From contig CP147778.1 in the NCBI GenBank assembly GCA_037305845.1, positions 1,152,001 through 1,216,000 on the forward strand: 64,000 bases of DNA, in the 5' to 3' direction. The DNA is from Candidatus Freyarchaeum deiterrae (GTDB taxonomy: Archaea > Asgardarchaeota > Jordiarchaeia > Jordiarchaeales > Jordiarchaeaceae). Below, one piece after another: positions 1-64,000 of the stretch (its first letter is position 1; the number at the start of each line of letters is the position of its first letter). The notes below the pieces were generated by a model. That model saw only the letters and a list, made by a program, of their open reading frames with translations, was not told the origin of the DNA and searched no databases. Both the position numbers and the translations under genes were made by a program.

Positions 1-74
1 AAACTCATACTAACGCGCCAACAAAAAACAACCACCAATTTAAATTTATTATGACCAAAAGAAGGTAACCAACC

Positions 75-707
75 ATGGTCGAAGAACAAAAAATAGTAAG
101 AAAAACAGACCCAAAATTCATAGAAGAAATAATCGAATACGGATCAAAATACTTCACAAAAGAAGAAATGGAAAGACTAAGAGCATGTATCCAGTGCGGC
201 ACATGCGTTTCCGGTTGCCCTTCAGGCCGTAGAACTGCTTGGCGTATTAAGAAAATCTTTAGACGGGCTCAGCTGGGGTTGAAGGAAGATGCTCTGAAAG
301 ACGAAGGGCTCTGGGACTGTACCACGTGTTTCACGTGCCAAGAAATCAGAGCTTAGGTTTATTATTACTTACTCTGACTTGAAAGATGTCCCAGAAAGGT
401 GCCTACTACTGATGTTGTTCGTGTGATTCGTAATATTGCTTTTAGGAATGGTATTGCTAATCCGAAGCATTTGGCTACTTGTGGTTATCTTTTCAGGTTT
501 GGTCATGGTGTTCCGATTAATGATGATACTAAGGCGGTTAGGAAGAAGATTGGTTTGGATGAACTTCCTGCTACGGTTCATAAGTATCCTGAGGGTTTGA
601 AAGAGGTTAATACGATAGTTGAGGAAACTGGGTTTAAGAAAGTGGTTGACGACGCTCAGAAAGAGGCTCAACAGAAGGAGGCTCAGAAGAAAGATGAAAA
701 GAAGTAG
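75..707 (+). CDS. hdrC: Heterodisulfide reductase subunit C; two exons (75-344 + 384-707, 197 aa after splicing) separated by a 39-nt BHB intron
   Basis: First motif CIQCGTCVSGCPSGRRT. The second motif WDCTTCFTCQE|RCPRKV is split across ORFs 75-356 and 399-707, which are in the same frame. GHGVPIND motif in the C-terminal part. Directly upstream of and overlapping hdrB. Confidence 0.92.
345..383 (+). other. Putative bulge-helix-bulge (archaeal tRNA-type) intron in hdrC mRNA
   Basis: Central helix CAAG(339-342):CUUG(378-381); 3-nt bulges AAA(343-345) and AAA(382-384); inner helix UCAGAG(346-351):CUCUGA(372-377). In-frame TAG(354) and TGA(375). Removal yields TGC CAA GAA|AGA TGT CCC. Confidence 0.85.
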
Positions 708-1593
708 GTATGCTTACTTTTTGGGGTGTTTGACTCCGAATAGGTATCCTGGTATTGAGGCTGCGACTAAGGATGTGCTTAATACTTTTGATATTGATGT
801 GTTGGAGATGAATGGTGCTTCTTGTTGTCCGGCGCCGGGGGTCTTTGGATCGTTTGATCTTTTTACTTGGTTGACTATTGCGGCTAGGAATCTTACTATT
901 GCTGAGAGTGTGGGTGCAAATATTATGGTTACCTGTAATGGGTGTTTCGGGACTCTCCAGGAGGCTAATGAGATGCTTAAGGAGAATAAGGAGTTGAAGT
1001 CGCAGGTTAACGAGGTTTTGGCTAAGATTGGTAGGGAGTTTAAGGGTACTATTGAGGTTAAACATGTGGTTGATATTCTTAGGAACGAGGTTGGTCTTGA
1101 GAGGATTAGTGATATGACTATTCAGCCTTTGACCGGTGTTAAGGTTGGGGTGCATTATGGTTGCCACTTTTTGAAGCCGAGTTCTGTTAGGAATCAGGGG
1201 AATCCTGAGACTTCGACGATTATGGAGGAAGTGATTGGTGCTGTGGACGCGGTGCCTGTGGATTATAAGGATAAGTTGACGTGTTGTGGTGCTGGCGGTG
1301 GTGTGAGGGCTGCGAAGCTGGATGTGGCTTTGGATTTCACGAAGGAGAAGCTTGACAATATGTTGGCGGCGGGTGCTGATTGTGTCTGTACGCCCTGTGC
1401 TTTTTGTCATTTCCAGTTTGATGCGGGTCAGCAGGAAATCAATTCGAAGAGTAAGAATGGGCATTATAATCTTCCAGTGGTTTATATTACTCAGCTGGTT
1501 GGGTTGGGTTTAGGTATTTCTCCTGTTAGAATGGGGCTGTACGATAATAAGACGCAGGTTCAAACGCTGCTTGACAAGATTCGTGCAGCTTAA
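694..1593 (+). CDS. hdrB: Heterodisulfide reductase subunit B
   Basis: YAYFLGC..RYPGIE start, two CCG domains (SCCPAPG, CNGC, HYGCH, CCGAGGG, CAFCHFQFD). ATG at 694 is preferred over the ORF-track start at 619 and overlaps the hdrC stop. Confidence 0.93.
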   Translation: MKRSRYAYFLGCLTPNRYPGIEAATKDVLNTFDIDVLEMNGASCCPAPGVFGSFDLFTWLTIAARNLTIAESVGANIMVTCNGCFGTLQEANEMLKENKELKSQVNEVLAKIGREFKGTIEVKHVVDILRNEVGLERISDMTIQPLTGVKVGVHYGCHFLKPSSVRNQGNPETSTIMEEVIGAVDAVPVDYKDKLTCCGAGGGVRAAKLDVALDFTKEKLDNMLAAGADCVCTPCAFCHFQFDAGQQEINSKSKNGHYNLPVVYITQLVGLGLGISPVRMGLYDNKTQVQTLLDKIRAA

Positions 1594-1693
1594 TTCCATC
1601 CTTTTTTTACTTAATTTTAACAAAAGAAAAAAATCGGTTTAAGGGAAGGTTTTCCTGTTTTTTTCTTTATTTTTTCTGCTTAAGTTAATGTTT

Positions 1694-2623
1694 TTATGGT
1701 AGCGGTAGCAATATTGTCATTTGGTATAGTGATATTGCGACCAGTATTATGGGTATTATTAGTCCTGTGATTAGTGCTTTGTTTTTGGATATTTTGTGTA
1801 TGTGGATTAAGCCGTACCCGATTAGGATTCCTGTCCAGAGTATTGTTGCGTTGGGTACGATAATTTGTAAAATAAGTGTAAGGGGTGTGCTGATGGCGGT
1901 TTCTATTAATATTTCCCCGAGTATTAATTGTATCATGTATCCTTCTATGCTTGTGGATAGGGGGAACAAGAGGATAGTTGATAATGTTTGTATCTGGGGC
2001 TGGATCATGAAGATGTATATCACGCTGATTGCTGAGCCTATTATTTGGGGTGTTCCAGCGTATGCTAGGATGGTTAGTGTGTTTCTGAAGCTTCCTTCTC
2101 CTTTAAGGGCTTTAGAGAGGGCCCAGTAGATTACGGCGAAAATTGGCCATAGTATTACTATTTCTACTATTGGGAGTATAATTAATAGTGGCAGGGTTAC
2201 GGAGAGAGCTGAGTTTGTGATTGATATTATTAGTATTTGCTGAGTAATGACAGAGATGTTGGGGAGCCATGACTGAATTAAGGATGTGCTTGTGAGGAGA
2301 ATGATTGTGTTATCGATTGGTGCTGTTAATTCGCTTGTGGCGATGGCTTGAATTGATGCGATTATTATTAACATTAATATTATTAAAAGTGGACCCTTAA
2401 GATCTGGGGATTGAGATATTTCCGTGAATGTTGCATCTGGTTTGTAAAGTGCTCTAGGGATTCTTCTTAGTGCTTCCCTGAATCCAGTTTTGGGAGTTAT
2501 TGCTTCTCCAAATTGGGATTTTAAACTTGAAAGATCTGAACCGCAATGCGGGCACGTAGTGTCCTTTGGCGAAATTACGCCTCCGCAGTAAGGGCAAAAT
2601 ATGCGTTGACGACCTTTCCTCAT
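1694..2623 (-). CDS. Zinc-ribbon + Yip1-domain membrane protein
   Basis: N-terminal CPYCG..CPHCG; KPDATFTEI and GEGSFRNTLTILAYAGTP Yip1-like motifs; about 5 TM helices. Confidence 0.75.
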   Translation of the reverse strand: MRKGRQRIFCPYCGGVISPKDTTCPHCGSDLSSLKSQFGEAITPKTGFREALRRIPRALYKPDATFTEISQSPDLKGPLLIILMLIIIASIQAIATSELTAPIDNTIILLTSTSLIQSWLPNISVITQQILIISITNSALSVTLPLLIILPIVEIVILWPIFAVIYWALSKALKGEGSFRNTLTILAYAGTPQIIGSAISVIYIFMIQPQIQTLSTILLFPLSTSIEGYMIQLILGEILIETAISTPLTLILQIIVPNATILWTGILIGYGLIHIHKISKNKALITGLIIPIILVAISLYQMTILLPLP

Positions 2624-2915
2624 TGTTTTTAATCCCCTTTATTAATAGTTAACGTTGTTTAAACGGTGGTTGTCGTTTAATTGGTTTGTTTATAGGTTGT
2701 TTTTATGTTTTTTCTATTTACTACTTCTGGTGGGGTCATATTTATATTTATACTGGGAATATTCGGATATAACAAAAAATTTCTATTATTAAGCATTGCA
2801 GTTTAGTGTTTAGTAATGCTTTTAAGCTTAGGATTTAGATGGGAATTTCATATGATAATATCGTGTTGAGCCAAGGTTTGCAGAGATATGCAATTATTCT
2901 TGGAGGTGCAAAGCT

Positions 2916-3404
2916 CTGGGAAAAATAAGACCTTCTTATATTAAAAGGATTGCAAAAACCCTAGCTGAAAAATTTCCGAACGTCTTCACCAGTAACTTTG
3001 ATGATGATAAGAAGCTCGTAAGTAAGTACACAAATGTAGAATCCAAAAAAGTTCGAAACAGAATAGCAGGCTATGTTGCAAGCATCGTGAAGTTCAGCCA
3101 ATATGAATACGTAGCTCCAGAGGAAGAGGAACTTCCAGAAGATTACACAGAATATGACTTTACCAGAAGAAAAGAAGCAAAAGAAGAAGCAGAAGAAGAG
3201 GCTGAAGAAGAAGTCTTAGAAGAAGCAGAAGAAGAAGAGATTATTGAAGAGGTAGCTGAAGAAGAAACTGGAAAGAAGAAGAAAGAGAAAACAAAGAAGG
3301 AAAAACCTGAGAAGAAAGAGAAAACAAAGAAGGAAAAACCTGAGAAGAAAGAGAAAACAAAGAAGGAAAAACCTGAGAAGAAAGAGAAAACAAAGAAGAA
3401 GTGA
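2916..3404 (+). CDS. rps17e: 30S ribosomal protein eS17 (S17e) with acidic and Lys-rich C-terminal extension; probable CTG start
   Basis: The frame upstream of ORF 3087 reads (M)GKIRPSYIKRIAKTLAEKFPNVFTSNFDDDKKLVSKYTNVESKKVRNRIAGYV, the S17e signature. SD GGAGGTG at 2902-2908. No in-frame ATG/GTG/TTG back to the TAA at 2856. Confidence 0.92.
   Translation: MGKIRPSYIKRIAKTLAEKFPNVFTSNFDDDKKLVSKYTNVESKKVRNRIAGYVASIVKFSQYEYVAPEEEELPEDYTEYDFTRRKEAKEEAEEEAEEEVLEEAEEEEIIEEVAEEETGKKKKEKTKKEKPEKKEKTKKEKPEKKEKTKKEKPEKKEKTKKK
3278..3398 (+). repeat. 33-bp tandem repeat (3 full copies + partial) encoding KKEKTKKEKPE
   Basis: gaagaaagagaaaacaaagaaggaaaaacctga starting at 3278, 3311 and 3344, partial copy at 3377. 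Confidence 0.95.
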
Positions 3405-3600
3405 AATTTAGGTTAATCTAACCAATTTTACATTTTACCTCATTATGGGTGAAAAATGTGGCTATTTTCATCCTAGTTTTTGATTTTTCTGTAACACAGA
3501 AGAGTGGCTATTTAAAATAAGGAATGCCTTTGAATTAATTATGGCACTTGTTTCTGTGTGGAATTTCCGCGAAATATTTTTATTGATTTAGTGCTTTTTT

Positions 3601-4731
3601 GTGTGTAATCATAAACTTGTGACCGAACGCAGCTTATGTTTCCTAGTCAGAAGTTTTGGAGGCAGGAATATTCTACCGAAAGATGTTTCAAGGCTTCTTA
3701 ATTCTTTAAATTTCTATCCTTCCGTATGGCGTAGCCGTGGATACTGTGCACCTGAAGAAGTGGATCTTAAGCCCACTTTGAAGTGTAATCTAAAGTGTAA
3801 GATGTGTTTTCAGCGTAAGTTGTCTGAGGAGTATCGTAGAAAGATGTACGAGTCCGAGCTCCCAACAGAGACATATCTTAATTTAATAGAGGAACTAGCT
3901 AAAATGGGTACTAGGCGAGTGCATGTGGTTGGTGGCGGAGAGCCTCTTCTTAGGAAGGATATTTTGGAGATTATGACTTCTATAAAGAAATACGGAATGG
4001 AAGGAGTTCTAACTACTAACGGCACTCTGTTTAGTGAGAATTTGATTAGGGAAATGGTTAAATTAAATTGGGACATTGCTATGTTCTCCGTCGACGGACC
4101 TATGGCTGATGTTTATGAGGACATTCGTGGGGTTAACGGTTCTTTCGATAAGGTTTATTCCTCCATGAAAACTTTAAGCGGAGTTAAAGCAGAATACGGT
4201 GTTGTTAAACCGCTTTTGCACATTCACTGTGTGATACTGAACCTGAACTTTATGATTATCGATGAAATGATTGATTTGGCACATGATGTGGGTGCAAATA
4301 TTGTTACTTTTGACAAGTATTATCCAGAGTATGAAGAGTTAATTCTCAAAAAAGAGGATATTCCAGTAACACTTAAAAATCTCCAAAAAGCATATGAGAA
4401 GGCCCAAAAATACGGGATATACATAAATGTTGAAGACTTTCTTTCGATGTGGATGAAACCATCACCCCAAACGAGATGCTACTGGCCCTGGCTTTATGCA
4501 GATATTGATCCCAACGGCGACATATTACCCTGCTGCTTTAGCCGCGATGTTATGGGAAATATTAAGAATCATAGTTTCAGACAAATTTGGGATGGTGAAA
4601 AATACAACGAGCTCCGAAAACTCTTCAAGAAAAAAGAATTACCAGACTTCTGCGAAGGATGCACGCTTTACCCGGGACTAATAAACCGCATTCCTCTAGG
4701 CAAAGCACTTCACAGTTTAAGACTAACCTAA
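3601..4731 (+). CDS. Radical SAM/SPASM-domain protein
   Basis: CNLKCKMC, GGGEPLL, TTNGTL; C-terminal CYWPW..GDILPCC..MGNI..C..C SPASM/twitch motif. Exact start uncertain. Confidence 0.85.
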   Translation: MCNHKLVTERSLCFLVRSFGGRNILPKDVSRLLNSLNFYPSVWRSRGYCAPEEVDLKPTLKCNLKCKMCFQRKLSEEYRRKMYESELPTETYLNLIEELAKMGTRRVHVVGGGEPLLRKDILEIMTSIKKYGMEGVLTTNGTLFSENLIREMVKLNWDIAMFSVDGPMADVYEDIRGVNGSFDKVYSSMKTLSGVKAEYGVVKPLLHIHCVILNLNFMIIDEMIDLAHDVGANIVTFDKYYPEYEELILKKEDIPVTLKNLQKAYEKAQKYGIYINVEDFLSMWMKPSPQTRCYWPWLYADIDPNGDILPCCFSRDVMGNIKNHSFRQIWDGEKYNELRKLFKKKELPDFCEGCTLYPGLINRIPLGKALHSLRLT

Positions 4732-4749
4732 AAAGCCGTAGGCTTTAGT

Positions 4750-5490
4750 CTATTTTTTAGTGTAGAAATCAAGAGATGTGGGTTTTTTCGGTAGGGGCAG
4801 CTCTATAATAGTTATTTTCTCTGTTAGGGGAAGGGCAACATTATAAACCGGTGTGTTTGCAACCTCTGCGTAACTCTTACCCATATGAGCATGCCCATGA
4901 ATCACGAAGTCTAACCTGTTACCAAGAATCAGTTTTTCGTATTTTTGGCTCCCCAGCTCAGGATACTTGGAAGGGTTTTCATCCACCAAAGTTTTGTAGG
5001 TTGGAGGATAGTGAAGTAATAAGCATTTATAGTCGGATTTTAGTTCCGAGATTAGTTTTCCAACCCTTTCCCTCGTTTCATTGTAGGTTCGCCATATATT
5101 TTGCATATTCCTTGTTTGCCAAAAAGTGGGCCTATCCAGTGAACCCTTTGAGGCAACAATGCCTAGGGTTTCGCCTCCGGATTCGAGAACGTAGGTTTCC
5201 TCCTCCAGAAATTGGATTTTACCTGATGCCTTTTTTCGGATGTCCTCATGTAATTGTTCATATTCTTCGTTCCCAAAAACTGCAACAATGGGGCAGTCAA
5301 CTCTAATCGCTTCCACAACTCTCTCTACCTCTTCTGTTTCACCCTTGTAAATGATGTCTCCCGCCAGAACAAATAAATCAATACTCTTAAGGTCTATACT
5401 AGATAATGCTTTGTTTAAAAGCTGAAGATTTTTTGGAGAGTGAATATCGGAAACCGCGGCAATCTTCAATTGTATCTCATCCCTTTTCAA
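4750..5490 (-). CDS. Calcineurin-like metallophosphoesterase
   Basis: SDIH, LAGD, GNEE, HYPP and HGHAH motifs. Confidence 0.85.
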   Translation of the reverse strand: MKRDEIQLKIAAVSDIHSPKNLQLLNKALSSIDLKSIDLFVLAGDIIYKGETEEVERVVEAIRVDCPIVAVFGNEEYEQLHEDIRKKASGKIQFLEEETYVLESGGETLGIVASKGSLDRPTFWQTRNMQNIWRTYNETRERVGKLISELKSDYKCLLLHYPPTYKTLVDENPSKYPELGSQKYEKLILGNRLDFVIHGHAHMGKSYAEVANTPVYNVALPLTEKITIIELPLPKKPTSLDFYTKK

Positions 5491-5555
5491 TGAAAAAATG
5501 TTTCAAACCCTTTTTTAGGGTTGCTACGCTATTCTATAGTTGAATATGTCGATGG

Positions 5556-6632
5556 GTGAATTTTTTGAAGCCGAAGGAACGCGTGCTAATCGCTTTGAAT
5601 CACGGAATTCCCGATAGAGTGCCGATATACGATATGGGAATTGATAGCCCTATAGTGTTGAAGCTTATGAATGCTGAGGTGTACTCTTGGGAATTGGCTG
5701 TTGAATGCCATAAAAAAATTGGTTTAGATATGATTACAGCCTGGCCGGAAACATTCCCCCTAGAATGGTTCACAGATGATAAGGGGCGGAGAGGATTTAT
5801 CGATGAATGGGGGCGGAAGCGAATATTTACCGAGGATGGAACGAAGTGGTACGCGGGAGGGATAATAAATTCAGAGGAAATCTTCAATTCTTGGAACTGG
5901 CCAGACCCCACCCTACAAAAGCGGTACTTAGATGTGGAGAAAACATTGAAACTTGCCTCTGAGCTTGCCGTTATAGGATTCGTAGGTGGCCCATTTGAGA
6001 GAGCTGCACTTGGCAGAGGACACCAGTCTATATTAATGGACTTCTTCAAAAACCCAAGCTTCGTCAGAAGGCATATGAGTAAAATTATGGAATACTGGAT
6101 TGAAGTCGGAAAAATAGAAATAGACATGGGTGTCGATGCCATTATAATTGCCGATGACTATGCCCACAAATCTGGTCCTTTCTTCTCTCCGAAAATATTT
6201 GAAAACCACATTCTACCCCTTCTCAAAAAAGAGATCTATGTCTTCAAGAAGAAAGGTGTAAAGGTCATACATCATTCGGATGGATATATTATACCTCTCA
6301 TCCCAGACTTGATCAAGGCGGGCATTGACGGCTTGCACTCCCTGGAACCCGCTGCGGGAGTAGATATTGGGCAGGTGAAAAAAAGTTATGGAGACAGCCT
6401 TGTTTTGGTGGGGAACATTGACTGCGGCTCTCTACTATCTTTCGGAAAAACAGAGGAAGTCAAAAAAGTAGTTAGAGAAACTATCACTAAGGCAGCTCCT
6501 GGAGGAGGGTATATCTTTAGTTCAAGCAATAGTCTTCACCGAGGAGTTAAGACAGATAACATTCTTGCAATGATTGAGGAAGCGAAAAAATTCAAATACA
6601 AAGACTCAACAATAAAAGAAGACTTGCAGTAA
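5556..6632 (+). CDS. Uroporphyrinogen decarboxylase (URO-D/MtaA-like) family protein
   Basis: PKERVLIALNHGIPDRVP, DEWG, HHSDG, GNID and GGGYIFSSSN motifs. Confidence 0.8.
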   Translation: MNFLKPKERVLIALNHGIPDRVPIYDMGIDSPIVLKLMNAEVYSWELAVECHKKIGLDMITAWPETFPLEWFTDDKGRRGFIDEWGRKRIFTEDGTKWYAGGIINSEEIFNSWNWPDPTLQKRYLDVEKTLKLASELAVIGFVGGPFERAALGRGHQSILMDFFKNPSFVRRHMSKIMEYWIEVGKIEIDMGVDAIIIADDYAHKSGPFFSPKIFENHILPLLKKEIYVFKKKGVKVIHHSDGYIIPLIPDLIKAGIDGLHSLEPAAGVDIGQVKKSYGDSLVLVGNIDCGSLLSFGKTEEVKKVVRETITKAAPGGGYIFSSSNSLHRGVKTDNILAMIEEAKKFKYKDSTIKEDLQ

Positions 6633-6751
6633 AAAAGTTTCTAAGATTTTTAAGTATGTTGAAAGCGATTACTAAGCATTACCCCCTAATTAAATAGTCA
6701 GAGCCCTTCCTAAGAATTCTAAAGAAGAAGAACGGCACTAAAGAAGTAAAT

Positions 6752-7058
6752 ATTGGGAAACGTTCTCCGATAACCCTCAGATCCATAGTTTATGGCAGCT
6801 TGGTGGGTGTACTATACATTTTTCTTGCAGTGTATGTGAGTCTTACAACAGGTGTGATTTTTATTTGGGGGATTACTATACTGGGATGCATACTCCTCTC
6901 AGTACGGGGGAGGTATAATCCCGAGGAAAAACGTGGTATTAAGTTCAATAGTAGACGGAACAGTTTGTGTATCCGCAGGCGTAGTTGCAGGTTTACCAGC
7001 CGTTGTTATTTTTGCGGGTAGAACCCTGTTTTACAGTGCCGAGTTTATTTTTTGTTAA
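6752..7058 (+). pseudogene. Frameshifted, truncated N-terminal remnant of an OPT-family oligopeptide transporter
   Basis: ITLRSIVYGSLVGVLYIFLAVYVSLTTG...YNPEE; removing one A from the A5 run at 6927-6931 continues NVVLSSIVDGTVCVSAGVVAGLPAVVIF, which resembles the OPT N-terminus. No canonical start, and it runs into the 3' end of the HAD gene. Confidence 0.55.
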
Positions 7059-7754
7059 TAGTTCAGGTATAATTAAGGAGATGTCTTTTAAAATCAGGTC
7101 CGCTCCCGCTGATTTCAATTCGTCGGCTGAGTGTCCCGATGATAGAACTCCTATGGATTTTGCGCCTACGTTTTGGGCGGAAATCATATCGGTTGGATGA
7201 TCACCAACTATAATTGCTTGTTCGGCTGTAACTCCGAGTAAAGATAGTGTCTTATACAAGTGATGTGAGTCGGGTTTGGGTTTTTCCACATCATCCCTTG
7301 CAACGATAACATCAAAGAAAGAGCGGATTCCCACGCGATCGAGAAGAGAATTGACAGTGGAGTTCTTATTGAGGGTAAAAATCCCTAATTTGAATCCTTT
7401 GCTCTTGAGCTTTTGAAGGACTTCAATCGTTCCAGGGATTAGTGAGGTTTTATGAGCAGCTTCAATCTCGTACTTTTCGATAGCTTGGTCAATTTCTTTT
7501 GACATACTGGCAATCTTTATGTCTGAGTCTTTCTGAGAACTAATAATGGGAGTTGATTTTTCAACCATCTTGGCTATTGTTTGATCTAGTGAGAGTATCG
7601 ACGCGGGGGCTCCGTATTTTACGAGAATTTTTATTACGTCTTTTCGGGCGGAAAAGACATCAATTTTAAAGTAGACGAGGGTTCCATCGCAGTCAAAAAC
7701 AAAAGCCTTCTTTCCCTCTAACAAGTTATTATTACCGCTTACACCGTTAACCAA
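6993..7754 (-). CDS. HAD-superfamily hydrolase (phosphoglycolate phosphatase-like)
   Basis: FDCDGTL, KPKPD and VGDHPTD motifs. Confidence 0.88.
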   Translation of the reverse strand: MVNGVSGNNNLLEGKKAFVFDCDGTLVYFKIDVFSARKDVIKILVKYGAPASILSLDQTIAKMVEKSTPIISSQKDSDIKIASMSKEIDQAIEKYEIEAAHKTSLIPGTIEVLQKLKSKGFKLGIFTLNKNSTVNSLLDRVGIRSFFDVIVARDDVEKPKPDSHHLYKTLSLLGVTAEQAIIVGDHPTDMISAQNVGAKSIGVLSSGHSADELKSAGADLILKDISLIIPELLTKNKLGTVKQGSTRKNNNGW

Positions 7755-7930
7755 TCAAATGACACCCATAAAGCCCTGTTAATACATGTTCAGAATAAGA
7801 TAAGAAATCTTTAAATTTTTGTATTTATTTCCCGCAATGTTTTGTAATTTCAATAGGACTGGATAGGAGGACACTAAAAGGGTAATGACATTTTTGAGAC
7901 ATAATTCACTCTATTTTTCAATTCAGGTTC

Positions 7931-8605
7931 TTAGGTACTTTTGATTTTTATCTTTTTCATTTTTAGTAGAGTGTGTGATAACTTTGTAACATTTTCTATG
8001 CTTTGCCCTATTTCTTGAGCCACTTGTTCTAGTGTTTTTTCTCCGTTAAGAAGCATGTAAAAAATTAAAACCCAATCATTTAAATTTTTTAAATCATTAA
8101 AATCTGGACTATCTATTAAATTTTCCAAAGTTGTATTTTTACTAAAAACTGTTTCGCGTGTAATTAACGGTGGATTTTTTTCAGTCGGTTTTTTAATATT
8201 TATTAATGCATTCCAGGCTTCTTGTTCCTCCCTTTTTTCTGTTCTAACTCTTGGAATAGTAACTGTTTCATTGTTCACTGGGAGTATGGTTTTGTTTTCT
8301 ATGTAATCTCTTAACTTATTCAAAGCCTTGTTAAATTCCAAGTAGAAAGTCCCTAAATTGGGTGCCTTGTATGAAGATAGGACAAACACATAGTTTCCAA
8401 AACGGGCTATAATGACTCTGCTAGTCGCCCTTTCGAGTATTGCGCGTTCGACGGTAATATTTAGAGCAAAGAAAGATTTCACAAGCTTGGTTGTTTCCTC
8501 ATCAACATGGGACACGAGGGTCTCCCCATTTGAGGTGAAAAGAGCGCATTTATCTACATAGTTTGAGTTCTCTATCTTGCCCAAAACTTCCTCGAACTGT
8601 TCCAA
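7931..8605 (-). CDS. Roadblock/LC7-like domain + C-terminal winged helix protein
   Basis: CALFTSNGETLVS...VIIARFGNYVFVL..PNLGTFYLEFNKALNKL roadblock pattern; C-terminal LLNGEKTLEQVAQEIG wHTH. Confidence 0.6.
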   Translation of the reverse strand: MEQFEEVLGKIENSNYVDKCALFTSNGETLVSHVDEETTKLVKSFFALNITVERAILERATSRVIIARFGNYVFVLSSYKAPNLGTFYLEFNKALNKLRDYIENKTILPVNNETVTIPRVRTEKREEQEAWNALINIKKPTEKNPPLITRETVFSKNTTLENLIDSPDFNDLKNLNDWVLIFYMLLNGEKTLEQVAQEIGQSIENVTKLSHTLLKMKKIKIKST

Positions 8606-8735
8606 CCCGCCTACACCTGCAAATTACAATATATATAGTATTATGTAATTCATATATTAAAATTAGTAGTATATAATCTTTACTATCTTAATAAAGCTTC
8701 GTATTTATTAAAAAAATAGTTGATTTCACTAGAAA

Positions 8736-9152
8736 CTAAATTTGTGTTCCCTTGATTTTCTCAAGAAGTTTATGAAGGTGATCATAACCGACAGCGCCCA
8801 AAACACTATCAACTGGCTTGCCATCTTTAAAGATAATGAATGTGGGAACAGCCGTGACACCGAAAGCTTGAGCAATTCCTTGTTCCTCGTCTATATCCAC
8901 CTTGCCGAAGATAATTTTGCCCGAGAAATCTTTTGCTAAGCGTTCAAAAATAGGAGCCGTCATGCGGCAGGGACCGCACCACTGGGCTGAGTAATCTATT
9001 ATAACTGGGACTTTGGAATTTTTTATTGTCTCCGCGAATTTTGTTGAATCCATGTGTATTACTCCCGAAGAGCTTTGCGATAGGGGTTGTCGTCCCATCA
9101 ATTCTTTGAGCTTTTTTTCACGAATTCCTTTAAGTTCAGGGTCTTCCGCCAT
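8736..9152 (-). CDS. trxA: Thioredoxin
   Basis: WCGPC active site and VPTF cis-Pro loop. Confidence 0.93.
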   Translation of the reverse strand: MAEDPELKGIREKKLKELMGRQPLSQSSSGVIHMDSTKFAETIKNSKVPVIIDYSAQWCGPCRMTAPIFERLAKDFSGKIIFGKVDIDEEQGIAQAFGVTAVPTFIIFKDGKPVDSVLGAVGYDHLHKLLEKIKGTQI

Positions 9153-9381
9153 TTTTTTCCCTCTCGTTATTTATGATCCTATTTCATGATTGTTCAATTA
9201 TCGAGAACAACCAATTTAAGATTTAAATATTTTACGCCTTTAAACACATTTATTAAATTATATGAGAAGCAAATATCATTAGCAGAATAGAGCGAGCAAC
9301 AAATAGAGGCATAAGAGCCAACGTAATAGTAGGAAGTATTCACATCTTTACAAATAATATTTAATTTTTATTTAGCTCTAA

Positions 9382-9747
9382 TTACTTGGTCTTTTTCCAT
9401 CCCTCTTCCAGGAAATGCACCATCTTCTCATACCATTGGTCTAAAGCCGCTCTAACCATTTTTTTAACTTCTGAAGACGGAGCCGCTTCGTATTCGTAGT
9501 AGTAACCTCCCCTAGCTATGCTCATTGTCCTTCTTGTTGCCAAACCTTTACTTATTAGGTTTGTCAGGGATCTTTGAATTGTACTCCTATTCCGATGCAG
9601 TTTATCAGCGATTTCCTGAACCTGCACAGGACCATCTAAAAGAGTGAAATAAGTTTTTACCTCCAATTCTCTGATTCCTAGGGCACACTTGATTATATCT
9701 GTAGCTTCCAGTTTGCCTGCGGCTATCTGCGCCCTCATCTCTTCCAT
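9382..9747 (-). CDS. TrmB-like HTH transcriptional regulator (short form)
   Basis: DIIKCALG..EVKTYFTLL..RNRSTIQRSLTNL..GL..R..GGYYYEY. Start reassigned to ATG 9747. Confidence 0.8.
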   Translation of the reverse strand: MEEMRAQIAAGKLEATDIIKCALGIRELEVKTYFTLLDGPVQVQEIADKLHRNRSTIQRSLTNLISKGLATRRTMSIARGGYYYEYEAAPSSEVKKMVRAALDQWYEKMVHFLEEGWKKTK

Positions 9748-9965
9748 CAATATTATCACCATTAAAATGATGATTTGGATATCTAATAAATGTTGTGCAA
9801 AATATGGAACATCTATGAACATACGCACACTACTTGTACAACCCTAACTCATAATTAGTAGAAAAACGAAGTAACTCTTCAACTTGAAATAGTGTATACA
9901 AAAATTTTTTCTTCTCTAAAGAAAGAGGAATAATATTTTTGACGAGAATGTTTGTGTATTTTTGT

Positions 9966-11168
9966 TTAATCGGTTTTAACATATTTTTTAAGTTCTTTTT
10001 CAGGCAGTCCAAGAGCAAAAAGTATGCTTAGAAGATTCTTCTGATCGATTACTCCATCGGCTACCTGTTTAAGAACTTTTTTAGCGTTAAATGCGATACT
10101 GAGCCCCGCGTTACCCAACATAAACCTGTCGTTCGCGCCGTCTCCAACTGCAACAATCTCATCTTTGGATATTCCTTCGATTTCGGAAATCCAGTGTATT
10201 ATGTCTGCCTTCTTTTCACCGTCGATTATTGGTTCTTCTACTTCTCCGGTGAGGAATCCGTTCTTGATGATTAGTTTGTTGCCAAAGGCGTAATCGAGAC
10301 CTAGCTTTTCTTTTAATCGGTCAGTGAAATAGGTGAAACCGCCGCTTATGAGAGCTATCTTGTAGCCCATTGATTTCAGGGATCTTACGAGTTCCTCCGC
10401 CCCCGGAGTCAAATGCATGTTTTCCGCTATTTCCTCTAGGTGCTTCACCCTTAAGCCTGTTAAGAGTTTAACGCGTTCGCGGACAGCTTCAATGAAGTCG
10501 ATTTTTCCGGCCATAGCCTCTCTGGTTATTTCTCTGACCTGTTCTCCCACTCCGGCAGCCTTAGCGATTTCGTCGATTGTTTCTTCGTCTACTAGAGTGG
10601 AATCCATATCAAATACTACAAGTTTTTTTGATTTTTGGTAAACATTTTCTCTCTGCAGAATAACACTAGTTCCCAGGGTTTCACATAGGCTTTGGAGTTC
10701 TACTCTGACTTTCTCTAAAGGGGATTTTAAATCGCTGAGATCCACCAGCATTTCCATAGCGATCATTTCGCCTCTAGCAATCATCCGGATTTTCTCGATG
10801 TTAATATTGTAGTTCCCTAACAATGTTGAGGTTTTTGCAACAATGCCGGGTCGGTCTATTCCCAGAAGCGTTATAAGAGCCAATTCTTTTTCTGATTTTC
10901 TTCTTCCCTCTAAGTATGGTTCTAAAGTAACCTGTAAGTCTACTTCTGCTCCCTTTTTTGCCAACCTATTCTTAAGTTCATCAGCAGAAGCGGTCGCCAA
11001 GCTAATATCCACAATCATGAACATGGCGAATAAGCCTCTAAGCACAGTTTCCTCAACATCAACAATATTAGCATTAACGTCCGCTATTACATTAGTTAAC
11101 TTGGAAACTAGACCCGGTTTATCTTGGCCTATTGCGGTTACGATAACAAGTTTTGAGGCTTTTTCCAA
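9966..11168 (-). CDS. serB: Phosphoserine phosphatase with two ACT domains
   Basis: GQDKPGL and GIDRPGI ACT domains; FDMDSTL, ISGGF and VGDGAND. Confidence 0.93.
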   Translation of the reverse strand: MEKASKLVIVTAIGQDKPGLVSKLTNVIADVNANIVDVEETVLRGLFAMFMIVDISLATASADELKNRLAKKGAEVDLQVTLEPYLEGRRKSEKELALITLLGIDRPGIVAKTSTLLGNYNINIEKIRMIARGEMIAMEMLVDLSDLKSPLEKVRVELQSLCETLGTSVILQRENVYQKSKKLVVFDMDSTLVDEETIDEIAKAAGVGEQVREITREAMAGKIDFIEAVRERVKLLTGLRVKHLEEIAENMHLTPGAEELVRSLKSMGYKIALISGGFTYFTDRLKEKLGLDYAFGNKLIIKNGFLTGEVEEPIIDGEKKADIIHWISEIEGISKDEIVAVGDGANDRFMLGNAGLSIAFNAKKVLKQVADGVIDQKNLLSILFALGLPEKELKKYVKTD

Positions 11169-11617
11169 TTTTTATCCTCCAAAAGCGGTATCAATAAATG
11201 CAGGGAACCAGCAAGAAGATGTTAAGACAAAATCTAGTTTTTAGATTAGTTATTATCAAATGCAACAGAAAAAATGTATAAAAAGATTTCTAAGAAATCC
11301 TTTGACAAGTCAAACCGCTGGTATTTTATATATATCTTTGAAGGCGCTTCATTACCTTCAAATAATCTGATTTTTGGGATTTTTCAACTATCAGCACTCT
11401 AACTCTTTGCGTCAATGAAGATGGTCATAATATTCTCGATTTTAGGATAAGTTCTTTTGAGGATTGTTGCTGCGATTTAGGGCAATTCGTAGTTGAAATT
11501 ATTTTTTGACAATTGATTGTTTTTGTTCGTAGAAGTTATCTTTTTGTTTATTTTTTTTAATTTTTTGTATTAAAAATTTATTTTTGATGTTGTTCTTATG
11601 GTAACATATATATAGGT

Positions 11618-12454
11618 ATGGCTGTATTGGAAAACAAATTCTTAGAGTGTTATTCTAGAGGTGGTAACACAGTGGTGAGCAATACTACAATAGAGGCGTT
11701 AAAGAATTTTGGCCTTTGTGAGTATGAGTCTAAAGCGTACATTGCTTTGGTTTCTTTAGGTGTTGCCACTGTGAAACAGGTTTGTGAAATAGCCAATATA
11801 CCTCAACCTCGAGCTTATGATATTCTTGCCGCCCTTGAGGAGAAAGGATTGGTTGAAGTGCAGCAAGGTAGACCCAAACTCTACAAAGCTGTAGAACCCC
11901 GCATAGCTTTTCGGCGACTTGAAAAAGCACTTAGTAGAGACAAGGAGTATGCTATAGAAGAACTCAGCGATTTTTACGGATTACAGAAGTCAAAACAGGA
12001 ATTATGGACGATGCATGGAAAACCGAACATCATTAACAAAATAGAAGAGATGCTTATAGGAGCGAAGCAATACGTTATGCTGTCATTCCCGAAAGAATTA
12101 CTCCTAGAAATAGAAAAAACGCTTACGGCTGTGTCCGAAAAGGGCATAGAACTCAAGATATGGACCGGCGCCGAAGAAAATAATTCAAATTTTGCTCTCC
12201 GCTTTAAAAGTAATATTGAGATGGTTTCTGAGAACCAAGTATACGCAAATCTCCTAGTTGTTGATGAAAATGAAGCCCTAATTTCGTCTGGACATGTTGA
12301 AAATTATAAAGGCCCTTGGATAGGAATATGGACGAACGAACCTAGCTTTGTCAAGCTTATTAGCACATTCTTCAATAAACTCTGGAAAGAAAAAAAACTT
12401 GAGGAAGAGAAAGAATTTCTAGTTAGAGATTTAATGGGGCTCCAATCTCCCTAA
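11618..12454 (+). CDS. TrmB-family transcriptional regulator
   Basis: FGLCEYESKAYIALV..IPQPRAYDILAALEEKGLV..GRPKLYKAVEP plus C-terminal effector domain. True start may be a GTG near 11672. Confidence 0.88.
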   Translation: MAVLENKFLECYSRGGNTVVSNTTIEALKNFGLCEYESKAYIALVSLGVATVKQVCEIANIPQPRAYDILAALEEKGLVEVQQGRPKLYKAVEPRIAFRRLEKALSRDKEYAIEELSDFYGLQKSKQELWTMHGKPNIINKIEEMLIGAKQYVMLSFPKELLLEIEKTLTAVSEKGIELKIWTGAEENNSNFALRFKSNIEMVSENQVYANLLVVDENEALISSGHVENYKGPWIGIWTNEPSFVKLISTFFNKLWKEKKLEEEKEFLVRDLMGLQSP

Positions 12455-12606
12455 ACAAACACAAACTAAAATAAAATCTTCAATAAATAATTTATCCATC
12501 TGAAACCTAAAACGCTCTATCCATAAAATCGGAAAAATATCATCTGCATAAACAGAGCCATTTTTTTGCAGCTACAGGATTCCTATTGGTTTATGGTAGA
12601 AGTGGT

Positions 12607-13884
12607 TTACTCGATTTTATCAACTTTTTTTCTGGCAGTTTCTCCTCTACCAAGTGCTTCATGCGCACGTGCAAGGTGGCCTGCAGACAATGCGGCGATA
12701 AGGGATATCTCTCCGGCGAGAGTGGCTGAGCAAGCTATCTCAGCGAACTTTTTGGAGAGAGTGCCTGGAGGTTTCCCCTTTATGAAGCCGCCGCCACAGT
12801 CCATTATGTAAAGAGCCTCCTGCATCTGGCTGAGCCACATTCCTCCGCCTATGGTTCCACAAATCATTGATGGAAGCGTCAGAGACATGTACAAATCGCC
12901 GTCGTTAATTACCTCAGCTGTAACTATTCCCATACTTGACTCGCCAATATGGGCGGCGTCTTGCCCCGTGGCAATCCAAAGGGCGGCGATGATATTTGCT
13001 GCATGGGAGTTAAAGCCGTATGATGCCGCCTGAGCGGAGCCTACATATATTTTGCGATAAACTACATCAACCATCCTTTCAGCGGTAGTTTTTAGGGTTT
13101 CATTTATATAATCTTTTTTTAGAACTGCCTCGGACTGAACAGTCTTACCTCTTCCAAGAATAAAGTTGAGAGCTGTCGGCTTTTTGTCAACGCACATATT
13201 GCCGCTTAGTGCGATGGTTTCCGCCCAGGGAAGATTCTCCTGAATAAAGTTGCACACAGCCTCAGACGCGCTGGTAACCATGTTCATTCCCATAGCGTCA
13301 GCTGTGTCTGCGAGAAGTCTAAGGAATACGTTTCTTCCGACTATCCAATATTGGAAATCTAAGAGGTTCAAAAATGGGTCTTTACCCTTAAATACTTCAC
13401 GCACTTTTTCGAAGTTATCTTTTACCCAGTTTACGAGTTTAACTGCATGCTCGGTATCTGGGACTTCTATGCATGGTGCTCTAGTAATAGCGCTCTTGAA
13501 CACCTGGGCTCTCGCTCCACCACTCGCTGTTATTATGCTGCATCCTCTGTTAACGCTCGCTACCAGAGCTCCCTCCGTAGTGGCTAGCGGTATAAGGTAG
13601 TCTCCGTCTGCTACCTCTCCTTTTACCTTTATTGGACCTGCGATTCCTAGGGGTATCTGTTGGACTCCTATGGGGGCCTCGATGTTTCTTGACGCTGTTT
13701 GCTTCATGTCTATTGAGTAGGATCCGATGTGTTTGAGTTCTTTTCCGATTATTTTTTCCAAGGCTTTTCTTCTTATGGTTGCTGCGGTTTCTGTATCCGC
13801 GTATTTTTCAACTTGGTAGAATTTGATTTCACCTTTGATTAGCTTTTCAATCAAATCTTTTTCGGTTTGTTTTTGTTGGACCAT
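12607..13884 (-). CDS. hmgA: HMG-CoA reductase (class I, NADPH)
   Basis: PLATTEGALVASVNRG, DAMGMNMV, LSGNMCVDKKP, TGQDAAH, LAGEISL. Confidence 0.95.
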   Translation of the reverse strand: MVQQKQTEKDLIEKLIKGEIKFYQVEKYADTETAATIRRKALEKIIGKELKHIGSYSIDMKQTASRNIEAPIGVQQIPLGIAGPIKVKGEVADGDYLIPLATTEGALVASVNRGCSIITASGGARAQVFKSAITRAPCIEVPDTEHAVKLVNWVKDNFEKVREVFKGKDPFLNLLDFQYWIVGRNVFLRLLADTADAMGMNMVTSASEAVCNFIQENLPWAETIALSGNMCVDKKPTALNFILGRGKTVQSEAVLKKDYINETLKTTAERMVDVVYRKIYVGSAQAASYGFNSHAANIIAALWIATGQDAAHIGESSMGIVTAEVINDGDLYMSLTLPSMICGTIGGGMWLSQMQEALYIMDCGGGFIKGKPPGTLSKKFAEIACSATLAGEISLIAALSAGHLARAHEALGRGETARKKVDKIE

Positions 13885-13902
13885 TTCTTTCGCACTTCAC
13901 TC

Positions 13903-14322
13903 TTAACTTTTTTCAATTTCAACTATTCCCTTTTCGCTATCTACAACTACTTTATCACCGTTTTTTATTACACTAAGAGGATCCTGCTCTAGTCTGTGGA
14001 CCAATGGGATTTCTCCAATAACCGCTCCTACCAGTGTTACGGTGTCTGACTCCCTTTGAATGATGGCTTTGGGCGCTAATCCCTTATTGGCTAAGTTGAT
14101 TAGCACGTAGGAGCCTACTGTTGATCCGATTCCTGTGCTAAATACTAGGATTTTTCCTTTGATGTTTTTTCCTTCTAGTTCATGTCCTTTTTGTATAACA
14201 TTTCCTGTGTTTGGGTCTATGAATCCAAGGAAGGATATGGGCATCTGAGTTACTAGCGCTTCTCCTTCTACTCTCGGCTGTTTTAATCCTCTTAGACCTT
14301 CTCCCTTCAATGTAAGTTTCAT
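13903..14322 (-). CDS. Phosphomevalonate dehydratase small subunit (AcnX swivel, DUF126)
   Basis: VEGEALVT..ISFLGFIDP.TG..GHELEGKNIKGKILVF..GSTVGSYV; mevalonate operon context. Confidence 0.88.
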   Translation of the reverse strand: MKLTLKGEGLRGLKQPRVEGEALVTQMPISFLGFIDPNTGNVIQKGHELEGKNIKGKILVFSTGIGSTVGSYVLINLANKGLAPKAIIQRESDTVTLVGAVIGEIPLVHRLEQDPLSVIKNGDKVVVDSEKGIVEIEKS

Positions 14323-15509
14323 TAGACTTTTTCCCCCATAGCTATTTTCAAACAGTTTTCTAGGGGTTCCACTGCGGATTCGGTTTTGCTCATTGTTGGA
14401 AGATAGTGAGCTGCCTTAAGGGAATCCGTTAGAGCTAAATCGAATTTAGGCATGGGGCTGACAACGGGACAGGTGTCACAAAAAATTTTGGCTCCCATCC
14501 GCTCTATTCTTTGGGCATATCCCATTGATTCTGCTATTAGTCTGATGGGTCGTGAAGTAAAAATCCAAAGCTTTGTTCGACTTGAGATGGGAGATACGAG
14601 TAGTTCAGAAATCCTCTTAAGGACGCTTATTGATGTGTGGGGGCATCCTATCATAACAATGTCCGGTTGGGATGTTGGAGCAAAATCTTCTCTAAGTTTG
14701 TTTAGATTTTTCTGATCTATTATTATTTTTTCCAAGGTTTTTTCTTCGAATTTACCCTGTGTGTATTCATTAATATAGAACAGAGCTATAGAACCAGAGG
14801 CTGCCATGGCAGCCGACATTTGCTTGGCTTGCTGGATATCTATATTTGGAACTTTTTGTAAGAGTGGAATTTTTGAGCTAAAATTCTTTCCGATGTTGTA
14901 TCCTATCAAGCCATAATCAGTAGGGTTGGTGAGTTTTGTTTCTATTTTTACCGCTACTTCGGGAATTCGGTTTTCGGGTAGATGTAATCCATATTCAGGG
15001 GTTTTTCCGAGTATTGCTGAGGCGAGAGCCGACAGCCCGCTTTCTCTGTTTGTATGCGCTTCGAAAAATGAGTTCATGAAGGTTACCGCTGAAGACTCTG
15101 AGAAGGATATATGGTCACCTTTTTTCGCAACATTACCTAGCTCATAAGGGATACAACTGCATAAATCAACTATTCCCATGGATTGATACATTTTTATTAT
15201 TTTATTCTGTTTTGCAGCAAAGTCTTCCTTTATACCCATTTCTTTCCATTTTAATAGATCCATTCCGCTTGGGTTAAGGGTGGACACTACTTCTGTTTGG
15301 GGTTTGTTTTTTACAAAATTTTCCAAAACCTCTATTAGTGCGTCCCCTCCCGTTTTGTATGAGACCCCGGAAACATGTGTGGATTCTACTTTGATTAATT
15401 TCTCTGCGTGGAAGAAGTCTCCGAGTGCGCAAAGTATTTTCATAGAGAGTCTTTTGGTCTCTCCAAATTCGCCTTGAAGTATTTTTTCTTCTTCTCTACT
15501 GAGATACAT
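14322..15509 (-). CDS. Phosphomevalonate dehydratase large subunit (aconitase X, DUF521)
   Basis: MYLSREEEKILQGE start (ATG 15509), HVSGVSYKT, CSCIPY, ESSAV, IGCPH, DTCPVVSP. Confidence 0.9.
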   Translation of the reverse strand: MYLSREEEKILQGEFGETKRLSMKILCALGDFFHAEKLIKVESTHVSGVSYKTGGDALIEVLENFVKNKPQTEVVSTLNPSGMDLLKWKEMGIKEDFAAKQNKIIKMYQSMGIVDLCSCIPYELGNVAKKGDHISFSESSAVTFMNSFFEAHTNRESGLSALASAILGKTPEYGLHLPENRIPEVAVKIETKLTNPTDYGLIGYNIGKNFSSKIPLLQKVPNIDIQQAKQMSAAMAASGSIALFYINEYTQGKFEEKTLEKIIIDQKNLNKLREDFAPTSQPDIVMIGCPHTSISVLKRISELLVSPISSRTKLWIFTSRPIRLIAESMGYAQRIERMGAKIFCDTCPVVSPMPKFDLALTDSLKAAHYLPTMSKTESAVEPLENCLKIAMGEKV

Positions 15510-16794
15510 AATCCTCAACTCTGATTGTGTCTTTACCAAGAATTTTCGCTGGGATAAAATGGGATCTGTCTTTATCGGAAGGTATTGTGGCGTCAATCCC
15601 CATTTTGGTTGTTTCTCGTGTTACTTGGTTTGCGGAAGGATCAAGCGAGGAACCTTTATCCTTTTTTAATATAAGATTTTTTGATGCTTGGAATCTGGTG
15701 GCGATGGCATATTCTACAGAGTTCAAATCATAAATGTCTATGTCATCATCCACTATGACCACGTGTTTCATGGATTTGTGCGCTCTAAAAGCGGCTTCGA
15801 TTGCGTTTTTTCCATCTTCTGGATTCTTCTTGTGGATTTGAACTATCCCATGTAGCCATGAGCAACCGCCAGGGGTTATTAAGACATTTTTACACTCGCA
15901 AACCTTATTTACCTCGTTAAAAATTGCGGGTTCCCTTGGCATACCCATAAGAAGTTTATGGTCGAGCCCTCCCGGCAGTAGAGCTTGGTATATGGGATTC
16001 TTAGCGTGTGTAAAATGCTTGATTTCAACTACCGGTTGCTTCCTAACGATATCGTAAGTACTGGTTAAGTCCAGAAAAGGCCCTTCGTCCACGCGTTCAC
16101 TAGTTATTTTCCCTTCAAGCACTATTTCACAGTCCGCTGGTACCTCTAGGTCTACTTTTTTACACTTAACCAGTTTTAGTTCTCGCAGGCTATTCGCAAC
16201 CTCTAATTCGTCTACAGTTATGTCTAAGGACGTAGCGGCTGCTAACAATAAAGAGGGATGGTTCCCAATGCAAATTGCAACTTCCATTTCGCCGCCGGTC
16301 TTTTTCAAATAAACATCGGTGTGTCTTTCTTCGACAAGCCTTGTAGCGAACCGTTTATCATCCAATTTCATGAGTCTGTGAAAAGAAACATTCCTCCCAA
16401 ACTCAGGATCACGAATTATGAACACCCCGGCTGTGATATAGGGCCCTCCGTCACCTGCAGTATGAGTAAGTATGGGTAAATTGTTCAAATCTACCTTTTC
16501 CGTTACTTCTTGGCACCTACCATTCTTAATTATTGCCGGCTCACTTCTTTTTTCAAACGCTTCAGCCAATCTGAATAATAGATCCTCCTTTCTCACATTT
16601 AACGCCAGGGCTAAAAGATCTCTACTTGAGCAGATATTGCCAACTACCCTGTACGGCGTCCCCTCTACCTGGTTGAAAAGAACGGGTTTCCCGTCTAATT
16701 TCTCCAGAAGAGCGGGAATTTCATGAGCAGATACCCTTTTATTAATTTCAATGATCATATTGCGAGACTTGAGATTAGTTAAGAATTCCCTCAA
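15496..16794 (-). CDS. UbiD-family decarboxylase, probable anhydromevalonate phosphate decarboxylase
   Basis: DGGPYIT, NVSFHR, EIVLEG, EGPF, VDDDIDI, SSLDPS and GIDAT; located in the mevalonate operon next to the AcnX subunits. Confidence 0.88.
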   Translation of the reverse strand: MREFLTNLKSRNMIIEINKRVSAHEIPALLEKLDGKPVLFNQVEGTPYRVVGNICSSRDLLALALNVRKEDLLFRLAEAFEKRSEPAIIKNGRCQEVTEKVDLNNLPILTHTAGDGGPYITAGVFIIRDPEFGRNVSFHRLMKLDDKRFATRLVEERHTDVYLKKTGGEMEVAICIGNHPSLLLAAATSLDITVDELEVANSLRELKLVKCKKVDLEVPADCEIVLEGKITSERVDEGPFLDLTSTYDIVRKQPVVEIKHFTHAKNPIYQALLPGGLDHKLLMGMPREPAIFNEVNKVCECKNVLITPGGCSWLHGIVQIHKKNPEDGKNAIEAAFRAHKSMKHVVIVDDDIDIYDLNSVEYAIATRFQASKNLILKKDKGSSLDPSANQVTRETTKMGIDATIPSDKDRSHFIPAKILGKDTIRVEDYVSQ

Positions 16795-16932
16795 AAATAA
16801 CAGTCTCCTTACATGTTATTATCGATAACAAAAAGAATATACAGTTTTAATCTTTTTGATACGCTTAGTTCAGATATAAGAAATCAAAAAGAAAGGCGTT
16901 TCAAATTATAACCTTTTAGTTATATTGAAGGT

Positions 16933-17352
16933 TCAACTCGGCTTCTTGAGAGTATTTTTCTTAAACAATGGACGGAACTTGTACGCGTAATAAATTATTC
17001 CGTCTTTACCATCTTCACTTACCTTTCTAATTACGGCTTCCACATCCATTCCGAGAGTTATATCTTCCGGTTTGCAATCCGTGAGCTGAGTAGTTAGGTG
17101 TGTTCCATCATCTAGTTCTAGTAGAGCAATCATGTAGGGTTTGAATATTTCGAAATTTGATGGAACTGTATGCATAATAGTGTAGGTAATAATTTTTCCC
17201 GTCTTGGGCAAAGCCATTTTTATCATATGATTCGAATTACAGTCAGGACAGACATCTCTAGGGGGAAAACAAACCTTTCCACACTGAGCGCACTTTTTAC
17301 CCTCCAATCGGTAACGTTGAGGGAGTTCTCTCCAAAACTTGGAAACATGCAT
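16933..17352 (-). CDS. DUF35 zinc-ribbon/OB-fold scaffold of the thiolase-HMG-CoA synthase complex
   Basis: CAQCG..FPPRDVCPDC and YAYKFRP; downstream of thiolase. Confidence 0.9.
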   Translation of the reverse strand: MHVSKFWRELPQRYRLEGKKCAQCGKVCFPPRDVCPDCNSNHMIKMALPKTGKIITYTIMHTVPSNFEIFKPYMIALLELDDGTHLTTQLTDCKPEDITLGMDVEAVIRKVSEDGKDGIIYYAYKFRPLFKKNTLKKPS

Positions 17353-17366
17353 TAAACGTCCCCCGC

Positions 17367-18518
17367 TTAACCCCTAAGAATATTTACATAGGACGAGGTG
17401 CCGAATCCGCTTATGTTATTTGTGAGTCCTATTTCTGCATTCGGAACCTGTCTGGCTCCAGCTTGCCCGCGAAGTTGGAGTACAATCTCGGCCATCTGAT
17501 AAGCTCCTGTTGCTCCAATGGGGTGTCCTCTAGCTTTTAATCCTCCAGAAGGATTCACGGGCAAAGGACCATCTAAACTTATTAGCCCTTCGTCGATTGC
17601 TTGGCCTGCAGTGCCTTTCTCCACGAAGCCCAAGTCTTCAATAGTTAAAAATGCAGTTATTGAGAATGGATCATGTATCTCCATTAGATTCACCTTTCCG
17701 GGTGTTATTCCCGCCATCTTGTAAGCTTCTCTCGCCGCGTCTCTAGTAGCTTTAAGAGAAAGAAAGTCTTCTCTCGTATGGAAGATAAAAGTATCCGTGC
17801 CACGTCCTGCGCCTATGATCTCTACGGGAGAGGAGTTGAATTTTTTCGCGTAGTCTTCTGGGCATAGAATCAAGGCTGCAGCACCATCACCAAGCGGCGC
17901 GCAATCCATAAGGTGTATTGGTTCCGCCACCGGGTTTGAATTCATTGCTTTATCCATCGATATTTTGAATGGAAACTGCGCGTTGGGATTTTTTGAGGCG
18001 TTGTCATGCATTTGAACAGAGAATTTTGCGAAGGGCGCTCTACCAACGTCAAATGTGTTCATGTAAAGCCTCATCACCATCGCATTAATTCCCACTAGGG
18101 AGAGACCTAGAAAGGCTTCGTACTCCTGATCTGTTACCGTTGAAGTAATCGAGGTGGCATCACAAGTGGATGTATCCATCATTTTTTCTACACCTCCCAC
18201 CAGCACAATGTCGTGGGTTCCTGAAGCAACAGCTTTATATCCATGGTAAATAGCCGCAGCCCCAGATGCGCATCCCTCCTCGATTCTGGTCGCCGGAATT
18301 CCATTTAGACCCACAAAATCGGATAATTGAGCTGCTATATTCTCCTGATTGTTAAACTGGCCGGCAGACATGTTACCCACGTAAAGTGCTTCAATTTTGG
18401 GGTTTCCAGCGTCTTCAACTGCACTTCTTACTGCTTTTGAAAAAAGTGAACGTAGTGATTCGCTGAAAAGATGACCAACTTTAGTCATTCCAATTCCAAT
18501 AATTGCTACTTTTCTCAT
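17367..18518 (-). CDS. Acetoacetyl-CoA thiolase (archaeal type)
   Basis: MRKVAIIG start (ATG 18518), EEGCASG, NPSGGLKARGHPIGATG. Confidence 0.92.
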   Translation of the reverse strand: MRKVAIIGIGMTKVGHLFSESLRSLFSKAVRSAVEDAGNPKIEALYVGNMSAGQFNNQENIAAQLSDFVGLNGIPATRIEEGCASGAAAIYHGYKAVASGTHDIVLVGGVEKMMDTSTCDATSITSTVTDQEYEAFLGLSLVGINAMVMRLYMNTFDVGRAPFAKFSVQMHDNASKNPNAQFPFKISMDKAMNSNPVAEPIHLMDCAPLGDGAAALILCPEDYAKKFNSSPVEIIGAGRGTDTFIFHTREDFLSLKATRDAAREAYKMAGITPGKVNLMEIHDPFSITAFLTIEDLGFVEKGTAGQAIDEGLISLDGPLPVNPSGGLKARGHPIGATGAYQMAEIVLQLRGQAGARQVPNAEIGLTNNISGFGTSSYVNILRG

Positions 18519-18534
18519 GACTTCACCCTCTATC

Positions 18535-19608
18535 TTAACGTTTTGATTCCAATCCAATTATCATCCTACGCCATTTAGCGTAACATGAATAATCAACATA
18601 CTCTTTTCTATTAATATAATCTTGAACTGTGGGAGCCAATTGACGCTTATCTTCAATCGCATCCTGAACGACTATATAAAAGGCATCGCTCCCAGCCCCC
18701 GAACCGTAAGAGACAACCAGTATGTTGTCCCCTGGTTTAGCATTATCCAAAATCGCTGACAAACCTAAGGGAATGCAACCGGAGTAAGTGTTACCTACCG
18801 TATTTACTATCTGTCCCGATCGAATCTGCTCCGGGGTGAACCCCAAGTCCCTCGCTGCTTTTTCGGGGAATTTCCCATTAGGTTGGTGGAATACAGCATG
18901 CTGGAAATCTTGAGGTTTCATACTTAAACCGTTCATTAGTTCTTTAGCGGCACTAATCACGTGATGGAAGTATGCTTGTCCAGTAAATACGCCACCGTGC
19001 TTGGGGTATGGTTGTTCGGCACGTCGCCAGAAATCGGCTGTGTCTGTGACGTAAGAACCTGAGGCTTTTATAGAGGCGGCAGCCTTTCCATCAGATTTAC
19101 CTAAAATTAATGCAGCGCCTCCAGCAGCAGCTGCGTACTCTAAATCATCGCCTGGAGCGCTCTGAGCTACATCTGCACCAATTGCCATACCATATTTTAT
19201 CATATCTGAGGCAACTAACCCCATACAGAACTGGATTGCCTCAGTGCCTGCTTTACAGGCAAACTCTATATCCGCTGCCAGTATATTGGGGGTTGTTCCT
19301 ATAACCTCGGCAACGGTACAGCCTGTAGGCTTGACCGCGTATGGTGGAGATTCTGACCCTGAAAGCACAGCCCTGATCTCGCTGGGCTCTATCTGTGCTC
19401 TTTTTATTGCGTTTTGAGCAGCCTCAATTGCAATAGTGGTTGTGTCTTCGTCTGGGCCTGCTACTGCTTTTTCTTCTACTCCTAACCCTTCAGTGACTCT
19501 CTCGAGGTATGTTCCCCAAACTGTTGCAATGGTTTCCACCTTGATTCTGTACTGGGGTATGTACGCGCCCCAACCGATTATACCCACTGGCTGTTTTGGT
19601 GTCATCAA
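18535..19608 (-). CDS. Hydroxymethylglutaryl-CoA synthase (archaeal)
   Basis: [42 protein letters not shown]. Confidence 0.95.
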
Positions 19609-20096
19609 TTTGTTTAACCTCGAGATGAAATTGGTTAAAGAATAAATCTGGAGTTATATCTCAAATGTTAGCTTAACCCACTAAATTGGCTATTTAAACG
19701 TTATGTATAAAGGCAATATCACATCGACAATTTTAGATGTAAGCTTTAAATAATCAATAATTGATAAGATAATGGCTATTATACTCAAATTTGGCTAACT
19801 ATTTTTAAAATAAACAGTTTTTTGCCGTTATAAGCACTTTTTATAGTTAAAACCCTAAAATTGAGACTTTTAACGCCATTACCACGGAAAATCTATCAAA
19901 CTTTATAAGGATAAAGAATGAAGAGCATTTCTATTTTGGAATCAAAACAGGAATAATATAAGAAAAGGATAGGTTATATTTCAATTTTGACGAACTTCTT
20001 AGCCTTCCTTGAAGAAAGGGTTAAATATATTAAATGCAAATCGAAACAAAATTTTAAGGCAACCACTTCAACTGTGAAGTTTAGGAAGAGATTAAT

Positions 20097-21161
20097 TTGG
20101 AATTCGCACAAATAGTAGATGATTTATCAAAAAAAGTCAATCAAGTTTTAACTTCGTTTTTAGATAGAAAAATTTCAGCGGCGCCTTCTACCTATCACAA
20201 GACGTATTACTCAAATATTAAAGAGTATATTTTGAGAGGAGGAAAAAAGCTCAGACCCATTTCTCTAATTCAGGCTTATCGAAGTGTAGCGGACTCTAAT
20301 GGGAAGATATTTCTTCCTTCTATTTCCGTTGAGTTACTTCACAACGCTACATTAATTCATGATGATCTCATAGACCATGATGAGCTTCGTAGGAATGGCC
20401 CTACTTTCCACGTGAATTATAGAGAATGGTATAAAAGAGAGGTATCATCGGACGGAAAAGCCGAAGACTTTGGAAGCACCATGGCTATTCTGGGTGGAAA
20501 CACAACCTATAATTTAGGTATTGAAGCCCTTCTTTCTTCCAAGTTTCCTCCTAATATTATTTGTGAGACTGTTAACCTGTACCAAAATGTTTTCCAAGAA
20601 CTAATTGAAGGGGTCATGTTCGAGAGCGTGATTCAGAGAAGAGATGATGTAACCATAGAAGATTATTTAACAATGATAAAAATGAAAACTTCCGCTCTAT
20701 TAGAGAAGTCTATACAAATCGGGGCAGTGCTCGGAGGAGCCAAATCGAGCCAAATTAAGGCATTAAAGGATTACGCAGTGTTAATGGGCCAAGCTTTTCA
20801 AATTCAGGATGACGTATTAGGAACATTTGGGGAGGAATCTGATACCGGAAAACCTGTTGATGGAGATATTAAGGAAGGTAAAAGAACAATTTTGGTAGTT
20901 CAAGCTTTTAGCAGTGCGTCTCCTAAAGAACTAAACGTTCTCAATAAGATATTAGGTAATTCGAATGCAAATCCAAGTGAGGTGGAAAGAGTTAGAAAAA
21001 TATTTCAAGATACCGGAGCTCTTGAAAACTCTAAAAAAATGGCATTGCAACTGAAGGAAGAAGCAAAAAAAAGACTACTTAAAGCCAAACCACCATTGAA
21101 TGATGAGCCCAAGCAATTTTTCTCAACACTGGCAGATTTCGTAGTAAGCAGGATTAAATAA
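20097..21161 (+). CDS. Polyprenyl diphosphate synthase (GGPP synthase-like)
   Basis: GGKKLRP, FARM LIHDDLID..RR, KT, SARM FQIQDDVL, GKPV.GDI.EGKRT. Confidence 0.9.
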   Translation: MEFAQIVDDLSKKVNQVLTSFLDRKISAAPSTYHKTYYSNIKEYILRGGKKLRPISLIQAYRSVADSNGKIFLPSISVELLHNATLIHDDLIDHDELRRNGPTFHVNYREWYKREVSSDGKAEDFGSTMAILGGNTTYNLGIEALLSSKFPPNIICETVNLYQNVFQELIEGVMFESVIQRRDDVTIEDYLTMIKMKTSALLEKSIQIGAVLGGAKSSQIKALKDYAVLMGQAFQIQDDVLGTFGEESDTGKPVDGDIKEGKRTILVVQAFSSASPKELNVLNKILGNSNANPSEVERVRKIFQDTGALENSKKMALQLKEEAKKRLLKAKPPLNDEPKQFFSTLADFVVSRIK

Positions 21162-21379
21162 ATACCAAAAATTTGGTCCGAAAATTAGAAAACAAAAAAT
21201 ATAACATTTAGAATTAAACATTACCCTTCCCCTTTAAGTATCCAGAGGTCACAAGTCATCAAGCCCACCGCATAAGTACTTTCGGAGGTAAAGTCAGACA
21301 CCCAAAATAGACCTCCAAAGTATTCTCCTTTTCAACTTTTTTGGCGAGTGTAACTTTTAGTTCGAAGTTCACGGAGTAT

Positions 21380-24300
21380 TTACTCGGTTGATCTTTTGAA
21401 TCTGATTTCTTCAGCCTTGGCTATTAGATTAGGTAGTATTATGTTTTGGTAAACTCTGGCGTACCCTTCTTCTTCGCTTATCACGGCAACTGGGATTTCG
21501 TTTGTTATTGCAGGTGCTAATAGTATCTCTGTTTGATCTCTTATACAGCCGTATAGATCTTGCTCACTCCTCTTCCATACTTTGATTCTCTTTTTTGAGA
21601 GCTCTGTTATCTCACTTTTTTGGTCCTCGGAAAAATAGGTTATTAGATGTATACTTACTGATTCTTCTTTCATGGTCAGCTCTTTGATAGGAATGTCTTG
21701 GATGTTTGGGACTATTATTGTTATGGTTTTGGTGGCTCTTTTTATCATATCTATTATGTGTGTTATTATTGATTCCTTGGTTACTAGGTTCCAAGTTTTT
21801 TGGGCTTCATTTGGCTTTGATTTTCCTAGTTCCTCCCAAGCCGCGGTTAGAAGTTCGGCTGTCACGCTCGAATGTTTTTCTGATTCTTCAAATAGTTTTG
21901 TAAAAGTAGAAGAGATTTCGTTTATGTATGTCGCAATTTTGTTTTGTGTATTTTCGAGATTTGAGTCAAGATTCTCTTGTATTTTTCCCGTTGCTTCCTT
22001 AACGTCGTTTTCATGTGTGATAATATTTTCATTAAGTTTGTTTTGAATCTCGCTCATTATTTCTTTAAATGTTTGAGAATAGTTAGTTATTGTCTCTACT
22101 ATTTTTTCTTTGGTTTCACTAATTGTTTTGTTGTAATCTTCTAATTCGTTTTTGATTATTTTGGAAGATTTTTCCCTAGAATTTGAAGTTTTATCGCGTA
22201 GTTCATTCATGTAATTGTTTAGGGATTCAACCAAAGAAGATTTAAGAGATTCTGATTGTTGTTCGTTTTCTCGGATATAATTTTTTATGGTATCGTTTAT
22301 TGAAGTTCTAGCAATCTTTAACGTTTCTTCTATGCTCTGAGAATTATTTTTAATTGTGTTTTCTGTTTCTTCTTTCGTTGAATTTATTATAGAGTTGTTT
22401 TCTGCTATTAGTTTTTGAATTGTTTCTTCCGCTTCTAGTTTAGCGGTTTCCGTGTCGCTCATTAGTTTTTCCTGTTGTCTTTTCATTAGAATTGCAATTT
22501 CTTCGTTTAGAATTCCCATTTTGCCTTGATAATCCTCAAGTTCCGATCGTGTATTGTCTAATGCATTTTGGACAGAACGCTCTTTTGCGTCTCTAGTTAT
22601 TTTTATTAATTCCGAAACATTTTCGAGCAACGATTTACGACTCTTATCTATTGTTTCTTTAGTACTGCGGATATGACCGCTAAATGTGTTATTCGCTTCG
22701 TCGAAGAGAACAGAATCTACTTTTTTTAGTGCATGTTTTTCTCCTTCAATTTTTTCATGTATGCCTTCCGTTAGCTTTTCATTTTCTACTTTCCTTTCTT
22801 CTAATTTTTTATTTATCGTAGAAGAAAAGTTATTTTTCACTTGGTTAATTTCCTTTTCTAAATATTCCAACTTACTCTTAATATTTTGTTCAACAACATT
22901 TTTTAAATTGTTTATAGACTTTTGATTCTCAAGCATGGAATTTATTTGGATTGTTAATTCACTCTCAGTTTTGTACTCGGCCTTTTTGATTAATTCAAAC
23001 TTCTCATTTAAAGAACTAACAATAGTATTTTCTAGAGCGGTAATACTTTCTTGAAATTCGTTTATACCACCATTGACTATGGTTTCCATTACATTTTTTG
23101 CGTCCCGAATTTTTGCATCGAATTCATCTATGTACTGTTTTAAGTTTTCAGTTATCCTATCATTTAGCTCATTTGCTAGTTGATTGGTCTCTTTTGATTG
23201 TGTGTTTAGCATTTTTTCTACGTCTTCCCCTAGTCTTTCCAAGCTCTGGCCTATCGAAATTATTTTTTCGTCGATTGTGCTATGAAAGCTTTCCTTCATA
23301 TTTTGCACTTGGGTTTCAAACTCAGAGAACCGTTGATCCAACATGCTTTTAATACTTGAATTCAGGTCACCAGTATCTTTTTTGAAGGATTCTACATTTT
23401 TAGAGATAAATTCTGAGAAGCTTTTTATTTTCTGCACTTTGTTTTCACCAATTAAGTTGCTGAAGTTTGCGATTATGTAATCTATGATACTCGTAATTTT
23501 TTTCTGTGAGAGTTCAAAACCGGTGGACTCACCTTCAAGTCTCCTGCTTATGGCTTCAGAGGTCTGACGCTTTATCTCTTCAGCATAGTCTCCTAGACTT
23601 GCGGTTTTCTTATTTAGGTCATCTACGTCTTTTTTGAACCGTTCTGCCTCTCTTTTAATTTCTTCAAGGTCTAAATTTAGAGTTTCAGAAAATTTTTCTC
23701 GTATATTCTTAGTAGTATTTTCAAAAGTCTTTATTTTGGAATCAATATTCTGAGGTATGTCTCTTGAAACTGTTTGCGCGGAGTTTAGTAGGCTTGATTT
23801 GGACTCTTCTAATGAAACTAGAAGGATATTTTGCATATTTTTTAGGTTGCCAGAATATATTCTGAAATCTGAATGCAGATTCTCTTTAGTATTATTTTCG
23901 ATATTTGCTAAACTTGAATTTATTTTCTGAACGTTTTCTCGGAACGATTCTCTTATTTTTTCTAGCTTTTCAGCAGTTTTAGTATTTATACCGAGTTGTT
24001 GATTAAGAGTATCTGAATAATAATTTTGGAGTTTGTTGCCAGTGTCAAACAAATTTTCAGTTCCAGCGTCTATTGTCTTCACAAATTCATTTTGAAAAGC
24101 TAAATATTCCCCGCTAAGCAATTCCATATGCGAATCTAAGTAGCCATCAATGGTTGCCTTAACTTCTTCAATTATCGAAGAAGCACTAGAATATTCCATG
24201 CTAATTACTTCTGTTAATTTTTCAGTAATCGATTCGATGTTTTTTTCGTGGTTTTTAAATAATCTGTTTAGAGCTTTGCTTGTCAAGTAATAAAAATGCG

Positions 24301-25300
24301 AAAGTATTTTTGCATTCTCTATTGAGTTTTTCAAAATAGTTTTTTCAATATTATCAGTAAGCAGGTTCAATTTTTCTTTTCTGCTTTTGATTTGATTCTG
24401 AAAATTTTTATCTATAGAGGATAAAAATTCCACCACGCTGCTAGCGAAATCATTTTGCCGAGCATATAAAATAGAAAGAGTTTTGTTTTTTGCTTTATCT
24501 GATAGCTCATCAAATTTTAACGAACTCTTTTCGAGTAGATCAATACTTTTAGTCTCTAATTGCTTTAGGCTTTCCAAAAGTGTTTGGTAGTTTTGGGATA
24601 GTGTTTTTTGTATATTTTCGTTTATATCCTGAATATTGTTAAAATAATTCTTGAAATTGCTATCAATACTTTCCATTAGTTTTTTTTCTCTTGCCTCTTT
24701 CTCCTTTTCGCTCTTCTCAGCTTGCATGCCTAAGATATTCTGTAAATCATTCTCGTATTCCTGAATTCTAGTATTGTAGAGCTCAGATTGGCTTTCAATA
24801 GCGTCAGTGATTTTTTTTACTCTTTTTTCTGCTTCTTTTTCTAGTGTTCCAGAAGTTTGCAGGGTGAGGTTTTCTAGATTTTTGGCTGTCGTTGCGTTTT
24901 CTCTGCTAATTTTAGCAAATTCTGTATCTATAATATTTTTCGAATCGCTCCTCCAAGCAGTTACTAAGCTTTCTAATTCCGCCAAAGTTTCCTTAAACTT
25001 TTGATCTATATTTTTTCCAATGCTTTCAGTTTCTTTCCTAAAGGTTTCTAATGTTTCCCCGAGGTTCTTAAATGGTGGTGATATAGAATATCTTTCTACA
25101 ATTCCAGGCATTTTTCTTACAATTTGCTGTTTTTCCAGCTTTTCAAGCAAAGGCTCCACTACAGCAATAGGAAAATCAGTGTATACACCTATTTCTCCAG
25201 GCGTGAGAGTACCGTTAAGTAAAATGACTTCATATAATTTTGCTTCCTCGCTACTTAAACCTATATTTTCCATAATTGTCTGGGTAACCGATGACGCCAA
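21380..25300 (-). CDS. Giant TrmB-like protein: N-terminal wHTH, ~1,100-aa coiled coil, C-terminal TrmB effector-type domain
   Basis: IGLSSEEAKLYEVILLNGTLTPGEI..LEKQQIVR..YSISPP N-terminus; long E/K/L/N-rich helical middle; C-terminus WNLVTKESIITHIIDMIKRATKTITIIVP parallels WTMHGKPNIINKIEEMLIGAKQYVMLSFP of the TrmB at 11618. Confidence 0.7.
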   Translation of the reverse strand: MASSVTQTIMENIGLSSEEAKLYEVILLNGTLTPGEIGVYTDFPIAVVEPLLEKLEKQQIVRKMPGIVERYSISPPFKNLGETLETFRKETESIGKNIDQKFKETLAELESLVTAWRSDSKNIIDTEFAKISRENATTAKNLENLTLQTSGTLEKEAEKRVKKITDAIESQSELYNTRIQEYENDLQNILGMQAEKSEKEKEAREKKLMESIDSNFKNYFNNIQDINENIQKTLSQNYQTLLESLKQLETKSIDLLEKSSLKFDELSDKAKNKTLSILYARQNDFASSVVEFLSSIDKNFQNQIKSRKEKLNLLTDNIEKTILKNSIENAKILSHFYYLTSKALNRLFKNHEKNIESITEKLTEVISMEYSSASSIIEEVKATIDGYLDSHMELLSGEYLAFQNEFVKTIDAGTENLFDTGNKLQNYYSDTLNQQLGINTKTAEKLEKIRESFRENVQKINSSLANIENNTKENLHSDFRIYSGNLKNMQNILLVSLEESKSSLLNSAQTVSRDIPQNIDSKIKTFENTTKNIREKFSETLNLDLEEIKREAERFKKDVDDLNKKTASLGDYAEEIKRQTSEAISRRLEGESTGFELSQKKITSIIDYIIANFSNLIGENKVQKIKSFSEFISKNVESFKKDTGDLNSSIKSMLDQRFSEFETQVQNMKESFHSTIDEKIISIGQSLERLGEDVEKMLNTQSKETNQLANELNDRITENLKQYIDEFDAKIRDAKNVMETIVNGGINEFQESITALENTIVSSLNEKFELIKKAEYKTESELTIQINSMLENQKSINNLKNVVEQNIKSKLEYLEKEINQVKNNFSSTINKKLEERKVENEKLTEGIHEKIEGEKHALKKVDSVLFDEANNTFSGHIRSTKETIDKSRKSLLENVSELIKITRDAKERSVQNALDNTRSELEDYQGKMGILNEEIAILMKRQQEKLMSDTETAKLEAEETIQKLIAENNSIINSTKEETENTIKNNSQSIEETLKIARTSINDTIKNYIRENEQQSESLKSSLVESLNNYMNELRDKTSNSREKSSKIIKNELEDYNKTISETKEKIVETITNYSQTFKEIMSEIQNKLNENIITHENDVKEATGKIQENLDSNLENTQNKIATYINEISSTFTKLFEESEKHSSVTAELLTAAWEELGKSKPNEAQKTWNLVTKESIITHIIDMIKRATKTITIIVPNIQDIPIKELTMKEESVSIHLITYFSEDQKSEITELSKKRIKVWKRSEQDLYGCIRDQTEILLAPAITNEIPVAVISEEEGYARVYQNIILPNLIAKAEEIRFKRSTE

Positions 25301-25498
25301 CTCCGAAACACCTCTAAACTAAAAAATGATTCATTAAATTGAATAAATGTTTTAGTATATGGTATATGGTAAAAAGGAGGTAGTACATAAAAGGATTCTT
25401 TAATCTTAAAAATAGTCTTAAAAATTTATCATTGGGAAATTGAAAGTTTTAGAGAGATATAAGAAGGTTATCAAAATTGATAAAATCGTTGGGAAGGC

Positions 25499-26887
25499 TT
25501 ACTTGTAAGCGTATATTAAACTGATTTCCTTCTTTTCTTTGGGACCGAGAGGTATTATCCATATGAAGCTATTCTCAACATCTTTTTGAGGGCTGTGTGT
25601 TGCGTTTATTATTTCTGGACGTACGTTTTCTGGAGCTTTGTCGTTTATCAATACAATTATTGGTTCGTTTCTTCGGTTTTCTACTTTGAATTTCGTAAGG
25701 TATTTTCTAGAGAAATCTTCGTTTGGCTCTCCGTCTTTGTTGTTAAGTTTTTCTTGTTCTTTTCCTGTGTTCACATCAGAGGCATATCCAATCTTGATTC
25801 TTGCTTCTTCATTTGTTGGGGTAAATTCAATTTTTCCTTCGCTCGCGAACTGAGCTTTTTCCCAGTAAACCACGGAACCGGGAGCCCAGCCTAATTCTTG
25901 GTTATTCGTGATTTTCAGAAAAAGAATTGGCTTGGATTCTGATGTATTCCAAAGATATTCACGACTTCCCTCTATTGTTCCTTGTATTATGGGAATTAAA
26001 ACAGAGGACATTTTGGGAATGGTTAAGGCTTCAGAAATATGATATTTATATGAAACAAATTGTTGTTTCATCGGTATAACTTCCGGGTTATCCGCCTCAT
26101 TGTTTTTCGTCTTATGTGTATAAATCTGAATCTTTGATTCGGGAGCCGTTCCTACCTCCAAATCGACTGAAACATCCTTCCAATCTTCTGCAGTAGGATT
26201 TCTAACGATGCCCCAACCGTAAAGTATGAATTCCCCATCTAGTTCATGGATATGGTATATCATGTCCCATTTTTCCAGTTTCTGTAAATATCGGATAATT
26301 ATATCATGAGCTTCTTTTCCATCTTTACCAGGGTCTAACTCCCATCCAATCGTTGCCTTCGCTTCTCCTCGTGTTTGACTTTGATGAATTTTTTTAATAA
26401 TGTTTTTGTGTGGAACAAGTTTATCAATGTCGTTCATAGGTAGTCGGATAATTTTATTTTCCTCACTTAATAGAATCAGTTCATCAGTTCTCTCAACGGA
26501 ATTATTAGTAATTATTATATGACCATTGGTTTCGGAGCCTAAAATAAGTCCGGTAATTTCCTCTCCGCCCTTGGTTATTATGGTGGTTTCCTCGTTTATT
26601 GAGCCTTCTATGATGCTTGAGAAAGCTCTACCTGATTCTATACGTAGTTCATTTTCCGAGGTTTCGAAACCGTTTCCTGAAATTTCATACTGTATTTTTT
26701 TAACCGCTCCACCATCGATGTCAATAACCATTATTGTTCTTAACACGTTATTTAAATCATTCAAATCAAAATCAAGTGAATAAAGAATTCCTTCTTTTAC
26801 TGGAACAGATCCCTGCCTCTCTACTATCGAAACTCCATCTGAAAAGAGGCTAACATTCTTGACCGGAATTTTTTTGGACACATCCAT
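25499..26887 (-). CDS. DUF4139-domain-like protein
   Basis: PVKNVSLFSDGVSIVER N-terminus; GWGIVRNPTAEDWKDVSVDL; C-terminal WIIPLGPKEKKEISLIY. Confidence 0.7.
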   Translation of the reverse strand: MDVSKKIPVKNVSLFSDGVSIVERQGSVPVKEGILYSLDFDLNDLNNVLRTIMVIDIDGGAVKKIQYEISGNGFETSENELRIESGRAFSSIIEGSINEETTIITKGGEEITGLILGSETNGHIIITNNSVERTDELILLSEENKIIRLPMNDIDKLVPHKNIIKKIHQSQTRGEAKATIGWELDPGKDGKEAHDIIIRYLQKLEKWDMIYHIHELDGEFILYGWGIVRNPTAEDWKDVSVDLEVGTAPESKIQIYTHKTKNNEADNPEVIPMKQQFVSYKYHISEALTIPKMSSVLIPIIQGTIEGSREYLWNTSESKPILFLKITNNQELGWAPGSVVYWEKAQFASEGKIEFTPTNEEARIKIGYASDVNTGKEQEKLNNKDGEPNEDFSRKYLTKFKVENRRNEPIIVLINDKAPENVRPEIINATHSPQKDVENSFIWIIPLGPKEKKEISLIYAYK

Positions 26888-27224
26888 AATATCTTCCCCA
26901 GAATTTTTACTCCTTTTATGAGGAGAATTTAATTAACGGTGCTTAAAATTTAAGGTCAATGAATACGTTTTCTATCTGGCAATGTTCGGATTCTACTTAT
27001 TTTTCACATTTAATTCTCTTTGTAATCTCTTTGTAATATCAGCTGAGTAAGAGAAAAAGATCCGAAATCCTAAAAGTCAAGTGAATTAATTTTTAATTGA
27101 ATAAAATTTATATGTTTTAATACAATGCGAAACAATCCGTATATTGTTTGAAGTATAACTAATGTAGAAACAGATTCATTTTTAAGTTTTCATTCGTAAC
27201 TATTAATCTGGAGGAAGTTAACCA

Positions 27225-28193
27225 ATGAGTGACAAACAACAGCAAGCAATCAGAGAGCTACTTGCCAAGATTATTAAGGACACCATACAAGAGAGTGTAG
27301 AGCCTCCCATCCGCACTTTAATAAAGAGTATACAAATGATCCGTGACCGAGTTAACGAGCTTGAGGCATCGGTTGAAAGCGTGATTACAGATCAGGGTGG
27401 AAAAATCGACAAACTCAGAGATGAAATGAATATGCTATCTGAAACAGCGCAAAAACTAGAAGATATGTTACAAGAAATGCCAAATTCACCCAAAACAATT
27501 AGCGACTCAGAAGAGAAGTCAGTTTCAGAATTGAAACCTGTCGAAACTCCGCCCGCGAAAATTGTTAACAGCACCAAGTCAAACGCGGAAACTATTTCCA
27601 CAACAGAGTCAAAAGAAAATGCCACAAAAAGAAAAATAACAGAGGAGAAGATCAAAGCATTATTTAATAAATTAGAACAGGTTCTACCTTCACCCGAACC
27701 CGAAGTGAAAAAAGAAGTCATACCCACTAAAAAAGATGTAACTAAAATACTTGATAAACAAATCCCTGTTCAAAGGATGGAAAAAATTCGGGAACCAGTT
27801 CAAAAAGAAAACATTGAACCCATGGATAGTTTGTTAACTTCCAAACAGAGCGAAGAACAAACTCAATCAGATTTATTCGCAGAGTTTGATGAAACAGATG
27901 TAATAGCTAAGAAAAAGACTGCTGAAATTCCATTAGTTGAAAACGAAGAACTGTCCCCAGTTGAAAATCCTAGTTCTGATTCTAGAACCGTCCTTGATAA
28001 TTTAACCGTGGAACTGAGCGAGCTTGAGATTCAGAGATCCGATTTTGAAAGGAAACTCGGAGATATCGCATTCGATCGTATGCGTGGTCTAATAACTGAG
28101 GAAGAATACAAAACCAGAACACAAGAACTTAGGCAAAACTTAGAGCGTATATCTAAACGAATTGATCAAATTATGGATAGAATGAGATACTGA
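27225..28193 (+). CDS. Hypothetical coiled-coil protein with low-complexity linker and SHOCT-like C-terminus
   Basis: SD GGAGG at 27210; heptads at both ends; GLITEEEYKTRTQEL. Confidence 0.6.
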   Translation: MSDKQQQAIRELLAKIIKDTIQESVEPPIRTLIKSIQMIRDRVNELEASVESVITDQGGKIDKLRDEMNMLSETAQKLEDMLQEMPNSPKTISDSEEKSVSELKPVETPPAKIVNSTKSNAETISTTESKENATKRKITEEKIKALFNKLEQVLPSPEPEVKKEVIPTKKDVTKILDKQIPVQRMEKIREPVQKENIEPMDSLLTSKQSEEQTQSDLFAEFDETDVIAKKKTAEIPLVENEELSPVENPSSDSRTVLDNLTVELSELEIQRSDFERKLGDIAFDRMRGLITEEEYKTRTQELRQNLERISKRIDQIMDRMRY

Positions 28194-28301
28194 ACTTTTT
28201 CAGTTAAATTGACTAAATACATTATGATGATGGTTTCCAGTTGGCAGTATGATTAAATTATTTCCTAGACTTAATTTATAATTGAAAATAGAGTTAAAGG
28301 A

Positions 28302-28607
28302 TTGATAAAGCTCATAATATGGTTCGGTGGAAACTTGAAGTCTAAGGAATTTAAAGATGTTTGGGATTACCACTATACCACAAGCATGGGTAAAGGGGGA
28401 GAACAAATTACAGTAATTCACGCTATGGCACCAACAAAAAAGTTAGTTAGATTGGGGCTGAACGATTCAGTTAAGGTTAAGGAACTATGGTTAGAAGTTG
28501 TAAAGCAAGTTACTTATTTTAATGATAATGCGGCTAATACAGATTTTGAAATAAATTTTGAGGAAGACAATGTCGAAGTAACTATTACCATAACTCAAAA
28601 GCCGTAA
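28302..28607 (+). CDS. Hypothetical protein
   Basis: 101-aa ORF filling an intergenic gap, natural composition, AAGGGA upstream. Confidence 0.5.
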   Translation: MIKLIIWFGGNLKSKEFKDVWDYHYTTSMGKGGEQITVIHAMAPTKKLVRLGLNDSVKVKELWLEVVKQVTYFNDNAANTDFEINFEEDNVEVTITITQKP

Positions 28608-28810
28608 AAATATATACTAAGAGTCGGTTCTCAGGAACAATACAAGAGATTTATAATTATTTTAAAATTAGGCAATAAACTCACATCGAATAATGAGTAT
28701 AGTATTTTTACCTTATTATAAAAACTTATAAAACTCAAAATAACTAATTAAAACTTGAAGAGCTATAATTTTTGATGTGAAAGTTACCCGCACCGGTGGT
28801 GTAATTTAAT

Positions 28811-29425
28811 TTGATACATGGCATATACATTATCGAAGCCTCTAGTGGCATGTGTCTCATTTCCCGAAGTTATGGGGATGTGGCATTAGATGAGGGACTT
28901 GTTGGTGGGTTTCTAACGGCGTTACAGCAATTCTCATCGGAATTCTCTTCTCAGAAAGGCCAACCATCAATCCTCCGTGAAGTAGAGATGAAAGGGTACA
29001 CAATAGTGTACGAAAGACAGGAAAACACAATGGTTGCCGCAAGTGCTGATATAAGCGATGACGAGAAGGTTCTCCGCGATTCACTCGGCAGAATGATTAA
29101 TATTTTTAATCAGAGATTTGGTTCTTATCTCAAAGATTGGCGCGGTGATACCAAACTCTTCAAGGAATTTCTGCCTGAAATTGACAAATTAACCCTGGAT
29201 GGCAAGATTGCTGAGCTTGCAGTTCCTAAACCACTTCTTAAAAAGAAAATCCCAAAGGCCGCCGCTAAGATGGGGATGTTTTTGGATGAGGATAGTTTAA
29301 AGGTAGCTAACCTATGTGATGGAGCGAAATCCAAAGAAGAAATAGCCGAGGAAACTGGGTTTACTGTAGAAAAAGTGGGGGAAGTATTGGAAAAACTCGA
29401 AAAAATGGGTTTAATTGAAATGTAA
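28811..29425 (+). CDS. Longin-domain + C-terminal winged helix protein
   Basis: IHGIYIIEASSGMCLISRSY..DEGLVGGFLTALQQFSSE Asgard longin pattern; LCDGAKSKEEIAEETG wHTH. Confidence 0.72.
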   Translation: MIHGIYIIEASSGMCLISRSYGDVALDEGLVGGFLTALQQFSSEFSSQKGQPSILREVEMKGYTIVYERQENTMVAASADISDDEKVLRDSLGRMINIFNQRFGSYLKDWRGDTKLFKEFLPEIDKLTLDGKIAELAVPKPLLKKKIPKAAAKMGMFLDEDSLKVANLCDGAKSKEEIAEETGFTVEKVGEVLEKLEKMGLIEM

Positions 29426-29456
29426 CAACGAAACGCCTTTACTTTTCGAGTCTACT

Positions 29457-30344
29457 CTACTTCTTCTCTACTTCTTCATAGCGTATTCCATAGTATATCA
29501 GTACTAATGCGATCATTGCAAGTGCAGGTGCTAATATTGTTGATATGACTTCGGGTAAATATGTTTTGATTAGTGTTGCCTGAATCACTCTGCCAACATA
29601 GTAAATTGTGAAACCGAATCCTAAGAGAAGACCTCTTTTTCTTATGGTTCCTATTCCCTGCCAAGCCACGTAGAAGAATATTAACGGGACCGTAATCGCG
29701 TATATTGCAGCTAAACCATAATTCATTACAATGTATGCCCATCCACTCGGTTGATAGATAAAACCCAGAAGTGTAGGAAACTCGTAATTTAAGAAGGTTA
29801 TAAGTGGTTGTTGTGTAAAAATGAACTCCGGCGCAAAATAGTTTATTTGTCCTATTCCAAAGGAGAATAATAGATCTTCGGGTAATAAAATTATGACAAA
29901 CGCGGCTAATAGGGGTATTACTGGTACAATCCTTCGTAGAGTCTTATTATCTATAAGAGTTATACTTATACCCACTGTAAGCCAGCCTAGTGCTATCCAC
30001 TCCCAAAATGAGCCTAGACGCCAGTACAAGGGATTAATCCAAACTATCCATGGTAGTGGTACGCCCCAGTACATTGGATTAATCAGAGCATATAGAAGTG
30101 GGGAATCCGTGCTAATTGGGAATATTTCTGGAACTAAGAAGAAATCGTTAAACATGAAGAAGCCTCTGCCAACAGTTAGACAGAGGAAGAATACACCTAG
30201 ACAAAGCAAGAATATGTTTTTCGTCTGTCGCCACTTGAAGAAGTATAAGTAAACAAAGATCAAAAGATAAAAGCCAATAGTAGCAAACCATAATCCTAAA
30301 CCTATAGCATCCGTTGCATACGAACTTGGAATCATGATTAACAC
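29457..30344 (-). CDS. Seven-TM membrane protein (sensor-like, no cytoplasmic output domain)
   Basis: Seven hydrophobic segments can be counted; RKRGLLLGFG basic loop before TM6. Confidence 0.6.
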   Translation of the reverse strand: MLIMIPSSYATDAIGLGLWFATIGFYLLIFVYLYFFKWRQTKNIFLLCLGVFFLCLTVGRGFFMFNDFFLVPEIFPISTDSPLLYALINPMYWGVPLPWIVWINPLYWRLGSFWEWIALGWLTVGISITLIDNKTLRRIVPVIPLLAAFVIILLPEDLLFSFGIGQINYFAPEFIFTQQPLITFLNYEFPTLLGFIYQPSGWAYIVMNYGLAAIYAITVPLIFFYVAWQGIGTIRKRGLLLGFGFTIYYVGRVIQATLIKTYLPEVISTILAPALAMIALVLIYYGIRYEEVEKK

Positions 30345-30481
30345 CTAAAATTGATTTTTAACGTATATATCTCTATTTTCTACAATTTAAATTTAAGCTA
30401 TGCGAAATACCCATAAAGGCGTATAATTTCGAAGAATATGGTAGGAAGCTTTTACAATATTTAAATATAAAGCATGTAAAA

Positions 30482-30513
30482 TCAACTACCCACAACTGAA
30501 GCTTGTGGGATTG
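30482..30513 (+). mobile_element. Isolated IS200/IS605-like terminal hairpin (scar or MITE end)
   Basis: TCAACTA-CCCACAA-CTGAAGC-TTGTGGG-ATTG resembles the TCAACTACCCC..CTGAAG..GGGGCTTG end hairpins of IS200/IS605-superfamily elements. No tnpA, tnpB or iscB nearby. Confidence 0.45.
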
Positions 30514-30615
30514 AAGGTGAATCGTCATGCTTGAAACGTTGCATTTTTGCTGCTTCCAAAGTCACCCCAATACATTCTAGAAATTTCATTTTACAGGTAT
30601 ATCTGAGGTGGTTTT

Positions 30616-31440
30616 ATGAAGTTGGGTTTCGCGTCTGGTTGTTTTTTGGAAAGACGGAAAGAATTTGTTATTCCCCACCAAATTCCCCCAAGTTTGGAGT
30701 CTTTTCCAGTTGAACTTCAGGTGGGCAGAGGCTACAATTATTCTGACTTCGACAATATAGTTTCAATCCATCTGCCGTTTACACTTTATGAAACATCAAA
30801 AGTTGAGGGAGTAACCGTATACAAGAAATCGAAAGAGATAAACATAGCATCGCTAAACGAAGATTTTTGGAAATATGAACTTGAACTTTTTAAGAGATAC
30901 CTCACTGAGGCTTCAAATAAAAGGATAAAAAATGCTATATTCCACTATGGCAGTTGTAATTGCGCGAGTCGCCTTTGGCGTGATGAAAATCATAGAAGGC
31001 TTCATTGGAATAGAGAAAAAGAGTTTCTGGTTGAAATGTCCGAACTCGCTTCGAATGAAGGAATCGAGTTATTAGCAGAGAATCATCCCTACGGCGACGG
31101 AATTTTTCTAAACCATGTTAAACATATAGCAGAAATAGTTGATGGAGGCTTCGCAGGATTTTGTTTGGATTTTCCTCATGCATATTATCGGTTTAAAAGG
31201 TTTAACAATGCTAGTTTGGATGAAATCATAACTAGATTCAGGGAAAGCATCCGGGAAGTACACTTGGCTGATGGTAATGGATCAAGTCATAATCCTCTAG
31301 CGCTTGATAAAGGAAGCATTGATTGGAGAAAACTACTCTCTCTACTCCCAAAGTCTTTGCTGGTGATTATTGAGTTGAGAGAAAACCCTTCAGAAGCACT
31401 AAAACGGGTTCAAGAGTTTTACAATAGTGTTTTGGGATAA
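30616..31440 (+). CDS. Sugar phosphate isomerase/epimerase (AP endonuclease 2 TIM-barrel) family protein
   Basis: SIHLPF, LAENH, CLDFPHA, EVHLADG..H and IIEL metal motifs; SD GAGGTGG. Confidence 0.8.
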   Translation: MKLGFASGCFLERRKEFVIPHQIPPSLESFPVELQVGRGYNYSDFDNIVSIHLPFTLYETSKVEGVTVYKKSKEINIASLNEDFWKYELELFKRYLTEASNKRIKNAIFHYGSCNCASRLWRDENHRRLHWNREKEFLVEMSELASNEGIELLAENHPYGDGIFLNHVKHIAEIVDGGFAGFCLDFPHAYYRFKRFNNASLDEIITRFRESIREVHLADGNGSSHNPLALDKGSIDWRKLLSLLPKSLLVIIELRENPSEALKRVQEFYNSVLG

Positions 31441-31529
31441 TTAGTATGTGATTGATTCTGGCAATACAAAAGGTATTAAAAATATGAAAGGCATTATTCA
31501 TGTTATAATTTAGAAATGGAGGGTTAATA

Positions 31530-32105
31530 ATGGAATTGGAGATAACACTATTTGAAAAGGCAGGAACGCAAAACACGGAAGAAACCTTGAAGATTGCACA
31601 AAAATTTGCAGAGAATAACGATATAACGGATATAGTTATAGCTAGCAGCGCAGGAGAAACTGGAATTAAAGCGTCAAAAATTTTCGATTTAAGCAAAACT
31701 AATATAGTAATAGTTACACATGCTTGTGGTTTCTTGAAACCGGGATACCAAGAAATGCCTGAAGAGAATAGAAAAAGGTTAACTGATATGGGAATAAAGG
31801 TGCTCACAGTAGGTCATGCACTGTCTGGGGCAGAAAGAACATTCAGAAAGAGTTTGAACATATGGCTACCAGTCGAACTCCTTGCCCAATTCCTAAGGTC
31901 AACCATGGGTAACGGATTTAAAGTGTGCATTGAAATATCCGCTATGGCTGCTGATGCCGGACTTATCCCAGAAGACAAGGACATTATCGCAATTGGGGGA
32001 ACTGGAAAAGGCAGTGATACCGCGGTGCTGCTTAAGCCGTCTGCTTCCTCAAATCTCTTGGATACCAAGGTTAGAGCAATACTTTGTAAGCCTAGAGAAT
32101 TTTGA
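31530..32105 (+). CDS. Stand-alone pyruvate kinase C-terminal-like alpha/beta domain protein
   Basis: FEKAG.QNTEETL, IVIASSAGETG, VTH..GF, GFKVCIEISAMAADAG, GGTGKGSDTA. Confidence 0.82.
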   Translation: MELEITLFEKAGTQNTEETLKIAQKFAENNDITDIVIASSAGETGIKASKIFDLSKTNIVIVTHACGFLKPGYQEMPEENRKRLTDMGIKVLTVGHALSGAERTFRKSLNIWLPVELLAQFLRSTMGNGFKVCIEISAMAADAGLIPEDKDIIAIGGTGKGSDTAVLLKPSASSNLLDTKVRAILCKPREF

Positions 32106-32151
32106 AAAAGATTAAGCCGAGCCATTAATTACAATCTAAATATTCGTTTTT

Positions 32152-32991
32152 CTATTCTTTGAAGAACTCTTTAATGGGTCGCTTACAATTTGGGCATCTG
32201 TCGTCTTTCTTCAGATACTCCATTAGGTGCTCTCTATGAGCACTTTCGAAACAATAGGGGCACATAACCTGATCTTCATTTTCCGTTAACACTTCTCCGC
32301 ATATCATGCACTTGGGGATTTCCTCTGCAAGATCTTCGAAACGTAAATCTGACTTCTGTGATTGAGGAAGTGAAGGTGCTCCCATCTCGTAAATGCCCTG
32401 CTCTATTATCATATTTCTTACTTGAATTTGAACTTCTTTGGGAGCTTGGGTTGAAATGTCCAGCAATTTCTCAGCTTCTTCCTTTAACATTTTCCCTTTA
32501 GCCCTAGATGCTACTTGTCTCCAGACCTCTCGCAGGAAAGGTAGATTCGCTAGCAAAGGACTGTAAAGAATGTTGGCAGACTCATACGAACACCCATCCT
32601 CAAAATACTTGTTCACAGCTTCTTTAAACATACCAATTCTCAGAAACTGAATTATGGGGCTACTATTAGGTCCTCCTTCCTTTTCAGCTTGGTCAATTAA
32701 TTTAAACGCTGCACGTGTCCTAAAAATACTAAATATTAGGAATGCCCAAATACAAAATAAAAACACAACATTAAAGATAACATAGGAGGAGCCCGAAGAA
32801 ACTGGCATAAAGTATCCGAAATTAGCTAATAACCAATACGAAGTGATGTTAGTCAAGACATCTTGTCCTTGCCCTGATGTAAAGTATGTAACTATTTCAA
32901 AGAGCAAGAACGCTGACAATGCAATAAAGGGGAGACAGTATAGGAATAATCTCCTTTTTAGTTTAGATTTGATTTCTGCCACTAGGGTCAC
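32152..32991 (-). CDS. Membrane-anchored RING-finger protein (putative E3 ligase-like)
   Basis: Two to three N-terminal TM helices; C-terminal CMIC-x12-CPYC..AH..H-x9-CPNC RING-H2-like motif. Confidence 0.65.
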   Translation of the reverse strand: MTLVAEIKSKLKRRLFLYCLPFIALSAFLLFEIVTYFTSGQGQDVLTNITSYWLLANFGYFMPVSSGSSYVIFNVVFLFCIWAFLIFSIFRTRAAFKLIDQAEKEGGPNSSPIIQFLRIGMFKEAVNKYFEDGCSYESANILYSPLLANLPFLREVWRQVASRAKGKMLKEEAEKLLDISTQAPKEVQIQVRNMIIEQGIYEMGAPSLPQSQKSDLRFEDLAEEIPKCMICGEVLTENEDQVMCPYCFESAHREHLMEYLKKDDRCPNCKRPIKEFFKE

Positions 32992-33239
32992 CTACTATTT
33001 TAGTGTTTATGTCATTTAGGTAAAGGTTAGTTCAATAAGATTGTGCGACTGTCATTTAAATTTCCTTTCTTAATTCAAATATTCCAAAACTTAAAAACCT
33101 TAGCATACCGGTATGAGCTTTAAGTAATTCTAGGTGAATACTACGCCGATTTATGTTTTAACACTTTTTACTGAAGCTTATTTTTTAAATTTTTGACGCT
33201 TTATCAGATTTTGTCTACCTAAGTTACTAGTTTTTGAAG

Positions 33240-33352
33240 TTAATACGCGTTGAATCGACCGAAAATTACTCATAATCATAAAAAAATTAGAAAAATATAT
33301 ATATGAGTAATTATACATTTTCGCATTGTTTCTAACTATTAACACGCGTTAA
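33240..33352. promoter_or_regulatory. Promoter region with an 11-bp inverted repeat and two TTAAYACGCGTT boxes
   Basis: AATTACTCATA(33264-33274) / TATGAGTAATT(33302-33312) around an (AT)n TATA tract; TTAATACGCGTT at 33240 and TTAACACGCGTT at 33339. Confidence 0.45.
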
Positions 33353-33384
33353 CATAAAACGAAGGATCGGTTTCAGTTCAAGAG

Positions 33385-34890
33385 GTGATCTCCATAACAG
33401 AAAATAACCTAAAAACATACGAAGAGATAAATGAAAAAATCAAGAAAGGAGATGCGGTAGTAGTAACAGCCGAGGAAATGGTGAGAATCGTAGAAGAACA
33501 AGGCGAAAAAAAAGCTGCAAACGAAATTGATGTAGTAACAACAGGAACATTCGGAGCAATGTGCTCCAGCGGAGCTTTTCTAAACTTCGGACACTCCGAT
33601 CCCCCTATAAAAATGGAACAATTATGGTTAAACGATGTTGAAGCCTACCATGGAAATGCAGCAGTTGACTGCTATATAGGTGCCACAAAAATGAGCGCCT
33701 CAAAACCTTTCATATACGGAGGGGGGCATGTTATAGAGGATTTAGCAGGCGGCAAAGAAATTACGCTAAGAGCCAGAGCATACGGAACCGATTGTTACCC
33801 TAGGACCAGCCTTGAAACCACCTTCAACATAGATGACCTTAACCAAGCTATTCTATGCAATCCTAGAAACGCATACCAAGGATACAACGCGGCCACCAAC
33901 GGACGCAATGAAACAATTTACACCTACATGGGAAAGCTTCTAGCCAATTATGGAAATGTCACTTATTCCGGTTCCGGTTGTTTAAGTCCCTTATATAACG
34001 ACCCTGATTACGAAACAATAGGTATTGGAACCAGAATATTTCTTGGCGGCGGAGTTGGATACATAATCGGGGAGGGAACGCAACATAACCCAAAAAACTA
34101 TCGCGGAACCATCATGGCCAAAGGAGATTTAAAACAGATGAACTCCGAGTATCTAAAGGGAGCTTCCTTCACAAAATATGGTACAACCTTGTATGTGGGA
34201 TTAGGCATACCCATACCTATTCTAAATGAGGGATTAGCTAGAAAAACCGCTATAAGTGACGCCGACATTTCGACAGAGGTTATAGATTACGGAGTTCCCA
34301 GATTGAATAGACCATCGCTAAGAAAAGTCACATATCAGGAACTCAAATCCGAAAGAATTCAATTGAACGGAAAAACGGTTAAGGTTTCCTCCCTCTCCAG
34401 TCTCAAAACGGCAAGAAAAGTAGCTCAAGCGCTGAAAAAATGGATAGAGGAAGGAAGATTCTTTTTGAGCAAACCAGCTGAAACATTGCCAACCACGACA
34501 GGATTTAAACCCATGAAAATCACAAAAGAGATTCAGTATGTTCGTAGTATAATGATACCCGCAATAACGACCACAACAGAGACCAGCATTCACGATGTAG
34601 CAAAATTGATCGTGGAAAAAAACGTTAACCACATAGTTATAGTAAATAACGACAACACCTTAAAGGGAATAGTTACCTCATTCGACGTCACACGTGCGGT
34701 GGCTAATAACAAAAACAAATTAGAGGAGATAGCAGTCAAAAGGGTTTACACAGCAAAACCAGATGACCCCGTAGACGCGGCGGTGAAAGAACTGGAAACT
34801 CATAAGATATCCGCACTACCGGTGATAGACGAAAAAAAGAAAGTTCTGGGAATTATCACCAGTGAGGAGATATCACGACTATTAGCCTAA
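33385..34890 (+). CDS. L-aspartate semialdehyde sulfurtransferase (DUF39-CBS homocysteine biosynthesis protein)
   Basis: EINEKIKKGDAVVVTAEE, DVVTTGTFGAMCSSGA, GTDCYPR, NPRNAYQ; C-terminal CBS pair. Confidence 0.92.
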   Translation: MISITENNLKTYEEINEKIKKGDAVVVTAEEMVRIVEEQGEKKAANEIDVVTTGTFGAMCSSGAFLNFGHSDPPIKMEQLWLNDVEAYHGNAAVDCYIGATKMSASKPFIYGGGHVIEDLAGGKEITLRARAYGTDCYPRTSLETTFNIDDLNQAILCNPRNAYQGYNAATNGRNETIYTYMGKLLANYGNVTYSGSGCLSPLYNDPDYETIGIGTRIFLGGGVGYIIGEGTQHNPKNYRGTIMAKGDLKQMNSEYLKGASFTKYGTTLYVGLGIPIPILNEGLARKTAISDADISTEVIDYGVPRLNRPSLRKVTYQELKSERIQLNGKTVKVSSLSSLKTARKVAQALKKWIEEGRFFLSKPAETLPTTTGFKPMKITKEIQYVRSIMIPAITTTTETSIHDVAKLIVEKNVNHIVIVNNDNTLKGIVTSFDVTRAVANNKNKLEEIAVKRVYTAKPDDPVDAAVKELETHKISALPVIDEKKKVLGIITSEEISRLLA

Positions 34891-34894
34891 TGAG

Positions 34895-35287
34895 GTGGAA
34901 AAATTGAAAATAATGATAATGTTTGATCCGGCAAAAGTGGGAGACGCAATCACATCAAATGTAATACTAGAAAAGAAAGTGCCCTTCAACATACTAACCG
35001 CAAAAATTGACAAAAAAGGCGGCGAAATGCTCATAGAAGCCCCAGACGATAAAGCACAAGAGTTAATTGAGGCATTCAAAGAAAAAGGAGTCAGAGTTGA
35101 AACACGAAAATTCGTGGAAATACTCCCACACAAGTGCATAAGCTGCGGGCAATGCTTTTCCATTTGCCCAGTTGACGCAATCACATACGATGAAGACTGC
35201 TCCATAAATCTGGAACAGGAAGACTGTATAGGCTGCCTTCAATGCGTTGACAGCTGCCCTCTCGAAGCCATTGTTAAAGCGAGTTAA
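34895..35287 (+). CDS. NIL-domain ferredoxin partner of the DUF39 sulfurtransferase
   Basis: NIL domain plus CISCGQCFSICP and CIGCLQCVDSCP; adjacent to DUF39-CBS. Confidence 0.88.
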   Translation: MEKLKIMIMFDPAKVGDAITSNVILEKKVPFNILTAKIDKKGGEMLIEAPDDKAQELIEAFKEKGVRVETRKFVEILPHKCISCGQCFSICPVDAITYDEDCSINLEQEDCIGCLQCVDSCPLEAIVKAS

Positions 35288-35406
35288 CTTGATTTATCTA
35301 TCACAGCTTCCACCCAATTTTTTTCACAATCTTTTTTAACGAAGAGAAGTTAATATATATTTATACTACCATAAAAACTAACAGCGTAAAATATGGGGAA
35401 ACTAAT

Positions 35407-35931
35407 ATGGTAATTGAAGGGGAACCAAGTATAAACTCGGCAATTGATGCTACCAAACTAATAGATAAGACACTAAACCAGATAAAGACTAAATTAGGAG
35501 AAAAAGACGCGGAGCTAGTAAGACTCAGAATCGAGATAGAAAACATAAAAAAAATGGAAAAAGCAAACATCGAAATGAAAAAAGAAAACATCGAAATGAA
35601 AGAGGAGTTACAAGGAATCAAAAATCAACTATCAAAAATAAGCACTATGTACAGTGATCTTTCAAAAAAGAAAGATGAAGCCATAGATGTCAGAGAACTT
35701 CTAACAATATATGTTACCCTGCTAGAACAGGTATTCGCGGGGATGCCCCATGCAAGAGTTTTATGGCTTCTTCACGGTGCCAAAACCACTCTGACCCGCG
35801 AAGAAATAACGAAAACATCAGGATTCCAACCCGCAGTGATTCTCAAAAGCATATTCGACCTACAAAACTCAAAACTAGTTCAATACGACACGAACTCACA
35901 AAACGTAAAACTATCACGAAAACTCTACTAA
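35407..35931 (+). CDS. Coiled-coil + C-terminal winged helix hypothetical protein
   Basis: Heptad N-terminal half including a 21-bp duplication (NIEMKKE/NIEMKEE); HARVLWLLHG..LTREEITKTSG..IFDL..LVQYD. Confidence 0.6.
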   Translation: MVIEGEPSINSAIDATKLIDKTLNQIKTKLGEKDAELVRLRIEIENIKKMEKANIEMKKENIEMKEELQGIKNQLSKISTMYSDLSKKKDEAIDVRELLTIYVTLLEQVFAGMPHARVLWLLHGAKTTLTREEITKTSGFQPAVILKSIFDLQNSKLVQYDTNSQNVKLSRKLY

Positions 35932-36154
35932 TTAAAAACCATTCTTACAATAGCTCCAGAAGCGAACGCTGGAAATTTTAATTCATTAAACCTTCAACAC
36001 CCAACTAAAACGCCACAGTTTTAACTATTTTTTAAAATTATCGAAAGGCACCAAAAATAACAAAGTAGAGGGCTAAATGTTCGAATTATTCCGTTCAATT
36101 TAAATCTCTAGATAAAATACCGTACCGAGAAAAATTGGCGAATTTATTTTCGAG

Positions 36155-37687
36155 GTGTGGAAAATGGAACCTTTCCCGTGGTGGACAGACGAACAAAAAA
36201 GTTTTGCAGAAGAATTACAAAAATTTGTAATCGAAAACATCCCCAAAGCCGAGAAAGCATTCTGGGCTAGAAAGTTCCCAATGGACATAGTGAGAGAAGT
36301 ACAGAACAAAGGATACTTCGGAGCAGCCGTACCAAAAAGGTATGGTGGATTGGAACTCGGAGCCACAGGGGCTTGTATAGCGGCTGAACAATTGGGACGA
36401 CTGTATGCAGTAGGGCATGTATTCGTGGTCTCCCAACTTGGGGGTATTCATCAGTTATTACACTTTGGCACTGAAGAACAAAAAGTGGAATGGTTGCCCA
36501 AAATTGCTAAGGGTCAGCTGGGAGCCGTTTGCATCACTGAGCCCTTCGCTGGCAGCGATGCGGCGTCGGTTTGGACTACCGCAAGTAAAGAAGGCGATGA
36601 ATGGGTAATTATGGGTAGAAAAAGGTATATAACAGGCGCGGGTCCAGCGGACAGATACTTCGTATACACCAAAACAAGCAATGATCCCGAAGTCATAAAA
36701 AAATATGGGCACCTAACAGCTTTCATAGTAGAAAAAGGAACGCCTGGATTCTCCTTAGAAAAAATCAACGAACTCATCGGATTTGATAACGTTCCAAATG
36801 GATATTTGAGCTTTGATGATGTAAGGGTTCCAGACGTTAATAGGATTGGCGATGTGGGTGCCGGCTGGGCGATAATGACCTCGGGCCTCAACTTTGAGAG
36901 GCTTGTGACTTCTGCTGTGTATGCTGGAGGATTAGAGGATATTATTAGAATGGTGATTTATTACACTAATAGGCGTGTTCAGTTCAGTCAGCAAACAAAT
37001 AAGTTCGTTAACAATCAGTTCAAGATTGCGGACATGATAACTATGAACAAGCTTTCGCGGATTGTGACTTATTATACCGCGATGCTACTTGATAGTGGAC
37101 AAAATCCAGCCGTAGAAGCTTCCATAGCAAAGCTGCTGAATACAGACTATGCCGTTCAAACTGGATTGGATGCGGTTCAAATAGTCGCTGGAGATGGACT
37201 CACGAAATTTTACCCTTTGGAGCGTTTGGTCAGAGAGGGAAAGATTGGTCAGATTGTAGCGGGTACTAATGAAATTCAGAAGTTGATTATTTACAGGATA
37301 GGTACACTTAGCTATCTGGATATGCCTTACCGTCTGCGTATAGACCCCGAATTGGGGGTTCCTATTCCAAGTTTAGATGATGGTCCTTGGAAGGGTAAAA
37401 AAATCACTGAGGACGTGATGCTTAAAGTACTTGCGGAAGATTACAGAACTAACCCTGGACTATACATGACTATAGAGGATCTGGAAAAGGAGACTGGTTT
37501 GGAGAGTAGCAAAGTCCTTGAATTCGTAGCTTCCCTGGAGAAAAAGAATCTAATAGCCACCTTCAAAGACCGCCGTGGGAATGTAATAATGGTGAAGGCA
37601 AACTATGAGGGTCTTAGACAGGCTTATCCAGCAGAACACTACCGCTGGTTCCCTGACTGGTTTGACCCTGAGGAACTAGGCTTTTAG
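36155..37687 (+). CDS. Acyl-CoA dehydrogenase with C-terminal wHTH-like extension
   Basis: CITEPFAGSDA, GRKRYIT, LNFERL, RVQFSQ, GTNEIQK; about 130 extra C-terminal residues. Confidence 0.88.
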   Translation: MWKMEPFPWWTDEQKSFAEELQKFVIENIPKAEKAFWARKFPMDIVREVQNKGYFGAAVPKRYGGLELGATGACIAAEQLGRLYAVGHVFVVSQLGGIHQLLHFGTEEQKVEWLPKIAKGQLGAVCITEPFAGSDAASVWTTASKEGDEWVIMGRKRYITGAGPADRYFVYTKTSNDPEVIKKYGHLTAFIVEKGTPGFSLEKINELIGFDNVPNGYLSFDDVRVPDVNRIGDVGAGWAIMTSGLNFERLVTSAVYAGGLEDIIRMVIYYTNRRVQFSQQTNKFVNNQFKIADMITMNKLSRIVTYYTAMLLDSGQNPAVEASIAKLLNTDYAVQTGLDAVQIVAGDGLTKFYPLERLVREGKIGQIVAGTNEIQKLIIYRIGTLSYLDMPYRLRIDPELGVPIPSLDDGPWKGKKITEDVMLKVLAEDYRTNPGLYMTIEDLEKETGLESSKVLEFVASLEKKNLIATFKDRRGNVIMVKANYEGLRQAYPAEHYRWFPDWFDPEELGF

Positions 37688-37880
37688 TTAACGCAGAGAG
37701 ATTTTTAAAATTCAATTTTTTTTCGATTTTTGATTTTAATTCGAGACAGACATAACAAGTATCAATTTCTTCTTTTTCCAAAATTTGGCTAATCATAGTC
37801 GTGTATTTATTTATAGTTCAGAACTCTTTGTTACTTGAGTATTCTTGCGAGTAGGGGTTTGTATAAAAAAGAAGAGGGGC

Positions 37881-38267
37881 TTAGAGCACGGCACCAAGTT
37901 GTGCTGCTGCACGAGACACATCCACATAAGAACCCTGCGTGTCTCCTTGTGGTGTTACATATGCCATTAAGAGAGCGCGATATCTGGCTGTGGCCATGAT
38001 GATGTGTCCCATTCCTGAGATGTTTGTGGCAACGAGGCGTTCGTCTGTTGCGGATAGAGTGGAGTATTTTATACCTTGCACAAGGATTGATGGTGCCTTA
38101 TCTCTCCACGCGGCTATTAAATTGGGAGCGTCGTCGACAACATTCCAATTACTGGTTTGCCACATTACTTGCCCTTCTAGGCTTATTATGGCTACTGCGG
38201 TTACGTTGGGGTTTTTACCTTGAAGCTGAATTATTATGGAGTCAACGTTTGACAAGGCTTTCAACAC
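37881..38267 (-). CDS. Profilin (Asgard type)
   Basis: AVAIISLEGQVMWQTSNWNV..W..SILVQGIKYSTL..TDERLVATNISGMGHII matches the Asgard profilin pattern; 128 aa. Confidence 0.85.
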   Translation of the reverse strand: MLKALSNVDSIIIQLQGKNPNVTAVAIISLEGQVMWQTSNWNVVDDAPNLIAAWRDKAPSILVQGIKYSTLSATDERLVATNISGMGHIIMATARYRALLMAYVTPQGDTQGSYVDVSRAAAQLGAVL

Positions 38268-38372
38268 CTGTAATACTTTATATTTGTAAAATTCGTATCT
38301 AATTTAAATTAGTGTTAAAATTTAATAAAAACTTTGCGTGTTTATTATTGCTTCTTACTGGTGGTGTACAAT

Positions 38373-38672
38373 TTGGCAGATACCAGTGTAGTTGAAGAAT
38401 GTTCTGAAGGTGTTTTGATTCATGTTTTTGTGAAGCTTAGTTCGCCCCAGCTTAAATGTCCTGCGGGGATAGAGGATGGCTTAGTTATTGTTAAGGTTCG
38501 CTCCCCTCCTGTGGGAGGCAAAGCGAATAGGGAATTATTAAAGGCTCTTGCAAAGTTTTTTGATATTCCTTCTAGTAGTGTTAGCATTGTTAAGGGACTT
38601 AAGGATAGAAGTAAGGTTGTTAAGATTTTGGGAGTTTCTATCTCTACGATTAAAGAGAAGTTGAGAGTTTAA
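38373..38672 (+). CDS. DUF167 (YggU) family protein
   Basis: VKVRSPPVGGKANRELLKALAKFF..SIVKGLKDRSKVV; TTG 38373 follows a GGTGGTG SD. Confidence 0.85.
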   Translation: MADTSVVEECSEGVLIHVFVKLSSPQLKCPAGIEDGLVIVKVRSPPVGGKANRELLKALAKFFDIPSSSVSIVKGLKDRSKVVKILGVSISTIKEKLRV

Positions 38673-38715
38673 GCCCGTTTAATTTATGATTTTTGCGGCT
38701 TTGTGATTATGGCAG

Positions 38716-40497
38716 TTATTTTCTTTTACCTTTTTGTTGTTTTGGTTGGGTTTTTATTTGTTTTTGATACATTTCTATTATTTCTTCTACTGTTGTCGCC
38801 TCTTCAGGGCTTTTGTCGTCTCTCCACTTCCCGGTGAATCTTGGGAATCTTACTGCGATACCGCTGTCCTTATTTATGGCTCCCATTGCAGCGGTATGTA
38901 CTTGACTTAAAGTGTATTCTGCTCCTATAATTTCTATAACTTTTCCTGGTGTGAACCATACGTCTGCTTTGAGTTTGGAGTCTACTCGAGGGTGCTTGTG
39001 ATCTATTTTGTATTCTTTGAGTTTTTCCGGCAAAGCCTCAAGGTCAGCGTCACTAAAACCAGTTCCGACTTTGGATATTGTTCTGAACATGTCTTGTTCC
39101 GGGTCATAGACTGCTACTAGCAGTGCCCCGTATGTTCCCGCTCTTCTTCCTCTCCCCATCAAGGCTCCCACTATTACTGTGTCTATTGTGTCTATCATTT
39201 CGGTTTTGTATTCTCGTTTGTATTTTATCCATTTGAATCCTCTGCTTCCCGCCTCGTAAATGGAGTCTGGTTGTGTTGATTTCGCCATCAGGCCTTCGCA
39301 TCCGGATTCTATGGCTTTCTCAAAGAAGGTTTCGAAATCTTTGGGATTGTTTACTATTTCCGCTTCGACAGGTTTTATCCTATCATTTTTCTCGGTGATT
39401 TCTTCGAGTTTTTTCCTTCTTTCAGTGTAAATTTTTGTTGTGTAATCAATTTTACCGACCAGTAGTATATCGAAGAGGTTGAGACTTGCGGGAAATTCCT
39501 CTATAGCCTCTTTTATTCCGTATTTTCGCCTACGCCGCATTAGTGTTTGAAATGGCAGTAATTCCCCGGTCTGCAGATCAATAGCCACTATTTCCCCCTC
39601 TACAATCGCCGTTTCTGATATAATGTTCTCTTTTACCAACTTTGCTATGTCGGGGTATTGTTCGGTGATGTTGTCTAATCGACGTGAGAATAAGTTAACT
39701 TCCCCATTGTTTTTGTGCGCCTGTACTCTTTCTCCATCAAGTTTGTATTCTATAGCGCATTCACCCTGCATCTTTTCCAAAATTTCTTCAGGAGTAGAGA
39801 GTCTTTGTGCGAGCATCATTCTGACCGGGCTACCGAGTTTAACCTCAAAGTTTTTTACGGTTTCCAATCCTTGGGTGGCAATTGTTTTCGCCACATATCC
39901 GATGTCGGAACTAATATTGAAGGCTCTCTCAATTATAGGCCGATTCCCCTTTTCTCCTGTGTAAGTGATTGCCAAGGCGTCTAGTACAGTATACTCCGCA
40001 ATACCTAAACGTAAGGTTCCTAAAGCCATGCGTACTATGTACTTCGCTTCTTTAGGCGTTCCATCAAGCAGAAGTCTTGATAGCAGTTTGAGTTTAGTAT
40101 CAACAGACCCCGACCCTGTAGACTTTGCTATCTTATCTAGGGTTTCATAAACATCCAAGACCTCCAAAGGCTTTTGTTGAAGGGACTTTTGCTTTTTACT
40201 TTTCAAAATCTGCTCTGTAACTTCACCCAAATCCCCAGTTTTCTTTAGCATCTCCTCGACTTCATCAACCTTGTCACCAGAAGTCATCGCCACACTGCGG
40301 ATTGCTAATTTTTCCGCTAACCCTAATACAATAGGAACAAACAAAGGATACAATCTACCAGTGGTGAGATAGACTACTTTATCTATAAGCTCATTGGGAG
40401 TCTGCTTAAAAAGCTGAACCAGAAAATCCGTCATTTCCAAACGTTTGGATGTTTCTTCGATTTTCTCGTAAAAATCGGCTATTATTGAGAATTTCAT
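38716..40497 (-). CDS. lig: ATP-dependent DNA ligase
   Basis: EYKLDGERVQAH, EGEIV, FDIL, EGLMAK, WIKYK and RFPRF motifs. Confidence 0.96.
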   Translation of the reverse strand: MKFSIIADFYEKIEETSKRLEMTDFLVQLFKQTPNELIDKVVYLTTGRLYPLFVPIVLGLAEKLAIRSVAMTSGDKVDEVEEMLKKTGDLGEVTEQILKSKKQKSLQQKPLEVLDVYETLDKIAKSTGSGSVDTKLKLLSRLLLDGTPKEAKYIVRMALGTLRLGIAEYTVLDALAITYTGEKGNRPIIERAFNISSDIGYVAKTIATQGLETVKNFEVKLGSPVRMMLAQRLSTPEEILEKMQGECAIEYKLDGERVQAHKNNGEVNLFSRRLDNITEQYPDIAKLVKENIISETAIVEGEIVAIDLQTGELLPFQTLMRRRRKYGIKEAIEEFPASLNLFDILLVGKIDYTTKIYTERRKKLEEITEKNDRIKPVEAEIVNNPKDFETFFEKAIESGCEGLMAKSTQPDSIYEAGSRGFKWIKYKREYKTEMIDTIDTVIVGALMGRGRRAGTYGALLVAVYDPEQDMFRTISKVGTGFSDADLEALPEKLKEYKIDHKHPRVDSKLKADVWFTPGKVIEIIGAEYTLSQVHTAAMGAINKDSGIAVRFPRFTGKWRDDKSPEEATTVEEIIEMYQKQIKTQPKQQKGKRK

Positions 40498-40757
40498 TTC
40501 CTCTTCTCTCCGTTACAGAAACGGTGTATGAACTTTATTAATGTCTTGCCTTGGGTTTAAAGTAATTTTCTTTAGTTGCTAATAATAATTTACATTTAAT
40601 AATAAATTTTATCTTTTGAAGAATTATCTCCTCTCATAATGGTAAATAACACTTAAATTTGGGAAAACCTAGTTATAGAGATAATAAATAGTGTAAGTCG
40701 ATTGTTATAATCGAAACACCTGACAAATCAGGAGCATCTTTTCTAATTATAGGCTCA

Positions 40758-42296
40758 GTGAAGGGATTTAGTTTGAATTTGAATGTTAAAATGGTAGATA
40801 TTCTAACAGGTCTGAAGGTTGTTATTCTCAACAACAATGATGCTTCAAATCTGGGAGTTAGACCCCACGACAGAATAAAAGTGAAAACATGCAAAAGAGA
40901 GTTAACCGCTATGGTTAACGTTACAGATTCCTACGTAAACCAAGGAGAAATCGGCATCACCCCGCCTTTAAAGAAATTGTTCGAGTGTGAAGTCGGAGAA
41001 ACAATGGAAATAACCACCACAAGCATGCCATCATCCATGGAGTACATCTACAAAAAAATGAAGGGAGAAAGTCTAAAACACGAAGAGATACACGCCATTA
41101 TCAAGGACATAGTTGAAGGAAACTTGAGTGAACTAGAAACAGCCAGCTTCATTCTCTCTGAACAGTTCGTAGGAATGAGCCTAGACGAAATCGAGTATCT
41201 AACCCGCTCCATGGTCGATACCGGAGAAAAAATCGACTTCGATGTACCCGCCTTCGATAAACACTCAACTGGCGGTGTGCCCGGTAATAAGGTTAGTCTC
41301 CTGATTGTTCCAATAGTTGCGGCGGCGGGATTGCTGATTCCTAAGACTAGTAGTAAAGCAATAACCAGCCCGAGTGGAACAGCGGACACTATGGAGGTTC
41401 TGGCTCCGGTAAGTTTTAATGCGGAGGAGCTTAAGGAGTTGGTTGAAAAGACCAAGGGAGCGATTATTTGGGGAGGCTCGCTAAATATGGCACCTGCAGA
41501 TGATCTAATCATACAGATTGAGCATCCTCTTCGAATAGACCCCACGTCCCAAATGATTGCAAGCATTATCGCAAAAAAGATTTCGGTTGGAATAGACAAC
41601 ATGGTATTAGACATTCCAGTGGGAGCGGGAACAAAGATGGAAACTATGGAGGACGCCGAAAAATTTGCGAATGCGTTTATAGAGATAGCTAAAAGATTAA
41701 AGATAGTGACTTATTGCGCGGTTACGTATGGGGGGCAACCAGTTGGCCACGCAATAGGCCCTGCGCTCGAGGCGAAGGAAGCTTTGGAGGCTTTGATGGG
41801 GGGTGGCCCCACTAGCTTGATTGAGAAATCTACTGGTTTAGCCGGATCTCTCTTGGAGTTGGGTGGTGTTGCACCGGAGAACAAAGGCCAGGAATATGCC
41901 AAGGAGATACTGAGAAGCGGAAAGGCTTTAAAAAAGATGCGGGAAATAATTGAAGCACAGGGCGGCAATCCTAACGTGAAACCTGAGGATATTCCCATCG
42001 GCGAGCATGTAGCTAGCTTGGAAGCAAAAGCCGATGGATATGTGACCTTTGTAGACAACAAGAGCATAACTAAGATTGCTCAAGCTGCGGGTGCGCCGTT
42101 AGACAAAGGAGCGGGAGTGGTTTTAAACTATAAAAGGGGTTACGCGGTGTCTAGGGGAGAAAAATTGTTAAGTATATACGCCGAAAAAGAGAGTAGACTT
42201 CACGAAGCAACGGCGCTGGCAACAAGAACCATGCCTATAATAGTTGAGGGCATGCTTCTCCAAAAGTTTCCGAAGTTTGGTGGTAAGGCAAGTTGA
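40758..42296 (+). CDS. AMP phosphorylase
   Basis: DKHSTGGVPGNK, PKTSSKAITSPSGTADTMEVLAPV; archaeal N-terminal extension; AGAPLDKGAGV. Confidence 0.92.
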   Translation: MKGFSLNLNVKMVDILTGLKVVILNNNDASNLGVRPHDRIKVKTCKRELTAMVNVTDSYVNQGEIGITPPLKKLFECEVGETMEITTTSMPSSMEYIYKKMKGESLKHEEIHAIIKDIVEGNLSELETASFILSEQFVGMSLDEIEYLTRSMVDTGEKIDFDVPAFDKHSTGGVPGNKVSLLIVPIVAAAGLLIPKTSSKAITSPSGTADTMEVLAPVSFNAEELKELVEKTKGAIIWGGSLNMAPADDLIIQIEHPLRIDPTSQMIASIIAKKISVGIDNMVLDIPVGAGTKMETMEDAEKFANAFIEIAKRLKIVTYCAVTYGGQPVGHAIGPALEAKEALEALMGGGPTSLIEKSTGLAGSLLELGGVAPENKGQEYAKEILRSGKALKKMREIIEAQGGNPNVKPEDIPIGEHVASLEAKADGYVTFVDNKSITKIAQAAGAPLDKGAGVVLNYKRGYAVSRGEKLLSIYAEKESRLHEATALATRTMPIIVEGMLLQKFPKFGGKAS

Positions 42297-43042
42297 AAGA
42301 CAAAGTTAAACAGGTTTGGGATGAACTACGGGACTACGTGAACGAATTTAACGTAGTATCCAAAACTGAGCTGATAGCCGAAATAAACGAATTACTATTC
42401 TCCCTTTTCACAGACGAAGAGAGGGAAAAAATGGAAAGCGAGTTCTCCATGAAACCAACATTATTTTTCTTCGAGAGTATAGTCGGGGAAACACCTCACT
42501 CAGTTTACTCGCCTCACCTGAGCGAGAAAGACTCTTTCCATGGAGAGACCTATTATCACGCCCATACTTATCCAGCGAAGGAAGAAGACATCAAAAAAGC
42601 ATACGAAAGACTGGAACAGATTAAATTCAAAGCCACAACAAACATCCTCAAAAACACGCTTGAAAAAGCAGGATACCGACTAAAAACAGAGAATAACATG
42701 GTGTTAGCTAAAAAATCAGGCTACACACTAAAATGCACCATTTTCTCAAATCCGGAAACAATAAAATCAAATATTCAGAAATCACCAAACGAATACAAAG
42801 AAACCGTAATAGTTGTACCAACCGAAACCTCCATCAGCCCATTCAAAGAGCTCTACAAGGAGTCAAACAAACTACTCGACAACCAAACAATCATATGGGT
42901 CGCAAACATTCAAAACTATAGCTTAAGCCCCTTTATTGGAGTATACCCCGGAGAAAAAAAAGACAAAGAACTCACCAAATACTTCGAAAAACCAGAATTA
43001 GCGTCAAGAATCTCCAGCACATGGAAAACTGAAATCGATTAA
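42293..43042 (+). CDS. Hypothetical protein, translationally coupled to AMP phosphorylase
   Basis: 249-aa ORF with a 4-nt overlap (TTGA). Confidence 0.6.
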   Translation: MKDKVKQVWDELRDYVNEFNVVSKTELIAEINELLFSLFTDEEREKMESEFSMKPTLFFFESIVGETPHSVYSPHLSEKDSFHGETYYHAHTYPAKEEDIKKAYERLEQIKFKATTNILKNTLEKAGYRLKTENNMVLAKKSGYTLKCTIFSNPETIKSNIQKSPNEYKETVIVVPTETSISPFKELYKESNKLLDNQTIIWVANIQNYSLSPFIGVYPGEKKDKELTKYFEKPELASRISSTWKTEID

Positions 43043-43246
43043 AAAGCCACCCTCAGAAAGAAACCGCAAAAATAAAGCACTAAAACAAATACCCTCAAAT
43101 GTTAAATTTGATGTTAAACTAATTATTTATTAACTTTAGGAACATTTTCAGCACAAAAAGTATTAATACTATTCTTACCAAGTCAATAAAAGCAACAAAT
43201 ACTCATACTTTACTTAATCAATAATAGAATTAGGAGTAGGGTTTTT

Positions 43247-43864
43247 ATGATCAAAGATGAAAAAATTAAAGATAACATTTATATGTCAGGTACAACAACC
43301 CTGGGAATCATATGCGATGGTGGGGTAGTACTCGCAACAGAATCACAGGCAACCATGGGAAACCTGAAAGCGAACATAACCGCACCCAAAATATACAAAA
43401 TAGCCCCCAAGATTTCCATAACCATATCTGGCAGCGTAGCAGATTGCCAACAAGTGGCAAAAATAATGTACGCAAACCTAAATCTTAGAAAATACGAAAT
43501 CAGTAGAGAAGTAAGCGTAAAAGCTGCCGCACAACTCCTATCCGTACTCCTATACCAGAACCGAAGCTATATAAGTATGCTAGTCCTAGGCGGAGTCGAT
43601 GGAACCGGACCACACATCTACACACTAGACCCCCTAGGAAGCCTACTCGAAGAACCCAAATTCGGCGCCACAGGATCAGGATCAGTCCTAGCCTACGGAG
43701 TTCTGGAAGACGAATACAAGGAAGGATTGAGCATAGAAGAAGGAAAAGACCTAGCTATAAGAGCAGTAAAAGCAGCCAAAGCCAGAGACATCAACTCAGG
43801 GGGAAGAATTCAGATACACAAAATAACACTAGAGGGAATAGAAGAACAACTAATCGAAGAATAA
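43247..43864 (+). CDS. psmB: Proteasome subunit beta
   Basis: Propeptide ..MSG|TTTLG with catalytic Thr; SGSVADCQ, GSGS, ARDINSGG. Confidence 0.93.
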   Translation: MIKDEKIKDNIYMSGTTTLGIICDGGVVLATESQATMGNLKANITAPKIYKIAPKISITISGSVADCQQVAKIMYANLNLRKYEISREVSVKAAAQLLSVLLYQNRSYISMLVLGGVDGTGPHIYTLDPLGSLLEEPKFGATGSGSVLAYGVLEDEYKEGLSIEEGKDLAIRAVKAAKARDINSGGRIQIHKITLEGIEEQLIEE

Positions 43865-44581
43865 ACAAATAAAACAACCTAAAATGTTGGAAAAAATCAA
43901 TCCAACCCCCAAAAGAGAAGGAATACTATTTCTTTCCCACCCTATTTTTAAATCCGTTTGGGAGAGAGTTAAAGGTTACCGCGGAAGAAAACAACGGACC
44001 GGTGATCTCTCCCGCCCAAAAACATGCATTTTGATATTAAATTTTGATGTTTCCAAACTTGTTCAGATAAAAAATCGAAAACAAAATGATACCGCAGATC
44101 CCAGATTATGAAAAAATTATATGAGAAAAATATTCTAAAAAGGGACTAATTATTCAATCAAAAAACATGTTAATAAGTCAACGTAAACTAGATGAGAAAA
44201 AGGACATTAGGGAAGCCCTCAACGCTAATACGCCCACACCAATACTAAAAAAAGAAGACCAACAACGACAATGCAAGTGAGGGGGGAAAGCGATTAGTGA
44301 GCTTAGTGTGGAGTGTGTAGCGTGAGGTTCAACTTCCCCGATTAAGTATAATGTATTTTATAAATAAAAATCTTTTGCTTGTTTTCGGTATTTTTTTCCT
44401 TTTGTTTTATATGTTTGGATTTTTATAGGCTTTTTGTTCAAAAATGTACATGCCTTTCATTTTTAAATGTACTTTTTGTGGGGTTATGTAAGTATTTTTT
44501 GTGTGTTACTCGGGTTTTTATTATTTTTTGGTGTGAATTTTTTAAGTTAACGCGGCTTATTATGGTCCGGAGGACTCTTTC

Positions 44582-45073
44582 ATGTCTGAGGATAATTCAC
44601 ATTTTACGATATTTAATAGTGTTAGCGGTGATTCTGGTTCAGGAACCAATTATGGTTCCAGTTCAAGTTCGGGAAAAAACGATGTTATGAGAAGGTTGAT
44701 GGGAGGCGATTTGTGTAAGAGAGCCATTTTTGATGTTTTGAGCAGCGGGGGTTGGTTTACAGTTCTTGACCTGTGTCGTGCGGCGCGTAATTGTGATCGC
44801 GGCGTAGGTATTGTGAGGGTGAGTACTATCTTGAACCAGTTTCAGCAATCTCTGGGTAGTGATTTTCTGGAGTCTAGAATGGGGAGGGACGCCACTGAGT
44901 GGCGTATTAATCCTGAGTTTTTACGCTCTGCAGCGGGTGTCCTCTCCGAGTTGAAATCCCGTGATAATGGGATTGAGACCAAGATTACGGAAGGAGGTAA
45001 GAGTGAAAACGTGAAAACGCATAGTAGTCTTTTACGCAATCTCTTAGGAAAGACATCAGATTTGAATTTGTAG
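44582..45073 (+). CDS. Hypothetical protein, possible winged helix
   Basis: SD GGAGG; KRAIFDVLS..WFTVLDLCRAA..VRVSTILNQF..EWRINPE. Confidence 0.5.
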   Translation: MSEDNSHFTIFNSVSGDSGSGTNYGSSSSSGKNDVMRRLMGGDLCKRAIFDVLSSGGWFTVLDLCRAARNCDRGVGIVRVSTILNQFQQSLGSDFLESRMGRDATEWRINPEFLRSAAGVLSELKSRDNGIETKITEGGKSENVKTHSSLLRNLLGKTSDLNL

Positions 45074-45216
45074 GGATTCGTGTTTTCGGACTTATTTCTT
45101 TATTCTTCGGTCCCCATTTTTAGGTAATTGTTCGCTCTTTGATGAGTTAAATTCTTAAATATCTTAAAAACTGGTTTCTACAGAGTTTTAAGGTAAGGGC
45201 AGGGTACGGTTTTAGC

Positions 45217-45450
45217 ATGGTTCGTATAGCTATAGATCCAGATAAGTGCCACGGTGAAGGAATATGCAGGGCGGTTTGTCCTAAAGGTGGGCGGATTTAT
45301 AATATTGTGGAATCTAACGGTAAGCGTTTAGCTGTAGTTATGGACGAAAGTAACTGCTTAGGTTGTAAATTATGTATGACGCGATGCCCACATGATGCGA
45401 TTAGGATTGATTTTAAGAAGAGACCTCACTCCCAAGATGTGGAGCCTTGA
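45217..45450 (+). CDS. Ferredoxin
   Basis: CHGEGICRAVCP and CLGCKLCMTRCP. Confidence 0.85.
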   Translation: MVRIAIDPDKCHGEGICRAVCPKGGRIYNIVESNGKRLAVVMDESNCLGCKLCMTRCPHDAIRIDFKKRPHSQDVEP

Positions 45451-45553
45451 TTAATTTTTAGTTTTCTAATTCTGTTTTATGCGCTGTTTTAGCTTGCGTT
45501 TCTAAGAGTTAATGTTTTAAGCTTTGTCACAACTGTATTTTTAGAATTTTGCT

Positions 45554-46492
45554 ATGTGGCGTGCGATTATGGTTTATGACAAGGCTGGGAGGCCTATTAG
45601 GGATATTCGAGTTTCCCTTACTCATCGTTGTAATCTCAAGTGTATTTACTGTCACGGTGAGGGCGAGTGCCATCCTAATGGTGAGTTAAGTGCTCCGGAA
45701 ATTGAAAGAGTTGTGGAAGTTGCGGCGGGTGAGGGTGTTCAGCGAGTAAAGTTGACTGGTGGGGAACCGCTACTGCGTAAGGATGTTATTGATGTGGTTA
45801 GGAGGCTCTCCTCTATCCCTGGAATAGAGGAGGTTTCTATGACTACCAATGCTACCATGCTTGCGGACATGGCGGGTGAGCTGAAAGAGGCAGGATTAAA
45901 AAGAGTTAATATTAGCTTGGGCTCTCTTGTTCCTGAGAGGTATAAGGAAATCACTGGTTTTGATAAATTAGACTCTGTGCTTAGCGGAATTGATGAGGCG
46001 GTGGAGGTTGGGCTCAGCCCTGTGAAGACTAACATGGTATTGTTGAAGGGATTGAACGATAATGAGTTCTGGGATTTGGTGAAGTTTTCCAAAGACAAGG
46101 GTGTGGTTCTTCAGGTTATTGAGTTTGTTGATGTCGGGAATAACTCCGTCTTTGAGCACTATCATGCAGATGTCGAACCCCTAGAGAACGAGTTGCAGCG
46201 TCGCTCGGAAAGGATTGTCACCAGAAATATGCATAAAAGAAAAAAGTATTTTCTACCCGGTGGGGCGGAAGTGGAGATTGTTAGACCGGTACATAACAGT
46301 GATTTCTGCTCCAACTGTACACGTATTCGGCTAACAAGCGACGGAAAGCTCAAACCCTGCTTGATGCGGAACGACAATCTAGTGGATGTTGTTGAACCGC
46401 TCAGAAAAGGAGCAGACCAAAAAACTCTCAAAAAGCTATTTTTGAAGGCGGTAGAGTTACGCGAGCCTTACTATAAAGCTAAGAATGAGTAA
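45554..46492 (+). CDS. moaA: GTP 3',8-cyclase MoaA
   Basis: RVSLTHRCNLKCIYCH, TGGEPLLR, FCSNCTRIRLTSDGKLKPCL. Confidence 0.93.
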   Translation: MWRAIMVYDKAGRPIRDIRVSLTHRCNLKCIYCHGEGECHPNGELSAPEIERVVEVAAGEGVQRVKLTGGEPLLRKDVIDVVRRLSSIPGIEEVSMTTNATMLADMAGELKEAGLKRVNISLGSLVPERYKEITGFDKLDSVLSGIDEAVEVGLSPVKTNMVLLKGLNDNEFWDLVKFSKDKGVVLQVIEFVDVGNNSVFEHYHADVEPLENELQRRSERIVTRNMHKRKKYFLPGGAEVEIVRPVHNSDFCSNCTRIRLTSDGKLKPCLMRNDNLVDVVEPLRKGADQKTLKKLFLKAVELREPYYKAKNE

Positions 46493-46870
46493 ATTACTTT
46501 ATTTTCAGTTTTCTTATGGTCGCACCTCTATCTTTGCCCTCTTTTTAGACTCCGTTTTAGGGAACAAGACGCGATCAACGAGGACCAAAGATAATGAGGT
46601 AACGCCTATACCGATGACGAATAGGGTGGTCAAATCAAACACTTTTTCCATCACCTTCCTAGTTTACTATTTTTAATACTAATATAATTAGTATAATATA
46701 TAAATATATTTGAGATTGGTTCACAATTATTATGAAAAATTATTAAATTTAGTTATGAATTATTAATAACTTTTAAGAAAAAATATGAAAAACTTATAGC
46801 TATACTTAATTTAAAATAGAGATTCCGCCCTCAATAACAAAGGTCGCATGTCTATTTTTCTTACCTGTAT

Positions 46871-48010
46871 CTAGAGGGATCTTTTTAGGAGTTCCATTAG
46901 GTCTACTAATTTTATTTTGGAGTCGGAGTACCTAATGGCTCTTTCGAAATTGAATTCGCAGATTGGGCAACTGGTCACAAGCATTTCTGCACCTGTGGCT
47001 TCTGCCTCTTTTACGCGCTTCTCGGCTATTTTCACAGCGACCTCAGGGTAAGCGGCCATCATCCCTCCGCCTGCCCCACAACACTTCGCTTCAAACTTGT
47101 TGTACTCCATTTCCCTCAGTTCCAGCCCAGGAATACTGTTCAGAATTCTGCGTGGTTCCTCTATTACCTTCATGTGTCTGCCTAGATGGCAAGGGTCGTG
47201 ATAAGTGGCGACGGTTTTCACAGGTTTGGTGGGTTTTATTTTCTCCTCATCCAGCATCTTTGCCACCGCCTGTGTTATATGTTCAACCTTTAAGTCGAAG
47301 TCGAAGTACTTGGGATACTCTTCAGCGAAAATTTTGTAACAACCCGGGCACCCGGTGATGATTGTTTTTATGCCAGCTTTCCGAAACGCGTCTACGTTCT
47401 TTTTCCCGTTCTCAATGAAATCTTCTAAAAATCCGGTGGTGAGCATAAGGCTCCCGCAGCAATACTCCTCATTTCCTAGATAATTCAGTTTTAAGCCGCT
47501 GTCGATGAGCAATTTGGCAGAGGATTTCAACCAATCAGGAAAAATATAGGGATAAGTACAACCAGCATACAGGAGAGTATCGGCAGACTTCGAGAATTTA
47601 ATGTCCTTCGCCCAGTTCGCTCTCTCATTTCTGGGTTTCAAGTAGGGATTACTGTTTCGCTTTATTTCTTCTATGCCCCTCTCATGATACTCGTCTTTAA
47701 AGCCCGCCTCCACCAAGTCTGCCCTGAGAGCTTCAATAATTTCCACATTTCTTAATGCACAACGGGATCCGCAGTAATTACACGTTGCGCATAGGTTTAT
47801 ACAGTCCAGTATTTCCTTACTGGGCTCAAGGACGCCTTCTAACAGTCCTCTCGCTATGAGCATTTTTCCACGACAAGAATAAGATTCCAAACCCATCTCT
47901 CGAAAAGCCGGGCAGAGTTCGCGGCAATAGCCGCACCGACTGCGATTACAAGTGTATATGTCTTCTTTGTATTCATCGGTATGTTCCATTTTTTTCCACT
48001 CTTTTCTCAT
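46871..48010 (-). CDS. Fe-S oxidoreductase (GlcF/GlpC-like, CCG domains)
   Basis: Two ferredoxin motifs; CCG, GCPGC, YHDPCHLGR, CCGAGGG, CPIC. Confidence 0.85.
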   Translation of the reverse strand: MRKEWKKMEHTDEYKEDIYTCNRSRCGYCRELCPAFREMGLESYSCRGKMLIARGLLEGVLEPSKEILDCINLCATCNYCGSRCALRNVEIIEALRADLVEAGFKDEYHERGIEEIKRNSNPYLKPRNERANWAKDIKFSKSADTLLYAGCTYPYIFPDWLKSSAKLLIDSGLKLNYLGNEEYCCGSLMLTTGFLEDFIENGKKNVDAFRKAGIKTIITGCPGCYKIFAEEYPKYFDFDLKVEHITQAVAKMLDEEKIKPTKPVKTVATYHDPCHLGRHMKVIEEPRRILNSIPGLELREMEYNKFEAKCCGAGGGMMAAYPEVAVKIAEKRVKEAEATGAEMLVTSCPICEFNFERAIRYSDSKIKLVDLMELLKRSL

Positions 48011-48044
48011 CTATTGAACAATTAGTGTGAATGTTTTGATTTTC

Positions 48045-49514
48045 TTACGGTTGTTTTTCGGGTTGTATCCAGCATGATTCGAATTTTTTGCCGGGGTTCA
48101 TTATGTTTGCGGGGTCGAATACTTCTTTGATTTTCTTCATGTATTTTAGCGCTTCCCCGTGTTCGTACTCGTTGAAGCCGCCTAATCGGTCTCCGTCTCC
48201 GATGTAGGTGCTCATGGTTCCTTCTAGGTCTACGGCCATTTTGCTCATTTCTTCGACGTATTTGTAGAAGCGTTTTATTTCGTCGGGGTTGGTGTCGTCT
48301 ACGAATACTGCGAAGCTTATGCTGGGGCTTATGCGGTTGGGTCTTTCGTTGTACACGCACATTCCCAGGATTTCGATTTGGTTTTTTTCTGCTATTTCTA
48401 GGAATTTTTGGTATGCTTCTTCTATTCGGCCTATGGGGATTCCTAGGTCTGCGGCTCCGAATTTTTTCTTTCTCTGGGAGTCAGGCCATTTCTGTTTGAA
48501 GGGTTGGAACTGTAGAGTGTGTTTGCTGGTCCACCACCCGTCGATGATTTCTCTCTCTTTTACTTTTACTCCTCCGCTTTCTTCTAGTATTTTTAGGGCG
48601 TATTCGTGCGCGAAGTTTACTACTTCTTCGTCGCCGTTGAAGGATACGAATAATAGCGCTTCAGCCCATTCGGGGATGTCAGGTTCTTTTCCGTGTTTTT
48701 CTTTGTAGGCGTGGGTGTAGAATCCTAAGCGGTTTCTGCAGTTGATGTGGGCGCTTTCGACGCTTAGTCCGGCTTTGAGGAGTTTTTGTAGGGCGTTTAT
48801 TGCTTCCGAGATAGATTTGAAGACTGCCGCTTCTACTGCTCTAGTTTGGGGTTTGGGGAAGACGTTTAGTGTGGCTTCTGTGACTACTCCGAGTGTGCCC
48901 TCTGCTCCTATTAGGAGCCAGTGTAGTTTGTATCCAGAGGAGGTGCAGAGTGCTTTTCGGTGTCCCACTCTCAGGATTTCTCCAGTGCCGGTCACTATTA
49001 CGGCGTTGAGGAGGTAGTCTACTAGTTTTCCGTATTTTATTCCGAAGGTGCTGTCGTTATCGCAAGATATGGCGGCTCCGACTGTGGATGCAGGTTTGCT
49101 TTCGGGGTCGTGTGGCCACCATAAGCCGTGTTTTTCTAGTTCCTTGTTAAGGGTCAGGACGGGTATGCCGACTTGTGTGGTTACTGTTAGGTTTTCCTTG
49201 TCTATTTCCAAGACTTTGTTGAGTCCCTTGGTGTCTATGGTTATGCCTCCTTTGATTGGGGATACTCCCCCACCCATTCCGGTTCCGCCTGCAAACGGGA
49301 CAACTGGAATCTTGTTTTTGTACGCGATTTTTATTATTTCCGCTACTTCCTCTGTGGTTGAGGGCACTACGACTAGGTCGGGAAGCTGTGCTTCTTTCGC
49401 GTTTCGGGGAGACCAATCTCTGCTGTAAGCCATTCTCTGGAATTTTTGAGCTGAAATTTTCTCCTCACCTATTTTTTGTGCTATTTCCTGAGCAACCTCC
49501 TCTATTTCTAGCAT
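48045..49514 (-). CDS. FAD-linked oxidoreductase (GlcD/D-lactate dehydrogenase-like)
   Basis: VVPFAGGTGMGGG, PHDPES, GAEGTLGVVTEATL, IKEVFDPANIMNPGK. Confidence 0.88.
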   Translation of the reverse strand: MLEIEEVAQEIAQKIGEEKISAQKFQRMAYSRDWSPRNAKEAQLPDLVVVPSTTEEVAEIIKIAYKNKIPVVPFAGGTGMGGGVSPIKGGITIDTKGLNKVLEIDKENLTVTTQVGIPVLTLNKELEKHGLWWPHDPESKPASTVGAAISCDNDSTFGIKYGKLVDYLLNAVIVTGTGEILRVGHRKALCTSSGYKLHWLLIGAEGTLGVVTEATLNVFPKPQTRAVEAAVFKSISEAINALQKLLKAGLSVESAHINCRNRLGFYTHAYKEKHGKEPDIPEWAEALLFVSFNGDEEVVNFAHEYALKILEESGGVKVKEREIIDGWWTSKHTLQFQPFKQKWPDSQRKKKFGAADLGIPIGRIEEAYQKFLEIAEKNQIEILGMCVYNERPNRISPSISFAVFVDDTNPDEIKRFYKYVEEMSKMAVDLEGTMSTYIGDGDRLGGFNEYEHGEALKYMKKIKEVFDPANIMNPGKKFESCWIQPEKQP

Positions 49515-49731
49515 AGTTTTAACTCCTCTAAGTAAGTGTTATCTCAATTAATTCGAGTGATCGTAATAGGTTCATCCGTGCATTTTGAGAGGTTTTTCCC
49601 CTCGTTTTTTGAATGCTTTAAGAGTATTTTAACAGTTTTATAACTGTATATATTTGTTTCTGGTTTTTAAAAAATTGAAAGAGAACTTGTTCATTCGTTT
49701 AAAGTTTTACCGCTAGTTTTTTATTGTGTGA

Positions 49732-50337
49732 ATGATTATATTACTCAGCGATATTAGAGAGTCGAGGTGGAAGTCGCGCTTAGAATGTGGATTTCTAGTT
49801 TCCATTGCAATTGAGGTGAGCTTTTTGAGAAACGAATCTCTCATTAAGGATATGAGCAGGATTCTGCTAGAGTTTAACGACACCAAGGAAAAATACGATT
49901 TAGAGGTTAAACGACTCTCAGAGTCTTTGTCCCAGCTCAAGTTATCAAATTCGAACGGTGATAGACTTAAAAACGGAGAAAAGGCTCTTGATTGCATATT
50001 TGACACGGATGAGTATTTGTTTAATTTTGAAAGAATTATGACGGATTTGATAAGTCTGGAGATGACTAAGAACCGAGTTCAGTCTATGACTTCTAATTTT
50101 ATTTCGAGGGTTAGGTCTCAGAGGGAATTACTAAGCGAACTTCAAAAGAACATCAAAAACTGTTTGAAGGTTAGCGATAACTCTGACCTCTCAGAAATCG
50201 CTATAGAGGATCTCCAGAAAAGCTCAGAAGTGTTTAGGAAAAACGTGTTAGAAACCAAGCGAGAAAGTGAAAATTTGACTTCGCTGCTCAGAGATAAATA
50301 CGAGAAAGTTCGCCTGGGAAAATCTAATTATATTTAG
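49732..50337 (+). CDS. Hypothetical helical/coiled-coil protein
   Basis: Long ORF with heptad character; true start probably near 49824, after GAGGTGA. Confidence 0.5.
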   Translation: MIILLSDIRESRWKSRLECGFLVSIAIEVSFLRNESLIKDMSRILLEFNDTKEKYDLEVKRLSESLSQLKLSNSNGDRLKNGEKALDCIFDTDEYLFNFERIMTDLISLEMTKNRVQSMTSNFISRVRSQRELLSELQKNIKNCLKVSDNSDLSEIAIEDLQKSSEVFRKNVLETKRESENLTSLLRDKYEKVRLGKSNYI

Positions 50338-50345
50338 GAGTTCCT

Positions 50346-51749
50346 TCATTTTTCCTCTTTTTCTTTTGGTTTCGCTTCCTTCTGCTGTTTCTTCTTTCCA
50401 TATTCTTTAACCAAGCCTAAGATATAAGCAGCCATTGGAAAGGAGAAGGCTATGGGTAGTAGCAGCACTAGAACTATTTCTGGTTGTGAAACCTCTACGC
50501 TCTCGATAACGGACAGGGGAACCCCAACTTGGTTTAAGGCTATGAGTGTTGCGAAACATATGAAGGAGAAAAGAATAACGCCTCCGACACGGAGAAGGGT
50601 ACCGATGAGGGCTGAGCGGGTTACACTGCCGAAGCTTGGAGCCGCGGCTGCCGCGGTTAGTGTTTCTCTAGATTCCGGAATTTCTGTGTAAATTTTGTCC
50701 ATGTATGTTTGCAGTCTTCTGATATCGTGTAGCGCTTCTTTTTCCACCTTTTTCTTTCTAAAAATCTTCATTTCAATAAGGTTTCTAAGGAACTTTATAG
50801 CCTCTTCGCTTAGCGTTGTTCTAGTTTTAGTAGCCCCCTTCGTTTCGTCGGCAATCACTTCTTCTTCTGGTGCTGAGGCAATTTCTTCCACAACTTTCAA
50901 CTGCTTCTCAATCATTTTTCTTCTTTCAATCGCGGGGGAAGTAACCTCATTCATGTATATAACTTGGAAGCCCACCTCCACATAGAGATAGCAAACAAGC
51001 GCTGCGAAGAACAGAGGTGAAGTTAAAAACGAGATTGCTGCTCCAGCTACACCCCCGTACAATACCTCAATAAAGAAGGAAGTAGAGGTAAAGAACAAGG
51101 TACTGCCAGGCAAACCAATGTTAATCATCTGGGTTAAAGCAGCGAGCGCCAACATTGATTGTATGCAGATAAATGAGGAAACCAGATATCGCATCTTTAC
51201 TCTCCAGAAAAAGACAACACCGGTAATAATAGCAACAATAAGTAGGAGAGGAAATAGAAAATAATAAAATGACCAAAGAGCATTAAGCGCCAAGTCGCTT
51301 AGAACAAGCGTCCAAAGGCTGGGCCAGATCAAATATTCCATCTGGAAAGAGTTCAAAAATAGAATCAAAGGAAAGGGATACAACCAAATTTTCGATGTGA
51401 AAAGATCCCCATAGTATTCTAGAATCAAAATATTATTATATAATGCGAGGTATGGCTGAGCCAAGGGGGGCATGAAAAATTGGGCTGCGAGCGTATCTAA
51501 CCCTCTAATCATCATTGTAAAAATAAATTGCAAAAGTCTCCAGAAATCTCCTAGAAAAACGCTAAAGTTGCTGAGGCTCCAGGTATCAATCGGGTTATAA
51601 AGAGTGTAAAACGTGTTAGAACTCCCGTTGTAGTATTGAATTTGGTGGAAAGTACGCGACCAAACGTTAGTAAGAACCACTAGTAGAGAGCCTAGAAAGG
51701 AGACACCGGCAACAATTTTTAGTGATAGTTTAAATTGCGAACTTTTCAT
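50346..51749 (-). CDS. Multi-pass membrane protein, last gene of the MoxR operon
   Basis: Several TM segments and a charged cytoplasmic loop; 5-nt gap to DUF58. Confidence 0.65.
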   Translation of the reverse strand: MKSSQFKLSLKIVAGVSFLGSLLVVLTNVWSRTFHQIQYYNGSSNTFYTLYNPIDTWSLSNFSVFLGDFWRLLQFIFTMMIRGLDTLAAQFFMPPLAQPYLALYNNILILEYYGDLFTSKIWLYPFPLILFLNSFQMEYLIWPSLWTLVLSDLALNALWSFYYFLFPLLLIVAIITGVVFFWRVKMRYLVSSFICIQSMLALAALTQMINIGLPGSTLFFTSTSFFIEVLYGGVAGAAISFLTSPLFFAALVCYLYVEVGFQVIYMNEVTSPAIERRKMIEKQLKVVEEIASAPEEEVIADETKGATKTRTTLSEEAIKFLRNLIEMKIFRKKKVEKEALHDIRRLQTYMDKIYTEIPESRETLTAAAAAPSFGSVTRSALIGTLLRVGGVILFSFICFATLIALNQVGVPLSVIESVEVSQPEIVLVLLLPIAFSFPMAAYILGLVKEYGKKKQQKEAKPKEKEEK

Positions 51750-51754
51750 GGGGG

Positions 51755-53077
51755 TTACCTCAGTGCCACGCCTCTCTTTTTAGCATTAAGATACTGGCTT
51801 ACAGCAGCCGGTAGGAAATCTTCGGGACCTACGTCTATAACTTCCACGTCCATTTTTACGAGATCATCAACAATTTTCTTCCTCTGTTCCAGTAATTCCT
51901 CGGAGATAGCCTCTGTCAATGCTCTCTTGACCGGGGTCATCTCACTGGGGTATGCTTCAAACCAAGGCCCGAAAGGTGAAATGACCAACAATGAGTCTTT
52001 GTGGGCACGTGCAAGTTTACATGCTTCTATCAAGTCTCTGCTGGTTTCTTCAAGGTCAGTGAAAATTATGAAGAAGCTTCTTTTCGGGGTGCGTTTTAGA
52101 ATCCATTCCATTACTTCCTTCATTCGTGTTCCCCCCAGAGGTTCCACGGTGGCAAGTGCCTCTAGTATTTGATAAAAGTAATTCTTACCCATTCTGGGCT
52201 TAACGTAACTGTGAACCTTGTTTGAAAAGGCCACCACACCTACCTCATCTCTACGTTCCAATGCAAGCCTTGCAAGAAGCACCGCCGCTCTTATAGAGTA
52301 GTCAAGTTTTGTATTTTCTGGAAGCCCTCCGCCCATGCTAATACTTGTGTCTATTAGTAACAAAATTGTGATGTTCTTTTCGGTTTCAAATTCCTTAACC
52401 ATTATTCCTCCGGTTTTGGCGGTTGCTTTCCAGTCGATTCTTCGATATTCGTCCATGGGGAAGTAGTTTCTTATGCCGAAGAACTCTGTTCCCATGCCTT
52501 TTTGTCTGGTTCTGTGAGTACCGAACATACGTCCTAAAGTTCTCTGATCAACCAACGATTCCATTTTTCTTACATCTTGGTAGGAAGGATAGACCAAGAG
52601 CTCCGTGTAGACTTGAAATTTTTTCTGTTCGAAATGTAATCCGAGTCGGTCATGCACCACCAGTTTTATGGGTCCTATCTTGTGTATTCCTCTTCTTCGA
52701 CACTGTAAAACGTAAGAAAAGACTTTCTTCTCTTCGGGATCCAATCTAGTAGTCATTATGCTTTTCCCCAGAACCAGAGTGAATATTTCAGGATAAGTGT
52801 CGAATACTTCCAAGTAGTCTATTCTTGAACTTCCCTTATTTTCAACAGACACCGTTACAAATACAAAATCTTCCGCAAACACTTTTTCCTTATCAATGGT
52901 TCTTTTTATTTCAATATTATCCAAATCCACAGCCAATTCAAAATACGGCATGCTGATGACTGACCCCAGAATCAGGAAAATTCCGAGGAGCACCAAGTAG
53001 TAGTTTACAGAGCCAAATCCGAAAGCTAAAATGAAAACTCCGCTGGCAATTACTAAAGCTCCTCTAACAGTAAGCAA
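51755..53077 (-). CDS. DUF58 (VWA-like) protein
   Basis: GTEFFGIRNY..DEYRRIDWKATAK..MVKEFETE and LLIDTSISM MIDAS motif. Confidence 0.9.
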   Translation of the reverse strand: MLTVRGALVIASGVFILAFGFGSVNYYLVLLGIFLILGSVISMPYFELAVDLDNIEIKRTIDKEKVFAEDFVFVTVSVENKGSSRIDYLEVFDTYPEIFTLVLGKSIMTTRLDPEEKKVFSYVLQCRRRGIHKIGPIKLVVHDRLGLHFEQKKFQVYTELLVYPSYQDVRKMESLVDQRTLGRMFGTHRTRQKGMGTEFFGIRNYFPMDEYRRIDWKATAKTGGIMVKEFETEKNITILLLIDTSISMGGGLPENTKLDYSIRAAVLLARLALERRDEVGVVAFSNKVHSYVKPRMGKNYFYQILEALATVEPLGGTRMKEVMEWILKRTPKRSFFIIFTDLEETSRDLIEACKLARAHKDSLLVISPFGPWFEAYPSEMTPVKRALTEAISEELLEQRKKIVDDLVKMDVEVIDVGPEDFLPAAVSQYLNAKKRGVALR

Positions 53078-53100
53078 GAATATTGTCCCTCTGAATATTT

Positions 53101-54087
53101 TTAGATTGGTATGGCAATTTCTCCTACGATACTAGCAATTATCCGGTTTACAGACACTCCCTCAAGTTCTGCTTCTGGTCTAAGAATCAAACGATGGTTT
53201 AATCCTTGCTGGGCTATTCCCTTCACGTCATCGGGGATAACATAGTCTCTGCCGTTCAGAACTGCTCTCGCCTTTGCGCCATCCATCAAGACTATAGATG
53301 CTCGGGGGCTTCCTCCGAGGAGAATTTGAGGATTTCGTCTCGATCTAATCACTATATCACGTATGTATTCCATTATTTCTGGGGCGACGTACACGCCCTG
53401 TACAACATTTTGCATTTTTGTTAGAATGGTCGGTGATGCAACTGATTTAACTTTATCCTCATTTGCTTCGGCTCTTCTCTTGAGCATTTCCACCTCTTCG
53501 CTGTCCGTAGGATAATCCACGTTTAGTTTGAATAGAAATCTGTCGACCTGCGCCTCCGGAAGGGGATATGTTCCCTCATGCTCTATCGGATTCTGTGTTG
53601 CGAGCACCATAAAAGGATTGGAAAGAACGTGCTTTACGCCTTCTATAGTTACTTGTTTTTCCTGCATAGCCTCCAATAGAGCCGACTGAGTTTTTGGTGG
53701 TGCCCTGTTTATTTCGTCAGCGAGCACGATGTTCGCGAAAACCGGACCTTCACGGAATAAAAACTCGCTTGTTTTTTGGTCGAAGACATAGGTTCCCAGT
53801 ATATCTGAAGGGAGTAGGTCTGGTGTGAACTGTATTCTCTTGTACGTACAACCCAGAGTTTGTGCAAAGGTTTTCGCCATGTATGTTTTAGCCACTCCTG
53901 GAACACCTTCCAGTAGGATGTGTCCGTCACACATCAATGCGATAAATATGTCCTCCAGAATCTGGCTCTTTCCCACTATGACTTTATTAACCTCGGTCAT
54001 GATTTCAGAGGCTATTTTCCTAACAGCATTAACGCCGCTAACTTTTCTGGTTTTTTCTTTTCCCTCAGTTTCTGTTTCATCAGACAT
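53101..54087 (-). CDS. MoxR-family AAA+ ATPase
   Basis: LLEGVPGVAKT, RIQFTPDLLPSD, ADEINRAPPKTQSALLEAMQE, ATQNPIE..GTYPLPEAQ.DRF. ATG 54087 preferred. Confidence 0.95.
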   Translation of the reverse strand: MSDETETEGKEKTRKVSGVNAVRKIASEIMTEVNKVIVGKSQILEDIFIALMCDGHILLEGVPGVAKTYMAKTFAQTLGCTYKRIQFTPDLLPSDILGTYVFDQKTSEFLFREGPVFANIVLADEINRAPPKTQSALLEAMQEKQVTIEGVKHVLSNPFMVLATQNPIEHEGTYPLPEAQVDRFLFKLNVDYPTDSEEVEMLKRRAEANEDKVKSVASPTILTKMQNVVQGVYVAPEIMEYIRDIVIRSRRNPQILLGGSPRASIVLMDGAKARAVLNGRDYVIPDDVKGIAQQGLNHRLILRPEAELEGVSVNRIIASIVGEIAIPI

Positions 54088-54088
54088 T

Positions 54089-55441
54089 TCATTTAACACT
54101 CTCCAACAATCTCTGCATCTGGAAGAATAATTCCAAAAATTCATTTTTGCTCATAAACATCTCTTTTCTTTCTGCCGAAATTTCCTCACATAAATCAAAA
54201 AGCTTCTTTACCTCTTTTTCTTTTATGCTAGGATTCTTGGCTATGGCGGCTTGAACCGCCGCATCCACGCTGAAACCTTCCTTAAGCCCGAGCTGTCTCA
54301 CAAGCTCACGTTTCAAGCGGCGATACAATAACTTAACCGCATTACCGTAAAGCTGGTATTGTGTATACCACCTCATCTTTTCGCTGAAGAAAGTTTCACC
54401 CCTACGCATAAACACTTCCGTGGGACTGAGAGGCTCAGGCTTCTTCTCACGAGGCAACCAACGCCAAATAACAAAAGCCAAAATTACGGGGTAAATAGCA
54501 AGAAGCAACCAGTTACTGGACGCCCAGTTAATATACCCCATCATAGAACCGAATATTCTCGCATAAGATGTGGCTGGAAGAGCCAAGTGAGCCTCATCCA
54601 CAATAATCGGATAATCAGTGCCTCCTCTGCCCTGAGCCAACCAATCAACTATGTTAGTGGCAAGTTGATGGTTCTCAACCCGGTTTATCATATCGTCATT
54701 AAAAATACTTGGATCACTCACCAAAACGATTCTACCACTACCTAACCCCATCTGCTTCAAGTCATAAGCAGCAATAACGGTTTGAGGACCGAGAACATCA
54801 GGGGGTGTATCAATAACCATATTATCGTTCATGTCCAGCCAACTATTAAGGGGGCTGGTAGCCGCAACATTACCTTGTGGAACATTAATCAGTGTGCTTG
54901 CATAGTTTAACAATGTCTGGTTTACACCTTGAGTAAAGCTGTAATTACTGTTAAAATCTGTTATCAAAGGTGCTGCTGTCCAGGTTGTTAAATTAGCGTC
55001 CGTTGCCTCGTACAAAACGTGTTTAGTGAATATGGGAGGGGATATCCCTAACATGGGAAAAAGTTGTACAAGAAGTGTATCCGCTGTGCCGAAGTCGTCG
55101 GCTATCAACAAGCCACCACCCTCTCTTACGAAATTAGCCAACCCGCTTACCTCAATTGGGTCATAGTAAATGGTGGAAGGGCCAATAACTAAGAATGTTG
55201 AGTTGGGGGACCTACTGAGAACACTTAGAGAGGAAAGAAGGGGTTGAACTTTGTAGCCCTTACTGTTCAGATCCGCCCTAAACTGCTGACAACCATTAAA
55301 TAATGGGTTATAGATTGAGAAATCGATACCAAACGGGATATTCATTGCTGTGCTGCTTGGAAGAAAAGGAAGTAGTAGGGGAAGCCAAGCAAGAACAAAA
55401 ACCACGATGTAAATAGCAGTTTTGATTTTGCTTCTAGGCAA
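54089..55441 (-). CDS. DUF4350-domain membrane protein
   Basis: FSIYN..NG, FVREGGGLLIADDFG, GRIVLVSDPSIF.DDMI..N..L and DEAH. Confidence 0.8.
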   Translation of the reverse strand: MPRSKIKTAIYIVVFVLAWLPLLLPFLPSSTAMNIPFGIDFSIYNPLFNGCQQFRADLNSKGYKVQPLLSSLSVLSRSPNSTFLVIGPSTIYYDPIEVSGLANFVREGGGLLIADDFGTADTLLVQLFPMLGISPPIFTKHVLYEATDANLTTWTAAPLITDFNSNYSFTQGVNQTLLNYASTLINVPQGNVAATSPLNSWLDMNDNMVIDTPPDVLGPQTVIAAYDLKQMGLGSGRIVLVSDPSIFNDDMINRVENHQLATNIVDWLAQGRGGTDYPIIVDEAHLALPATSYARIFGSMMGYINWASSNWLLLAIYPVILAFVIWRWLPREKKPEPLSPTEVFMRRGETFFSEKMRWYTQYQLYGNAVKLLYRRLKRELVRQLGLKEGFSVDAAVQAAIAKNPSIKEKEVKKLFDLCEEISAERKEMFMSKNEFLELFFQMQRLLESVK

Positions 55442-58400
55442 GCTTTAAACTACCTCCGGAAATGAGACTGTAAAGCTCTGCGAAGTATTTGGCTGCCTTA
55501 TTATAATCCTCCTTGTCTAGAGTTTCGTTGCTGTAACGCGCCTGCTCGAACAGCTGCGTTAGACCATTAACCAGTTGAGGGTTAAGGCCTTCCTTCTTTA
55601 TAACCATCACTGCGAATTCACGAGTGGTCTCACTGGGAGCCCTCGCAACACCGGAATACTGGTTCACAGTGTCCGCAAACATGTTATACAGGTACTTGAC
55701 AGCATCATTGAATTTGCCCGCGCCGACCAACTCCTTAAGCTCGGCAGTCCTAGATTGAAGGTTCACGGGCGTAACAACCTTCTTCTCTTCCTTAGGACGG
55801 GCTCTCATAACTAAACAAATCACGAGAACCACAGCAAAAATAGCCAAGATAATTACAATTGGAAGCAAATAAGTTGTATAATCCATCTGCAAAGCATAAT
55901 ATAACATAATAGCCAAACCTCCAAAACCACTATTCTGACTAATTAGAATGGTTGCCGAATCAGAAACACCTGTGTCTAGCTTCAAAGAGATTGTTACATT
56001 ACCCACAGTATTGTTATTAGGGTCAATAAAGTAATTTTGAGAAATTACTCCTGCACTATTAGTAACGCTGAGGCCAATATTAGTCACGTTCCAAGTAATA
56101 TTTATTGTTCTTCCCATTATGGGATTCCCATTAGAATCAACAGAGGCGCATAGTATATCGTAATTACTTCCAAGTACACCAACACTCGGAGACTGAAAAA
56201 CCAGTTGAGCATTAGTAAAAACATGTAACTCAGTGATTCTCGAAGAGCCATTGTGGAATGTATCACCAGCATAGCTTATGTTGAGAACAGACAACGCGTT
56301 AACAGGTAAAATAGAAAGATCAGAGCTATTAAGTGTAATATTGAAGTTACCACTCGGCCCAGTAGCAACACTGTTTAAAAATGTGGAACCAAAATAAACA
56401 GAAACAGTCTGATTATTAAGCCCATTCCCAAGAGAATCCCTTAACACACCCGTTATGTAAGCCGTTTCATTAGGTTGTACTGATCGTGATTCAATACTCT
56501 GTTTTGCGTAAATTCCATTAAGAGACAAGCTTCGATAACCTAAACTTGAAGAACCAATTACTGTTCCAACAATTATCTTGATTATTTTTGATGTACTCGA
56601 AGCATTGAACAATGGTACTGCACTGGTAGCATTGATGGTGTAATTACCAAAGGTAAAGGCGCTACCCGAAATTAGTATATTTGTGCTAAAGTAACCGGAA
56701 CCATTCGTAGTTAAGGGATAATTAGGAGTTGTGTTTCCATAGAACCAAATTATAATGTTAGTATTGGGTCTAAGAGCACCAGTCCCGTCTAGAGCCCATC
56801 CACTAACAGTAATGGTATCACCTATAGCAGCTTGAGTGGGAGCGGAATTTATTACAATTAATCCCATGTCGTAAATGTAAACATTTACTCTAGAAGAGTT
56901 TACACCAAGAACTCTACCACTTGGTGAACAATTAGCAAAAACCTGAACCACCGCCTCCACTTCCCGAGCGGTGTTGTTGTACTGAACATTTCCAAATGGG
57001 TTGGTATTACTACTACTAAGTAGTGTTACATTACCACCAATTACTGTACTATTATCCCAATATATTGAGACTTGCATGTTATTAATTGCTGTTCCATTAT
57101 CATACGCTAAGTGAGCCGTAATATTAGTTGTAGTACCATTTTTGACATTTGATGGATTAACCGATACGGATAGTGACGGCATAACGTATACATGTATTAT
57201 GTCGATTGGATCCGAGGCTGAGGTTGGTGGAGTTATTTGGAAACCTAAATAACTGCCGTTATAGTTTGCTGTAAAATTGTAATCTGTGAGATCCAATGAG
57301 GAACCCGGATAAAATATTTGGAAGTTGCCGTTATTATCCGTCAAACCATTAGCAACTTGGGTTCCATTCCGATCTACTTCTATGTTCACGTTGGGTATTC
57401 CTATAATTGAAGCGTTGGTACAGTTCGGATCGATGAGTCTTCCTTCTACCATTACGCCTCCTTGATTTCGAATAAGATTGTGATTATTTATTCCCACCCA
57501 AGCGGTTGCATTAGCGGTCATGCCGGTGATATTAGAATTACCGGTTAAGAGTACACCAGTATAGTTTGAAGCTATCGGAATACTGGGAGATATTGTTTGG
57601 TTATACGCCTTAGCTAGAAATATTATTGGTCCAACGCGGAAATTACTATTTAGTGTAGTGCTGTTTTGAGCCAGACCGTTTACGTTGGTTGTGCCATTTC
57701 CAATAAAGAGTTCATTCGTTGTTACTGGATCAAAGATGAAGAATGATACGTTAGCACCATTAACAGCACTACCGGAAGTAGCGTTTGTGAGTGTTGCATT
57801 AAGCGTAATTGATGCCCCTCTCGACACAGTCAGTGGAGACGCATTTAATACTAGGCGATAAGCACTTTGAACGTTAGGGTCAGGGTTGGTTCCGTTTTGT
57901 GCGGGCCCAGGTGTTGGGTCAAATTGCACCCATTGACCGCCGCCACTTGAGGTAGGCACCCAAACTTCTGCCCAAGCGTGAGCATCTGAAGCTCTTATGA
58001 TGTGTACTACTCCTAGTTGAGGGTCTACCGTTATTTGTCCCCCTACGAATCCAGTCACAAGTCTAGCTGAGATGCCTAGTGCTCTGAGCGCCATTACGAA
58101 TGCACTCGCGAAATGAACACAGATTCCTTGCCGGCCCTGTAAAAACCATAGCACAGGGTCTTCTCCCTGCGGCGGACCCCCACCGCTTAATAGAACACTT
58201 ATATTATATATGTATGAACCGTTATTTAAAAGAGATAAAGCACTCATAGCGGTTTGATAAACTGTTCCGCTACTATTTATGCTGTTTTTAAAGTTTATAA
58301 AAGTACTATTTGCTAGCAAGTAATTAGGAATTTGAGTGTAAATACTACTTATATTAGACGGCGTCTTCGCAGGAGAGCCTGCAGTACTATTAACTGCAGC

Positions 58401-59162
58401 TAGGTTGAAAGGATATCCTGCAGCCGTATAGTTTAGAGTTGAGAGCCCTGAACCAGTGTAACCTCCGTTAAGGAAAGTACTGTTGTATTGATCCATACTA
58501 ACGTTGAATGTGTTAAGATCTCCTTGCAGGGTTTGGATTGTGTACCCATCAGCGTTTATTATTGAGTAATTTGCGAAAAGTACGGGTATCATAGTGGATT
58601 GTGAAGCGGAATGAGTGAAATTCATATACACCATGTATAATTCCGCTGGAGGATAGGAAGGCACAGTACTATTTGGAGGGTTTGGGTACGATCCTGTTAG
58701 ACTCTTAATCCAGTCCATGCTATAATAGTCATATGCTTCCAGTCTCCAATATCTAGTAGGATATGTGGAATTAATTGGGTGGACTATGAGAATTGTCATG
58801 TTTGGATCCATTAGACCCGAGTCGAACATGCCTATGGGTAGAAATTGGTTTGTCATATTTTGTGGAGTCATGTTGGGGGGTAGAGTCATGTTGGGGGGTA
58901 GAGTCATGTTGAATGGATTAAAGGTTATATTGAAAACGTTGTTGAACCAGTTTTGAGGAATTTGTGGAGGGTTTGTGTTTGTGTTAATTGGTGTAATCCA
59001 GGGATAGTATATTTGTCGTGGTATGTTTGATACGGTGGCGTAGTCGAGTGCTTGCTGCACGTAGGATTGGAACTGGCTTAGGATGAGGTATGCTCCTCCT
59101 AGGCTTAGGATTAGGAGGAGGATAAGTGTTACCGCGATGATTGTTTTCCTTCGGGAGGCCAT
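55434..59162 (-). CDS. Large surface protein: transglutaminase-like domain, Ig-like repeats, TM helix, DUF4129
   Basis: RYWRLEAYD; triad GICVHFASAF / HAWAEV / WVQFDPTP; N/T/S-rich beta repeats; C-terminal SETTREFA..LTQLFEQARYS. Confidence 0.85.
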   Translation of the reverse strand: MASRRKTIIAVTLILLLILSLGGAYLILSQFQSYVQQALDYATVSNIPRQIYYPWITPINTNTNPPQIPQNWFNNVFNITFNPFNMTLPPNMTLPPNMTPQNMTNQFLPIGMFDSGLMDPNMTILIVHPINSTYPTRYWRLEAYDYYSMDWIKSLTGSYPNPPNSTVPSYPPAELYMVYMNFTHSASQSTMIPVLFANYSIINADGYTIQTLQGDLNTFNVSMDQYNSTFLNGGYTGSGLSTLNYTAAGYPFNLAAVNSTAGSPAKTPSNISSIYTQIPNYLLANSTFINFKNSINSSGTVYQTAMSALSLLNNGSYIYNISVLLSGGGPPQGEDPVLWFLQGRQGICVHFASAFVMALRALGISARLVTGFVGGQITVDPQLGVVHIIRASDAHAWAEVWVPTSSGGGQWVQFDPTPGPAQNGTNPDPNVQSAYRLVLNASPLTVSRGASITLNATLTNATSGSAVNGANVSFFIFDPVTTNELFIGNGTTNVNGLAQNSTTLNSNFRVGPIIFLAKAYNQTISPSIPIASNYTGVLLTGNSNITGMTANATAWVGINNHNLIRNQGGVMVEGRLIDPNCTNASIIGIPNVNIEVDRNGTQVANGLTDNNGNFQIFYPGSSLDLTDYNFTANYNGSYLGFQITPPTSASDPIDIIHVYVMPSLSVSVNPSNVKNGTTTNITAHLAYDNGTAINNMQVSIYWDNSTVIGGNVTLLSSSNTNPFGNVQYNNTAREVEAVVQVFANCSPSGRVLGVNSSRVNVYIYDMGLIVINSAPTQAAIGDTITVSGWALDGTGALRPNTNIIIWFYGNTTPNYPLTTNGSGYFSTNILISGSAFTFGNYTINATSAVPLFNASSTSKIIKIIVGTVIGSSSLGYRSLSLNGIYAKQSIESRSVQPNETAYITGVLRDSLGNGLNNQTVSVYFGSTFLNSVATGPSGNFNITLNSSDLSILPVNALSVLNISYAGDTFHNGSSRITELHVFTNAQLVFQSPSVGVLGSNYDILCASVDSNGNPIMGRTINITWNVTNIGLSVTNSAGVISQNYFIDPNNNTVGNVTISLKLDTGVSDSATILISQNSGFGGLAIMLYYALQMDYTTYLLPIVIILAIFAVVLVICLVMRARPKEEKKVVTPVNLQSRTAELKELVGAGKFNDAVKYLYNMFADTVNQYSGVARAPSETTREFAVMVIKKEGLNPQLVNGLTQLFEQARYSNETLDKEDYNKAAKYFAELYSLISGGSLKLA
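58865..58911 (-). repeat. 18-bp tandem repeat encoding NMTLPP
   Basis: gagtcatgttggggggta x2 plus a partial copy. Confidence 0.9.
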
Positions 59163-59562
59163 TTTTTCACCTACGCGTAAGCGTTAGCTTTCCCTTGTAA
59201 TAGATGATATCGTTTTTGATAGTGATAAATGTTTTGAATGTTGCAAAATTTTGGTCAGCAAAAATTACTATGTAGAATGAGAATTTTACAATTTACAATG
59301 TTAGGAATCTCTTAGATGCATAAAATAAAAAAGATCCTCCTTATGAAACTAATGAGAAGCTTACCATTTTATCTCGTGGATTGACTGTATACAATATGAT
59401 AAGTTCAGTGAGTGAAGATAGCTGGATGTTTGTTTGGATACCGAGAATTTAGCTGCATTAACCACACATAGATAAGATTTTAAGCAAATGAGTTGACGTT
59501 TAGATGACCGGAGTGTTTCCATTCGTGGCGTTTCGAGCATCATTATTCCAAGGGATGCCATC

Positions 59563-60639
59563 ATGGGCGAAATGGATATCATGTTCAGTGAGGAAATGGG
59601 AAAATACGATTTCGGGCCGGGACATCCTTTCAGAGGAGATCGGTTCACCAATTTCATTGAACGTTTCAGAGAGGTGTTTTTGAATGAGAGCTCGAGGTTC
59701 GAAATTGTAAAGCCGAGATATGCCACTGAAGAAGAAATACTGACAGTTCACGACCCTAACTATGTGGACTACGTTAAGAAGACCGCAGCCAGAAACGGAT
59801 TCCTAACATTAGATACTCCCTTATCCCCCGGTATGCATGAACAGGCAAAACTTGTCGTCGGGGCCGCCCTAGACGGCGCCGAGCGGATTATGAATAGCAA
59901 TGCATCAAAAGCCGTGGTAATCGGTGGAGGGATGCATCATGCCGGAAGTGATTATGGCGGGGGTTTCTGTATTTATAATGATGTTGCGATTGCTGCTAAG
60001 ATGCTTCTTGAGAAATATAAATTTGAGAGGATACTTATCATAGACACTGATGCTCATGCTGGTAATGGAACGGAGGATATCTTCTACGAGGAGCCTCGAG
60101 TGCTTTTCATTTCGCTTCACCAGGATCCTAGGACGTTGTATCCGGGAAAGGGATTTATTTGGGAGATAGGATCTGGTGAGGGAAAGGGCTACACGGTTTG
60201 TGTGCCTCTGCCTCCAGGCTCGGGGTATGATGTTTATACTTTGGTTATGGATGAAATCTTTGTGCCTTTGGCGCGTGAATTCAAGCCTCAGATAATTTTT
60301 AGAAACGGGGGCAGTGACCCTCACTTTGCCGATACCATCACTAATCTTGGTCTTTCTATGAAAGGGTTCAATATGTTTGGGCGATATGTACGCGATATGT
60401 CTGGGGAGCTATGTGGGGGTAAGGAGCTGGATTTTATTGGGAGTGGCTATAATCCCATTGTTTTGCCTAACGCTTGGGTTTCCATTATTTTGGGACTGGC
60501 GGGAATTGATAGGATTCTACCCGAACCTGTTAATCCCCCTCCATGGCTGGATGACCCGAAATTAGTGGAATACACAAAATCCAAGGTCATAGAAGAGCTC
60601 AAACTAACCTTAAGAGACTACTGGAATTGTTTCCGGTAG
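59563..60639 (+). CDS. Histone deacetylase/AcuC-family Zn deacylase
   Basis: GHPF..R, GGGMHHA, GGFCIYND, IDTDAHAGNGT, SLHQ, GSDPH and GSGY. Confidence 0.9.
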   Translation: MGEMDIMFSEEMGKYDFGPGHPFRGDRFTNFIERFREVFLNESSRFEIVKPRYATEEEILTVHDPNYVDYVKKTAARNGFLTLDTPLSPGMHEQAKLVVGAALDGAERIMNSNASKAVVIGGGMHHAGSDYGGGFCIYNDVAIAAKMLLEKYKFERILIIDTDAHAGNGTEDIFYEEPRVLFISLHQDPRTLYPGKGFIWEIGSGEGKGYTVCVPLPPGSGYDVYTLVMDEIFVPLAREFKPQIIFRNGGSDPHFADTITNLGLSMKGFNMFGRYVRDMSGELCGGKELDFIGSGYNPIVLPNAWVSIILGLAGIDRILPEPVNPPPWLDDPKLVEYTKSKVIEELKLTLRDYWNCFR

Positions 60640-60715
60640 AGTGCTTAATAGTTCTAATGGAATCTATCATATTTGTGAGCTGAATAAATTCTTTGATGTT
60701 GTGAGGTGTGATTCT

Positions 60716-62062
60716 TTGCCTAATAGTAGGGAATTAGCGGCTGACATGCTCATACAGTATGAAAGTAATTGGAGGAGCGCATCACTTCGAACCATTTTCT
60801 ATAACACGGTTGATGCGGTGGATATTGACGATATTCCAGTTAAAACTAGTAGCTACGGTCTAATGCTGGAAACTATAAAGTGTTTTAACACGCTTGATTA
60901 CTTACTTATAAGATTTATTAATAAAAAAAGATTCAGAGAGATGGATCCCTTTCTGCGCAATATGCTTAGAATCGCCACACTAGAGTTGAAATTCAATTAT
61001 GATTCCACGGTTCGTGTAGAGGACATAGTCTACAAGTTGATATTAAAGAGACGAGGGGAGAATGATGCGAAATATGCTATGAATATTCTTGAAAAAGTTA
61101 ATGAGCTCAATTTTGAGGAAGCTCTAAACAAACTGGATAAGAATGGGCAAATTAGTCTCAAATATTTTCACCCTACCTATCTAGTCAGTAAATTTGTAGA
61201 AATTTTTGGTTACGATGAAGCGGTAGAGTTAATGCAAGCTAACAATCAGAAGAAGACTGTCTGGCTTAGAGTTAACACCCTGAAATCAAGCATGGAGGAT
61301 GCAATTCAAACACTTGAGAAGGGGGGCGCCGGGGTTCAACGGGATGAAGACTTTCCGGAAGTTTTTAGGTTGCTGGAAACAGAAAACCCGGTTCCTCTAA
61401 CTCCGGTTTTTAGGGATCGAAGTATAATAATTCAAGATAAAGCAAGCGTAGCAGTGGTTCACGCGTTGGATCCAAAACCAGGAGAATGTGTCCTCGACGC
61501 CTGTGCTGCCCCCGGTATGAAGACTTCTCTAATTTCACAGAAAATGGGAAATGCCGGATTAATAGTTGCTGTGGATAATAATCAGGCTCGTCTGAATAAG
61601 ATGAAAGAACTGCTTGAGATTTCCGGTGTGAAGAACGTGGAATTCAAGTTGGCAGATTCCAGAAAGCTGTCCGAAGGCGAGTACGATAAGATTCTCGTAG
61701 ATGCTCCCTGTACTTCCAGCGGAGTCATACAGTCCTCACCCGAGATGAAATGGAGGCTAAACCAAAACCAAGTTGACTGGTACTCTTCCATTCAAAAAGA
61801 TATACTCGAAAACACACTAAACCTATTGAAGAAAAACGGCACATTAGTATTCTCAACATGTTCTGTTTTTCCAGAAGAGGGCGAACAAGTAATAGACGCA
61901 GTAAAAGAAAAGGTGGTCATTTTAAAACTAGAAGTTCCTGGCTCTGAAGGCTATAAGGGATACACCTTTTCCCCAAAAATAAAAAGATTCTTTCCCCACA
62001 AACACGGAACTCAAGGATTTTTCATGTGCAAAATGAAACTAAAAGAAACAGACAATAAATAA
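60716..62062 (+). CDS. RsmB/NOP2-family RNA m5C methyltransferase
   Basis: LRVNTLK, QDKAS, DACAAPGMKT, LVDAPCTSSG, STCS, GFF; TTG 60716 follows GAGGTG. Confidence 0.9.
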   Translation: MPNSRELAADMLIQYESNWRSASLRTIFYNTVDAVDIDDIPVKTSSYGLMLETIKCFNTLDYLLIRFINKKRFREMDPFLRNMLRIATLELKFNYDSTVRVEDIVYKLILKRRGENDAKYAMNILEKVNELNFEEALNKLDKNGQISLKYFHPTYLVSKFVEIFGYDEAVELMQANNQKKTVWLRVNTLKSSMEDAIQTLEKGGAGVQRDEDFPEVFRLLETENPVPLTPVFRDRSIIIQDKASVAVVHALDPKPGECVLDACAAPGMKTSLISQKMGNAGLIVAVDNNQARLNKMKELLEISGVKNVEFKLADSRKLSEGEYDKILVDAPCTSSGVIQSSPEMKWRLNQNQVDWYSSIQKDILENTLNLLKKNGTLVFSTCSVFPEEGEQVIDAVKEKVVILKLEVPGSEGYKGYTFSPKIKRFFPHKHGTQGFFMCKMKLKETDNK

Positions 62063-62143
62063 TCTCATTGTTTGATTGGAAATGCTTATAGTGTACTTTA
62101 AATAAGTTAGTACTAGGGTCAGCGGTTTAGCGGAGAAATATAA

Positions 62144-62950
62144 ATGCCCGAAGATAGCTACAAATACTGTTACCACTGCGGAACACAGATGGAAATAAGT
62201 GATACCTACTGTCCAAAATGTGGTGCTGCCGCTCCCCCACCGCCAAAATTCTGCATCATATGCGGAAAGAAACTAGCTCCCAACACAAAATTTTGTTCAA
62301 GATGCGGATTCGAGCAAACACTACCCGAATCAGTGGAAGAGCTAGAAGACCTAAATAACGTTAAATATATTTTTGTCCGAGATAATGCCGGATTAGCTCT
62401 CTACGAGCAGCCCCTTCTAATTTCCAACGAGTTCAACGCCGACTTACTAGCCGGCTTTACAACAGCAATTTCAGACTTTTCAGTAGAACTCGGCAAAAAA
62501 GGCATCCGGGGCTTAATTTTCCAAGAAAAAAAAGGCACCACCTCAAGAATGCTAGCAGAAGTAGGAGAATACGTAACCGTAGTTGCATTGATGAATTACG
62601 AATCCCGAAGCGTAAATAAAAAGTTAAAATTACTAGTAAAAAGAATCGAAAAAGACTGTGCCACCAATTTAAAAAACTGGAAAGGAAATGTTGCAGAAAT
62701 AAGACAAAAAATCATACCAATAGTAGAAGAAGTGCTCAAAGTAAGCAGACTCCAAGAATTAGAAGAACAACAAAAATTAGGCAAAACACGGAGCGTCACT
62801 CAAACAGAAAACGAAACATCAACAGAGGAAACAACTTCAGTCCAAACAGCAGACACAAATGACCAAACAAAAGACAATGATACTAGTGTAAACTCTCAAT
62901 ACGTAACCGAGAAAAACCGCCAAGCTCGAAACGGGGAAATTAGATTATAG
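62144..62950 (+). CDS. Double zinc ribbon + longin-like domain protein
   Basis: Four CxxC pairs, then YIFVRDNAGLALY..ADLLAGFTTAISDFSVEL longin pattern. Confidence 0.68.
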   Translation: MPEDSYKYCYHCGTQMEISDTYCPKCGAAAPPPPKFCIICGKKLAPNTKFCSRCGFEQTLPESVEELEDLNNVKYIFVRDNAGLALYEQPLLISNEFNADLLAGFTTAISDFSVELGKKGIRGLIFQEKKGTTSRMLAEVGEYVTVVALMNYESRSVNKKLKLLVKRIEKDCATNLKNWKGNVAEIRQKIIPIVEEVLKVSRLQELEEQQKLGKTRSVTQTENETSTEETTSVQTADTNDQTKDNDTSVNSQYVTEKNRQARNGEIRL

Positions 62951-63067
62951 CTTCACAAATTCGGAAAAATTTTATTTTTTAGAAGACAATAAATGATGAA
63001 TAAGAAAAGAGTTGTCAGATTCTTTTTAAATTTCACCAAAATAATAAAATGCAAGTGATAGTTCTCC

Positions 63068-63652
63068 TCACCGAAAAAGCTCCACCTTTGCTGTACCTAT
63101 TATAGAATTCTGAACACTGTAAAAGGTATGCTCTATTTTATTATCCTGCTTTTTCTGCTCGAAAATGATTTTTAGCCCTTCTTTCAGCCAACCTCTATAA
63201 GCAGCCTCATAAAGTTTAACATTTCCATCCTGTGGCGTCTCTATTTTATCAGTGGTTAATGAGGAACTTATTGTTGCGATCGGGGTTACCGCTTCCTGCC
63301 ATATTTCTAGATCCAAGAATTTTTTACTCTTCTCCTTATACTTTTTGACAATTTTTGCCTTGGAGTGAACCATGTCTCCAGGCCTCACCATGCCTCTGAA
63401 CTGTACATCGATATCCTTTAGTTCCCCGTCTTTTCCGAGCCAATTTACAAGAGCTTGTATCATATAGGCCATATCCAAAAGTCCGTGAGCTATAACGCCC
63501 TTTAAACCCGCCATGACTGCATACTGCTCGTTGGTGTGAATCGGATTTCCGTCCCCTGAGGCTTTAGCGTATTGCACTAATTGTTCTCTTTTTATCGGTC
63601 CTTTAATGTAAGGTGGTATTTCAAAACCTTCCATTATTTCGTTAAAATTCAA
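63068..63652 (-). CDS. MaoC-family dehydratase (catalytic subunit)
   Basis: Hydratase-2 motif YAKASGDGNPIH; IAHG; FRGMVRPGD. Confidence 0.88.
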   Translation of the reverse strand: MNFNEIMEGFEIPPYIKGPIKREQLVQYAKASGDGNPIHTNEQYAVMAGLKGVIAHGLLDMAYMIQALVNWLGKDGELKDIDVQFRGMVRPGDMVHSKAKIVKKYKEKSKKFLDLEIWQEAVTPIATISSSLTTDKIETPQDGNVKLYEAAYRGWLKEGLKIIFEQKKQDNKIEHTFYSVQNSIIGTAKVELFR

Positions 63653-63669
63653 CGCGTTTATTCCTCCGT

Positions 63670-64000
63670 TTAAAATCCTCCGGGTCTTATTATGAAGGTA
63701 GTGGTTACCCTAGACACCATTTCACCAATTTGATTTTTAACTGGTATACTTAACACTAAAAACAGCATTTCGTTTTTTACATAAATATCTTTGATTGTGA
63801 CCTGTAATTCCAGTTTATCCCCTGGTTTTACTGGAGCTAGGAATTCGTATCTTTGCCCACCGTGTAACAGTTTAGAAATGTCTTTAAAAATCCCTTCTTT
63901 TTGGAGCCCACCCAAAGTAGCAAATGAGGAAATCCAGTATACAGAGGTGAATTCGAGGGGGGCTACTAGTTTTTTGTCGTCTTTTTCAAGAAACTCTGGT
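63670..64000 (-). CDS. MaoC/FAS1-like hotdog dehydratase partner subunit (5' end outside window)
   Basis: Frame open to the window edge: ..LVAPLEF..LLHGGQRYEFLAPVKPGD. Confidence 0.8.
   Translation of the reverse strand, partial: PEFLEKDDKKLVAPLEFTSVYWISSFATLGGLQKEGIFKDISKLLHGGQRYEFLAPVKPGDKLELQVTIKDIYVKNEMLFLVLSIPVKNQIGEMVSRVTTTFIIRPGGF

What the first reader, a model, noticed from the sequence alone, without database searches (positions are those of the whole stretch)
333..395. Canonical bulge-helix-bulge intron inside the hdrC protein-coding gene
Seen in sequence: a 39-nt insert with two in-frame stops (TAG 354, TGA 375) splits the second Fe-S motif CTTCFTCQE/RCP. The RNA forms an inner helix UCAGAG(346-351):CUCUGA(372-377), extendable by UAGGU(354-358):ACUUA(367-371); bulge AAA(343-345); a 4-bp central helix CAAG(339-342):CUUG(378-381); and bulge AAA(382-384). 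The exon-exon helix is either C338:G385 plus ACGU(333-336):AUGU(386-389), or UCUGGGAC(310-317):GUCCCAGA(388-395). Established: archaeal EndA cuts after the 2nd nucleotide of each bulge and RtcB ligates. Applied here the cuts are 344/345 and 383/384, giving CAA GAA|AGA UGU CCC and an intact 197-aa HdrC. The classic mRNA example is crenarchaeal cbf5. Inference: this is a tRNA-type mRNA intron in an energy-metabolism gene of a probable Asgard archaeon. Pipelines would call it a pseudogene. It is relevant to the origin of endonuclease/ligase mRNA splicing (compare HAC1/XBP1).
Basis: partly seen in the sequence, partly recalled or inferred. Interest (0 to 1): 0.95.

Follow-up and report, generated by a model that had tools for sequence, protein, structure and literature searches.

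The report
tRNA-type intron in Asgard hdrC mRNA
A 39-base insert breaks a core energy-metabolism gene of an Asgard archaeon and has the shape that the tRNA-splicing enzymes cut; it is one of at least 16 such inserts in 14 protein genes of this genome, so this close relative of eukaryotes very probably splices many messenger RNAs, although the spliced RNA has not yet been seen.

Summary
Observation confirmed. The 39-nt insert (345-383) has two in-frame stops. Bulge-helix-bulge (BHB) cuts restore a 197-aa HdrC collinear with intron-less orthologues. One correction: the motif is relaxed, because the exon helix next to the 3' bulge does not form. The insert is identical in four independent assemblies. 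Six other sequence-distinct alleles carry a 30- or 39-nt insert at the same junction; one, from another family, has three compensatory pairs in the central helix. Both exons are under purifying selection (dN/dS 0.09-0.17). The genome (size fits the published Freyarchaeia genome) encodes an (αβ)2-type EndA and RtcB. A homology-first census plus a direct cbf5 check found 16 gene-breaking BHB inserts in 14 genes, including single-copy rtcB, cbf5, ahcY and rps26e (mirror control 1/12 versus 9/12). Best reading: EndA/RtcB mRNA splicing (0.87). Ribosomal bypassing is the main rival. In the papers I could search, splicing inside an archaeal coding sequence is shown only for cbf5. This scan has already found such introns on other DNA, including a 30-nt hdrC intron in another Jordarchaeia genome.

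The parts
75..344 (+). hdrC exon 1 (90 codons; first CxxCxxCxxxCP motif and three Cys of the second)
   Evidence: collinear with orthologues and with solved HdrC chains via orthologue P0020
345..383 (+). 39-nt BHB intron, phase 0, with in-frame stops TAG 354-356 and TGA 375-377
   Evidence: identical in four Logan assemblies; no similar copy elsewhere in the genome
384..707 (+). hdrC exon 2 (107 codons, starts RCP; supplies the eighth Fe-S cysteine)
339..342 (+). 5' strand of the central 4-bp helix (CAAG, exonic)
   Evidence: pair probability 0.96; three pairs changed on both sides in G005
343..345 (+). 5' bulge AAA; predicted cut 344/345
   Evidence: unpaired probability 0.99; cut position from the established EndA rule
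346..377 (+). intron hairpin: 346-351:372-377 and 354-358:367-371, 8-nt loop
   Evidence: changes in the second 39-nt allele keep the pairing
378..381 (+). 3' strand of the central helix (CUUG, intronic)
382..384 (+). 3' bulge AAA, part of an unpaired 382-387 junction strand; predicted cut 383/384
323..337 (+). exonic side hairpin CACGUG:CACGUG; codons near-frozen in intron-bearing alleles
310..317 (+). 5' strand of the exon-exon outer helix
   Evidence: the pairing codons are kept in intron-bearing alleles only
388..395 (+). 3' strand of the exon-exon outer helix
694..1593 (+). hdrB, intact (299 aa); its ATG overlaps the end of hdrC exon 2
   Evidence: TIGR03288 above cut-off; called at 299 aa in Logan contigs; overlap seen

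Best explanation
The insert is an intron of the archaeal tRNA type inside the hdrC mRNA. The pre-mRNA folds into a relaxed bulge-helix-bulge (predicted). The heteromeric (αβ)2 splicing endonuclease cuts after A344 and A383, and RtcB joins the exons (inferred from the established rule for tRNA and cbf5 introns). The product encodes full HdrC for the neighbouring MvhADG-HdrABC complex, whereas unspliced RNA gives a 93-aa stub lacking the eighth Fe-S cysteine (shown from sequence). It is one of at least 16 such introns in 14 protein genes of this genome. The intron plus about 50 nt of flanking exon behaves as one block that is gained or lost between species, most likely by homologous recombination (inferred). 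No regulatory role is needed to explain it; tolerance by a broad-specificity enzyme is enough.
For: (1) The BHB cut sites coincide with the junction defined independently by intron-less orthologues. (2) Six other alleles have an insert at the same junction in two lengths, all with stops and the motif; the central helix is paired in 7/7, with three double changes in G005. (3) Silent sites at codons -10..-1 differ in 12% of comparisons among intron-bearing alleles but 47% among intron-less ones, which fits selection on RNA structure. (4) dN/dS is 0.09-0.17, hdrB and hdrA are intact, and mvhD-G-A lie next door. (5) The EndA alpha subunit is closest to the Aeropyrum enzyme, with Tyr-His-Lys and the extra loop, and a second non-catalytic subunit and RtcB are present. 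(6) Positive control: this genome's cbf5 carries a 32-nt BHB insert inside the catalytic Asp codon, where splicing is proven in Crenarchaeota (PMC2738675). (7) In the homology-first census, 9 of 12 well-anchored gene-breaking inserts of at most 70 nt have strict BHB geometry, against 1 of 12 for the mirror geometry and 1 of 240 for open in-frame insertions. (8) Single-copy rtcB, cbf5, ahcY, fbp, rps26e and the Obg/YchF GTPase are interrupted, and rtcB is interrupted in all six genomes of the genus.
Against: No spliced RNA was seen. The junction was absent from JGI contigs, and no full-length product of this allele is in the protein collection; both are weak tests. The 3' bulge is not closed by an adjacent helix in the predicted ensemble. 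The compensatory changes come from a single divergent allele. GAA codons at both ends also allow a ribosomal hop. The census favours inserts with conserved flanks, and it covered about 1.9 of 3.58 Mb.
Confidence: 0.87

Rival explanations
1. Programmed ribosomal bypassing, as in T4 gene 60: the ribosome leaves GAA 342-344, slides over the hairpin and lands on GAA 381-383. The mRNA is never cut.
For: Matched GAA codons flank the insert and give the same protein. In the 30-nt alleles of the genus a UAG follows the take-off codon directly, inside a hairpin.
Against: The G005 allele at the same junction ends in UAA, not GAA. In G000 three sense codons precede the stop. 12 of the 16 inserts in this genome have no matched-codon hop that gives the same protein, while all keep at least 3 of 4 central pairs. 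Bypassing does not explain the exon-intron central helix and its compensatory changes.
Confidence: 0.04
2. EndA cuts the motif but ligation is rare, so the element mainly destroys or damps the mRNA, and little HdrC is made from this allele.
For: No spliced product was found. rtcB itself is interrupted.
Against: Purifying selection acts on both exons. Hdr genes are reported among the most transcribed metabolic genes in these genomes (PMC11291895). The cuts restore the frame exactly in all 16 cases.
Confidence: 0.03
3. No RNA processing: the insert is removed at DNA level in part of the population, or intact copies are supplied by intron-less alleles.
For: Intron-less alleles exist in sister species. 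For alba, a copy about 99.6% identical to G009 and lacking exactly the intron occurs in a run that also yields 13-kb contigs. There is a 4-nt direct repeat at the ends.
Against: All four Logan contigs of this allele that were read hold the insert. Direct repeats are 0-2 nt in 12 of 16 inserts. Intron-less hdrC alleles differ at many silent sites around the junction, so they are not simple excision products.
Confidence: 0.02
4. hdrC is a pseudogene or a split gene (93 aa plus 102 aa) broken by a small insertion, and the BHB shape is chance.
For: Two in-frame stops; gene callers annotate two fragments; distant HdrC-like paralogues at 24-33% identity exist.
Against: dN/dS is about 0.12 among intron-bearing alleles. 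A chance motif arose in 48 of 200,000 shuffles. The site is shared across two families. A split reading loses the RCP cysteine. Single-copy core genes are broken in the same way.
Confidence: 0.015
5. Stop-codon readthrough gives HdrC with a 10-13-residue loop inside the Fe-S motif.
For: All hdrC inserts are multiples of three. One gene caller read the related alba insert with TAG as Gln.
Against: Two different stops (TAG and TGA) lie in this insert, and TAA in G005. The loop would break a CxxCxxCxxxCP spacing that is unbroken in all 77 metagenome homologues with the motif. 13 of the 16 inserts shift the frame.
Confidence: 0.015
6. Assembly or sequencing artefact.
For: The genome is a metagenome assembly.
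Against: The same 121 bases are in four separately assembled runs, and related inserts occur in other species.
Confidence: 0.005

Closest known systems
cbf5 pre-mRNA intron of Crenarchaeota (Watanabe 2002; Yoshinari 2006; Yokobori 2009, PMC2738675)
   Same: Short BHB-bounded insert in a coding sequence, cut after the second bulge base, often an unconventional BHB, in hosts with a hetero-oligomeric EndA, inside a functionally critical motif, with patchy gain and loss.
   Different: The host gene is an Fe-S subunit of an energy complex. The intron is phase 0, and the host is an Asgard archaeon. It is one of at least 16 introns in 14 genes rather than the only one. Splicing is not shown here.
BHB intron in the 5' UTR of Haloferax HVO_1309 (PMC7714728)
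   Same: An mRNA substrate of the archaeal splicing endonuclease.
   Different: It lies in an untranslated region and does not break a reading frame.
tRNA introns of Freyarchaeia and Atabeyarchaeia (PMC11291895; bioRxiv 10.64898/2026.10.13.758758)
   Same: The same motif, repeated gains, and in PMC11291895 the same lineage and probably this genome (92-95% of tRNAs interrupted).
   Different: Those papers treat tRNA genes; term searches in their main text found no report of introns in protein genes.
IRE1-dependent splicing of HAC1/XBP1 mRNA (own knowledge; PMC13149111)
   Same: Spliceosome-independent removal of an mRNA intron by a protein nuclease and a tRNA ligase (RtcB in animals).
   Different: IRE1 is unrelated to EndA, recognises two stem-loops rather than a BHB, and is stress-regulated. 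No regulation is shown here. This is an analogy, not homology of the nuclease.
T4 gene 60 translational bypass (own knowledge)
   Same: Matched codons, a stop and a hairpin in the skipped stretch.
   Different: Matched codons are not kept across alleles or across the other inserts.

Membership tests
EndA-spliced BHB mRNA intron (cbf5 type) | 4-bp central helix with a 3-nt bulge 3' of it on the 5' strand, closed by an intron helix | tested here: met
   (pair probability 0.96-0.99)
EndA-spliced BHB mRNA intron (cbf5 type) | second 3-nt bulge closed directly by an exon-exon helix (strict hBHBh') | tested here: inconclusive
   C338:G385 can pair but has probability 0.0; an 8-bp outer helix forms further out. 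Unconventional BHBs are the rule for cbf5 introns (PMC2738675).
EndA-spliced BHB mRNA intron (cbf5 type) | cuts after the second base of each bulge restore the homologous reading frame | tested here: met
EndA-spliced BHB mRNA intron (cbf5 type) | motif kept while the intron sequence varies across relatives | tested here: met
   7 alleles, 2 lengths; three compensatory pairs, all from one allele
EndA-spliced BHB mRNA intron (cbf5 type) | broad-specificity hetero-oligomeric splicing endonuclease in the genome | tested here: met
   two EndA genes; alpha closest to A. pernix 3p1z, E 8e-43. Specificity is inferred from homology.
EndA-spliced BHB mRNA intron (cbf5 type) | RtcB ligase in the genome | tested here: met
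   single copy, itself carrying a 29-nt relaxed BHB insert
EndA-spliced BHB mRNA intron (cbf5 type) | spliced mRNA or excised intron observed | not testable with these tools
EndA-spliced BHB mRNA intron (cbf5 type) | cleavage by EndA in vitro | not testable with these tools
   bench experiment
Translational bypass element (T4 gene 60 type) | matched take-off and landing codons conserved across alleles | tested here: not met
   GAA/GAA in the genus alleles but GAA/UAA in G005; absent in 12 of 16 inserts
Translational bypass element (T4 gene 60 type) | stop codon directly after the take-off codon | tested here: inconclusive
   not in the two 39-nt alleles or G005; present in the 30-nt alleles of the genus
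Group I, group II or homing-endonuclease intron | ribozyme core or encoded endonuclease or reverse transcriptase | tested here: not met
   39 nt; no Rfam match; no PF14528, PF00961 or PF00078 match in the genome
HdrC (TIGR03290) of MvhADG-HdrABC | two CxxCxxCxxxCP motifs; context with hdrB, hdrA and mvhDGA | tested here: met
   orthologue P0020 (89% identical) passes the cut-off; hdrB passes TIGR03288; hdrA-mvhD-G-A divergent upstream

The most novel reading that the evidence does not exclude
Jordarchaeia (Asgard) run a genome-wide, spliceosome-free mRNA splicing system. EndA and RtcB routinely remove tRNA-type micro-introns from a dozen or more messengers, including those for the ligase itself, a ribosomal protein, Alba and two subunits of one electron-bifurcating complex. 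The introns move between species as recombining blocks with their flanking exon sequence.
Probability: 0.75. Interest if true: 0.88.

Novelty: new variant of a known kind. Interest (0 to 1): 0.76.

Why it matters
In the papers I could search, splicing inside an archaeal coding sequence is demonstrated for one gene family, cbf5. If these inserts are spliced, a lineage close to the ancestor of eukaryotes depends on mRNA splicing for core genes, with transcription and translation in one compartment. That makes questions about early introns testable: how ribosomes are kept off unspliced messages, whether introns are selected to carry stops, and how they spread without a homing enzyme. The rtcB intron means the ligase is needed to make its own message. 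In practice, gene callers now split or truncate these genes, which distorts metabolic reconstructions of Asgard genomes. Metatranscriptomes of these soils are reported (PMC11291895), so the main test is cheap.

Tried and rejected
An exact spliced-junction pattern found nothing in JGI contigs. Searches for a full-length product of this allele found none. A precisely intron-less alba contig (SRR28530378) looked like a spliced transcript, but it extends 365 nt upstream and the run yields 13-kb contigs, so I read it as a genomic allele; the library type is unknown. A homology-free genome scan with a codon model gave only modest excess over the mirror control (for example 17 versus 3 at one setting, 577 versus 516 at the loosest) and was replaced by the homology census. 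BHB-like shapes are common by chance (330 versus 363 mirror at length 39), so shape alone is no evidence. Census hits in low-complexity antisense frames and repeated Fe-S motifs were discarded, as were two that I took, from memory of the sequence, for rRNA introns read antisense. My label 'pduO' was wrong; the gene is nadE. No insert at this junction was found in 77 more distant metagenome homologues. The phylum search showed none by match length outside the class, but loci were not inspected. No source for the intron sequence was found in the genome. No homing endonuclease or reverse transcriptase was found with three Pfam models.

Full report
Observation. The insert and its structure are as described. 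Exon 1 (75-344) ends CTTCFTCQE and exon 2 (384-707) begins RCP. The 39 bases between hold TAG 354 and TGA 375. Removing 345-383 gives a 197-aa protein that aligns without gaps to intron-less orthologues at 81-85% identity. Solved HdrC chains have the same unbroken motif. The central helix and intron hairpin dominate the predicted ensemble, and 48 of 200,000 shuffled inserts match them. The outer helix is 310-317:388-395, so the motif is a relaxed BHB at a three-way junction.

Host and context. The genome is one contig of 3,576,204 bases. Its relatives are labelled Freyarchaeota or Jordarchaeia, and the size fits the complete Freyarchaeia genome of PMC11291895 (3.58 Mbp); the identification is inferred. 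That paper reports introns in 92-95% of tRNA genes and Hdr among the most transcribed metabolic genes, and my term search found no mention of introns in protein genes. hdrB follows, with its start overlapping the hdrC end. hdrA-mvhD-mvhG-mvhA lie divergently upstream. Other HdrC-like genes are only 24-33% identical.

Not an artefact, not decay. The same 121 bases occur in four separately assembled runs. dN/dS against relatives of the genus is 0.09-0.17, with a median of 0.12 among intron-bearing alleles.

Comparative evidence. Four of 11 genomes of the class carry an insert at this junction (G000, G007, G008, G005), as do three further metagenome contigs; a fourth contig ends inside one. One allele has 39 nt of related sequence with changes that keep the stems. 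Four have a 30-nt type. G005, from the other family at about 50% protein identity, has a 30-nt insert whose central helix is AGCG:CGCU, three pairs changed on both sides (1 of 500 shuffles, but all from one allele). Every complete allele contains a stop. Silent sites at codons -12 to +3 are nearly frozen in intron-bearing alleles of the genus and take other codons in intron-less ones. A tree of that flank groups alleles by intron status. A tree of the rest of the gene mixes them and rejects one clade of intron bearers (AU p = 0.0004; two open branches). The simplest reading is that intron plus flank moves as a block by recombination, with selection keeping the exon helices. The direction, gain or loss, is not resolved.

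Machinery. Two EndA genes are present. One has the Tyr-His-Lys residues and the extra loop and is closest to the Aeropyrum (αβ)2 enzyme; the other lacks the His. RtcB is single-copy and carries a 29-nt insert between Asp and Ala of PDAHQGYG. All six genomes of the genus have an insert there and the other family has none. The single cbf5 carries a 32-nt BHB insert after the first base of the catalytic Asp codon, the site of the proven crenarchaeal intron (PMC2738675).

Genome-wide census. I fetched nearly all of G004 and 0.39 Mb of G010 and located breaks in G000 by protein homology alone; about 1.9 Mb was covered. Among gene-breaking inserts of at most 70 nt with both flanks well anchored, 9 of 12 have strict and 11 of 12 relaxed BHB geometry at the homology-defined site. 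The mirror geometry scores 1 and 2 of 12. Open in-frame insertions score 0 of 11 at that threshold and 1 of 240 overall. With cbf5 the hand-checked list is 16 inserts of 20-191 nt in 14 genes: hdrC, mvhD, alba, rtcB, cbf5, ahcY (three), fbp, nadE, moaE, a porA paralogue, an Obg/YchF GTPase, rps26e, an OYE/FadH flavoprotein and one unnamed gene. This is a lower bound. G004 has about eight of its own, mostly at other sites. The alba intron is in 9 of 11 genomes, in four lengths, with a constant central helix.

Mechanism. Shown from sequence: the break, the restoring cuts, conservation, and the enzymes' genes. Predicted: the fold. Inferred from established EndA chemistry: cleavage at 344/345 and 383/384 and ligation by RtcB. 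Unspliced RNA would give a 93-aa stub without the eighth cysteine and might lose coupling to hdrB (inference). All 16 inserts bring a stop within 17 codons of the 5' cut, including the three whose length is a multiple of three. This hints at selection against read-through, but the numbers are small and partly follow from how breaks were defined. The main rival is ribosomal bypassing between the two GAA codons; it fails for G005 and for 12 of 16 inserts.

What is missing. No RNA test was possible. Indirect searches for the spliced junction or protein were blank; these are weak tests.

Prior knowledge. A 2020 paper names cbf5 as the only BHB mRNA intron reported before its own Haloferax 5' UTR case (PMC7714728). 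The 2009 cbf5 paper says introns in other protein genes were predicted but not confirmed. Ten literature searches found no report for hdrC or for Asgard protein genes; the library lacks most subscription journals. Within this scan the idea recurs: other readers noted several of these sites in this genome, and follow-ups describe a 30-nt hdrC intron, a gatE intron, and rtcB and EF-2 introns in other archaea. These are leads, not support.

Verdict. A real feature, very probably an EndA/RtcB-spliced mRNA intron (0.87). It works like the cbf5 intron and meets the testable membership features, with a relaxed outer helix. What is new is the scale and the lineage. Interest 0.76.

Noticed in passing
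L029 (G000:C1 about 1452796-1452824, minus strand); L260-L264: rtcB, the ligase gene, is itself interrupted at PD/AH by a 29-30-nt BHB insert in all six genomes of the genus, and in none of four of the other family.
   Followed up: yes
L266 (G000:C1 about 1483415-1483446, minus strand): cbf5 carries a 32-nt BHB insert inside the catalytic Asp codon, the crenarchaeal site, here in an Asgard genome.
   Followed up: yes
G000:C1 1876203-1877066, minus strand: Single-copy ahcY has three BHB inserts (56, 29 and 191 nt); the long one could be the remnant of a mobile intron.
   Followed up: partly
L267:269-298; L270-L282: The alba intron is in 9 of 11 class genomes (27-40 nt). A contig from SRR28530378 is about 99.6% identical to G009 but lacks exactly the intron; library type unknown.
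   Followed up: partly
L268 about 6985-7015 (G000:C1 1144985-1145015, minus strand): mvhD has a 31-nt BHB insert in the CNWC motif, so two subunits of the same Mvh-Hdr complex would need splicing.
   Followed up: partly
window 75-707: Third codon positions flip from about 5-15% G+T in codons 1-40 to 95-100% in codons 101-160 of hdrC. The cause is unexplained.
   Followed up: partly
L128:5890, L088:5963, L107:16938, L106:6573, L114:12112, L115:16133, L094:5612 (G004): G004 has its own BHB inserts of 29-44 nt at other sites, several in what look like GTPase P-loops (gene names not checked).
   Followed up: no
G000:C1 about 1805170-1806500: Two breaks of 32 and 90 nt that appear to be rRNA introns, picked up through antisense frames (identified from memory only).
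   Followed up: no
window 3087-3404: Short acidic then Lys-rich ORF with a tandem KKEKTKKEKPE repeat.
   Followed up: no
L268:11083-12692: Two tandem Zn-ribbon plus TPR-like genes sit between hdrA and hdrC.
   Followed up: no
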